DNA from: Octopus vulgaris | Taxonomy: Eukaryota | Assembly (NCBI GenBank): GCA_951406725.2 | Contig: OX597815.1 | Span: forward strand, 155,806,001 to 155,870,000 | Reading direction: 5' to 3' | DNA: 64,000 nucleotides | Part shown: in pieces, positions 1 through 64,000 of the stretch | How positions within the stretch are numbered: the stretch's first letter is position 1 | How the letters are laid out: the number at the start of each line of letters is the position of its first letter | The notes under the pieces: generated by a model | What the model was told of the DNA's origin: nothing | What the model saw: the letters and a program-made list of their open reading frames with translations, nothing else | The model's database searches: none | Position numbers and translations under genes: made by a program

Positions 1-816
1 TCCTACCATCACAATCCTGTTTCAGTTCTAGACACTGTATCTGAGTCTTTCAGTGAAATCTAGAATGGAATACTCCAATAGTTACTGATCCACCCCTGCC
101 TAAACTACAGCTTGAGTTGTAACCTCCACAGAATACTACTTCTACATCAGAACCATCTATGTTATTGCACTGATAGATATTCTTAATCACATGTGTTTTT
201 TTTCCAATACAAAACATATATATTCACTAATTACATAGGTATTGGTTTGCCTTTGTAGTTAAGAAATTTGATACACAGCCATATCCTTTGAGGCTCAGTT
301 ATACTGCATGGTACCTTGGCCAAGTATTTTCTACTATAACCCCAGACTGACCAATGCTGTATGAGTGAATTTGATTAGCAGAAGCTGTACAACATTTATC
401 ATATATACCTGTGTATGCATATACTTGTGTTTACTTATGTATGTCTGTGTGCATGTGTGTGTTTGCGTGGTTGTTTACATTTGCCCTTCTCTGAAAATGA
501 CCAAGGTACATAGTGGTGTGTCATTTCCCTGTCAACAAATCATCCTCTAGTTTACACTTTTGGAGATGTAGAACAATACCGTAACAATATATTCATCTAA
601 CCCATGTTAACATGAAAAACTAATGTAAAAAAAAACAAAACGAAATTCTATTATTAAGGAAATTAAATATCAAATATTCATAAATATTCATTGAAAGTAA
701 TGAAAAAAAAATTATTGATATGAGATTTTTGAGTGATAAAATAAATCATTTAATCTTTTCTTGCTCACAACAAAATATATGATTTTGTTTTCAAGCAAAG
801 CAATAAAAAAGCTCAC

Positions 817-1102
817 CAAAATCTAAACTGTTTCTTCGTAAACCACTAGATGCAAGGAAACGGCCCTCAATATCCATGGCTTCCCAAAGAGCTGCAGCTA
901 CATACTTCAGATTTTCAACCGAAGGTGTTGTCAGTATCCATGGTTTAGCACCTCGAAACTCCAGTACTAGTCCACCATGGGCTCGATCTTCTCCAGTATA
1001 CCACTCTTGCAAATCACCGATGTATTCTGATTTTACTAATGCCTTACTCTTGTGGTCAAGTAAAATGATCTTTTCATGTGTTATACCCAGTAACCTGGAT
1101 AC
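817..1102 (-). CDS. Internal coding exon of a FERM-domain protein (talin/kindlin-like F3/PTB lobe)
   Basis: Minus strand: acceptor tttgacAG|GTA at 1103/1102 and donor TTTG|GTGAGC at 817/816. 286 nt, open, phase 0 to phase 1. Translation VSRLLGITHEKIILLDHKSKALVKSEYIGDLQEWYTGEDRAHGGLVLEFRGAKPWILTTPSVENLKYVAAALWEAMDIEGRFLASSGLRRNSLDF aligns by eye to talin F3 (VPRLLGITKECVMRVDEKTKE...KRW...FTLDF) and kindlin F3. Too divergent to be talin itself. Confidence 0.8.
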
Positions 1103-1178
1103 CTGTCAAAATATTAGAAGAGAAATGTGCATGTGTTAAATACAGAGGAAGATCATGTAAAAGAATATGAAATCAACG

Positions 1179-1273
1179 GACAATAATTAGAGTTCAGAAA
1201 ATTAAATGAGAAAATAATTATAGTTCAGAAAATCAAATGAGACAATAATTAGAGTTCAGAAAATCAAATGAGA
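1179..1273. repeat. Minisatellite, ~31-bp unit x3
   Basis: GACAATAATTAGAGTTCAGAAAATCAAATGA repeated three times with few changes. Confidence 0.85.
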
Positions 1274-1329
1274 TCCTGTATTATCAAAAGTCTGTTTAAA
1301 CAAAGTTCATAAAAAAGCAATGTTTTGCC

Positions 1330-1590
1330 TTAAAAAAAATAAATGCACCCTTTTAAAGCCTAGCCAGGTTCATAAAAGCCAGTTTTCCAGTTTCTATGGT
1401 GTATGTGTTCCCCAGCTGGACAGGACACAAGTCCATCACAGCATTACTCATTTTTGCCTGCTGAGTGAACTGGAGCAACGTGAAATGAAGTGTTTTGCTC
1501 AAGAACACAACGCGTTGCCTGGTCCAGGAATCAAAACCACAATCTTACGATCATGATGCTGACACCCTAACCACTAAGCCACGTGCCTCC
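1330..1590 (-). mobile_element. tRNA-derived SINE (family C head, different tail)
   Basis: Shares CTGAGTGAACTGGAGCAACGTGAAATGAAGTGTTTTGCTCAAGAACACAAC...CTAACCACTAAGCCA with 9078-9425 and 12229-12570. Minus strand begins with a tRNA-like A box TGGCTTAGTGGTTAG. Confidence 0.7.
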
Positions 1591-2118
1591 ACTTTTACCG
1601 TAATACCAGAAAATATATCATTCCTTCAAGGAAAAATTTAATTGTATACATTGAAACAAAACAATTCAACACTTGTCTGGAAGGATTTGAAAATGTTGTG
1701 GACATTGTCGATTTTCCTCTATTAAAGAATGAAAAGCAAATCAATTATAGGTAATATCATAAAAAGTGGAAGAAATTTGGTGAAAACAGTGCAGTGATAT
1801 TTGAATACTTGACATCAGCAAATTCCACATGTCTAGCATGTGAGTCTCTTGGTAAACCAGACCACCTATGGGTTCCAGCCAGCTCTTGTTTCTGGAATCA
1901 GTTGCTTCCTGTCAGATGACACCATCACAATGTGTGGTGATGGAGGTCTCTTACATCCATACTCTATCGACTGTAATGCACCCCAAGGTTTGGCTATGAC
2001 TCCTACAATCTTCTTCGTATACATCATCGTTCTACTTGATATAATCTTATCTTTCATTCCTCCTTAACTCTCTGTACCTAAGCAGAAATCTAAAAACACT
2101 TCTTTCAGTAGTTCATAT

Positions 2119-2312
2119 CAATCATGTCACCTTGTCACATGTCAAACATGTCACCTTGTCACATGTAAATGATATCACACAATACAAAGACAATCATGTC
2201 AATCATGTCATCTTGTCACATGTCAATCATGGCACACAGTACAAAGACAATTATGTCAATCATATCATCTTGTCACATGTCAATCATGTCATACAGTACA
2301 AAGACTATCACA
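2119..2312. repeat. Degenerate minisatellite (CATGTCA-rich, ~50-bp higher-order unit)
   Basis: Repeated TTGTCACATGTCAATCATG...TACAAAGAC units. These produce the spurious ORF 2132-2344. Confidence 0.8.
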
Positions 2313-2399
2313 TGAAAACATTATCACACTTCCAGTTAGCATGACTAACATACAACTAAAACCCTCAAGCTGACTACAAATGCAAGGCCTCAACACCAC

Positions 2400-3190
2400 T
2401 GAGTATCTCTACCACTGAATACACATATTCAATATAGCAAGCAATAGATCAAAAAGGCTGGTTCTCTTCATCAGGGCCAGAACATATTTAATTCCCCCAA
2501 ACTACTTCCTACAAAGTTTTTGTGAAACCCACAAGCAAGTACATGTAAGACTACCAAAACCACACACAGGGCAATATTACTGTTACAGTCAGAGGCATCA
2601 ATGACTATTTCCAAAGAAAATAATCTTTTGATTGATCTGTATGAAATCACTCAGCAACACAATCTAACTTCTGGCACACTGCCATGCTATTTCCTCTCTC
2701 CTCCTTAACCCTTTCGTTACCAGCCTGGCTGAAACCGGCTCTGGCTCTTTAGTATAAATGTGTTGTTTTCAAAAGTTTTGAGTTCAAATTTTCCACCAAA
2801 TCTTAGTCACAATTTATGTTCCTAACACTAGCTCAATGATAACTAAGTTATTTTACTAACTTCTTTGTTATATTTTAAATAATTGGAAGAAACACAGAGC
2901 ATCTCAAAATAAATACAGTAACAAAGGGGTTAGTTATTACTACCACAGGGGCTTCTGTTCCTCAACTCTCAGACCACCTCCACTCAGGCACTCCCATGTC
3001 TCTCTATATTGTATCTGCTCCCTGACAGTGTGCTAATAACTACTCCCACTTCTATCTCTTCATAAAGTCATTTTCTGGAATTCTGTTCCTGCATATGTTT
3101 CTCCTGTCATTGTTTACCAGCAATTATTTAACAGGAACTTTAACCATGTCAATCACACCATTCTCAAGAGGCCTGCAGGGGCAATAATCA
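2400..3190 (+). mobile_element. Highly decayed CR1/Jockey-type LINE 3' fragment, interrupted by a MITE
   Basis: Fragments RLVLFIRARTYL (~2455) and WNSVPAYVSP (~3077) resemble the post-RT C-terminal motifs of CR1-group LINEs. Many frameshifts. Confidence 0.35.
2709..2929. mobile_element. piggyBac-type MITE
   Basis: TTAA|CCCTTTCGTTAC ... GTAACAAAGGGG|TTAG: terminal inverted repeats starting CCC, with a TTAA-type target duplication (one mismatch). Confidence 0.75.
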
Positions 3191-5168
3191 CCACCCCTTA
3201 CTTCACAGCAAACCAATAAAAGTATTTAAGTTTCAGACATTGCGAATGTACTGTGCTCGTATTCTCTTTCTCTTCTGAAATTCTAACTATTAAAATTGTA
3301 TTCACTTTTCTAATTGAGCACATCAGTGTCTAGTTAACACTCCTTTGTGCTGCAAGAAGTGATACTTAAACCTTCATCAAATCAAGCTTTCTGTCTTAAA
3401 AGTGCAAGGACATGTTAGATAATGCAGTCTTAATAATTATTTTATGTAATGTCAAAAAGATGATGGATAGTAACAGCTAGAAAATCATTAATGTTAGGTT
3501 TGTTTGATTAGGTTTGATTCCATGTCAAACAATAATAACAATTTACCAGTAAATAGTTCTTATTCTGTAAATAGTTTACTATTTACTGTAAACAGTAAAA
3601 AGTTCTTATTCTGAATACGAACTTTACCACTTGGAAGGTCCATCTACTTTTAATAAAATATAATATACTTGTGAATATTGTTGCACTTTAAGGATGCCAT
3701 TTTGCCAATAAACACATATTCTGATTTACTTCAGTTAAAGTTTTAATGTTTGTTAATTTGGCATAAATTTTTCTTCACACTATTGTAACATTTCCAATGA
3801 TCTAAAATTTGGAATCCTTGAAAAGGTCATAGCAGTGTTATGAAAAACTTACTACAAATTAATTAAAAATTAAAACCAAAACTAGTGTACCACAATCTGT
3901 GTATGTGCTTCATGGCAGTACGTCCTCAGTAAGTACAACAATATAAGTAATATCAGATTCAAAAATGTGATTTTACATTAAAATTCATGCAATAAAATTC
4001 AAACTGAATTCATGAAAATGCAATACAATAAGTTTGAAGGATACAATGCAAATTTAGAAATACAATAAGAAAGAAATAAGAGAAGGAATATTTAACATCT
4101 ATTTGTCATTGTGACATATTTTGACAGATCAATAAATCTTCTGTATGACCCTTTTATTAATATTTTAAATAAAAGCATTTTCCAAAAATTTCATAAAATT
4201 AACATTCAATATTTTTCTTCGGGAAATATTCCTCAGTTTTTATTTGCAATAAATGTTGAGTTGTGGCCATTATGTCTATAGCTTTATGTATAACATATTC
4301 ACAAACATTTTATATTTCAAAAATAAAAGTTTTGTTTTTACAACTCTTTCAGAATTATATTGTAATTTATTTTGGGTGCTCAACCCTTAGGATGGAGACT
4401 GCTGATGTATAAGCTCTAATATAAGGAGTTCAGTTTCTGAAACCAGATTACACTGTGTTTTCCTGATGGATTATGCTTTACTATAGTGAAGCTATCTAAA
4501 TATAGACAACAGCTATATCCTATTTCAATGTAGCATGTACAATGATTGTAAAGCAACTGTAATTTATTCTGGGGTAAGGTTTGGAAAACCACCTTGAGTT
4601 TGCTGGCATTAAAAAATTTCTAAAATATCTTTAAATATTCTGTGCTGTAATAGATCCTAGTTAATGTAGCATCATTAGTGAATTTCTTTTCAGAGGCATT
4701 TAAATTCTTAGTTATACCTTCTTCCCTTCTTCAGGAAAATTAAAAGTTTCGAAGACAATTTTGGCAGAGGCTAATCATAGGATTATAAACTGGGTAATTT
4801 TCTGTCAAAGACTTTGATAAATTTTGTGAAAATTTAATCACAGAACTGCAAATCTAATTATATGTTAATCTACAGTCAGGGATTGATTTGAGTTTTACCT
4901 GAGTTGCATCTTAACTTAGAGTATCCAGATAGCTTATAATTTGCTGTCAGAATTATAGTAGACCGTGTTCATGAAGTTGCAAACCAAACAGTCATATTTA
5001 GATTTGAATATTTATAGCTCTGTAGATTCTACTATAGTCTAACTAATGTACAGTTAAGTACACAAAAGTTGGAAGCTGAAGTAATAACAATAAATGGAGT
5101 GTATTCTCATTTACCATGGGACATATGATGGTGTGTGATGGGAAGTATGTCAGAGTGTTCAAGGGATA

Positions 5169-6135
5169 TACCAGGTTAAGTCAAAAGTGTTTTTTTTGTT
5201 TATCACTGATGATTTTTGGAAACTTGTATCTCTATGTTATATCAGTAATTTCATACAGTTTGCTGTCCAATCATTGCTGAATTGCTTATTCTTTATTTTC
5301 ATATATAACATATAAACATTAATTTTTTATTCTTTGTTTTACAGCTTTGATAATGAGTGGTGGAAAAATTGCAGTTGGAGCCTCTTTACGCTATCTGTGA
5401 AAAATAGAACTGAGCAGCAAAAGAAATTAATGATTTGGAAGGCTCAGAAAGTGTCAATGAATATGTGGCACAAAACTGATTCAGTCATTTCAAAGGAGGT
5501 GACACCAGCCTTGAAGACAAACCGAGATCAGGATCACCTTCTGTTATTGAACAACAGCCAAGCATAAACATTCGTACATTGTTGGCAACACGGTCCTTCA
5601 TAAGGCACCATCACTCCACACCTCCATAAGATTGGCCTTTTGAACAGACACTATTGAGAACAACTGCTGGCGAATCCTCTAGATGCCTGTTTCTGGGGAC
5701 GAAAAATGGACCTATTTTCGTAAGTCATATAAGAAAAACCAGTAGCATTGTTCTGGCTAGGCCTCAGAATCTGTTGTCAAACAATGGTGGTTTGAACAGG
5801 AGGTCATGTTATGTGTTTGATGAAATCTCAAAGAGATGTTGCACTTCGAGCTTGTCCCAGATGGTCTTGCTGTAAATGTGAACCTTTATGCTCAACAACA
5901 CCAGTGAGTACATGACGCTTTGAAAGCCCACTACCCACATCATTCAAAGACATATACTCCTACGGCATGACTATGCCCCAACATACATTGCCAATGTGAC
6001 CAAATGAAAATTTGAGGAACTTGAGGTGCTGGAAGTGCTGCTTCGCCCTACCTACAGTCCAGATCATATTGCTACCATTCCCATGCTATGGCTCATTTCT
6101 TACACAAATGAAGGTTCAAAAATATGGATGAGGTC
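5169..6135 (+). mobile_element. Mariner (Tc1/mariner, DD34D-type) transposase pseudogene
   Basis: Motifs in order across frameshifts and stops: GDEKW (~5695), VMLCV**N..MLHFELVP.G.AVN..LYAQQ (~5803-5900), HDYAPTY (for HDNARPH, ~5966), LEVLLRPTYSPD (for WEVLPHPPYSPD, ~6030-6064). Possible TA+CCAGG left end at 5169. Confidence 0.85.
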
Positions 6136-6139
6136 AGTG

Positions 6140-6385
6140 TATAATGGAATACATGTTAGTAGGCATGGGATGTATGTTGGTGGGACATGGAATGTATGTT
6201 GGTCGGATGTCAGCTATATATTTATGTGTCATGGTGCATATGTTGGTATAACATGAGATATATCATGGTATGCTGTGAAGAGTATTTTGTTGTGTCAGGG
6301 GTTGTATATTGATGTTATTGGGTGTACCTTGGTGTGTCATGGGATATATGTGCTAATGTGTCATGAGAAGTGTGTCTCTGTGTGT
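6140..6385. repeat. Degenerate ~22-bp minisatellite
   Basis: Recurring (GT)CATGGRATRTATGTTGGT-like units. Confidence 0.5.
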
Positions 6386-7189
6386 AGCAGCAGCACTATC
6401 CCAGACCTGGGAGCAATACTCCATTATGAGTTTTATAGGTTAATAGTTGAGAGTTGAAGTAGTTGTTCTCTGAAGAGGAAATCTGTCACAGAGACACAGT
6501 TCTTTTGTGATAAAATGATGATGTTGGGACAGCCACAATTGTGCTCATATATATATATTGGTGCAGTCATATATGTATCAATTTTTGATTTCAATGCATG
6601 CTCAGTGTTTTTACCATAGCTTCAAGTTGACTCAATTCTATAAATGAAATTGAGAAGACACAAATTACATGGAAATCTGAAAGAACAGTTGCTGTAATTC
6701 ATCTTTGGTCATTTTTGGCACACATTTAGCCATCCTGATTCTAAACAAGACTTTTATTTAGAGTTCAGAGTCTGTGGAAAACTCAACTACATTACACTCA
6801 TTTTCTAATAAGTTGCTTATTTACTCAAACAATTGAAATACTTTACTGATAAGCTGCCAAAACCAATGAAGGACGCATTTTCTAAAAAATATATATTTTT
6901 GGTTAACTCTTTCTTTTATACTTTTACAAGTTTCAGTTTGAGAGTTGCTGACATGCTGGATCATTGCCACTACTGGGATACAGTAGTTGTTGGGGTACCA
7001 CTGCTATATAGGATTCGTAAAGAATCAAGGCATCAATGGATAGCTTCACAAGTCTTTATTTAATTCTGTTTTAAATAATGCCTGATGAACATGGGAAATC
7101 ACATAATGCATAATGTAATCCATAATATTCTATTATGATCATATTAATTAAAAATCCTAGTGAAACAATTGTTGCAAAATCTAAAACCA

Positions 7190-8150
7190 TTTGTTTCTTT
7201 CCCTTTTCTTGACATCTTAATTAAAATAGTCAATAACCACATCGAAACAGACATCTTCTATAAACCCACAGATTCTAAACAATACCTATTATTCAACTCA
7301 TGCTACACCAAACACGTAAAAATCAATATACCTTATAATCTAGCAAAAAGAATCTGTACCATAGTTTCGGACACCTATACTCATTAATGAAGACTCCTTG
7401 AACTCAGATCAATACTAATAAAAAGACATTACCCTATATCATTAATAAATGATGGCATTAAATGAGCAAAGGAAATAGATATATGAACATTAAGGGAAGC
7501 CAGCTGAAATACTAAACCAGACTTAAAAATACTCCCATGCATCTCTACACATAACCCTAGAAACAACGAAGCCTTCAACATTACCCTCCAAAATCTTCCC
7601 ATCCTCACAGGAGATAAAACAATGAACAAAATGTTAAGCTCACACAAAATTATTAAAAGCAAAATGCAACCGAAATCATTGAAAAAAATATTAACCAGTA
7701 CAAGACTCCATCCATTAACAACAGAACCAAAAGTGAAAAAATCTGGTCGACCTAACTGTGGTACATGCCCCCATCTTTTGGAGGGTTCAGAGTTCCACTT
7801 TAAGCAAGGTGAAATATTTAAGATTAAATGAAATTTCACCTGTGCCTCAGAAAATCTAATTTATGCCATTACATGCTGAGGGTGTGGTAATAATTGTATT
7901 GGCCAAACAAGAATATCACTCCATCGAAGAACCACTCTCCACAAAGAACAAATCCACCACCCACAATACAGACAGATACAGGTCAGTGAATACATAGAAA
8001 GGTGTGCTAGGTATCTTAATCCTAATTTCCTAATTTTCCCCTTCTATCAATGTTCACAGAGCACCTCAGTACAACAAAGAATGAATAAAGAGGCAACGTT
8101 CATCAATAAATATCTTCCCCAACTCAATATGAACACATTACATAATACAG
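7190..8150 (+). mobile_element. Penelope-like retroelement fossil (RT thumb + GIY-YIG endonuclease)
   Basis: FPFLDILIK...TDIFYKPTDSKQYLLFNSC..KHVKINIPYNLAKRICTIVSD is the PLE RT C-terminus. It is followed by PNCGTCP and NFTCASENLIYAITC*GCGNNCIGQTR..L.RRTTLHKEQI (GIY-YIG). Several CGA>TGA-type stops. Confidence 0.9.
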
Positions 8151-8523
8151 AACACTACTAACTTTTCAATTAATACCACTAACCCACATACATCCCATAC
8201 ACCATTCACATTAAAGATCTATTTCTACCCTAATCGCACCATATCCAGAACTACTTACCTCCCTTACTCATTATCTTTTTACTCAGGGACTAGTAGACCT
8301 GACAACATTCAGTAATCGGTGCACATTCAAAGCAATGATTAGTAATTTTACAAAACCGGTATGCTTTTAAACCTCTTTAACAATTCACAATAATGACTTT
8401 TATAACTTTTATTCCTATCTCAGTTCATCTAATTGTATATATCTATTGTTACTTTTCATAAAAAGCCTTCCTTTTTTTGATTTCCAATGTGCATTTTCAC
8501 TTATTTTTCTTCTTACTTTCTCT

Positions 8524-8593
<70 letters not shown>

Positions 8594-9077
8594 AGTATAT
8601 ATGCATATATATAGAAACACATATTCATTCATCAAGTAAATAGTTCAGTATATACAATCATACACTCATTCACATATATACTTCTTTCCTCATTATATTG
8701 ACTATTATAAGGAACTATCCATTATTTATAATGCCACTATTGTAAAGAACACATGATTCTGGATTTACGTTAGAGAAGAAATATTTATGACTCTTCACAT
8801 TTGGAAAAAAATAACAAAGATTTCAGAAAATGGACATTGTTCTCTTCTTCTACATGATCATCATTGTCATAGCCATCATTATCATCAACATCATCATCAT
8901 TGTCGTCGTCGTTGTCCTCACCATTGTTATCATTGTCAGTACTAGCATCTAATTCATCACTAATATGATGATAACGAGAGTGATGCTAAATATGAGGAGG
9001 ATGACAATCATCATCACTTCCATTGTCATTTTCATTCCAATTATCCTCATCACCACCACCTTCAGAACTCAACTCCG

Positions 9078-9425
9078 TCAGTCACAAATGACCATGGGTT
9101 CCCCTAAGAGGTTCCCCTCCAGGTTATGAGTCTCTGGGTGGAAAGTTGCTTCACTGGTGAACGCACAACCTAGGGTTATTTTTATGGAAGACCAGAAGTT
9201 GTCCATGCTTATCAGCCCCCCCCTCTCCATGCCAACAGTGTTATCCAAGGGAAAGGTAAAGGCTGATACAGCTTGGCACCAGGGACATCGCAACTCATTT
9301 CTACAGCCGAGTGAACTGGAGCAATGTGAAATAAAGTGTCTTGCTCAAGAACACAACATGCAGCTTGATCTGGGAATCAAACTCACAACCTCATGATCAT
9401 AAGCTCAATGCTCTAACCTCTGACC
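9078..9425 (-). mobile_element. tRNA-derived SINE (family C)
   Basis: Colinear with 12229-12570. Confidence 0.8.
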
Positions 9426-9780
9426 ATCACATCACCACCACCACTACCACCACCACCACCACCACCACTATATATCATCATCATCATCATCATCAAAATT
9501 GTTATTAATATCATCTTTCATATTGGCATGAGTTGATAGCTAAACAAGATCCGATGAATTGGAGGACTATGTCAAGCATCAATGTCTGTATTTAGCATGT
9601 TTTTTACAGCTGGATGCTCTTCCTATTGTCAACCAATTTAGAGAGTGTAGTCAGTGCTTTTTTGTGGCATCAGCACTAATAGATCACCTTTTAACTCACA
9701 AAACTACAACAAATTCCCTTACAACTGAGTGAGAATGTTGAAGAGAAAGAGGTGGCTGTATGCAACATTTTGAGAAGCTA

Positions 9781-9814
<34 letters not shown>

Positions 9815-12228
9815 AGAATTTACTGGTTTTCCCATGTGGTTAAGGAGTGGTCTACTTTATATTAATGTCTAAAGAACTAAGGTCTTTACAGTGATAGCAT
9901 GGTTAAACAAGTAGAGGTTTCATACATTTAAACTGATTTGCTCTTTTGCTTCAAACATTGTAGTCTATACAAGGTACCTAAGTAAAATGTACCTACAGTG
10001 GTGTTTAATGGGGCAACAACTGAAGTCTGCAACCTAGAAATAATATTGGTCCCTACTGAGTCCTGCATACAGTTTCAACGTACCAAATTTCAGTGACAAG
10101 GAGTGGTCAACTGAGTTTATAGTGAAGGACTCTTATTTAAGATACTGTAGAGTGAATTGAACCTGAAGCTACATATTTACAAATCAAACTTGTTTACCAC
10201 AGAATCATACATGTAATCTTGTTGTTCAACCCTTGGTCGGCCTTGACTGAGCAGATTTGCAGTCAAAGGCATTCTAGCTGTGGCCACCTCATCTTTTCTT
10301 CAGACATAATCTATCTAGGAATACCTTATTGATTGCACAATATCTTTTCTGTATCAGAATTGAGCTCTGATTGAACAACAACATTAACGATTGCTATCAG
10401 AATCTTAATCATTTCCTACTTCATCATCATAATAGTCATCATCCTCAACAACCATCATCTTCACCGCTATTATACTTGTTAACATTTTCATTGAAATTTA
10501 ATGATTCTTTATCATTATTATAATTAACATGATCATCACTGGAGTCATTATTTATGCATTCTGTTATTTATATGTCTGGCATTTACATATTAGGCATTTT
10601 ATGTCTGGCATTTACATGTTATGCATCTGTGCATATAGTTTAATAGGCCAACTTCACTTCTCCTATACTTGCCTCTCACCCGTTCTCTTTCTCTCTATTG
10701 GTTACTCTTGTTTCCATCTTTACTCAGTGCTAAAATAAGCAGCTAAATTCCATCAAACACAGGAGTGGTGCACAGCTGTCCATAAACAGACACTAAGAAA
10801 AATCTTTCCTGACTTTGAAAATAAAATTACACTCCTTAGTTATTCCGAATTGTGTGCTTGTGTGCTACTGTCTGGGAATATGTCATTATGAATTAAAATT
10901 TATCTGTTCATGTTGATGGATTATCAACGGATAATCCGTCAACATATCATCCATAGGCTTAATTTGAGCACATATGGCAAGAAGGTATATAAGTACTACA
11001 AGAATGATATAAATCCAATAAGTAGAATATCAATATTAATATCCTGCAGCTGTCTAGGACAATGTTATACATGTATATATTATACATGCATAAATGAGTA
11101 AACATATACCTGTGTATTTGTGTGTGTATGTGTGTGTGTGTGCATGTACGAAGATATGTACATGCATACATAAATAGGTGTGTACTTATGTATATGCATG
11201 CACATGTATATGCGTATGTATGTAAGTCAGTGAGTGAATGCATCTAAGGTTTCAGGAGCCACTACGATGCTGTAGAGTTATTGCTGAACTTTTATATTAA
11301 ATTAATACATAAAAAATATTTTCAGTAAATGCATAAAAATGCACATATGTATAATTTCATAAATATAATGATTTATTCTATAATGTTTTATGTAGTTTTT
11401 CTCAGAAGGATGTTGTAAAATCTGCATCACTGGCTGCTTTACTGCCGGACATCTTGATAAATTAACACAAATTAGCAAGAAACCAAGTGTTGTGTTAACT
11501 GCAGAGATGCTGCATGGGAATCATCTCCAAAAATCTGTCCTTCATTTGATGGTTGTGTAGATTAATCTATATATCCATACATAATATATGAAGATGATCA
11601 GATAAGGACAGTTCAATATATGCTACAAATGTTTCAGTAGCATGGCAATATATTTGTAATGAATGTATTATATAATAATTAATATATATATTGAAATTAT
11701 CATCTATTTTTGGATCATCAGAAGATAGAAAATCAACTGCCCCATTACTATGTTTTCATTGGGGATTGTACTGTTCAGAAACCAGTGGTACAGCTGGACA
11801 GTAGACACACGCACACATGCATGCACATACACACACATGCATGCACATACACACACATGTGCACACACACACACACATGCCCAAGCACACATAGTCATAA
11901 AAACAGGACCTATTAGTAAATGACACAAAGAAATAGATTTTTCTTATCACCCGCATTTAAAAATACACACGCATGCACACACACATACACATGTATCCAC
12001 CCACACACAGTGCCAGAATGCAAATGTGCTGGAATGCACATTCTCAGACTCATATTGATACACACATGCATGTGTATTCTTCTATTCTCTCATTTTTCCT
12101 TCTCCCTAATGCACTTATTTACAGAATCATATAAACCATACAAACACACGCACGCACACATATATACACACACACACACACTCCCTTTCTTCACCTATTT
12201 CAACTAACCAACATTTTCATTCATACAG

Positions 12229-12570
12229 GTTAAGGTAAAGGTAAAGACCCTCTTCGGTCATGAGTGACCATAGGATTGCACCTAGAAAGTTCCCCTCTGA
12301 GGCACAAGACTGGGCAAGGTTGTTTATAGAAGACCAGCAGTCGTCCATATATACCTGTCTTCTCTCTCCATGCCACCGATGTTATCCAAGGAAAAGGTAA
12401 AGGCCAACACAGCTTGGCACCAGTGATGTCACAACTCATTTCTACAGCTGAGTGAACTGGGCTTATGTGAAATAAAGTGTTTTGCTCAAGAACACAACAC
12501 ACAGCTGGTCTGGGAATTGAACCCCTACCTCATGATTGTGAGCCTGATGCACTAACCACTGAGCCATGTG
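12229..12570 (-). mobile_element. tRNA-derived SINE (family C), near full length
   Basis: Minus strand: TGGCTCAGTGGTTAG A box, GGTTCAATTCC B box, central GTTCTTGAGCAAAACACTTTATTTCAC...CAGTTCACTCAGCTGTAGAAATG, tail (TTTACC)n. Confidence 0.85.
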
Positions 12571-13025
12571 ATTTTGTAGAAGTCACTCATACAACTACAT
12601 AAATATTAAACCTGAAACTAGAAGACAGAGATGACTGAATTGAACTTGGAGCAGAGAGGGTATATCATTTAAGATGTTGGCAATGGTGATGGAAGGACTT
12701 TCGGCATCTACAACTGATTGATTAATTAACTGAGTGATTAATCAAATAATTGATTAGATAATTGGTAAATAGCTAACCAATTGATAAATAATAATAAAGA
12801 AGAGAAATTGAACCAGTTGTGTGTTCATTGTTGGGATAATGACCCTCATGAGATACATGCACACACACACATGCACACACACATGCACAAACATGCATAC
12901 ACATACATGCACACACACACACATGCACACACACTGATATATATGATATATATATACATATTAATATAGGTACACATACATATATCATCATCATTATCAT
13001 CATCAACATCATCTTCATCATCAGT

Positions 13026-13265
13026 ATGTATGTGTGTGTATATGTTTATGTGTCTGTGTTTGTCCCACCAACATTGCTTGATAACCGACGCTGGTGTGTG
13101 TATGTCCCTGTAACTTAGTTGTTCAGCAAGAGAGACCGATAGAACAAGTACTCGGCTTACAAAGAATAAGTCCCGAGGTCGATGTGCTCGACTAAAGGCG
13201 GTGCTCCGGCATGGCCACAGTCAAATGACTGAAACAAGTAAAAGATTAAAAGAGAGTAAAGAGTA
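13026..13265 (+). mobile_element. SINE family B, 3' half
   Basis: Matches 60660-60860; ends in (AAAGAGTA)n. Confidence 0.85.
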
Positions 13266-13656
13266 TATGTATATGAACACCTATATATACATATGGAGGC
13301 GATCATGTGAATAAACAAATTAAATATAACAATTTGGGTTTCGTATCCAAAATATATGTGTATATATGTAAACAAAAAGAAAGCAAAGATTGAAGATTTT
13401 CAGACTGTGAATATATGTAATTTACTTAGTCGCATATTTTATATATCAAGCCCAAATTGTTATATTTCATTTTGTTTATTTGCATAATTGCCTCCATATC
13501 TGCTCACCTGGATTCCTTTTATAACCACTCTGTGGAATTGGTCCTTTGTAAAGACACTGGAGCCCTAGTTTGAATCATTTGAGTGCTAAGTGTTTTCCAC
13601 TGAGAATCTCTGGATGTCATCTCTGTATTATATACATATGTGTATGTGTGTGCGTT

Positions 13657-13687
<31 letters not shown>

Positions 13688-13688
<1 letters not shown>

Positions 13689-13938
13689 AATACAAAATGG
13701 GACAAGAATACAAAACATCCAGATAGACAATACAAAAAACACAGACAGGTCATTCGAAGCCTTTAATCTTCAGTCAAGAACCGGATCATCCTCGCAATGT
13801 CGGCTGATTAATATTGAGATTACTCCAATCTGGCCAGCCCCAAGGAAAAACTAAGCTAAGAGCATTAGATTCCTTGGAAAAAAGCTTCGAATGTATATGA
13901 AACAAGGACAGAAAAACAGACGATGTTACACGAATGTA
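13688..13938. mobile_element. Unclassified ~250-bp insertion embedded in (TA)n
   Basis: Non-repetitive, relatively CpG-rich block with (TA)n on both sides. Same architecture as 53355-53548. Confidence 0.4.
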
Positions 13939-13950
13939 ATATATATATAT

Positions 13951-14097
13951 AAGAATTTTTTGCATAATAAGATAAAAAACTACGGCTGTATAGAAATTAG
14001 AGCCTTTATAGAGCATTTGTATTAATAAATTTATATCTATAAATGTTCTAATATCTATACAGCCTTGGTTTTTTATCTTATTACACAAAAAATTCTT
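13951..14097. mobile_element. Hairpin MITE (62-bp inverted arms) flanked by TA
   Basis: 13951-14012 matches the reverse complement of 14036-14097 at 55/62 positions. TA-rich flanks. Confidence 0.8.
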
Positions 14098-14228
14098 ATA
14101 TACACATGCTGACATAGAACCAACGTTGAACCTTTTATTTGCAATATTACCGAATCTGGAACTTGACTATGGTCTGTCTATAGCACTTATTCAGCATTAC
14201 CTGACACCTTTGGGTGTCTTATATATCT

Positions 14229-14279
<51 letters not shown>

Positions 14280-14929
14280 GTATATATGTATATATATATG
14301 TATATATATTTGTTAATATGGAATGTCCACATGATTATGTCCCTGTAATATATACATTCTATAAGTGGCAACACAACACATTTTCTTGGGTCAGCTGTCA
14401 TTCTAAACTAGTTTGCTCTGTGTCATTTAAGAGCATTTAAAAATATTTATTCAAATTGTCTTTGTGTGTTTGTTATTTATTTTATGTATTTATCTTAGTA
14501 TTTATTTCTCTCGTCTCTTATTTGGTCTTTTGTAGCTTCTGTTTATTTATTTCTCTTACTAAACGGAATGTTGTGTTTGGTATTATTTTCCCCAGTAACA
14601 GAATATTCTATCATTTCTGATGACACTGTCTCTTCCAAGATCAGCAAAGCTGTTTTTGCTTTTTGTTGTGTTTTTTTTTCATTTTCATTTTATTCTATCG
14701 TTTAGTTTTCTATGCTAGCATAGTTGGGATGAGACCAGCTTTTGTAAATTTAGATATTGTTGAATACATTTACAACTGTCAATTATGCCACTATGAAGAA
14801 GCACTGACTTTGGCTGTGAGTCAGGCAGTTTAACATGAGTCAAATAATGTGCTTTTCTCAGAAACGCAATGCAATATTTATAAAGTGAATTCATTTCATA
14901 TCAGCAGTAATACTGAACCTTATATCTAC

Positions 14930-15200
14930 CATGATGATGATGATGACGATGATGAGATGATGACGATGATGAGATGACCATGATCATGATCATCATGATC
15001 ATCATCATCCTTTAACGTCCATTTTCCTTGCTGGCATGGATTGGATGGTTTGACCAGAGCTTCCAAGCTAGAGAGCAGCACCAGGTTCCAGTCTGATTTG
15101 GCTTGGTTTCTATGGCTGTATGGCCTTCCTAACACTAACCACTTTACAGTATGCTGGTAGCTTTTAATGTGACACAAAATGAGTGCTTTTATGCGGCACT
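14930..15200 (-). mobile_element. SINE/LINE-tail family D ((GAT)n tail)
   Basis: Reverse complement of the 3' part of 20118-20490. Related fragments at ~9470-9680, 16055-16115, 17830-17900, 32470-32620 and 62430-62530. Confidence 0.7.
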
Positions 15201-15444
15201 GGCACAGAATTCTTGCAGTCTAATCCTCTTCACCAAGGGGAGTGGCCTTAAGGATATATTTTCTTGAGTTGGTAAGGCATCAATTCCATCAGTCCTGTAA
15301 TATTCATTTTCCCTATATTTAGGGACTCTGTTTATGGACACAACACCAACAGGAGGCCACTAGAAATAGCAGCCAAATTGCTTCAAATCATAGCTTACCA
15401 TTTTAAAAATGGAATGGCATGCTGAATTATGTACACTTATTTTG

Positions 15445-15950
15445 TCCCACATTCACCTATTTTATATCCCTTGTTCCAGGATTGATCTCATCTTCTCATT
15501 TTGTTACTAGAATGATTTAATCATAAATATGCTTAATTAGTTTTGCCCAATAGTGAAACAACAACAGTTATTTGAACAGCAAATGTCTAATACCGTTGCT
15601 TGCTGGTTATTATCTACATCATGTTAAAATCCATCACCTCTTTATGTCATCTTACGTATTTCTATTGGACACGGTTTCATCTGGTTGTTATAGTTAACTA
15701 ACTTGGATTGATTTCATTTCAGAATATCATAGATTTTATTACATTTTTTTTTATTAAAGCAATAAGTATTAGACAGAGTAGGTAATAGGCCTGTGTTACC
15801 AAAATCTAGGGGAAGGGGTTTCACACAAATTCCAAACTACTGGAACATAATTTCTAAATCCAGATAAAAACATGAAAACTTAATAACAAAGTGGGAAAGT
15901 GAGATCAATCTTAGAGCAAAGAAGGATATAGAACTGGAGCAGTGTTGGGC
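15445..15950. mobile_element. Decayed ~500-bp foldback element/MITE
   Basis: TATATCCCTTGTTCCAGGATTGATCTCATCTTCTCATTTTGTTA (15463-15506) pairs with TAACAAAGTGGGAAAGTGAGATCAATCTTAGAGCAAAGAAGGATATA (15884-15930). TGTCTAATACCGTTGCTT (~15584) pairs with AAGCAATAAGTATTAGACA (~15757). Confidence 0.65.
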
Positions 15951-16386
15951 AGATGAGATGAGATGGTTGCATAGTGTTATAACCTATCCCATAATTTGGC
16001 ATGAAAAATTTCAAACTTTACCAGATTTAATCTGTTATAATAGATTTCCTCAGAGAGCTTCCGTCCAACCCATGCTAGCATAGAAAACGGACATAAATGA
16101 TGATGATGATGATGATCTGCATAATCATTAAAGCTATAGATTTCTCATTCACAAACTGATTATAATTTTCAGACTGCATTTTTCAGATGGTGCAAAGAGG
16201 GTGATAATTGTTAGAAATACATTACACAAAACCTGGAGTAGGGGTGCATGCTGTTGGGCTGGCCTAAGATACAAAATATTCTAATGATAGCCCCCATTAC
16301 TTTTAATTGTAATTAGCTACCAAAACATTAATCAGTAAAATCAATTTTAGAAATCTGTTTTCTTCCAGGTTCTTTATTTTGTTACT

Positions 16387-16421
<35 letters not shown>

Positions 16422-16479
16422 TATCATAATTATAATTACTATTATTATTATTATCATCATCATCACTATTATTATTATT

Positions 16480-17032
16480 GAGTGAGAGAGTAGTGCATGT
16501 CATCAAAGTGACACTGGGGTTAAATATACGAAGCCCAGTATAGCCATCATGACTACCCGTCTGATAAGGGTATACAAGGCACATGCATCACAACCATAAG
16601 TGTGCAACACGATGATCTCATATCACGATAAACAGTGCATGACTTTGCAGGTGGGGCCCAGTTAGAATTTTATTCTGGTCGTGTAGCACATCCTGCTCAA
16701 AAGGTCCCTGAATAAGGATTGTTTAAGGATATTGAATGAACCACCCATGTTTCCAAAGGTGAATTATCCAAACCCCAAAGAATCCCTCTTAACACATGGC
16801 TATGATGGTCCCCCACTACTTCTGCTCGTGATCAGAGATGCATATATCATCAGCCACTAAGGGACATGCTCAACTGGTTAAGGTCAAACAAGTGACAAGT
16901 AAATCTGTGGTATTGAGCAGAATATTTGCTGTAGCCCATCTTTTGTACCAAGACAAAACAATGTACATGATAACATTTCCAATCAGTTAAGATCAGAAGC
17001 CACGAGTGCCAATGCCTGGTGCTGCATCAAGG

Positions 17033-17033
<1 letters not shown>
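16480..17033. mobile_element. ~550-bp non-coding element inserted in (TTA)n microsatellite (family E)
   Basis: (TAT)n on both sides. The right half is nearly identical to 22449-22702, which is also followed by (TTA)n. Confidence 0.8.
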
Positions 17034-17086
<53 letters not shown>

Positions 17087-18711
17087 CATTATTATTATTA
17101 TTAATATTAATATTTCTATCCTTTTCTTTCCACTTCAACTTTATAATTTTGACAACTTTCTTAGATTGTTAATATCCTCTTGTCATTCTGGATGCCAGAA
17201 CCAAATACTCTAAATCCTAATTACTCTAAATCCTAATTAGTAGGGCAATATAATCATTTGCACGTTGAGTGAGTACTCCAATAACGTACAAAAAAAAATG
17301 ACTAAAATATCTGAACAAACCAAATATTTTCTTAATATTTTATCCCTTTCCATTATTGATTTTGTACTTCTCTCAACTAAATTGTATCCCTTTCTATTGA
17401 GCTGTTAAATCAATACAACAACTAACATAATGTTCTGATAAATATTTATTTTTGCCTGTTAAAGGTCTAAACTTTGACGGGGAGGAAAACGCAGCTTGTT
17501 GAATTAGTACCAGTATATTATTGTGACACTTCTTTTGTCAAGCTTTGAGAGATGAGGGATACATTTACTCCATTATCTCTATCAACTCAACATTGCAACT
17601 ATTCAATATCATTATAAGATTATCTCTATTCTCTGTGTTGAGTAAGAACAAAGAAAGTTATATCAATGTTAAATGTTGTAACTGAGTCTATTTATTTGTT
17701 CCAGTGATAATCTTGCCATTTTCTTCCTTCTTATCTACCTCTTGCGATCTTGATTGTGTCAGGATAAGAAATCAGGAAATCTGTGTTCATTTCAAAGCCA
17801 GAACTGCTTCTTCTTTTCTCTTATAAATCATCATTATCTTAACATCCACTTTTCCATGCTTGCATGGGCTAGATGAAATTCACCGAAGCAGATTTTCTAT
17901 TGAGATTCTCCCCCTTTTGTTACCTCTCATCTGTTTCCAAGCAAAGTAATATTTCCCATTGTATGTATTTTATATTCATACATACATACATACATACATA
18001 CATGCATACATACATACATATAAATACATATATGATACAAATGTAGCATACTGAGACAACAAAGGAACATTGAGAAAAACACACAAGAGAGACAGACATG
18101 CTCAACTCCTCATCAGTTACCAACTATCATTGTTATCTTGACACAATGGGTTTCTTTCAACACTTGGTTATAAACCCAGTCACAAGCCTTTAATTGGGCC
18201 TGGGTGATAGTAGAAAACAATTGCATAAAGTGCCAATCAGTGGGACTGATTTGTAACCACAACATTTAGAAGCAAGATTTTTAACCACACAGCCATGCCT
18301 GTGCTTATAAGTAAATCTAAGATAGTAGCATATATTGGAAAAAACTAATGGCTTTGCGACTTATATGGAATGAATAAAAATATGCTGCTGGTCTTACATC
18401 ATGTTTCTTGGACAACAATTTTACTTATCTATTAGTCTAAGTTCAAGAATTTCCCAAGAAAAGTATTTGTGATAGTTTTCTTTCATTAGTGTTGATTTTT
18501 ATTTTGAGCAAATGAAGAGTACTGGTTGATGTGAAAAACAAGGATCAGGAAGAGAAGGGAATTTTAGGGACAACTAATAATACAAATGAAGGATTAAGAA
18601 AAATATTCAGAATAACATTTAGAAAGGTTTGGATATTAGAGCATTCTAAAGTTAAAGGAATTGTAAGAATGGCAGAACAGCAAACCAAAATGCCAAACTA
18701 TATTTAATTTT

Positions 18712-18804
<93 letters not shown>

Positions 18805-18805
<1 letters not shown>

Positions 18806-18966
18806 CCCCATAACTTAGTGGTTTGGCAAAAGAGACCGATAGAATAAGTAAGTACTAGGCTTACAAAGAATAAGTCCTGGGGTTGATTTGCTCAACTAAA
18901 AAGGTGGTACTCCAGCATGGCCACAGTCAAATGACTGAAACAAGTAAAAGAGTATAAAGAGTAAAT
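18805..18966 (+). mobile_element. SINE family B, 3' fragment (CpG-decayed)
   Basis: Aligns to 60720-60850, with most CpGs converted to TpG/CpA. Confidence 0.85.
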
Positions 18967-20117
18967 ATATATATATATATATATATATATTGAGCTAAAA
19001 TCCAGCTAGGATGGATTTTGCCTTTATCATAACAAGGCTGATAAACAGTACCACATAAATTTAGGTCAATTAAGGGAACATACTCTTCTTTTATAATCTT
19101 ACTGCATAATGCCAAAGTATAAAGCAGTTGCCACTACAACTAACAAAAATTAGATTCCTTCCTTTATCACTGCATGTCCCTGTTTAATCTGTTGCTCATT
19201 GATAAGCTTGTAGTTCTTTCCCTTGGATTTCTTGGTTTGAATTGTCATTAAAGTTAATGCATTTCTCATTATGAGTATAATTTCAGCTGAATGAAACTTC
19301 TGAATGGTTCACTACATTTTCTATATTAACCCACACTACAAGGCTGAATCAATGTATTGAAGGGGTAGGTCAGAATCAATTAAATCAAACCTAGTATTTG
19401 ACTGGTACTTTAGTTTATGGATCTCAAAATGATTAAAGGCAAATTTAATTTCAAAGGGATTTAAACTGCAAAATTTAAAGGCTGTAATTAAACACTATGA
19501 GGTATTTAATCCACTGCTTAAACAAATCTTCTAATCTATCATTCCATCTTATGCAAATGCTTGAAGTTTAAATCCTTTCAGGGTTGGCTCTATTTTCTCC
19601 TCCCTTATAACTGATAAAATAAATACATTATTAATAGTGTACTGGGAAAAATTCAATGCAGTAAAATTCACCCTTATCCTCAAAAATTTCTTTGGTTTTA
19701 TGCGTGGATATATGAAATAAATCAATAGAGAAAAAGATTCTATTGCCCTAACTGATAAATCAGAGGTTTCATGAATATGTATTCAAAACTATCTTTAATG
19801 ATAAATGTATCCTATTCAATAGTGAAAATATATATAGGTGTGAGATGGCACTTGAGAATATGCAAGTAGATACTATCTTCAGATGAATAGCTTTGTAATT
19901 AATGCAATAATGCTTTAGGTAGGAAAAAAAACATGACTAAAACAGAAACAGGAACTCATAAAAAAGTCACTAGAATAAGGAACAGACTCATGATTCAGGA
20001 ATGTGCAGTCTATATATGTATTTATGTATGTGCATGTGTATGTGTGTGTTTGCATGTGTGTATTTATGTGAGTGCATTTGTATGTGTGTATACGTATATA
20101 TACATATATGAATATTG

Positions 20118-20490
20118 GCATGTAAAAAGCACCATTCGAGTGTGATCATTACCAGCGTTGCCTTACTAGCACTTGTGATGGTGGCATGTGAAAAAACATT
20201 CGAGCGAGGTCGTTGCCAGTGCCGCTAGACTGGCTCCTGTGCAGGTGGCATGTAAAAAGCACCAGTTTAGTGTGGCTGTTGCCAGTACCGCCTGACTAGC
20301 CCTCATACCAGTGGCACATAAAAGCACCCACTACACTCTCAGAGTGGTTGGCGTTAGGAAGGGCATACAGCTGTAGAAACTCTGCCAGATCAGATTGGAG
20401 CCTGGTGCAGCCATCTGGTTCATCAGTCATCAGTCAAATCGTCCAACCCATGCTAGCAGGTAAAGCAGACGTTAAACGATGATGATGATG
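20118..20490 (+). mobile_element. Family D retroposon with internal GGCAYRTAAAAAGCACC tandem units and (GAT)n tail
   Basis: Four GGCATGTAAAAAGCACC-like units, then GTTGGCGTTAGGAAGGGCAT...CCAACCCATGCTAGCA...GACGTTAAACGATGATGATG. The (GAT)n tail is RTE-like. Confidence 0.75.
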
Positions 20491-22275
20491 ATATTTGTGT
20501 ATGTATACATATGTACATTTATGTGTGTGTGCTTATATGTATATATATATAAATATATATATACACACACATATATATGCACATGTAAATTGGTAAATAG
20601 ATAGATATAATTATATGTACACACTGAGATATGTGTGTATTTGCATGGCTGTCTGTCACAAGGGTGTATAACCTGGTGACTTGTACCATACTTTCACCGA
20701 CTGTTTTACCTACATAGCTGAGAGTTGATACAGATAGCATCTTAGCCTCCACCCCACTCACTCTTAGTAAAAAGGTTAAAATTGTGACAACTGGGTTACA
20801 TGTTTGAGCAGGTCGTTTTGAGGCTATAGAAAATGACATTTGCGTAAGATATCATGCAGTGGGATCTAACCTGGTTCTTTATGGTTGCAAATGGATCTTT
20901 TTAAATATCCACCCATACTGCACCCTCATGCACAAACACATTCAGTTATTCTCCACTGAAGCAAGAAGCTCATATGTGCACCAGAGGGAAGCCTCTTTCA
21001 CATACAGACTACATTTTCTGTCTGTTTCTAATACACACATATATAATCTCTCTCTCTTTCTTTCACACACACACACACACATAATGTATGCAAACTGAAT
21101 GATTTTTGTCATGATCCAAATTCACGCAACACAATCTTAAGGTGGACTGTTTTATTTTTGGTGTTTCAAACTGCTTTTATAAATATTGGAAAGGGTTCAT
21201 ACATATGTGTCAATTGCTTTCTTTTAGTCAATTTCTAAATGATATTTCGTTGAGATTAGGTTTATGTTTGCTATTGCTCTTTATTCATTGGTTGTTCGGT
21301 CACCGTTGGTCGATTTCAGTGTCATATCCGACTGCCCCAGATTTTCTTTTGTTTATGATGCATGTCTTTTTGATGACTTCCATGACGCTTTTCATTGGCT
21401 CATACAATCATCCTTCTATCTCTACTAGTTGATTCCATCCTTATATCCTATTTTGCTAAAATTCTTACTCTGTTTACTTTCATTATTACATCCTGCTTTC
21501 ATCCTCTAAATTGTTATTCCGTATTTGAAGTTGCTAAACGTTGTTTATTCTGTTATCATGTTTTTTTTTTGTTGTTTGTTTTCCATTTCTGCATTTAGTG
21601 TTTAGGCAGTCTGTCCGTAAGCATTAAAGTTCTGAAGATGTTGTATAGTAGCTTTTCATTGGTTAATTCGGCGCAGTTGATTTCATCATTATATCTTGTT
21701 TCACTAGAAATTCAGCTCTGTTTACTTAATTTGAAGTGATAAATTGTTATTTGAATTTGCTGATATCTTATGTCACCAGTGCTTTGAAAAGGACAATACA
21801 TTCTCTCTGCGAATGCTGTGAAATAAGTAAATGCGTTGTATGTATCAAACATTGAACCACAAAATTATTCGTCCGATATTTTTGGCGCCTTTATTTGTCA
21901 CATGAATGTATGGATCTGGACTTGGTAAGTTCATGTCTAAGGGGAAGATCTAGGTAAAGCTTATCTGGAAGACAATAGTAGTTCTCTATGCATAGAAAAC
22001 CCTTCTCTCCATGTCACCGATGTTGCTCAAAAGAGAAGAAAGTCAAGTACTGTTACGACACAGCCTGATTGTTGTCTCAAGCATTGCAATTAGAACGCTA
22101 AGAGCAAGAAAAGACACTGTTAGTTCAAGGCCCTAACAATTCCACTAAGTCACAGTTTTGGATCGCGAAAGGATTATAAAGGTTTCTGCAATACGATTTG
22201 AATTCGGTATGCAGAGAACCAAAAGAAATATTGCGCCCATCTACCTCAGTATATGTATGTATGAATGTATGTACA

Positions 22276-22312
<37 letters not shown>

Positions 22313-22329
22313 AAGAGAGAGAGAGAGAT

Positions 22330-22393
<64 letters not shown>

Positions 22394-22448
22394 TTTCTGG
22401 ACCATCCTAACCAAGCTGGGCTGCTCACACAAGTTCACCACATTGATA

Positions 22449-22702
22449 AGAATTCCTTTCAACACACGGCTATGATGCTTCCGCACTACTTCTGCTCGTG
22501 ATCAGAGATGCACATATTGTCAGCCACTAAGAGACATGATCAACTGGTTATGGTCAAGCAACTGACAAGCAAATCTATGGTATTGAGCAGAATATTTGCT
22601 GTAGCCCATCTTTTATACCAAGACAAAACAATGTACATGATAACATTTCCAATCAGTTAAGATCAGAGGCTTACGAGAGCCACTGCCGGTACTGCATCAG
22701 CA
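22449..22702. mobile_element. Family E element, partial copy abutting (TTA)n
   Basis: High identity to 16779-17033. Confidence 0.8.
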
Positions 22703-22713
22703 CATTTATTATT

Positions 22714-22766
<53 letters not shown>

Positions 22767-23024
22767 TGCGTCTACGTGCGTGTGAGTGGGTGTGCATACA
22801 GATGCTGTTAAGTCTATACTAGAGAATATTGTGAATTTGTCGCACGAAGGACCTCAGTTGTTAAGCTTTGTGACAGTTGATTATAGCTTTCCTTAGGCAT
22901 TAATGAGTAATATTATCTCAGTATTACACTTATCTATATTATATGCATTATTATATCACCCATTCACTATTATTTGAAACAACTGTAAAGACTGTACCTG
23001 CTTGCATCAGGTAAAATGTATCTT

Positions 23025-23350
23025 TTATTTGTTTCAATCATTTGACTGCGGCCATGCTAGGGCACCGCCTTGAAGTCAAACAAATCGACTCGAGAATTAT
23101 TTTTTTAAAGCCTGATACTTATTCTATAAGTCACTTTGCCGAACCGCTAGGTTACGGATACGTAAACACACTAACACCTGTTGTCAAGCGGGGTTGGGAG
23201 ACAAACACAGAGAAAAAGATACACTCACATAGATATATACATATACATATACACAACGGGCTTCATTAAGTTTCTGCCTACCAAATCCACTCACTTTTCC
23301 ACGGTGCCACGGGACTGAACCCGGAATTATGTGATTGGGAAGCAAGATTA
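23025..23350 (-). mobile_element. SINE family B, diverged copy
   Basis: Reverse complement of 60466-60860, with an internal deletion. Confidence 0.75.
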
Positions 23351-23482
23351 CCTCTCCTCTCACTGACATTTGCGATTCCGAACTCCTTCACCTGATTAAG
23401 AGGCTGGAATTTAAGAATTCGATCTCTCTCAGCCCTATTTAGTGGACTATATGTTCCGAACTTGCACCTGCATTTTGCCACC

Positions 23483-23564
<82 letters not shown>

Positions 23565-25987
23565 ATGTATGTATGTAGGCAGTTTATACACACACACATA
23601 TGAATGGGTGTCTGTGAATAAACACATATATGAGTATATGTAGGCATGTGCATGTTTACATGTTCGTGTAATTGTATTTATGATATATATATATATATAT
23701 ATATATATACGTACACACACACACACACACATGTATGCACTTATCCCTATATTCTATTACTCGACTCTGAATTACTATATCGGTTTAAAATGTTTTACAT
23801 TCACAAAAATAACAACAACAACAGCAACAACAACAACAAAAATGGTTGGGATTTTGTATGGCTGCAAATAATATTCTTATAATTTGTCTGACATATGTTG
23901 AATATTAATATTTCTATCTTTTAGTGGAATGGTTGACGTAATGTTTTTATAATTAATATGACAAGTTTCTTATTGAAAAACTAAAACAACTCTATTTTTT
24001 TCCTCTGAATATTTTTTAATCGGTATTATTAATTAATGCTATCTGTAACGAGATATACTCCATCGCAGTATTCTTAAGACCTTATAACTATCCTGTTATC
24101 TAGACGAACGTTGTAACTAAAGAAAGCAAATTTACAATTGATAGTCATATCTGGACAATTCATAACAATTGCTTCTAATTTAGTCACAAGACCAGTGATT
24201 TTGAGTGGAGTAGTGCAGGCCTCATCGATTATGACATCAGTATTTGAATAGCATTGAAGTTTAGCTGTCCCAGAGGGATGAACAGCAAAATTGATTCGGT
24301 GAAATTTGAACACACAACGTAAATATTGCAAGCGCTTCCTCAGAAGAAATATTCTTTTCTACTCTACGCAGAAGGCCTGAACTTTTTGGGGAGGGGCCAA
24401 TCGTTTAGAACGACCCAGTACGCAACTGGTACTTAATTTATTGACACCTAAAGGAGGAAAGGTAAAGTCGACCTCAGCGGAATTTGAACTCCTCAGAAGA
24501 AATATTGAAAGCATTTCTTCCTACGCTGTTACTATTCTATTAATTCTCTGGTCTGTGACAAATAACAGTTTCTGATTTTAGCACAAGGCGAGAGGATTGA
24601 TACCATTGGCTCAGTACTTGGCTGGTACATTATTTTATGAACTCTGGAATAATGGAAGGCATAGTTCATCTCTGCGGAATTTGAACTCGAAACACAAACA
24701 GTCGGGGCAATTGCAGCAAATCACTTCTGATGCTTAAACTGTTCTACCAGCTCGCTGCTCTGTGGCAGAAGATAATAATAATGAAATGGTTAAACAGAAT
24801 TTGCAGTTGGAACAAAAGTTGCTTGTTTTTGGGCATAGAATATGGGTAAACGATCTCTGTATAATAAATTAATCGCAAATGCTCAGAGAAATAATTATGA
24901 ATTCCATAGATCAATAGTCAAATACCGATAAAAAGGAACGAATTTATTTAGGTGCGCATAAAGTGGGAAGCATCAGGTTCTGGTAAATTCACGAACTCCG
25001 TCACATACAGAGTTTATAAAACACACGAATTTACTCATCAAATCATATTTCATTATATCAGACAGCCTTATGAAATTAAATTATTTATACTTAAATATTT
25101 TGGCCGTCACTGCGTTCGTAAATTAAATTAAATCTACTATCTGCATGAGACATTCATAAAAGTCTGTCTTGTTTATTATACAGTAACCCCTCTTTTGCTG
25201 TCTGCTGTAAGGTTGATGAACGCGACAGTCTTTTACAACTGACTAATATATCTAGAAAATTTAATCAATATATTTAATTTAGAAACGTGGCAGCGGTGAA
25301 CGTCTTTAAATATGACCTAAAGGAATCTTTAACATGAGAAATAAACACTGCTAGCTCACCAGTATATTTGTTTAACAGCCTTATGAAATGCGAGAATAGA
25401 GAAAATATGGACAAAGCGGCCAGTTGTAAAAATGCCACAGGCCATGTAGAAATTTAGAAGGATGACGTTAATATTGTGATTGAGAAAGTGCCATGAAAGC
25501 CGACAAAAGCACAAACACTAAAGCAGATCTATTTTACTAAAGACAACAACAGAAATAATGGAAAATGCAATTATAGTTACCACCAAGAACAAAAGATGGA
25601 TAACCATTTAATAGAAATACTAAAAAAGAAGCCAATAAATACGGACTAGAAATGAGAAATGAAAATAATTGTAGCATAATTGACAGAGCTATAGTAACCT
25701 GTAGGTGCTACTGAAATGTAACTGCAGACATGGAGAAAAATGGAGCAAACAGCCACTTTGTTCATCGTAAAATCTGTCAGAGTTACACTAGCATCAAAAG
25801 GAAGCAGGAAGATATTTTACCTACACAAACAAGAGCTATTGTGGTAGGAACTCGATAATCTACAGAGCATTATCATTAAAGAAGAAAATATGAATGAAAG
25901 ATGCACATACACCTACACGATGAGGATACAGTGCACATCATTGGCACGCATGCATCAGTCGAGTATCAATTTAAAAAATGACTTAAA

Positions 25988-26541
25988 GTGGTGAGCTGGC
26001 AGAAACGTTAGCACGCCGGGCGAAATGCGTAGCCGCATTTCGTCTGCGCTTACGTTCTGAGTTCAAATTCCGCCGAGGTCGACTTTGCCTTACATCCTTT
26101 CGGGGTCGATAAATTAAGTACTAGTTACGCACTGGCGTCGATATAATCGACTTAATCCGTTTGTCTGTCCTTATTTGTCCCCTCTGTGTTTAGCCCCTTG
26201 TAGGTAGTAAAGAAATAGGTATTTCGTCTGTCTTTATCTTTTGAGTTCAAATTCCGCCGAGGTCGACTTTGCCTTTCATCCTTTCGGGGTCGATTAAATA
26301 AGTACCAGTTACGCACTGGGCTCGATATAATCGACTTAATCCGTTTGACTGTCCTTGTTTGCCCTCTCTGTGTTTAGCCCCTTGTGGGTAGTAAAGAAAT
26401 AGGTATTTCGTCTGTCTTTAAGTTCTGAGTTCAAATTCCGCCGAGGTCGACTTTGCCTTTTATCCTTTTGTATTGTGGTCGATCTAATCGACTAGCCCCT
26501 CCCCAAAAATTTCGGGCCTTGTGCTTAGAGTAGAAAAGAAT
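25988..26541 (+). mobile_element. SINE family A concatemer (head + 2 head-less units)
   Basis: tRNA-like head GGTGAGCTGGCAGAAACGTTAGCACGCCGGGCGAAATG...GAGTTCAAATTCC. Central GAGGTCGACTTTGCCTTTCATCCTTTCGGGGTCGAT..AATAAGTACCAG resembles the MetaSINE central domain. Units restart at GTATTTCGTCTG at ~26219 and ~26403. Confidence 0.9.
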
Positions 26542-28189
26542 ATTAAAAATGACTCTGAAGCTAGTGTAGCAGATTATTTCGCTGTAGTAGATACTCCAAC
26601 GCGCAAATTTACCATAAATAAAACCAAAGATAGTTCTCACATACATCTATTATAATGTCACATTAATCATACTGTTAAATGTCAGAGATCTGTTATAACT
26701 TATTAACAGAAGTACAACTCCTTACACGCGAGAACATTCCAGATACAATCAAGTAATATGCATGACATTTACAGAAACACATCTTGCAATTAACATAACA
26801 TGATGCATTCATACTAAAGTATGTCGTTTATTTGGTATTGTCACGAAAGAAAGATGTTATGGTAGAGCTATAATGTACATATATGTAGATGTATCGACTA
26901 TTAAATGCCTCAAATGATGGGAAACATTTGAAGTGATTCTTGAATAGATAGAACTGATATTAACCCAACTGGATCAATATTTTGATGTACTTCTCTTGGG
27001 TAACTTATATCTCTACAATCTCAAATGGTCTGTATGCCCCAGTTTCTGTGATATCTAACGAGAAGCAATAATACTCCAAATCTGTGCCATAAATAACACT
27101 GATCTCATCCATAATGTGAAGATGATGTCTACGAATTCCGTTGATGATAAAATGAAGAATTAACGATTAAAAATAATAGAATTAACAAATTGTAGACATG
27201 TACCTCAGGAAGCACTCGAATTTTATCCAGCTTAAATTTCACAAGAAATCAGTCCAGAAAATGATCTTTAGACGTAGCTGGCTTGACTGTCATTGTAAGA
27301 CAATGGTAGGAAACGTATTTGTGTTGATAAAGCAAGCTGTATGCATTAAATTTATTTTAAAGAGAAAGGCAAACATTCACAAAACTAGAGGCGAAATAAA
27401 AAGATCTCGGAGATTATCAAATGCTAAATCACAGAGATAAAGTTTGGGAGTTTTTTATTGGCTTGTTGAGTCTACAAGAAAGTGCCTTGCCTATGACTTT
27501 TGTAAGACCCTCAAGACTAATGAGTTTGATGCTATTAATGTTCTATTTAAATAATTGTAGCTCAATACCTGCGGCAAAGACATAAACAGGGAGAAAATTT
27601 CTGAGGACTGAGCATAATTTTTAGGTACCCCCATGGTGCAATACGTCAGATGTGATTTAAGAGGCTCAGTATGTTAGTTGTTTCTGTTACACTAAAATAA
27701 CCGCAACACTATTGAAAAGATATCATCATCTCAAATGTCAAATACACAACTACATTTATGTATTAACAGCGAAGTGTGTAGTTACATTTTATAAGAGAAG
27801 ATATCATATATCTTTGCTAAACGTTTGCACAAATAAAAATACACTAAAAATATATATTGATCACCATATGAAAAATTTTTTACTAAAAACATTTTTACTG
27901 GCAGATGATTAGAAAAATAGATATACAAGTTCATAGGCAGTTATAAAAACAAATACATATGCATAATATATCATAAATGCAGACTATTATGTATGTATTA
28001 TATATGCCCAAGATGCCACTCAATGAAACCGAACCATGTGGTTAGGAAGCAAGCTTTTTACCACATAACACAGATGCCGCGAGGTATATATATATATATA
28101 TTAACAGGATCAAGTTCATCAGTCTTGGGGGGGTCTTGAAAAAGTCGTGGACGAGGCTCTTTCCTTTAGACTCAATAAGCAAAAAAAAA

Positions 28190-28590
28190 AAAAACAGATT
28201 TTATTTCTGTCTTTTTACTTAATTCATTAGACCTTGGCCGTGCTGGAACACCACTTTCAAGAATTTTTGTTGAATTAGTCGACCGCAGTACGTTTTTTTT
28301 ATGCCTGACACTTACTCTTTTGGTTTCTTTTGCTGAACCTCTAGCATACGGGGACGTAAACATACTAACACCGCTTGTCAAATGGTGGCGATGGACTAGC
28401 ACTGGCACAAAGACACACAAAAACACACATGTATGCGACGGGCTTCTTTCAGTTTCCGTCTAGTAAATTCACTCACAAGGATTTGGCCGGCCCGAGGCTA
28501 AAGTAGAAGACACTTGCATAAGGTGCCGCGCAGTGAGATTGAACCATATGTTTGGGAAGCAAGCTTTTTGCCACATACCACAGAGGCCGC
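28190..28590 (-). mobile_element. SINE family B, diverged copy
   Basis: Reverse complement of 60466-60860. Confidence 0.75.
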
Positions 28591-28817
28591 GAGGTATTTA
28601 GCTTGAGAATCCAATCGTCGCTGGTATTTTATTTATTTACTTTGAAAAGATGAAAGCCAAAGCTGACTGCAGCAGATTTGAACTCACTGTGCTGCCTGTC
28701 AGAACAGATACAGTTAGACATTCTGTAATGCTCTAACAATTCCTGCATTTCCATCATGCACACACTATTTACTGCTTAACGTGTTTCTCAGTAATTCCCA
28801 ACATATCCCACATACCT

Positions 28818-30448
28818 GTGAAATCTCGTATCGTGTTTTGTGTGATTTGTGTGTTTTTTTAAGGTTGTTTTGTGCTGCTTTGCAGCGGTCCTTTGGTTGT
28901 GCTTCTATCTGTTTTAGGGAGAGCAGGGTATGGCAATGAAAGGAATGTTCTATTCGAACCTTTGTGATTTCGAATTATCTTATTCGGAGGAGGAGCTTAT
29001 AATGGCAGTGGACAGAAAGGATAAGCATTTGGAAAGAAAAAGCTTTGCTGAAGTGACGGACTGCAAAAAATGGAAGTGAACTTAAGAAATATAGAAAAGT
29101 ATGGAAGAATGGCTCACAGAATAGGGGGTGACGTTAAGTTGTAACCACCACAAAAGATATTGGAAGAAATGGACAAAAGAAAAACAGTTTACAAGGTATA
29201 TTCTGGGAAAGAAAAGAAAATAGTACATGTGGAGTCTGAAGAAATAGAAAGGACATTATGCACAATATGGCAAGATATAGTATACCTGGCGAGAGGCAAC
29301 AAATATGGAACTATTGTGGTCCATTTTAAGACAGAAGCAAAAACGAAGGAACATGCCAAAACTACAGTGAAATCGGAAAACTAGTCCTTCTACCTACTTA
29401 TCTTGGAAGAAGTTTCAAGCTTAGGGTAGAAGGAATCCCGCCGGACATAGATGTGGCTTGGGTTGCGGCGGCTGTTCTTCTAGGAAGTAAGGAAGAAACA
29501 GCCGTCCTCCAAGTCACAGAAACAGTAAATTCGATTTGGAAAGGCAAAACAATGGACCTAATTATACAGGCTACAGTGGAAACATTGGAAGGTTTGGTGG
29601 AGACAGTAACAATAGGAAATATGATTTTGAGAGTGTAGGCACATGGTAGAATGCTTCGTTGTTTTATATGTGGCCAAAAAGGCCACATTAGAGCACACTA
29701 CCCTTTATAGAAGCAAGGAGGTCGGTCAGGAGGAAGATGGAAAGGAGCCGGAGAAGGAGCAGGTACAAGAGAAAGAAAAGAAAAATGTAGAAGAGTGGAC
29801 AGTAGCAGAAGGAAGAAAGCGGAAGAAAGGACAGTGTGAAGTGGAACCCTAAACCATACCCACCCCAACCATTCCCTCTCAGACCCATTCATCCCCACAG
29901 ACACCAAACCCACCCATTCCCCTCTTACATAGAGCAAAAGGAAAAAAGAAAAACGGACATACCAGAATGCACAAAATTCCCCTCCCAGTGATAATTGATA
30001 CGTATGTATGATGACGAAAGATATAGACAAAGAATTGCTTAACAAGATAAAGTGGAAAACTGCTAAATCTATTAACGTAGAAGGTTGTACAAGCATAATA
30101 GGATGGCACTCGTGTGTGATGGTGACAGAAAGTCAAAAGGAAGAAATAGTGAAATTTAAGAAAGGACAGAAGTGTTGGAAGGTAATTGCTGATCTAAAAA
30201 CGATACCGGACAATGTGAGATACGAGGTGCTAGTGGAGGAATATGGCATAGATATTCTGAAAGACTTGTAGTACAAAAGACAAAAGGAAGTAGGCGCAAA
30301 CAGCACATTTTCATTATTCATTTTCATATTATAATTCATGTTATCATAAGTTTTAATTTTTATTTTTCAGTTTTATTTATTTTTTCATGTTATGTGTCCC
30401 CACATATATTGTCCCCTCTGCGTTGGCTCCTTGTGGGCAATAAAACAC
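28818..30448 (+). mobile_element. ORF1-only non-LTR retroelement (Tx1/L1-type ORF1 with CCHC knuckle), 22-bp TSD
   Basis: Perfect direct repeat TCCCAACATATCCCACATACCT at 28796-28817 and 30449-30470. Disrupted ORF from ATG 28930 with KSFAEV, RRM-like GTIVVHFKTE and LRVEGIPPDI, LRV*AHGRMLRCFICGQKGHIRAHYP (CCHC knuckle, last Cys lost) and EWTVAEGRKRKK. T-rich 3' UTR and AATAAA at 30439. No APE or RT motifs. Confidence 0.85.
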
Positions 30449-31434
30449 TCCCAACATATCCCACATACCTCATGGCACTTGTTTGACTGCTTGACTGAAC
30501 ATCTTTAAGATATCTGTTGTTTTGATAATGAACTCCTCATTCTACACTATTTATGTTCTGCGATTCACTCAACTCGGCATCACTCAGTGGCCGGTGTAGA
30601 TCTACACCATGGTTCCATAGATCTTCGTCTCTAACGCAAAGGGTATTGAATTTAATTTTGCACAATTGCACTCTTCTTTTTCTTTAACACGCACTTCAAC
30701 ATCTTATACACACGATATACAAACATACATACCGATTCACAACAAAAAGCACCCAAAACGACATAGACTACACAGTCACATAAAAGTACCTCTTTATCTT
30801 CTCCCACAGGTACACCCATAGCGCAAGCACAATCGGTAACTTATATTCACTCTCCATATCACTTACACTTCTCCTAACATACACCAATCAACAAACACTG
30901 TCGAAAGGCATTTACACAGCTGGTATGCACACACACACACGCGTGTACACAAATGCATACATGTCCCAAGAGTATATTTATGCATACATCCACAAATAAT
31001 AGGCCTCAAACACTGGGTTCGGAATATATACACAACAATAAACACACATATGCGTATACATCGCATACACAAATTTCGTACCTTCACACCCATTCATACT
31101 AACTCATATATGAAGGGTTCAAAATACACACACGAACATGGAAAGAAGCATGCACAAATATGCTTTAAAGCACACGGACACACAGATGCATGCACAAACT
31201 CTTTTGAAACCAACTCTCTTCTGTGTTACCTCTGGTCATTCGACCATTGCCATTTTCACCCACTATTTCTGTTTCTTCTTCCCTAGCTCTATACATTCCC
31301 CTTCTAACTGCTTAACTTTCCGAAGAACTAATGAGCGTCAAAAACACTTCTACTTTCTAACCTCTCGTTGAAAGTCAAACTCATAATTATATTATCACTT
31401 TGTTTTCGCATTGTTATACCCATCATTAATTTTG

Positions 31435-31490
<56 letters not shown>

Positions 31491-34400
31491 AAATCAGTCA
31501 ATTACAGTTCAATGTTATTTCAGTTTTAGCCCCCTTAGGATTGATAACATACGTATTAATCATGTACTACGATCTATACAATCGACATTTACTCCTGCTA
31601 AATTTGAGATCCCACACAATTGTAAATAATCACTCAATACATACACACACACACACACACATGCACGTGCTCATACAAATATGTATATGTGTGAGCATGA
31701 TTGTTCTTTTATTTCCTTCCAAGTCTAAGAATATGAAATAATCCTAAGGGAAATTGATTATATTTCAACATCTCACTAGTTGCCATTCCTGTGAGAGTGT
31801 AAAATTCATTACAGTTAGATGTATGTTTATGTGTTCGTTTTTCTTTTTATTGGAAAATATTAAAAAAATTTCTTAAATAGCGACGAGAAAGTTAGATTCT
31901 CTTAATGATATATTTCATTTTCTGCTAGTTTTAACTTGAAGGGAAATGCATCATCTTAAAGCAACGTATGGATTTTTAAAATTTAGTGTGACTTTTACTT
32001 AAAACTTCCAGATTTATAAAATAAAAAAAAATAAAAATGTATGACGCTTATATATTTTTTGTAGACACTAATTTCCTAAGTGAAATGAATTGCCTCTAGT
32101 TGGCAATCGAAAGCGGTTGCAGACTTTCTTTTGCCACTTGAGTCTTTTTTATTGCATATGAAATTCTTTGAAGGCAATGAATAAACTACAGATCGCTACG
32201 ATATATTGCTATTGACTCTTCAAGGGTTTGGACAATAAATTTGAAGTCTAGCAGTATTTGAAATTGAAATGCACTAAAAACTATTAGTAAATTTGATCAG
32301 AATATACTAAATACTGTATGATATTCGCTGTATGATACCCGCTGCATTCTGCTTTTAATTAAAATTCTGGGCTAGTCTCTTTTTTTTTTTTTACTGGAAC
32401 GAATCATTAAGTAATTGAATTTTAATATTATTGGTGTGGTTTTAATTAATTAAAATTCTTCGAAGAAAGCAGTCAGTGCACTCTGTAAAGTAGTTGGCGT
32501 TAGGAAGGGTACTCAACCGTTGAAGCCATGTCAAAGCAAACATTGGAGCACAGGGTAGTTTTCGTCGGACCATGCTAAATCTTCCAACTCATGCCAGCTT
32601 GGATGATGGGCGTTAACGAGCATGTTCCTAAGTACAGCATGGTTTTATATTATATATGGAATTCTCACGTTGCTACCAGGAGAGGTGTGTCGTCAGTCAT
32701 AGTTACCCCAGTAGAATGACAAGGGTGGAAAACTAATATCAAACCAATGTAGTGCGTTGCCAAACCAGCTATGGTAAAACATTCACCACAATCAGTGTTC
32801 TTCTTAGTGCTTTATCGTTCGTCACCAAATTTTTTCAATGATTTTGTTATATAAAAGTATAGTCACTTTCTCTACAACATTACTTCAGAAATATGTGTTA
32901 CAGTTTGAGGACTAGATAGTTAGGAAATGACTTGGTTATGAGCATGAATCAGTGAGAAGCTAACTCATTTCCTTGTGACCACACAGTCTGTTAGTGATGG
33001 CAGCTAAATCTTTCTCAGTGACAATTGTTTTAGCCATTGATACGTATCAGTGATGGGGTAGCTCAGTACTTTGTGGTCACTCGCCTACTGGAAGCAACAA
33101 CTAAATCTCCTCCAAATAATACCGCTCTACTGTGTCTGCCTTAAACTCTACCATACGAAACGGACGAAAAGAAATAATTCAATTGGCCTAATGATGTACT
33201 GAATGATCTACACACAAACATACTTTCAAGGAACTGAAATTCGCCTCTTATTTCAGGAAACAAAATAAAAGCATGATACTATCTGTTAGAACGGGCAATT
33301 TATTCAAGAAATGAAAATTTCATTCCATCAAAAATTAAATTTTCCTGCCCAGTAGGGAAAAAATGTTTGCTAGTATGTGCCAAGAGAAAACTACAGACAG
33401 GTTTTGGGCGTTAGGCATAATCAGTTGAGCATAGTCTAACCAAACCTATTTCAGTAAGCTGACAGCGGTTTTTACTTGTAAGAAGAGCTGCGAAGATTTG
33501 TTACCATAATTACAGAAAGTGAGCTAAGAGAAATAAAATGGGCCAACGAGTTGGTGTACACTAAAAATTAGTTATGAATTGAAAACTATTTTTTTTTTAT
33601 TTGGAAGAACGAACAGAAACTTAAAAGTAATTCTTTGCTACTACCAAAGAAAAGGGAAATAATTTCAAGAATTACTTTTAAAATATTGTTTCAGAGAAAA
33701 TTGAATGTTCATACTGAAAGTAAAAATCTGATTTTTGTTGATGACAGGAACAGTTATGCTTTAATCTTAAATCTCATCATTACAGAACTGTGCAATCACT
33801 CCAGCCTTTACCATTCGGCAGAAATTTTCAAATTTGACAAATGACTGTTTAAACTTCAGTGAAGGGAATTGAAAATATCACAAAGTGTCGTGGTCCAACG
33901 GGAGAGCGTTTACGCAGTTTATCGAGCTATCAGAAATAACCAAACTTCTCTCAAATGATACGCAACCGTATTAAACAAAGAATGGTATATTGGATGATGT
34001 TTTCTTACATGCCTCTAAATACGGGATGGTCATGAAAGGAATGCTTATCAGGGTTAATCTTGAGTTAAGTAGCAACAAAACAAGTCATCATCATATAATG
34101 AAAGTATCGTTTCTTTGTCTTCTTGAAGTGTATCGAGAGCAAGTCATCTGGCAAAATATAAATCGCTGACATCGATAAAGTAAAATCACTTAATGGATAA
34201 TGAAGTCAAACGACCTAAACAGAAATCGAATCCGTACCTCAGACTCAGTTTTACGGAATTTTACCATTATTCTCCAACATGCAATAAGATAAACTTAACT
34301 GAAGAAATAATTGCATGCAGTACTTATCTGTGGTCATATTGGTGACTTTGACGAAAAAAATTGCTTGTTAAAAATAGTTTAGAAATTTGATAAATTGCAT

Positions 34401-37217
34401 GACGAAATGGACATTTTATGTAAGAACATAGAATTTATAATGAACAATTGAATCGATAAGAAAACAACTGCTAACAATTATATTTCCTATAAAAAATTAT
34501 ATTTTCTATCAGCAATAAAAGCCAGCTGTATACTAATTTTGGCAAAGCAAATTCTAAATATTAATTTGATACAAGTGTAACAGTGTTTATTTCTGTTTAG
34601 TCTCATAAAACATATTAATATCCTACTTATAAACTACTAAAGCCACATGTGCGACTGCAGTTATTTCGTTTTGTCACTGATATATTTACAACATTTTACA
34701 TGTATTTTCCATTTATTTTAGCTGTTATGCCTCAACGATGGTTCTTTAACACTCCTTACTAATTTCCTGCTGCTTTAATTAAAACTATACACAGACAAAA
34801 CAAAACTACTTCCAATCTATTCTCCTCTACTCTTGCCTCATCGCTCTATTTACACATTGGCAAAGTGAAATAGCTTTTATTACTCAAATCCAATGACAGG
34901 TCTTAATGATGTGCCTTCAGTTACTATCACCACGCCATAGTTGTTCTACCATCATTAAATTCATCAAATTTTCTGTCATTGAACCCTACTGTCCCCGAAA
35001 CAAGCCTCTCTGAACCTGCCATCAACCAAGCCATCCAACTTCTAAGATAAGCTTTAAAAAACGAATGATGCTTACACTTTCCTCCTACAACACGCATCAA
35101 TGAACTTTCGTATCTGGAAGCTACAGCTAAAGCAAAGATTTTTAGCATTTTAAAAAGCAAATCCGTCGCCCGTGTCTGGTTTAAAACCTCCTGATTCAGT
35201 TATTGCTTGATGATATACTCCACCTTTTTTTCAATTTCTCGATCGAAAACTTCACGTTTAACAAATACTCCATTATAAAGTACGCCGAAAAACGTATCCC
35301 AGAGTAACAGCTATCAGCTTCGCTACCCGAAAGTTCAGTGTTTTCTTCTGTTTTTATATCATGTACACGTTGATATTTCTGCTCTTACACATCCCTATTT
35401 ACACATCCTAAAGATAGCGTAGTCGACATGGCATCTCATGTGGAATCTGCTACCCTAAATGGTAATATGACAACCTAATACCCTTCAGCAGCATTAAAAC
35501 AAAAATGCTACACATATCAAAAGAGATTTTTGTACTACGCCATATCTACAACAATCTAAAACTGTCTGGAATTCACTGCCAGTAAACAAACATATTTACA
35601 AAAATTAAAGCTGAACATTAACTGCATCGATTTTCTGCTGTCGGAATGTCAGTACCAATCATAATCATCCCCGCTACCCCTTCCGACTAAATGTATCAAA
35701 AGCATATTAAATATCAGAATTGTGGATAAAGTTACTTGCGGTGTGTGTTGTACATTCAAAATGCGTGTTTGTTTTTAGAAATATATTTCAGTGTAGTCGT
35801 TTAAGGAACAGTTTGCTGATGTAAACTGTAAAAATATTCGAGTAAAAAGAAAATGAGAAGTGATAAAGATGTAATAATTGGTGGATGATGAAGGACTTGG
35901 GGAGTCGACTGCAGAAGATTGCTTGCTAGAACACATTTCGCATAAGTGTTTCCAAGCACTCTGGTCGTACGCACATACATACAATGTATGTATGTGTGTG
36001 ACAACGGAACATGTGACATTTTGTTCACGGCTAAAATTAAAAATGTAAAACATAAGTTTTCATGATTTTCTGGTTAATTTTAAAAAAAAATTCTTTATCA
36101 TATTGTTGCTGATTATTTGATAAAAAAAAATTCTTAGAGTTTGTATGTGAAATTCTTTCTCATTAACAACTTGTACCTCAACAATTTTCTTGATGCATTT
36201 TTTTCTGTTTGAGTTACAGCGCATAATTTCCAAAGAAAGCTAAAAACAAATCTATAAGAAAACAAGATCATGTCGCCATTTTGCTTGTGAAAGAAAAAAA
36301 TATCTATTATTGATAAAGAGCAGAAATATATCGTGTTGTTAGCTATTCTGTAAATGAATGGATAAGAAATATCCAAATGTGCTTAACAAAAACATATGGT
36401 TTCTTGTATTTCTTGATAAGTTGTTTGAATCTAATAATAGATAAGTTAAAACTACAATGAACAACAATCGTTGTTTAACGTTTGGATGTATTCTCATTGC
36501 ATGCTGTATAAAATGAGAATATAATGAACATTTAAAAGTGTTGGTTTTCCTATTTTTCAGGTGTCTGGTAAAGAAAAATTGGCAAGAATAATACACATTA
36601 AAAAAAAAAGATGTCAAATAATTTTTTAAAGATAATTTCAACCAGAATTATTTACTATATTGTTCACAATACAGAGGGGATTTGAATTTTTCGATAAATC
36701 AGGTTTATCTTTTGGCTTGTACGAATAATTTTCTAAAATAATAGATATAAAAATAGAAAATAAATATTGATATATTATTTGTAGCTAAAAAGGCTTTATA
36801 TTTTAGAAGAAAACATGAAGCATGCCTATCATTATCGAGTTTATGCTTTCGAAAAAGGTATCGTTGATATAATGAACTGAAATGGTTTCAACATAAAAAC
36901 AAGGATCCTCTTCATAGACACTCAATCGACAAGAAATAACAGCAAACTTGCAGCAAAATCACAAAACAGTATTAAGACAATGGAAGAGATATGTGTATAA
37001 AGGATAATGTAGTGTGTATATTCTATTTCTTTAAACTATGTGGTCTAGCTCCGGAAATACGGGAAGATTAAATCATATTGTACAGCTTTTTAAAAAAATT
37101 CTATTCCACTCATAGTTCCTTATTGTTATTACCCAGCCTTCATTACACAGCTACAATTTACATAAATGTCGTACAAAACATATATGCAAGAAATGGAACC
37201 CAAATATCTCTCTATTT

Positions 37218-37570
37218 CAGATGTTCTCAACCTGGGTCCGTATGGCTCCTGAAGCTCCATATAAAATTTTGGCGAGGTCCACGCGATAAAATAGCAAATT
37301 AGGCATACAAAAAGTATTTTAAGGGACCCTCAAATAATTTTGCTCTAGATGTCTGTACTGGTACGTATTCCAAAAAACATCCAGGTTTTTTTCCTTCTCT
37401 AACATTTTGCATAATTTAACCTACACAAATAAATGTCTGAAAAATAAGATAGGAATTTTGAAAGAAGTATGTATGAACTTAGTTTTTAACCATCGAATGG
37501 TTATGGGGGTCCATCGGAATAAAACAGTTGTCAAAGGGGTCCATAGATAAAAAGTGGTTGAGAACCCCTG
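37218..37570. mobile_element. hAT-type (Charlie-like) MITE
   Basis: TIRs CAGATGTTCTCAACC / GGTTGAGAACCCCTG. 8-bp TSD CTCTATTT (37210-37217) / CTCTATAT (37571-37578). Confidence 0.85.
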
Positions 37571-37885
37571 CTCTATATTCTTAAAGATGACCGGGTGATC
37601 ATAGTTTGAAAGGTTTTGATTATAAGTCTGCTCATTAAGGGTAACATGGAATTAAACAGCAACAATCACTGATAATTATATAAACACTAAAGATATGAAG
37701 GGTGAAGGTCATCCCAAGTGACATTTGTATCAGAATGCAAAGGAACGAAATTGAAATAAGTTCTGTAAACTATCTGTTCAAGCACTGTAATGTTTCTGTT
37801 TCAATGCTGTGCTAACATAGTATTGCGATTAAAACGAAACTTAATAATACAGACTTACTTAAAAGGGGACTATTACCAAATTATA

Positions 37886-38090
37886 ATTTGGCACAAGGCC
37901 AGCAATTTGAAGGGGGCAAGTCGATTATATCGATCCCAAAACTTGACTGGCTCTTATTTCGTTGAACCCGAAAGGATGAAAGGCAAAGTTGAGTTTGATG
38001 AGCTTTGGACTTAGAACTTAAAGATCCAGAAGAAATGCTGCTAAACAACATTTTGTCCGACGTGCTTATGAATCTCTCAGCTCGCCGTCT
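37886..38090 (-). mobile_element. SINE family A, diverged copy
   Basis: GGCACAAGGCCAGCAATTT...GAAAGGATGAAAGGCAAAGTTGA...CAGCTCGCC is the reverse complement of family A with the alternative tail. Similar copies at ~19360-19520, 24355-24500, 24575-24760, 46095-46292 and, on the plus strand, 51225-51430. Confidence 0.75.
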
Positions 38091-39109
38091 TAGGGACTAC
38101 TTCTAAATGTTTTGTTTTTACTATTTGTATCACTCACATGAGTATACATTCCCATATATACAAGTCATACCATTCCAATTAGCTAAAGTTTGGTGCTTAG
38201 CCAGGACATTAATTGTTTTAAAGGAAAAATGTACAAGGTGACCTATGACCGAGGGAATAAGTTATTTGTTTTAGTACACCGTAGCTTCTATTTTTTTTAT
38301 CGTGCGCGAGTTATGTATTCCTTACGATTGCATTCTGTTAGCAACCTTACTCCTTGTTTAATAAAAGAGTTAACTACAACCAGTGGAAAAGAACAAGAAA
38401 ACAAACGTAAATACTTTTGTTCTGCAGTTTTAGAAATAAATACAGTAGTTACAGAGCACCAATAATATTTATAAAGCTGGAAACATGAAAGTACATGTAA
38501 AATTTTGCAGTCTATCTCTTCAACGATGAAGCATTCTGTGAATTCATTAAGGTCAAGTTACTAGAAGTACTGGAGATAAATATATTTCATTAATATTGAC
38601 CTTTAACAAGTGGAATAACTATTAACCTTTTAAGCACTTTCGGTTTTTGTTTTTCAAAAGATACCTTTGATTGAATCAAGATTGTATTATACAGTTTCAA
38701 AGTTTGAATTGGGACCTTTGCAAAAGAATCCAACTTTTCTTTTGTCATTGTGTTCAAATCTTTATAGTTTTGTTATGTATGAAGCTAACATTCTGAAACG
38801 TGTACCGCAGTCATCATCAGTGTTTTGCTGTTGTTGTTTATCAAACTAACCAAGCAGATCTACGATCAAAACATTCGAACAGTAACTATCTTGCCTTCCT
38901 TTTCCTGATGTGTGTATCTAAGACTTTATTATTCATTGTAACTATGAAAAATGACTAGCACTTAGAACAGTGGACATCACAGCAGCTGTGGTTTAATACA
39001 AACTCGAAAGTTTTCATTAAGCTGCTGTCTCATATTAGACTCGACTGTTCTGATTTATTGGTAAGACGTAAACATTTATTGAATAGAGTTGAATAATTCT
39101 ACCTTCTGA

Positions 39110-39637
39110 TGTGGCGAGCTGGCAGAAGCGTTAGAAATGCTTAGCAGTATTTCGTCTGCAGCTACGTTCTGAGTTCAAATTCCGACGAGGTCGACTTTGC
39201 CTTTCATCCTTTCGAGGTCGATTAAATAAGTACCAGTTACGCACTGGGGTCGATATAATCGACTTAATCCGTTTGTCTGTCCTTGTTTGTCCTCTCTTTG
39301 TTGAGCCCCTTGTGGATAGTAAAGAAATAAGTATTTCGTCTGTCTTTATCTTTTGAGTTCAAATTCCGTCGAGGTCGACTTTACCCTTTATCCTTTCGGG
39401 GTCGATAAATTAGGTACCAGTTGTGTACTGGGGTGATGTAATCGAGTGATCCACTCCCAGAAAATTTCGGGCCTTGTGCCTAAAGTAGAAAAGAATCGTT
39501 AGCACGCCGGGTAAAATGCTTAGTGGCGTTTTATTGATTTTCATATTCATGAATACCAGTTGAGCATTGAAGTCGATGTAAACGACGTACCCCTACCCTG
39601 AAATTGCTGGCATTGTGTCAAAATTTGAAACCAATAT
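39110..39637 (+). mobile_element. SINE family A composite (nested/concatemeric) with 13-bp TSD
   Basis: TTCTACCTTCTGA (39097-39109) and TTCTATCTTCTGA (39638-39650) flank the composite. Internal restarts at ~39331 (GTATTTCGTC) and ~39492 (AGAATCGTTAGCACGCC). Confidence 0.85.
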
Positions 39638-42108
39638 TTCTATCTTCTGAATTTATGAATTGTTCTTACTGATAATTTAGTTTATTATCAAAGACAATTA
39701 AAATCAGTATAGGCTTTTTATTATATATGAGATATCAGCAGTACTAAATGGTGAGCTGGCAGAATCGTTAGCACGTCGGGCAAAATGGTTGCCGGCGTTT
39801 CTTCCGACTCTTTACGTTTGAGTTGAAATCTCGCTGAGATCAATTATTGCCTTTCCTCTCTACGGGACCAATAAAACGAAGTATCATTTAAGTGCTAGGT
39901 TAATGAGATCAACTTGTCTCTTCTCCTCAATATCGCTGGTCTACTTAATCACTGCAGTAGACTGGAGTCTCATTGAAGGGGAATTTGTGATCCCGGTCAC
40001 TTATAGGCCATAGAAACCTAATAATCAACTTTATGAGTTCCGAGTTTGGAGAAAAATATCTTAAAAAATATCCCTAATTTTTAAAAATATAATTTATATT
40101 CCCATTTCTCCCTCTCCTGAAACAAAAGGCCTTTTGTGCATAATGAAAATGTATCAATATGCTACATATTCCATTATATGATATGAAGAACAGTAACTGA
40201 TATGAGCCCGCATCGAGGCAGGTTTTCTTTTGATTCTTGACTGAAAGTTTTGAACTTATTCGGATAGAGATCTCACAAAATGGTATTACGGTCATTAAAG
40301 TCTATTTTCTAACGTAATAAGGGCATAATAAATGATTCAGTTTTCTATATATTAATACTTTAATAGAAAGACACAACGTTTTCTTCTAGAGGAGAGGATA
40401 TGAATCCCTCTCAAAGATAATAACGGCATAAAAATGGCTTGGACATTGACAATTGAATCTATATAGTAAATACTGCAAGATGGGAGCTTGTCTCTTCTAT
40501 TTTCTCTTACTTAATATATCACCATCATCATCAATTAACTCTGGCTTCCATGTTGGCTCGAATGAGATCATTCGACAAAACCCAGTGAGTCGAAGACTGT
40601 GATATATGCCAATATCTTCTCTGGAATGGTTTCTACAACTGGACACTGTTCCTCGTGTCTTCTACTTCACGGAGAGCACAAACAACGTGTGAACTCAACG
40701 ACGGTCGTTTATATTGCGAGAAATAAGAGCCTAATATTCTTAGAATCACATCTCACCGTCTTTAAAAAAGTAAAAATATTACATAATGAAATTCTAGATA
40801 TACAACGAAAGGATGTAGCTGCGGTTGGAACGCCTCTGATCAAAAGTCTGATCGACCAAGCTGATTTAGCATACATATACTGCTTTAACAGATATTCAAG
40901 GTGTAGTTAGTCTGATATCTCTTCACTAAGATCTCTCTCTTTCTGTGCTCCCCTCCTCTCTTCCTCTGCTTCTGTTTGTCTTCTCTTCTGTGCTGAAGTT
41001 TTTACTACTTTGTTATAAGCTGCATTATAGAAATGATGTGACGCCATAAGACAGACAAATATCAAAATTTTTAACGTCATTCGAACGGTTTAATTCGATA
41101 TTTTTTTCCCGATCTCCCGTTCGGCTTTTATATCTTTTCATGGTTCATAGAATAACACTGCTTTTCGTGCTTTTATTTTTTTTATTTTGGAGATCGCAAA
41201 GAAATTCTTCACTAGTTATCTTCTCAATGCAAGACAGCTTGACGAAAACGAAGATATACGCTATTTTTAATCACGTCAATTAGATCCTTGTCCTAACTTT
41301 TGGAGTTTAGTTCCAGATCTGAAATTAATCAAGATCAACTAAAATGATAAAGGACAATATAGAACTTTCGGTAAAGAATCATGTTTTTTTTAAAGTTCTG
41401 AACAAAATATGCTAATTTCTAAGTATTCGAAAATACCTTAAGAATAAAAGAAAAATACTGAGAAAGCGAAAAGATTGATAAGTAGTTATGTAAGTATGTC
41501 GATAGATGGATATATGAGGACAGGTTAACGTATTTTGGAAGATTGATTAAGGGAAAGTTAAATATAAAAATACTAGTCACCACAAGTAGTCTAGAATTGT
41601 TTCAATTCTTGATGGAACCATTAACTTCTACCATCTCTAATATCCAAATTATTGATATATTTCGGTCAGCGTTGGCAAATCAACGACTCAATAAAAATTA
41701 ATGTCACGTGATTTCAATAATACCTGTGTAAAGCCCTTTTTTTAAAATAAGGAATTCTGTAAAACACGATAATTTAACGACAGGAAGGAAAGAAAAGAAA
41801 CAAGAAAGAGAAAATATATTTAAACGTTTTCATACATTGGTATTATATTATTTCATACTTTAGCCTGTCAATGGCATATTATATGGGTTTTAAGCACCAA
41901 ATAATTTTATGTTGATGCATCTGTGTGACCTTCCTGCTAAATTATTATCATTACTATAACTATTTCACTCAACTGATTCCACCGAGGTCGGCTTTTCATC
42001 ATTTCGGGGTCGATAAGTACCGGTCAAGTACTGGGATCGATGTTATTGACTAACTTCTGACCCCTAGAACTGCTGGCACTTTGCTAAAATTTGAAACTGC
42101 TATTATTT

Positions 42109-42344
42109 CTTATTTCTTTACTGCCTACAAGGGGCTACACACAGAGGGGACAAACAAGGACAGACAAAGGGATTAAGTCGATAATATCGACCCCAGTGGG
42201 TAACTGGTACTTATTTAATCGAACCCCGAACGGATGAAAGGCAAAGTCGACCTCGGCGGAATTTGAACTCAGAACGTAGCGGCGGGTGAAGTACCACTAA
42301 GCATTTCGCCTGGCGTGCTAACGTTTCTGTCAGCTCGCCGCCTT
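42109..42344 (-). mobile_element. Full-length SINE family A monomer with 14-bp TSD
   Basis: TSD AACTGCTATTATTT (42095-42108) / AACTGCTATTGTTT (42345-42358). Complete head-to-tail copy on the minus strand. Confidence 0.9.
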
Positions 42345-42601
42345 AACTGCTATTGTTTAAATAAGTAGGATGTGGATTGACAGAATCGTTAGACCGCCGA
42401 GCAAAATGATTAACTGAATTTTTTCGACTCTTCTACGTTCTGAGTACAAACGCCGCTGACGTCCATTTTGTCTTTCATCCTTTCGAGGTCGTTAAAACTA
42501 AGTGTCAGTTGAGCACATGGGTCGATGTAAGTGACTTCCCCTTCACACAAAATAGCAGACCTTGTGGCAAAAATTAGAATTATTATCATTAGACCACTGA
42601 A

Positions 42602-43570
42602 AGCAGCAAGCTGACAGAATCGTTAGTACACCGGGGGAAATGCTTAGCGGTATTTCGTCTGCCGCTACGTTCTGAGTTCAAATTCCGCCGAGGTCGACTT
42701 TGCCTTTCATCCTTTCGGGGTCGATTAAATAAGTACCAGTTATGCACTGGGGTCGATATAATCAAATTAATCCGTTTGTCTGTTCTTGCTTGTCCTCTCT
42801 GTGTTTAGCCCCTTGTGGATAGTAAAGAAATAGGTATTTCGCCTGCTGCTACGTTCTAAGTTCAAATTCCGCTGAGGTCGACTTTGCTTTCATCGTTTCG
42901 GGGTCGATTATTTAAGTAACAGTTACACACTGGAGTCGATATAATCGACTTAATCCGTTTGTCTGTCCTTGTTTGTCTTCTCTGTGTTTAGCCTCCTGTG
43001 GGTAGTAAAGAAATAGGTATTTCGTCTGCTGCTACGTTCTGAGTTCAAATTCCGCCGAGGTCGACTTTGCTTTTCATCCTTTCGAGGTCGATTAAATAAC
43101 TACCAGTTATGCACTGGGGTCGATATAATCGACTTAATCCGTTTGTCTGTCCTTGTTTGTCCCCTCTATGTTTAGTCCCTTGTGGGCAGTAAAGAAATAA
43201 GAATAGTCGGCATACCGGGCAGAATGCTTAGCGGCATTTAGTCCGTCATTGTTCTCATTTAAAATTTCACCGAGGTCGACTTTACCTTTTATCTTTTCAG
43301 CGTCGATGAAATATGTATCAGCCAAGCCTATCCCCACTCCCCCAAAATTGCTGGCCTTGTGCCTATAGTAGAAAGGCGGCGAGCTGGCAGAATCGTAGCA
43401 TGCCGGGCAAAACGTCCAGGTTTTCAGTTCAAATTCTGCCGAGGTCCACTTTGCCTTTCATCCTTTTGAGTTCGATAAAATAAGTACCAGTTGAGCACTG
43501 GGGTCGATGTAATTGACTTATCCCTTCGCCCCAAATTTCTGGCCTTGTGCCAAAATCTCAAACCAGCATT
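42602..43570 (+). mobile_element. SINE family A array (three ~184-bp units plus two further copies)
   Basis: Units joined by AAAGAAATAG|GTATTTCG at ~42833 and ~43017. Further copies start at ~43200 and ~43375. Confidence 0.9.
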
Positions 43571-43609
43571 AACATTAATAGTAGTGGTAGTATTCGTAAT
43601 AAAAATAGG

Positions 43610-43830
43610 TGTAGGTATAGCTGAGTTCGAAAATATATAGGTAAGAAGCTCATTTTGCAACCTCGTGGCTTCGGTTCAGTCCCACTGTGGGGCACCTTAG
43701 GTAAGTACCTTCAACTATAGCCCCGGACCGACCAATACCGTGTGAGCGAATTTGTTAGATGGAAACTGTGTGGAAGCCCGTTGTGCATATATACATGTGT
43801 GTGTGTTTGTATGTGTGTGTGTGTGTGTGT
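43610..43830 (+). mobile_element. SINE family B, 5' half
   Basis: GGTAAGAAGCT...GGTTCAGTCCCACTGTGGGGCACCTTAGGTAAGT...GATGGAAACTGTGTGGAAGCCCGT. Confidence 0.7.
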
Positions 43831-43950
43831 ATGGTGAAAAAGAAAGTCAACCCCGAAGGTTTTGAAACTTGATACGTAAAGTGACGTAACTAAATATCGC
43901 AAGGTAGGGCATTTTGTTAGTTGTTGTTGCATTCTGCTACCTACCACCTG

Positions 43951-44163
43951 TTAGTAGTAGTAGTAGTAGTGATGGTTGTTGTAGTCATCATAGTAATGAT
44001 AGTAGTATTAGTGATGGTAGTAGTAGTAATGTTAACGGAAGTGATAACAGTCATAGTAATGATGGTGGTAGAAGTAGAAGTAGCAGCAGTAGTAGTAGTT
44101 GTAGTAGTAGTAGTAGCAACAGTAGTGATGTTGGTAGTAGTAGTAGTAGTAGCAGTAGTGATG

Positions 44164-44215
<52 letters not shown>

Positions 44216-44250
44216 CAGCAGTAGTAATGGTAGTGGTAGTAGTAGTAGTT
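43951..44250. repeat. Long degenerate (GTA)n microsatellite
   Basis: Directly visible. It generates the poly-S, poly-V and poly-Y ORFs. Confidence 0.95.
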
Positions 44251-47200
44251 TGAAAATTTCAAATCTACAGTTAAATTCATAACCAAGAGCAACTGTAAAT
44301 ACTATCTCTATTCATATATCAAAGATTTCAGCTTTTCTGACGAAGCGTAAGGAGAGAATATCGGGACGTGAATCTGTATATAATGTTTGATTTTATTCAT
44401 TTGTTCGTGTGCTCGTTTATTTTGCTTTGCAGTTCAAATCCTATTTAGCACTTTCTTCCAAACCAACGTTACAGAATTTAAACATTAGTTATGCACAATG
44501 TCGATTCTAGTGACAGCTTCCACCTGCTGCAAAATTTGTTCATGTACTTAAAACGGGAGAACATCACAAAACAATGAACAAACATGAAATGTGTAAGAAT
44601 TTCTAACTGCCTGACTGTGTGTGATATTGACATTGTCAAAAACTCAATATGTCTAAAATATTATTTGACCAGTCTGTCAAATATTATTACATTGAAAATA
44701 TTTCAATAACTTTATTGAATGAGAAGTGACAACTGTTTCGTTTCCGTGATCACAGATTAGTAAATCATCATCGATAACAGGACTCTTCATACTTACTACG
44801 TCGAGGAGCAAAAGATGCAATTATATGATTGGTTTTAGCTGCTGTTTACCTCACTATCGTCACATCCTCCCATATTCATTCTGCTCCGCCACCCGGGCCG
44901 CTAACACACGCTTATTAACATATTTATCAGCTAGTAAATGCACGTTTCTCTTACCTTTTCTTCTTATCTGCTTTTTATCGCTTGTTCTGTAAACTTATAA
45001 ACCCATTAAAAATACATTTTCTATCTTTGACAAAGGGCTTGGCTCCGCATTATTCTTGTCTCTTCACGGCACACGAACTCATCCATATTTATCAAATTTC
45101 CTATTAGCTGATACGGTTGTGCTATTTTCATTCCTCGATGAAACTATTCACTTTCATTGGTAATACATTTGGGAAAGTTACGAATGTTACACTCTATTTT
45201 TGCAATCTCCTAAATTATTAAACGTTTTTATCTAATGAAACAGAAGCCATTATTTATCTATTTATTTACCATTTCCAATTTCTGGGTGCTTTATAAGCAG
45301 AATCATCCGTGATATAAAGGGAATAACTCACCAAACTCTATTCACTTGAGCGCAGTACTGTAAACTGACGAAACAACTTCAGGATTTGTGCTTTATAATG
45401 CCAATATAACTCACGAATGTTCAGCACACAAGGCGAAAACCTCCACACGATTATTCTTTATGCCGGATATACCCTACAATCTTACAAATAATTAACTATC
45501 CTAAATGTAATATACAAGGAAATAAGAAAGGATAGTTATAGCTAGAGTGCTAGTTGGAGAATAAAGATTCCTCATAGAACGCTATAGCTGGACATCTACC
45601 ACATGGAAACAATATCAATGAAATTAGCAAAATAATAGCATTTTTATAAACTTCAAAAAACACTGATTGGAACCGTTTCTACCAAGCGAAAGAATTAAAG
45701 GTCACTGAACACCTCTCAACACAGATACTGCAGTATATATTATCTTCAAGTGGTCGCAACCGAAATATGTTTCAGTACGTTGTCAGGGATCTTTGCTCAT
45801 CTTGAGCTTTGGTAGGTTCTCAACATCAGATATGGCCTGGTTGTTAGTATGATAGCAGTATATAGATCCAATGAAATAATAATAGACACTTATAAAATCA
45901 TACCCCACAAGTTAATATACAAAAATTTCACAGATTAGTAGAGACGGGAGCACAAAGAAAAAAAGTTAGCTTCCACCTGGATTCTGACTTTGAGTTTCAC
46001 TTCTATATATCAGATACCGGAAAAGTATTGTGGAAAGATTTGAAGGAACCAATGCAATTACTAACACTTACATTTACTCATGTTGTTTTCAAATTTTGAC
46101 ACAAGGCTGTCAAGTTGGTGGGGAGGAAGTGGTCGATTACATCGATCCAAGTGTTCAACTGGTACTTATTTTATCAACGCCGAAAGGATGAAAGGGAAAT
46201 CAACGTCGGTGAGATTTGAACTTAGAACGTAAAATCGGAAGCAATGCCTATAAGCATTTTCCCGGTGTCGTAGCGAGTTTGCGAGCTCGCCACTTTACAT
46301 TTACTCATATTAACATCACTATATCCCAAGGTTCTTCAAGTTGAGAAAAATAATCCTAACTGGTAACCTGAGTAAAATAATACCACATACACCTTGCAGT
46401 CCTCCAAGTATATGCTCAAAAATTTTAGAAAGTCTCTTATTCTCATTGGATAACATAAAACGTTAATGGGGAACTACATATAGACAACAGAGTCGATAAA
46501 GATGCTTCGATGAAGCCTTTCGACCTGATGAGAGCAACCGAAAACCCTTTCTCAAATCAAATTCTACTGTCTTAAAAAAAAATTAAAAGAGGTTACATTC
46601 GCTACTGTGGTCTTAGAAATTATGTCTGAATAAAAAGTGGAAAGGATGGCGTATTTTTAGTCCTTTATCTACTCGATTAGAGCGGCTCTGGGCTAAACAA
46701 CAGCGACCACAACAATAGACAGTCATATTAGAGAGAAGAAAGAGTACAACGTATCTAAACTGTCATACTCTCTAGATTGGAATGTGAAGGTTAGTCGTAA
46801 TGGCTTATCCAGAGCTATGGATCTATCGATCACACCTGACCGATCTTCTGACTATCTAAGCGCCCTAAGTATACTTGGTTAGGGTTACATATCTACATCA
46901 GCAACAACAACGGGTTTGTACACATTTGTAAACAGGCAGATAATGACAATAATAGTGAAGTGTCTTGCCGATGGAATACAGTTTACCTGTCGTTCTACCA
47001 TTAGGCAAGTCTATATCGACTCACTTAACAGCCATTTTCTTAAGGGCAGCAGACACAGATGTAAGTTTTTTTCAAGTTTTTAATAATGTTTTGTCGAAGT
47101 GTGGCAACAAGATGCATCTATGTCTTTGAATAAACGACATGATTTTATAGTTTGAGTTTGACTAGATATAATTTGCCTAGAATACAATACATAATAATGG

Positions 47201-47394
47201 ATGTCAGTTTCTGAACGTAATAGCAACATATAATAATTAATCGAAATATAATAGAAGTCCCGGAAATGAATTGAAATTTCAATCTAAATTGGCAATGCAA
47301 TTAACCTTAAAGCAAAGATACGAATACTAACAAATCTATAACATTTCAGAATTAAATTCATTGTTATCCTCTCCTACTAAATTACACTGATTAC

Positions 47395-47599
47395 TCTTTA
47401 CGTTTTAACTCTTTTACTTGTTTCAGTCATTTGACTGCGGCCATACTGGAGCACCGCCTTTAGTCGAGCAAATCAACCCCAGGACTTATTCTTTGTAAGC
47501 CTAGTACTTATTCTATCGGTCTCTTTTGCCGAACGGCTAAGTTACGGGGACGTAAACACACCAGCATTAGTTGTGAAGCAATGTTGGGGGGACAAACAG

Positions 47600-47653
<54 letters not shown>

Positions 47654-47832
47654 CTATATATATACATATACATATACACGACGAGCTTCTTTCAGTTTCC
47701 GTCTACCAAATCCACTCACAAGGCTTTGGTCGGCCCGAGGCTATAGTAGAAAACACTTGCCCAAGGTGCTACGCAGTTGGACTGAACCCGGAACCATGTG
47801 GTTCTTAAGCAAGCTACTTACCACACAGCCGC
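47395..47832 (-). mobile_element. SINE family B, near full length
   Basis: Reverse complement of 60466-60860, including the internal (CA)n/(TA)n tract. Confidence 0.9.
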
Positions 47833-48309
47833 TCGATAAAGAGATTTCTAATATAGATTTCATGTTGTTTGCTATGGTCCGATCTGGAGTATATAATGCT
47901 GTAAGCGTACTGACTCCTTTACAATTGCTTAGATAATAAGTACTTGTAATCTTTGCTTTTGCTAAGGAAACCTAATAAGACTGAAACTTATCTGAAGTTA
48001 TCTCCGACACACACCCAAATAGAATAATAATCAGATGTTCGTCATATCAAAGCATCTAATTAGATTTGTTAATGATCACTGCAATAAATATATTAGCATT
48101 AACGTAACTATTATTACTGCATTTGTTACTTCTCTTTTGCTAAATCTGTATACAATGTACACTACATTTATTTCAGTCATTCAATTCTGTGAAAACCCAC
48201 ACTTTATGTTTGCTTGTTTTATTGTATATTCCCCCTCGTCCGCTGCTCTGGTACCATATAAAAGAAATTACTATTTATATCATTATTACAACAACAACAA
48301 CAACAATAA

Positions 48310-50318
48310 ATTAAGTGAAACAGCAATATTAGAATAACAACCGAAATGATAACCGAACAGGCAACAAAAATCCCAAACTGAAGATGCCCAGGCCCGGATG
48401 GTGTACAAGGATGTTGGCTGAAAAATTTCCCAGCTCTACACAGAATAATAGCTAGGCAAATGGATAAAATGTTTAACAACGGGTGGCAAATCTTAAAGTG
48501 ACTGACCACAGGTAAAACAATTCTTTGCCAAATGATTCCAGTAAAGAAATTGCAGTGGATTACCGGCCTATCACCAGCCTGCCTCTGATGTGGAAACTCA
48601 TGACAGGAATAATATTTAATTATGTGTATAACTTACTGGAAATGAACGACAAACTGCCAGTGGAACAGAAAGAAAAGCCAAGGAACAAAAGGCCAACTTC
48701 TGATAGACAGAATGGTACTGAACGACTGCAAGAAAAGACTTACTAATCTGCGCATGGCGTAGATCGATTATAAGAAAGCGTATGAAATGGTCCCCCATTC
48801 CTTGATTTTAGAAAATCTTGAGCTGGAACAGGTGTCTGATAACATATCAAATTTTATTATGAGATCAATGAAGAACTAAAATACAGAGTTAACTTCACGT
48901 GGAAAATTTTTGGCGAGGATTAACATAAAGAGATGCATATTTCAAGGAGATAGCCTATCAGCATTGCAGTTTGTACTTTGTAGGATGCCCCTCACACAAA
49001 TACTGCGGAAAGTGATATCGGAGTACACCTTGAAAAGTGGAGTAAAATTAAAACATCTGATATATATAAATAGCTTAACGATCTTTGGGAAGACCGAACG
49101 TGAAATAAATGGCCTAGTTTCAACAGTGCAGATATTCAGTAAGGATATCGGAATGGAATTTGGGACTAAAACGTGTGGTATGTTTATTATACAAAAAGGC
49201 AAAGTAGTGTCGTCTGATGGTCTAGAGCTACCCAACGGCAAGAAAATCAAGGATATTGAGACTGATGGATATAATTATCTGGCTATTTTGGAATATGAAA
49301 AAAATCGAGGAAAGTGAAATGAAGGAGAGCTTTAGGAGAGAATATCTCAGAAGAACCAAATTAATTATGGGAAATAGACTCAATGGAAAAAAGAAAAAAC
49401 AAGATCAGGGCAATGAACATATGGTCTGTTTATTTAATGCGATATGGTGCAGGTGTTGTTAGCTGGACAAAGAACGAGTTTGAGGAAATGGACAGGAAAA
49501 CTAGGAAAGTGATGACAACAGGGATATTGACAGGCTGTATGTGTCTAGGAACAGGAGAGGCAGTGTGCTCATAGGATGCTAGATCTCTGTTGTCAACGAG
49601 ACGAGAAGAAAAGTCTGGGATGGTACATCAAGCTTGCCGCTGTTAGAATTAACAATATAATACCTACCGAAAATGCGATGCACCCACAAACATTTAAGAA
49701 ACAAAATGAAGAAGAAAGAGTAAACAACTGGAAAATGAAACCACTGCAAAGGCAATACCTCAGAGAAATCAAAGGAAAAGACAAGATAAATACTTGGAGA
49801 TGGCTAAGAAAAAGGGATATGAAAGAATGCACCGAGGCATTGATATGCAGAGCCCAGGAACAATTTGTGAGAACTAATCACACAAAGTTCCAAATAGGTA
49901 AGACCAGCGAATCATTCCTATGTAGGATGTTTGGCAGCAAAAACGAAACAATCTCAGAGCGTCCCGGATACATATTGTGAGTTAGCAAGCTGGCCGAAAA
50001 GCACTACAAAAGGAGGTACGATAACCTGGCTAAGTTCGTCCGCTGGAGGATATGTGAAAAGTATTGCCTGAACAGAGCATGGAAATGGTGCGCACATGAA
50101 CCAGAAAGAATCATCGAAAACAAGGAATATAAGATACTATGGGATATCACAATTCAATTTGACTCCGTAATCGATGCTCGTAGACCAGATATTGTTGTGG
50201 TAGATAAAGGAAAACAGGAAACCAAGATTATAGATATTGCAATACCTGGGAATGCACGCATAAATGACAAAGAACTAGAAAAGATAGAAAAATACAGACT
50301 ACTAAAAGACGAAATTCC
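48310..50318 (+). mobile_element. R4/Dong-type non-LTR retrotransposon fossil (RT + CCHC + RLE)
   Basis: PGPDGVQGCWLK, DYRPITSLPLMWKL, A*IDYKKAYEMVPHS, IFQGDSLS, HLIYINSL (for HLLYMDDL), DIGMEFG..TC, TEALICRAQEQ, CRMFGSKNETIS, LWDITIQFDSVIDARRPDIVVVDK...IIDIAIPGN...KIEKY (PD-(D/E)xK). Starts right after a (CAA)n tract. Confidence 0.92.
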
Positions 50319-50855
50319 AAAATTAAACGGACAGAATAAGATTGAAGCTATCAACAACTGGGCGGTTTCATTCCTTAGATATGGGATACTCCACCCAAAA
50401 AGTGATACAGACAAACTGTATGTGTCAAGAAAAAGAGGGATAAGAGGACTGATTTGATGAGTTTATGATTTGGTGTGACCATGAGATAGAGAATAGGAAA
50501 CCAGACATAGTGTTAATTGAGAAAGAAAGCAAACTATGGTGGATCATAGATATAGCATGCCCAGCCGACAATAAGGTGTGTAATAAGGAAGAAAAAAGGT
50601 CGATAGCCTGGGAGGTTAAGCGGTTGTGGTCGCTGAAAAAGGTGGTAGTAGTATCATTAATTGTCGGAGCCCTGGGAATAGAGAGTAAAACATTTGAGAA
50701 GTATATGAAATAAATAGGGGCTGCAATAAGGGTGGAGCACTTGCAGAAAATAGCACTGTTTGGAACCGCAAGAATACTCCGGATTGTACTCGAAAAATAA
50801 GGAGTGTTATCTTAGTTTACTGGTAGCGAACAGCTGACACTGTAGTACATCTCCA
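50319..50855 (+). mobile_element. Second R4/Dong-type element, internally deleted (thumb fragment fused to RLE and 3' end)
   Basis: KLNGQNKIEAINNWAVSFLRYG / LHPKSDTDKLYVSRKRGIRGLI, then RKPDIVLIEK...IIDIACPAD...IVGALG...LQKIALFGTARILR. Confidence 0.8.
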
Positions 50856-50879
50856 ACCGGGGGTGGGGGGTGGAGTCAA

Positions 50880-51107
50880 TTTTTTATTTGTCTAGTGGCT
50901 GTAGCGAAAGAGGTAGTATGGTGGACCTGTTTGAAAGGACTAAAGACATACACTTTCCTTTTTGGCCAAGCTCTCATCAACTTTTTCAAGTTTCACTTGA
51001 AAAGGTAGTTGAGAGCGGAGAGGGAAGTGTTGCCTTGTAGCAAGTTTGTTGAAAGGTGGGTGAATGTTGGAAGAATGGCCAATGTGATAGGACCAATTCT
51101 GAGCGTG
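50880..51107 (+). mobile_element. Tx1/L1-clade ORF2 C-terminal fragment
   Basis: FICLVAVAKEVVWWTCLKGLKT...FFKFHLKR*LRAEREVLPCSKFVERWVNV resembles the AK..IW..R ... F..RW C-terminal signature of Tx1/L1 ORF2. Confidence 0.55.
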
Positions 51108-51222
51108 CACCTGTTGTCAGCTGGACATGCTATATCTATGATCCAGAATCGCTTACTTTCTTTCTCAATTAATACTATGTCTGGTTTCCTATTCTATATC
51201 TCATGGTTGCACTGAATCATAA
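51108..51222 (-). mobile_element. Inverted RLE fragment of the R4/Dong family
   Basis: Reverse complement closely matches 50463-50578. Confidence 0.85.
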
Positions 51223-53354
51223 GTGAGCCAGTGGTATTATTAGAGCGTCGGAATAAATGCTTAGCGGCATTTCGTGCATTTTTACGTTCTAAATTTAAAT
51301 TCCACCGACGTCTGCTTAGCCTTTCATTTTTTTTCGAGGTCGATAAAAATAAGTACCAATTGAGTACTAGTGTTGATGTAACCGACTTTCCCCCTCCCTC
51401 AAAAGTTCAAACATTGTGCCTGTAGTAAAAAGATGGCCGAATCGGCAAATTGCCGGAAAATTGCCTTACTAGGCCGGCTTTAACTTTTATATTTTAATAT
51501 AAATATAATACAAGTCAACTACTGTGATCGATTCTATCGATTGCTCAGTTCCACCCCACTACACCCATGAAACAGTTTACAGTCTATAAATCAGTTTCAT
51601 CAGCTTCTTTGTTGACTATTTAAACAATTTCAAGAGTTAAAATTTATTGCAAATTTCTGAAATAGAAATTGATGACATAAATAAAAACAGCAGTGAATTT
51701 TTTTTTTTAAACTTAATCAACTTAAAAAAAATTGGGATTATCTGCGATGTTCAAATTGAAGGAAGCGTATTTGTATCAATTGGACAGTTTATGTAGGAGC
51801 CATTTCATAAGCATAACTGTGTATTGTGGTTGTTTTAACTACGGCAGATAAGTAGGTGTATTGCTGTACTCTGAATGGTCTAAGAGACTGGAATATTTTG
51901 TCGATAAAATAATCTGGTAGTTGGTCTTTAAATCATTGAATTAGCAACATTGCGCTCCATTCACGACCAAATCACAAAATACCAACCCAAGGAATATGCA
52001 TTATTTTCTACAATAAAATGAACGCTCACACAGAGTTCAGGTGTATCGGCGTTTGGAAATTCAGAGTTTTGTACAAAAAGAAACATTGCTTCCATTAGAA
52101 ATGCAAATTTCTACAGGAAAATGTTCACTCACTTACACACAGACACACAAACACGTAGTGAAGCACACACACACACACACACACAGATACACAAACACAC
52201 AGTGAAGCACGCACGCACACACACACACACACTCGCACTTATAGTTTTAAGAATATTACGTTGATGATTAAATCATTGATTCTGATATTTGATTTAATGT
52301 CGCATGAAACACAATCCCACTGGACTGCCGAATAATTTCAGAAAAACAAAGCTGTTGCAGCGATTCCCACGAGTCGTTTTTACACAAGTATATAATGATC
52401 TATTCTCCCTCTCCTTCAACAGTTGGTTGAACAGCAAATGTAATTGTAATTTGCTGTATGCATTTATTTTCACTCTCATTTCATATTTTATGTGCTATGA
52501 AAGATCAAAGCAATACCTGGGAATGCAAACACACGCACTAGTGAATTTGTTCAATAAAATACTTTACCTCGCAAGCACACGCACAACATTTTCAGATACG
52601 GAGCAAGATTTTATCTTATATAAATAGCTGTTCACAGCATTGGAATCTCCAGAGTAAGAGAAACATTTGCATCTCTCTATAAAATTGAGTTCAGTGAGAC
52701 CAGTTGGTAAATAGTGCCAACACAGAAATTGCAAATTGCTTTGATTCATTTTCGATAAATCTAAATCTTGTAGTTTCAGGAACCTGGTTTCTGGATTATA
52801 TATGAATCGGTTCTTTCATATATATCGGTTCTTTCACACGCACACACACATAATCTATACATATATGCATACATACACACATGCATGTATGTATGTATGT
52901 ATGTATGTATGTATGTATGTATGTATGTATGTATGTATGTATGTATGTATGTACGTACGTATGTATATATGCATGCCTCTCTGTATGAATATGTACACAC
53001 ATACACATGCGCAAGTGAATAGCATTGATTTTTTAGTAGATTGATGATATAAAACTTTAAATTTGTAGAATCAAATAAACAATTTCCAATATATTTCTGG
53101 TACTTATTTTATCGATTTCGGCGGAATGAAAATCAACTACAGAGGAATTTTAACAAAAAAAAAAAAAAATAAGGATGAAACTAACAGCTGCAATGCATTT
53201 TGATCAGCATTCAACTCTTTCCGTTATTCTTTTCTCATTTTCATTGTATTCACAGGTTTTCCTACCTTTATACCATTTGTATTTATCTATTAGAATGTAA
53301 AAAGAGAATTATTTAGTTGCTCAACATTAAAGAGTTTATATATATATATATATA

Positions 53355-53548
53355 GGCCTTCGCCATGATAGATCGCTAGCCACTACACATTCTTTATTTT
53401 TTCTCCTTGTTTCTTTCTGTGGAAGAGCGTAGGCGCGAAGCTTTAAATACTTTTTCACTTCCCGAGCGTTATACTAATATACTAATACATCTGTTTGTTG
53501 TCTACACCACCTATCTTCGTCTTTTGTTTTTTTCTGAATTCTTTCCCT
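53355..53548. mobile_element. Unclassified ~190-bp insertion embedded in (TA)n
   Basis: CpG-containing block between TA/CA microsatellites. Possibly a Penelope pLTR-derived remnant (inference). Confidence 0.35.
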
Positions 53549-53641
53549 ATACACACGCACACACACTTATATATATATATATATATATATTAATAATAAA
53601 ATATTAGGGAATAAATCCAAACTTACAGTCGAATCAAATTA

Positions 53642-54678
53642 AAGGTCTATATTGTTTAAGATGGTAGCATACAATTTGGCTGCTATTTCTAAAAGCTTGA
53701 GCCACCGTGTAGACCGTCTTCCATCGGTCTGTATAAATGTATATATAATGAATGCGGTTAATGCTTCTTTTGACTTTTAGCTGCTTAGAAATCGGGAGCA
53801 AAGCGTAAATTTGTTTTAGAGCCCTATGATTTTTTTGTTGTTGCTTTCTTTTAGCCTCAGGTAATCCCTGAACGAGTACATTTACGATTAAATATGCTGA
53901 AACCGCGATCATCTTGTCTAGTTTTCCATGCATAACCTATTATCAAAACTGGTATTCATTCTTTTAAGACAGTCAAATCTCGAAATTAAAGGGAGTTTTG
54001 ACCGCTGTTTTTAGCAGGTTGACTGACAACGTAGAGGTTCCATCATTGGCTACTAATTTTAAAAGTAGGTTTATGAGGATTTAGAGCTTTTAGATATTAT
54101 CAAAAATGTTTTTAAGACTTACTGCAAACGGTTGTGGCATAAAAAATCGTGACCGGCTCATTAGCAATTTAACTCTGCAATCTTGCATTGTTCAGAAAGC
54201 AGTAAAATAGGATTATATTACTAAGAAACAAAGTTCAAAATCTTCAGACGAAAATATTGTTATAATATAGTTTTTGTTTTCAATATTCGAAATATTAATA
54301 TTACCTTGCGTGTTAAAACGTCTTACATAGAAATTTATGTTATCTAATTTCTATTTTTGTTTTGGCAATTCCCGGGGGTATATTCTTCAAATTGTAGCTT
54401 TGTTCTATAGTATTTGCTTTGTCAGTGTAAAGGCTTTTACCCCATGTTGTTAGTAGGTATCTAATGAATCCTTTTTGAAATCATAATACGCGTAAGAATC
54501 ATTGGTTAGGTTGTTGTATAGCCCCATATAGACCCATGATTAATATCCATAATTAATGACCTTTCTGTTGTAAAATAATGTTTCAAGGTCTATATTGTTT
54601 AAGATGGTAGCATACAATTTGGCTGCTATTTCCAAAAGCTTGAGCCACCGTGTAGACCGTCTTCCATCGGCCTGTATA
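53642..54678 (+). repeat. 94-bp direct repeat pair (53642-53735 and 54585-54678)
   Basis: Identical except for 2 substitutions. Confidence 0.9.
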
Positions 54679-57663
54679 GTTCAGTTTCTTGCTGGTTAAA
54701 CGCAGGTGAACTCTTATGAAACCCATTTATCCACAAAAATGTTCCAGCGTTAACCATTTCACCCTTTTGTTAAGTACGATGCATCAAGCACTACATTGTT
54801 CCCTATTATTCGTTTATCTTTTTTAAAGATGGAAATGCCTAATTTAATTTGAGATTTGATATGGAGCGATTGCGTAGAAGCTCTCTTTTTCATTTGATTC
54901 GACTGATTTAGATACAAAACAGAAACCGGTTTCACGATGCCGATATTTTAGTACCCATAGTTTCAGTAGAAGCTATCAACATTTTAAAACCTGTTTGTGT
55001 TTGTTACACATGATTATTAAGGATTGATTGTTGGTTATTATTTTCTGCATGCGATTCATGGCGTTAGGATCGTTATTTTTCTACATTGCTAGTGCAAGTT
55101 TTAAATTCAGACTTAACCTAGGGAGATGTTTATATGTTGGACAAGTACAAATATGGTGAACCGAATATAATCGAAATGCAGTGTAAAAAGCTAAGAGAGA
55201 ACTCGTAAGCGCGCGCGCACACACGGTGTTAATAAACTAAAATTTTTTGCACTGTAATGAGTGGAAATTAGGAAGGAAGTGACATTCATACTGACCAGTG
55301 TTAAGGAATTCAAACTGAAAATTGGCATCAGTTTGAGATACCTTTTCGTTGTTATGAATAATAAAGAAATTTATCAGTGTTCGACATTGTTCGCCAGCAA
55401 TATAATAATATTTTATCAATTTGGATATTTAAAGAAGCAAACAGTAGTTAGTGTTAGATACCCAATTTTTCCATTGAATGAATGATGTTCATTTGATTAA
55501 ACTTAGAAGAGTTACTTAAAATTAATGTAAACAGTCACAAGTGTCAATATGTAGTGAAGTGCTATCAAGACGATTTTGCAACTGGTTTTGAAAATAGTAT
55601 GACTGTTTTCGAAGTACAAAATAATCATAGTTAATGTTTATAAAACTCTAAACGACATCAGAAAATCAATTATAAATAGCAAGTTGTCTTTTTCTCTTTT
55701 TGTTGGCTAGAAATTTTAGAAATGATTGAGCTTGTATTTTGTCAAGTTCATTTAGAATTAATAATATCTTAAGCGTCTAATTTACATCTGTCAAACATTT
55801 TGTGGCAAGGATGTCTAGAAAGTTGAAATGTATTTTAACTCTAGAATGAAAATCTAAGTATTTTATTTTGTAGATAATAGCAATAATTGGGATATTACAA
55901 ATATTTTGACTATATTTGCATCAGCATGGCCGCAGCTCTGAGCTGAAACAAGAAAAACGAAAAACGAATATAATGATCTTATCTGCAGAAAAAAATATCA
56001 GTAGGGATGTATCTACAGCTGTCTTTAAAGAAGCAAACACATACATACATACAATGTTTACGTCTCATGCTCAACTGGATAATTTATTGATATTATTTTT
56101 GAACACTTTAAGCCCCATCCTTTCCATCATAATCCTATAACGGTGGACTCTAAACTAGAAGGAATTACCCCAAATGGCGTAGAAACCGCTTTGAGATGGG
56201 ATAATATCAAGCGAAAGGCGTCTGCATTTTCATCAACCTTAATGTAAGGCAAATCATGAACCCTCATGAGTTGCGCTTTCATTTTGTACCAAAAAGGCAT
56301 AGAACAAATAGCAAACGCTAAGCCATATGTGGAGGTATTTAGTTAATGTCAATCCTTTTTCTTTTTAATTCTTAAATCGAACTTTTGCTAAAAGTAAGTT
56401 GTTTGGCATTCCACATGATGTCAGGGCATATACCACAGGAGGTCAGAGGAGCGAGCTCTGACTAGTTGTCTTAGCTTAGCTTAGTTTAGCTGGACATCAT
56501 TTTAGTCGTAATAATCTGGCCTATATTTCTCTCGTGCTACTAGATTCGATTTGTAGCCAGACTATCACTTCTGGAGGGTTTGGAATAATCTTAGAAGGTG
56601 GAAAAACTCATATATACTATACTGGACATAAAAGACATGGATCCTACAAATCTAATTATAAGATTAAAACAGTTGAATATGATGAGATTTTGAAATTAAA
56701 ATATGTACTGCATCACATCTGTATTATGCCTTTTTGTTTCCAAAAGTTTAGGTAACTTACTCACTTTTGTATCATGGATCGAAGGTGGGATCTGTTTGTG
56801 CTTTTTTTTTTATCAAATTTTTAAATTTTTATAATTTATCTGCATGAGTAAATATAGCTGTTATTCTACTCGTCAAGAATGTAAGGACTGCGTATACTAA
56901 TTAATTAGTTGTGAGTTACATAGTTTTAGAAAGGACACGGGAACAGGATCAAGTGTAGCTAAAGAACTTAAACCGAGAATTGAAGCTGGATCGTGGACTC
57001 TGAAACGTCAGAAGTTTAACATCAACTGAGTACAAGAGCGCAATGTATAAAAACTGATATTTTCAAAATAAGCACTGAAAATATAATATTGAGGATTAAA
57101 TTTCATTAATGGCGCATATATTTCTAGCTAACCGCTTGACAGCAAAAGGATGTATATAACTGTACATACCTTTGTGTCATTCTGTCTAGCTACAGCATCT
57201 GTGACAATTAGACAACATACAGGATCCTTACAACATGAGCCCTGATTCGTTTCCTGTGAAAAAGAGTAGGGCATAAGAGTCTTTTGACGTGATTAGAAAC
57301 CAATCGGCTCGCAGGCTTATGTTCGCTCTACTACTACGAATAAGCAGGTCTCCAAGATCAAAGATGATCTTGAATGCAAGAAAAAACAGAAATGTGTTTG
57401 TATTTTTTTTTTTGTATATTTTTGTTTTTGTCATTTTAAGTTTGGATATTTTGTTTTCTTGGTTAATTCAAATTTTCGTTTCACCTTTAAAAATATTCAA
57501 CAGCAATATTACATATCCGTAAAGTATATAAAAATTATCAATCGTTGTTACATGAATCTTGTTATTAAATGCTGATATTAATAATTCACTATCTAAATTA
57601 ATTCGATTTTTCTGAATGTAGGTCAATATTGATTTGACAACAATTATATATATTTCGTTGTAT

Positions 57664-58000
57664 CTCGGAAGGAAAATTATGCCAATAATAAGCACGCGTA
57701 AGGTTTCTATTTCACTTCCTTTTGCTGTTATTGGCCCATTCTTTAATCATTCAACCAATTAGTTCATTGATTTTTAGATTAGCCTTTCAATCAATCAACT
57801 AGGTTTGTCAAAGTCAGAGAGTATGTCATTGACGAGGTCGTGGATGGAAACAAAAGGACTTTGAAAATTCTAGTTGATTGATTGATAATCAAACAGAAGA
57901 TGTATTAATTGGTTAAATGGTTAACCAATTGACTAATAGTAATATTAATGGTGAACTAGAAGCAGTGTGTGTTTAATATTGGCATTATGACTCTCCCGAG
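57664..58000. mobile_element. Decayed foldback element/MITE
   Basis: CTCGGAAGGAAAATTATGCCAATAATAAGCAC pairs with GTGTTTAATATTGGCATTATGACTCTCCCGAG. TCAATCAATCAACTAG..TCAAAGTC pairs with GACTTTGA..CTAGTTGATTGATTGA. A related arm fragment lies at ~12690-12800. Confidence 0.75.
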
Positions 58001-58534
58001 GTGCAAAAATAATCTGTTTCAACATACGACTTCACATCAAGTATCTCGCAAACCAAATACATTATATATTCATTATATACATATCACTAGGTTCAACCAG
58101 TGGGCTGTGGCCTAACTATAAAAGAAGTTGCATTTGAAAATCGAAGCTCAGTGTCTGTAGATTAGTCTTCGGTTACCTTTAATTATGAAAATGACAGAAA
58201 ACTACTACATTAATTCATATTTTGTTTTTGTTAAGATTAGCTCCGATTCAAAGAACAAGTATAAAACGAATAATGAATAGATTAAAAATTCTTAATCTAC
58301 ATACTAAATAACCTAAACTTGAATTTATTATTTTTTTCAAATTCAATTTCGTGTACTAACAAAAGCCAGAACTCCATTTCTATCGGATTTTAGGCAACAT
58401 GAAATTCAATTCATATCTCATCTAAGATAATTTTGCTATTTTATTAGAGCAATGCATTTTGTTTTTGTTTCTGAATTACCAAATTATATTTATAAATGTA
58501 TGTGCATACATACATACATACATACATACATACA

Positions 58535-58566
<32 letters not shown>

Positions 58567-59309
58567 CACACGCACGCACGCACACACACATATCCACGCA
58601 TACACACGAAATCACTGCTTATTTTCAAAGTATGCTGAAAAATCACTGGTTTTAGTAATGACATATTTATATTAAAACGCGCATACATTATTTGTAATTG
58701 GAAATTCAGAACCAAAACAAAAGTGCAATGCTTTGTCAACAAATAAGTAAATATACATATGTGCGTGTGTGCATGAATGTATGCGTGTGTATGTATATTT
58801 ATTTATGTGTGTGTATATATGAATATATATTTGTGTTTAAATGATATAAGTTCAAGCAGTATGTATGTATTATATATTATATACAAGTTTAAACCATATT
58901 TATATATATGAATTATATTATGTTTATAGTCGACTTCCAAAAGGACAGAAATTAGGACAGAAATCAGTTAGTGGTGCCCTCTCTAGGGAAACACATACAG
59001 TTATACTACAAGCGTGAAATCCGCCGGATTAAATGCTTTAGTTGAACAAAGACTTTTTAAATATATCCTTACTCAAGGAAAAATATCGTAGGGGTGGTTT
59101 GGTATCCAGCGTAAGTGTACAGATTTTTCATGTGGTTTTTAATCAACAGTAATTATTAGATCACCGAGTATAATTATTTTAAGTTCACAAGTGGTAAAAT
59201 ATTGGACATGTCCTTCTTGAATTAGGATGTGTCCAAAATTACCTTTATTTATAAAAATGCGCAGTCACTTTTGAGCAGAAAAGTCTTGAATATAGATTTA
59301 GTTACACAC

Positions 59310-59790
59310 CAAACACGAAAAATCAATATCAAACACAAGACCAAGAAATCTAAAGATACATGCTCATTCAGGAACCTTTATACATGTCCACTAGACAAAT
59401 GCTGCAACGAAGAAGCAATAATTTATAAGGCAGAGGCCATTGTAATATAACCCGATCTAATAGAAATACATGAACGTTACATAGATACAGCAGAAGGAAA
59501 TATATGCAAGGAGTTTATGATCAATGTCACTCTTTTAAACATAAAGATAACGGAACAATACCATATTAGTCCACAACACTTTATAACTAAAACAAAAAGG
59601 TCTTAGACTACAAATCTTGGAAAGATCTCTAGAATCTACCAAACTGGAAGTAAACGATGCTACCACGTGCACAATGCCAAAGAGGAAAATCCTCAAAAGT
59701 CCTTCAACAAAACCTCCATTTAAATACTTGATACATAGGGGCTCGGGAAATGCAAAGACCTATTACACAAACGGAAAACACAACTTTCCC
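59310..59790 (+). mobile_element. Penelope-like element GIY-YIG fossil (second lineage)
   Basis: TCSFRNLYTCPLDKCCNEEAIIYKA...RYIDTAEG...HSFKHKDN...YQTGSKRC matches the CxCR...CPL..xC...IVYKA...YIG.TE...H..SF...C pattern of PLE endonucleases. Confidence 0.7.
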
Positions 59791-60411
59791 CTAGCTAGAA
59801 TTACATATATGCACAAACTTTTGTTGATGTTTAAAACTCAGTATACCTTTGCTGTCTCTTGCTCAACATTCTTTCGTCCATCATTCAGTAACAATATTTT
59901 GTTTTCCCTTCTTCAGCACATCTACGTGTAACTCAACTCTTATTATTCCTTCTATTAATGGAGTTTAATCTCTCGTAGTCACATTCGTCTGTTCTAAACA
60001 GTTACATAATTTTTCATTGAAATCCAATAACATATTTAAGGGAAGTAATTTGTATTTTACCCGAGAGCGGGGGAGATATTTGCTTTGACGCAGAGTAAAG
60101 CTTAGTATTTTTCAAAATATTTCTCGTATTATTCTTTACTGTGTGGAAAGAAGAAGGAAACTATGAAATTAATGGAAGCCCACTCATTAACCACGTATTG
60201 ATTTATAATTACGTGAGTGTAAATATTTGTAGTTGATTGTGTGGTGACAGTTTCATTATTTATGCTGGTGAACCGTAAGTTATCGTTTTAATTCTAGATG
60301 TATAAGTGTAGGTTTCCATCAGTATGAAACGTTGGGTTCCAGAAAATTAATATAAATTCAAACAAATAGAGTGCGCGCTCGTGAGTGCATTTGTGCGTAT
60401 ATTGTGCAAAA

Positions 60412-60465
<54 letters not shown>

Positions 60466-60865
60466 GGCGCAGGAGTGGCTGTGTGGTAAGTAGCTTGTTT
60501 ACCAACCACATGGTTCCGGGTTCAGTCCTACTGCGTGGCACCTTGGGCAAGTGTCTTCTACCATAGCCTGGGGCCGACCAAAGCCTTGTGAGTGGATTTG
60601 GTAGACGGAAACTGAAAGAAGCCCATCGTATATATGTATATATATGTATGTGCGTGTATGTTTGTGTGTCTGTGTTTGTCCCCCTAGCATTGCTTGACAA
60701 CCTATGCTGGTGTGTTTATGTCCCCGTCACTTAGCGGTTCGGCAAAAGAGACCGATAGAATAAGTTCTGGGCTTACAAAGAGTTGCCCGATTAAAGGCGG
60801 TGCTCCAGCATGGCCGCAGTCAAAATGACTGAAACAAGTAAAAAGAGAAAAAGAGAGAGAAAGAG
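60466..60865 (+). mobile_element. SINE family B, near full length
   Basis: tRNA-like head GGCGCAGGAGTGGCTGTGTGGTAAG...GGTTCAGTCC, CORE-like GCACCTTGGGCAAGTGTCTT, internal (TA/TG)n tract and (AAAGAG)n tail. Confidence 0.9.
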
Positions 60866-61549
60866 AATATATATATATATATGTATCGATCCGGTAATAG
60901 ATTATGATTGATCTGCCATTATATAGAATACAGTATAGCAAAAATTTACACATGCATATATCACATGTATCATGTACATGTTGTTGAGGCAGCATGTCGA
61001 TGTTGCTATGTAGGAAATAGATGTTGATTACCCAACCAATAAAACAAATAAACTATTGATTTTAGAACACGCATACACCAGAACGAATAAACTACTTTTA
61101 ACGTATACGGTCAAATTATAAATTCCGTTTTTGTTCAAATCTGAATTACAAAATGTACGCTTTTGAGTTTAAAAATCACATTCAAATGAAATTTGTTCTT
61201 TTCTATGATTATTACGTTGAAATTTTAGGCAGTTCCCTTGACTTTCACAAGAACGAAAATACTTTCAAGTATCTTACTTCCTCTACTTTGCAGAGTCAGA
61301 TTTTACTTTCTTACAAAATAATCCTCACCAATCAGGAAATTCGTAAGTCTCGATATTTCGCTAAAATCTTAGTCCTCGAATGTTTCCAACATATTTGTCT
61401 ATGTTGAAACATTGCTCCTGTTGAAGTCGGTTTGTGGTCGTACGATATCATATCGTATAGCTATCTATTTGTTTGTCTGATAGTCCTCAACCTTACACCT
61501 CAAGTGATAGGCTATGTCCGTTTGAAAACAAATTAACCGATATTGTTTC

Positions 61550-62050
61550 CTAGCCTGAAGATATAGTGTGTGTTAATTCCACTGTAATCAAATTCTACTT
61601 TCATTGCTGGCCATAGTGTAGTTTCGTTTTGCTATTGGAACATGAGAATTCAGAACATTTTTATGAAGCTCATTAACGGTTTCTCCACTTACTCTTTGTT
61701 GCAGGAGAGGTGGATGTTGATACAATAGTTGCATTCCCCTTTCAATCTGAGACAATCCGTTACAGAGACGCTAGCGCCCAGTAGTTTTCTAGCTGGTTTT
61801 CTCTTGTTGAGCATAGAAGTCGCACAAAATACTGTTTGTATACTGTAATTGGTCCCATGATTCCGAAGGTTTTATGCTCAATTTTCGGTTGCTCGGTTTC
61901 GTCACATCTGGTCATCTGATAGACATATTCTCTGTGAATAGACGGAGTCTAAATCGAGAGAGATATCCATTTCTGTCTCCTTTCAGAACTTGATATCAAC
62001 ATAGTTCAAGAGTGTTGGATGTTCTAATTCAAACTCTCTTTCATTGTAGA
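61550..62050 (-). mobile_element. Possible very old LINE APE-endonuclease remnant
   Basis: Minus-strand ILCDFYAQ (cf. GDFNA) and TLWPAMKVEFDY (cf. TW...IDY) in the expected order. Weak match. Confidence 0.25.
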
Positions 62051-64000
62051 AAGCAATGAAAATGTCGTGAATTTATGCAACTTCTCTTGAGTGGGCTAGT
62101 ACAAAGCACCATCCATGACTCTCGGGTAAAATGTGTTGGTGATGTGCCGCTCAGAATGCAGTGCTCGGCGTTTTATACCACAATCACTAGACATCCACTA
62201 CTAAAGTACACAATACATAATTATGAACACCACTAGGTATATATATTAAAATATATACGTAATTCTTATACAAATATAATATGTATACATATATATACAT
62301 ATATGTGTGAGTGCATGCGTGTTTGTGAGAATGCATGAGTACTCCCTATTACTTGCTCAGTATATATGTACATAAAAACATATATTCACGTTTACCGTGT
62401 ACATCCGGTGTCTTTGCCTGTAGTAAGAAGCAACTAAAAGGATGAATATGAAGAAGGGCATCCGGCTATGAAGCACTGCTTCAAAAATTCCTGTCCAACT
62501 CATGTCAGTATAGAAAAGCAGACATAATATCCATAATGATAATATATACACAGCATAAAGTAAATATACAGGTGTGTGTGTGTGTGTCTGTAATATGTAT
62601 ATATTTATAATATTTATATTTCTTTCAAACACACACACACACACACACATTTATGTACCCATACGTGATTGTGCGTGGCTAAGAATTTCCCCTTGCAAAT
62701 ATCAGCTTCCGGATTGCATTCAGCTGCGCAGCACCTATTACACCTGTTTTCTAAAATAGACTAGGATTGAGTGGAATTCAGCAGACCGAATCGAAGCTAT
62801 GCAGGAGCCCGGGGTAATGGAATTGTGCCGAAAGACGAGACATGGAAGAACAAGAATTCTCCTCCTCACTGGCATGTTTGTCACGGCTGGAGTCGAGATT
62901 ACATTAAAAGACATGCATGCTTGCCCGAGGTGCCATGCTCTGGAATCTGACTCGGAATTACATCGTCGTGAAAAGAACGGTTTAACCATACAGCTATAGC
63001 GATTTAGAAGCCTTTTCTATTGACGAATAATAAATTTGACATGGATGTGATATAGTAGCAATAATAAAACCGGACGTGGAATTTATATAGTGGTTAGATG
63101 TCAATGTTATCGGTTGCATTCAAATAAATAATGGTTCCTATACAAACATATTTAAACTGCTCATCAATAATATAATACAATAGAAATATAATTCAAACGT
63201 TCTTCTGTAGCTGAAATTATGTGCAGAATCTAAGAGCTTTCTTTATATCTGAGCGTTTTAATAACTCTACAATGGAAATTTAAAGGAGATACAGCGAAGA
63301 AACACGAGACCCTGTTTTAAGAAATGGATAAATTTTGTAATAACTTGCTGACTTCAGAACACATCATGTGTACAAACTGGAGAACCAGAATCAACAGAAG
63401 CCGATCACTCAGTTATAAATGTTTCTGTTTTACAAAAATCAAACAATTGAATATATCACTTGTGCAAGATGAGTATATATCGATTGGATTATCGATTAAG
63501 TGATTGATTTGCTATTGCATTGAAAACAATATAGCAGAAATATAATGGGTAACCGAATACGAAATCTTTTATTTTCTTTCAAAATGCAACTTTATCTGCA
63601 TTTATTGAAATATTTCCTTTTATTTGATGACGACAAATAAGTAGGTATAAATTCTAAGGATAACACGATAAACAGATAAATATATTTTATATGAAATATA
63701 TATAATTTTCAAAATCTATTTTGTATGCAAGATATGAAATAATTATTAAGTCTGAAAAGCCTCTGTAACATAAACGTTTTTGGAAATCTTAAAAAAATAT
63801 CTAATCCAAGTATATAAATAGCTTGAAGGGAAAAGATCTGCATTAAGAAACAATTTACACTTTAACAGAATGAAACCAATTATCAACGAATAAAAATACG
63901 CCATGAGAGACTCGCTGAGTATTGATTTAGAATTTCTTTTCAAAAGATAAAGTTTTGAATTTGTGATACAATTGAAGATAATTAATATTTGGTAAATGTT

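What the first reader, a model, noticed from the sequence alone, without database searches (positions are those of the whole stretch)
28796..30470. ORF1-only retroelement with perfect 22-bp TSD that shares its 3' tail with the dominant SINE: candidate three-part LINE / half-LINE / SINE system
Seen: a complete 1.63-kb insertion bounded by a perfect 22-bp duplication. It contains a 5' UTR, a disrupted ORF with SFA, RRM-like and CCHC motifs, a T-rich 3' UTR and AATAAA, and has no EN/RT motifs or room for them. Its last ~36 nt (TTGTCCCCTCTGCGTT-GGCTCCTTGTGGGCAATAAA, 30409-30444) match the SINE family A tail (composite of copies: TTGTCCCCTCTGTGTTTAGCCCCTTGTGGGCAGTAAA) at 32/37 positions. The small stem-loop GC(C/T)C-CTTGT-GGG(C/T) is preserved through G-U wobble changes. 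Known: SINEs borrow the 3' tail of their partner LINE, long TSDs are typical of APE-type L1/Tx1 insertion, and ORF1-only HAL1 (half-L1) elements exist in some lineages. Inference: this is a HAL1-like family that keeps its own RNA-binding ORF1 and uses a Tx1/L1 RT in trans, through the same tail signal the SINE uses.
Basis: partly seen in the sequence, partly recalled or inferred. Interest (0 to 1): 0.8.

Follow-up and report, generated by a model that had tools for sequence, protein, structure and literature searches.

The report
Octopus half-LINE sharing a SINE tail
A decayed 1.6-kb octopus jumping gene carries only a predicted RNA-binding protein gene and ends in the same short tail as a common short repeat, so both likely borrow the copying enzyme of a full-length partner element that was not seen here.

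Summary
Confirmed: a 1,631-nt insertion (28818-30448) lies between perfect 22-nt duplications. It holds a broken ORF of a large octopod protein family, whose model has two RRM-like domains plus one zinc knuckle. There is no endonuclease or reverse transcriptase (RT). Its last 36 nt match one of three tail forms of a local SINE (29-33 matches over 37-41 columns per copy).

Both refuting tests failed. Contigs from other loci cross the ORF1-stop/3'UTR and 3'UTR/tail joins, and many tail-bearing contigs have element-type, not SINE-type, sequence upstream. The insertion itself is shared by four organism labels at about 2% divergence.

Corrections: the tail folds no better than shuffles. The 4-bp hairpin shows two-sided changes only between the SINE's tail forms. 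There is no poly(A). This copy sits in single-copy DNA.

Not shown: the partner LINE, Tx1 membership, trans-mobilisation, and the direction of tail transfer.

Verdict: a new variant of known ORF1-only LINEs (HAL1, HeT-A, Ag-Sponge). The scan has noted this arrangement before on other DNA of this genome.

The parts
28796..28817 (+). 5' target-site duplication, 22 nt
   Evidence: unique to these two places in the window
28818..28929 (+). 5' UTR, 112 nt, T/G-rich; shared with other copies
   Evidence: 46% T; summed contig depth rises from 61 in the flank to 381 at 28822-28908 in X1 and from 13.5 to 233 in X5 (not a copy number)
28930..30271 (+). Broken ORF1-like gene (about four frameshifts, six premature stops)
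   Evidence: 133 of 153 fetched proteins hit it at E<1e-3
29150..29655 (+). Two predicted RRM-like (ferredoxin-fold) domains; limits approximate, mapped from homolog P0039
   Evidence: AlphaFold model pLDDT 75; top Foldseek hits are tandem-RRM proteins, E 5e-4; VIA Z up to 7.7 for residues 60-142 and 142-225; mapping by tblastn
29660..29701 (+). Single CCHC zinc knuckle, fourth Cys lost in this copy
   Evidence: 16 of 32 homologs match zf-CCHC at E<=0.5
29999..30268 (+). 90-aa open C-terminal segment, unassigned; shared with paralogous loci at DNA level
   Evidence: no match to the C-terminal domain of other family members; single-sequence model pLDDT 38
30272..30408 (+). AT-rich 3' UTR; its last ~25 nt recur in front of the tail in other copies
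   Evidence: tables 7 and 8
30409..30448 (+). Tail shared with the SINE (match 30409-30444): 4-bp hairpin with CTTGT loop at 30426-30438, AATAAA at 30439-30444, no poly(A)
30449..30470 (+). 3' target-site duplication
25990..26540 (+). SINE array: two monomers with the element-like tail, one with another tail form
39134..39490 (+). SINE with element-like tail, followed by a unit with another tail form
42107..42345 (-). Stand-alone SINE with element-like tail
42596..43204 (+). SINE array, three monomers with element-like tail

Best explanation
This is a decayed copy of a multi-copy octopus retroposon family that carries only a broken ORF1-like gene (predicted RNA-binding) and the same 36-nt tail as one form of a common SINE, and it was likely inserted by the endonuclease and reverse transcriptase of a full-length, probably Tx1-type, LINE that would recognise that tail. 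Shown: the anatomy, the TSD, the protein family, other loci with the same ORF1-UTR-tail order, and the tail shared with the SINE. Inferred steps: (1) a master copy is transcribed from its own 5' UTR. (2) Its ORF1 protein (two RRM-like domains plus a knuckle) coats the RNA and may co-assemble with the partner's ORF1, as proposed for HeT-A/HAL1 in PMC5786205. (3) The partner's ORF2 protein binds the poly(A)-less tail, probably the small CTTGT-loop hairpin, nicks the target and reverse-transcribes from the 3' end. (4) A second nick 22 nt away gives the TSD. (5) The copy then decayed; other copies differ from it at three of its premature stops and at the lost Cys codon.
For: TSD and absence of EN/RT. 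Family: 251 clusters at E<=1e-3 to homolog P0004 (the list also holds unrelated knuckle and low-complexity proteins); 133 of 153 fetched proteins hit the element; 14 of 21 looked-up homologs carry a name, all octopod (O. vulgaris, O. sinensis, O. bimaculoides, Argonauta). Paralogous contigs, present beside the orthologous one in the same run, cross the stop codon into the UTR (X1 record 3, 30119-30325, 13 other letters; X11 record 20, 30119-30345) or run from just behind the stop to the tail (X10 record 14 and X6 record 30, 30296-30410; X1 record 8), so every possible ORF1/3'UTR junction is crossed by at least one other locus. One contig each in X6 and X10 joins coding position 30167 to tail position 30409 (letters between not given). 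Loose ends in front of the tail read element-like ('...TATATGTCCCCAC...' type) in groups of 8-17 contigs per run, beside SINE-like groups. Other contigs differ at stops 29636, 29708 and 29930 and at 29700 (2, 12, 10 and 28 contigs in X1). Across the SINE's three tail forms plus the element (19 sequences), 3 of 4 hairpin pairs change on both sides; covariation 0.63 against 0.21 shuffled (0 of 500) and at most 0.23 slid. O. vulgaris has 80 L1-Tx1 families, 13 recently active (PMC13282606). RRM+CCHC ORF1s in non-mammalian animals are described as consistent with Tx1 (PMC5203782).
Against: No autonomous partner seen: no genome held, no ORF1-ORF2 fusion among 7,976 long candidates (weak), nothing in JGI metagenomes. 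No single paralogous contig spans a whole element, and no second TSD was seen. Element-type tails could partly belong to full-length LINEs. The hairpin covariation rests on about three events, on an alignment I anchored on the loop; RNAalifold predicts no pair on it, and single tails fold no better than shuffles. Differences to paralogs in the C-terminal coding part show no third-position excess (10 of 26 sites). The ZCCHC3-type match in the Atlas is borderline (0.90, 168 shared features), and Pfam gave no ZCCHC3 domain among the 25 of 39 families shown. The flanks are single-copy in depth, unlike the SINE-head targeting that earlier notes describe for Tx1 families in this genome.
Confidence: 0.62

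Rival explanations
1. An ORF1-only family that captured its tail from the SINE (by template switch or a SINE landing in an early master copy). It works the same way in trans, but the tail went SINE to half-LINE rather than LINE to both.
For: The significant match stops near 30409 and covers only the SINE's last ~40 nt. Tail swapping is common in mollusc SINEs (PMC4758252 passages). No LINE with the tail was seen here.
Against: No SINE body remains upstream in this copy, nor in the element-type contigs. The usual direction is LINE to SINE (PMC3747384).
Confidence: 0.13
2. An ORF1-only passenger of a LINE outside Tx1/L1 (for example of the I, Jockey or CR1 groups, which also have RRM+CCHC ORF1s; recalled).
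For: ORF1 type alone does not fix the clade; HeT-A derives from Jockey and Ag-Sponge from CR1 (PMC5786205). Tail-sharing SINE pairs are rare in the L1 clade: 3 SINEs for over 800 LINE families (PMC3747384).
Against: Long exact TSD; a borderline Atlas lead to ZCCHC3-type RRM1/RRM2/CCHC clusters; abundant L1-Tx1 in octopus; unchecked earlier notes report Tx1 elements with this kind of tail.
Confidence: 0.12
3. A one-off internal deletion of ORF2 from a full-length LINE, later copied passively with its surroundings.
For: No whole second copy with its own TSD was seen; the copy is decayed.
Against: Paralogous contigs cross every possible junction, differ by roughly 6-10%, and tail-bearing contigs go on into other DNA behind 30444-5. 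Flank depth is single-copy.
Confidence: 0.07
4. A processed pseudogene of a domesticated ORF1-derived host gene, with the tail match left by an old SINE fragment in that gene's 3' UTR.
For: The intronless UTR-ORF-UTR-AATAAA layout; several homologs are annotated as host gene models.
Against: No poly(A). The family is split into more than 100 diverged lineages, many fragmentary, which is not the pattern of one conserved gene.
Confidence: 0.06

Closest known systems
HAL1 (half-L1) of mammals (PMC5753468 and PMC5786205, passages; the original paper was not read)
   Same: Encodes only ORF1; non-autonomous; long TSD; would need an ORF2 in trans.
   Different: ORF1 here is RRM-RRM-CCHC, whereas mammalian L1 ORF1 is coiled-coil/RRM/CTD (PMC5203782). 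There is no poly(A); the element ends in a sequence tail shared with a SINE. Mollusc host.
HeT-A (Jockey clade) and Ag-Sponge (CR1 clade), the other 'ORF1-present' non-autonomous LINEs (PMC5786205, passage)
   Same: ORF1-only architecture kept as a family; the protein is proposed to multimerise with the partner's.
   Different: Different clade. No sign of a telomere role here. That passage mentions no tail shared with a SINE for these.
Stringent SINE/LINE tail pairs, including the rare L1-clade ones (maize ZmSINE2/3, Chlamydomonas SINEX-3_CR; PMC3747384 passages)
   Same: A short 3' tail with a small stem-loop shared between a passenger and (presumably) its LINE.
   Different: Here a protein-coding half element and a SINE share the tail; the LINE itself was not seen; the hairpin is only 4 bp.
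Tx1-Mar and SINEU of crocodilians (PMC4494074 passages)
   Same: A Tx1 LINE inferred to mobilise a SINE in trans.
   Different: SINEU has poly(A), and the link rests on shared targets; SINEU-1 has no 3' similarity to a known LINE. No ORF1-only member appeared in the passages read.

Membership tests
ORF1-present non-autonomous LINE (class of HAL1, HeT-A, Ag-Sponge) | Encodes an ORF1-like protein | tested here: met
   Two RRM-like folds plus a knuckle in the homolog's model; zf-CCHC
ORF1-present non-autonomous LINE (class of HAL1, HeT-A, Ag-Sponge) | No ORF2 (EN/RT) | tested here: met
   1,631 nt filled by UTRs and ORF1; motif scan and Pfam negative
ORF1-present non-autonomous LINE (class of HAL1, HeT-A, Ag-Sponge) | Amplified as a family with the same junction | tested here: met
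   Paralogous contigs cross the stop/UTR and UTR/tail joins; whole copies with their own TSDs were not seen
ORF1-present non-autonomous LINE (class of HAL1, HeT-A, Ag-Sponge) | 5' and 3' parts derive from an identified autonomous LINE | not testable with these tools
   No genome held; empty
HAL1 proper | Mammalian L1-type ORF1 (Transposase_22: coiled coil, one RRM, CTD) | tested here: not met
   No Transposase_22 hit in 27 and 32 homologs (25 of 39 families shown in 58); no L1 ORF1p among 38 PDB sequence hits; the model has two RRM-like domains and a knuckle position
HAL1 proper | Poly(A) 3' end as in mammalian L1 (PMC3747384) | tested here: not met
   The element ends ...AATAAAACAC directly at the TSD
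Tx1 clade | RT phylogeny within Tx1 | not testable with these tools
   The element has no RT; partner not available
Tx1 clade | Type I ORF1 (RRM + CCHC) | tested here: met
   definition from PMC5203782. Not exclusive to Tx1
Tx1 clade | Detectable homology to Tx1/ZCCHC3-type ORF1 | tested here: inconclusive
   Atlas feature hit 0.90 with 168 shared features, structure TM 0.38-0.46 to ZCCHC3-domain clusters; no Pfam hit shown. The ZCCHC3-Tx1 link is recalled; a search found 0 papers
Tx1 clade | Target-sequence preference (many members) | tested here: inconclusive
   One site only; flanks single-copy in depth; no Rfam family at the site
Stringent SINE/LINE tail system | Shared 3' terminal sequence | tested here: met
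   Element versus 7 SINE monomers
Stringent SINE/LINE tail system | Conserved stem-loop with compensatory changes | tested here: inconclusive
   None within the shared tail form; 3 of 4 pairs across tail forms; not predicted by RNAalifold
Stringent SINE/LINE tail system | The tail is required for retrotransposition | not testable with these tools
   Needs a cell assay

The most novel reading that the evidence does not exclude
Octopods run a layered retroposon system. Tx1-type LINEs choose their RNA by a tiny poly(A)-less CTTGT-loop hairpin, and carry two classes of passengers: a SINE with at least three interchangeable tail forms, each keyed to a different LINE lineage, and a long-lived, highly diversified set of ORF1-only elements whose RNA-binding protein is kept under selection as a cofactor of the partner's machinery. 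It would be a non-telomeric counterpart of HeT-A, and a natural set of variants for asking how an L1-clade enzyme recognises a specific RNA.
Probability: 0.3. Interest if true: 0.72.

Novelty: new variant of a known kind. Interest (0 to 1): 0.5.

Why it matters
ORF1-only LINEs are listed for three clades (L1, Jockey, CR1; PMC5786205), and SINEs with L1-clade tails are rare (3 for over 800 families; PMC3747384). A Tx1-type system in which a protein-coding half element and a SINE share one poly(A)-less tail would add a fourth origin. It would also give a small, mutable signal (a 4-bp hairpin with natural compensatory variants) for testing whether sequence-specific RNA recognition is ancestral in L1 relatives. 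It would further suggest that many of the octopus 'CCHC-domain' and 'uncharacterized' gene models in this protein family are retroposon ORF1s. My searches found no paper describing this in cephalopods. Repbase and the O. vulgaris repeat library itself were not visible and may already hold the family.

Tried and rejected
Own-genome search: none held. JGI metagenomes: 0 matches to a tail pattern; 0 relatives of P0004 among 589 candidate stretches. ORF1-ORF2 fusions: none among 7,976 candidates of 1,092-3,115 aa (weak). The lack of EN/RT in 27 homologs is expected for any two-ORF LINE and was not counted as evidence for ORF1-only. The window's decayed RT element at ~48.2-50.8 kb was rejected as partner: no tail match with up to 2 mismatches.

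My by-eye match of the 90-aa C-terminal segment to the C-terminal domain of other family members failed (HMM of 8 members gave no hit at E<=10; phmmer best E 0.6), and its single-sequence fold was unusable.

An alternative 6-bp outer stem is 96% paired but shows no two-sided change. The codon-position test on 26 of the listed variant sites (30215 dropped as an orthologous-locus difference; the table was itself cut) was uninformative.

No RNA holder is listed on record; X3 is only guessed to be RNA and was not used for expression. No tRNA call and no Rfam family over 25900-31000. Weak Pfam hits below cut-off on the ORF pieces were treated as chance. No empty-site joint appeared among the 15 of 102 joints shown. 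Look-ups of earlier findings by sequence and nearby place returned nothing. PDB sequence search found only knuckle-driven hits.

Full report
Observation. The insertion is as described. A 22-nt sequence is repeated exactly at 28796-28817 and 30449-30470 and nowhere else in the window. Between lie a 112-nt 5' UTR, a broken reading frame from 28930 to 30271 and a 177-nt 3' region. The frame changes about four times and holds six premature stops; the first two changes are fixed by homologs, the third by composition only, the fourth by homolog P0009. There is no room for an endonuclease or RT, and a scan with six recalled motif patterns gave one chance hit. The element ends ...AATAAAACAC directly against the TSD, without poly(A). 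AATAAA sits where the SINE has AGTAAA, so I read it as part of the tail, not as a polyadenylation signal (inference).

Host and age. The window is inferred to be octopus DNA from its homologs. Contigs from four organism labels hold this same insertion: B, C and D cross the 3' junction with 9 differences over 400-420 nt (X6 record 25, X10 record 9, X11 record 19), and X5 record 25 crosses the 5' junction with 20 differences in 1,082 nt. X1 is identical to the window and may be its source, so it is not independent. Flank depth is that of single-copy DNA (58-61 in X1), so this copy did not land in a repeat.

The protein. The central piece found an O. bimaculoides protein at 52% identity. That protein found 251 clusters at E<=1e-3 (the list also holds unrelated knuckle and low-complexity proteins). 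Of 153 fetched proteins, 133 hit the element. Of 21 looked up, 14 carry a name, all from Octopus vulgaris, O. sinensis, O. bimaculoides or Argonauta hians. A model of full-length homolog P0039, built on 76 sequences, is confident (pLDDT 75). Foldseek's best hits are tandem-RRM proteins (E 5e-4 to 1e-2). VIA-align gives ferredoxin-fold matches for residues 60-142 and 142-225 with Z up to 7.7, which alone is only a common fold. One knuckle follows (16 of 32 members). This is a Type I ORF1, which PMC5203782 (passages) describes as consistent with Tx1 in non-mammalian animals. An Atlas search leans to ZCCHC3-type clusters, but only at the margin; the ZCCHC3-Tx1 link is recalled, and a paper search on it found nothing. 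The element's last 90 codons match neither Pfam nor the C-terminal domain of other family members.

Is it a family? Yes, on contig evidence. Beside the orthologous contig, the same runs hold diverged contigs that cross the stop codon into the UTR (X1 record 3, 30119-30325; X11 record 20, 30119-30345) and others that run from 30296-30301 to the tail start (X1 record 8, X6 record 30, X10 record 14, X11 record 23) or from 30370 to the tail end (32 of 428 pieces shown). Wherever an ORF2 might have been lost, another locus crosses that point. One contig each in X6 and X10 matches both coding position 30167 and tail position 30409, with the intervening letters not given. Other contigs differ from this copy at three premature stops and at the lost knuckle Cys, so the decay is largely this copy's own. 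Depth also rises over the 5' UTR, and in X5 joints at depth 713 (single copy about 13), apparently one contig, link the 5' UTR with three ORF stretches, suggesting a high-copy relative. What is missing: a whole second copy with its own TSD.

The tail. Positions 30409-30444 are the best local match to all 7 SINE monomers that carry this tail; 0 of 200 shuffles reached the score in six cases and 1 of 200 in one. In the runs, 31-39 contigs per run carry one common tail variant, and the loose ends in front of the tail fall into a SINE-like class and an element-like class, with groups of 8-17 contigs for the latter (consensus agreement only 0.56-0.67, so classes are mixed; 24 of 212 rows shown). 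The tail is therefore part of the family's 3' end and not a one-off SINE fragment. Some element-like tails may belong to full-length LINEs.

The hairpin. Within the shared tail form it is unproven: no two-sided change, 87.5% of cells paired, no folding advantage over shuffles, and RNAalifold prefers another stem. But the SINE's core occurs 18 times in the window with three tail forms (7, 5 and 6 copies; 17 from the BLAST and one added). Most keep a CTTGT-like loop (two rows were picked wrongly by the script and set by hand, none dropped). Over these 18 plus the element, 3 of 4 pairs change on both sides, 20 of 76 cells; covariation 0.63 against 0.21 in shuffles (0 of 500) and at most 0.23 when slid. 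This is about three evolutionary events on an alignment anchored on the loop, and RNAalifold predicts no pair on it, so it is suggestive only.

The partner. Not seen. The window's only RT element (48.2-50.8 kb; RVT_1 E=0.002; R4/Dong-like by recalled motifs) lacks the tail. No genome was held, and searches were empty. O. vulgaris has 80 L1-Tx1 families (PMC13282606 supplement), 13 of them recently active. Earlier notes of this scan report Tx1 elements with a poly(A)-less hairpin tail shared with this kind of SINE, ORF1-only partners, and targeting of SINE heads. These are unchecked leads. I could not test the partner claim, and the targeting does not apply to this copy.

Mechanism and odds. 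Most likely an ORF1-only passenger copied by target-primed reverse transcription by a tail-recognising, probably Tx1-type LINE (0.62). Rivals: tail captured from the SINE (0.13); partner of another clade (0.12); one-off deletion (0.07); pseudogene of a domesticated gene (0.06). The first three share the core reading, an ORF1-only family mobilised in trans, at about 0.87 together.

Known kinds. It works like HAL1, HeT-A and Ag-Sponge (PMC5786205; PMC5753468) but is not HAL1: different ORF1 type and no poly(A). The tail sharing is the classic stringent SINE/LINE arrangement, rare in the L1 clade (PMC3747384). Papers seen: passages of PMC4824008, PMC4758252, PMC5786205, PMC5753468, PMC4494074, PMC5203782, PMC3747384 and PMC8967140; part 1 of 3 of PMC13282606 plus term searches of its text and one supplement. 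The HAL1 original paper was not read. The label Nin/Deu-type for the SINE is recalled and untested. Nine searches found no description of ORF1-only elements in cephalopods; Repbase and the O. vulgaris library sequences were not visible. Verdict: real, a new variant of a known kind, interest 0.5.

Noticed in passing
window 19342, 24374, 26197, 26381, 26518, 37897, 39309, 39473, 42078, 42131, 42561, 42812, 42995, 43179, 43356, 43544, 46105, 51413 (loop starts): One SINE head/core carries three different tails. Most keep a CTTGT loop while the stem flips (GCCC/GGGY, GGGC/GCCT, TGGC/GCCA), which suggests several related partner LINEs.
   Followed up: partly
window 26037-26468, 39147-39490, 42649-43199: Head-to-tail 183-184-nt SINE arrays. 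In 5 of 7 copies the element-like tail is followed directly by the same internal point of the SINE head, consistent with repeated insertion at one site or with tandem duplication.
   Followed up: no
window 42107-42345 (-): A stand-alone SINE with the element-like tail has an apparent 10-nt TSD (AATAGCAGTT) outside any SINE head, so this tail form also lands at other sites.
   Followed up: no
window ~48200-50860 (+): Decayed non-LTR element with an RT fragment and restriction-like endonuclease motifs (R4/Dong-like, recalled); 50463-50571 recurs inverted at 51114-51222.
   Followed up: partly
run X5 contigs on window 28889-29950: Joints at depth 713 (single copy about 13), apparently one contig, link the 5' UTR and three ORF stretches: a probable young, high-copy relative in organism B.
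   Followed up: no
proteins P0004, P0005, P0010, P0013, P0024, P0039, P0055, P0059, P0064: A conserved ~86-aa C-terminal domain with no Pfam match in one branch of this ORF1 family; the window's element has a different C-terminal segment.
   Followed up: partly
proteins P0064, P0091: Gene models in which an ORF1 knuckle fragment is fused into host genes (RGS domain; SNF2 helicase), probably retroposon pieces taken up as exons by prediction.
   Followed up: no
   Followed up: no
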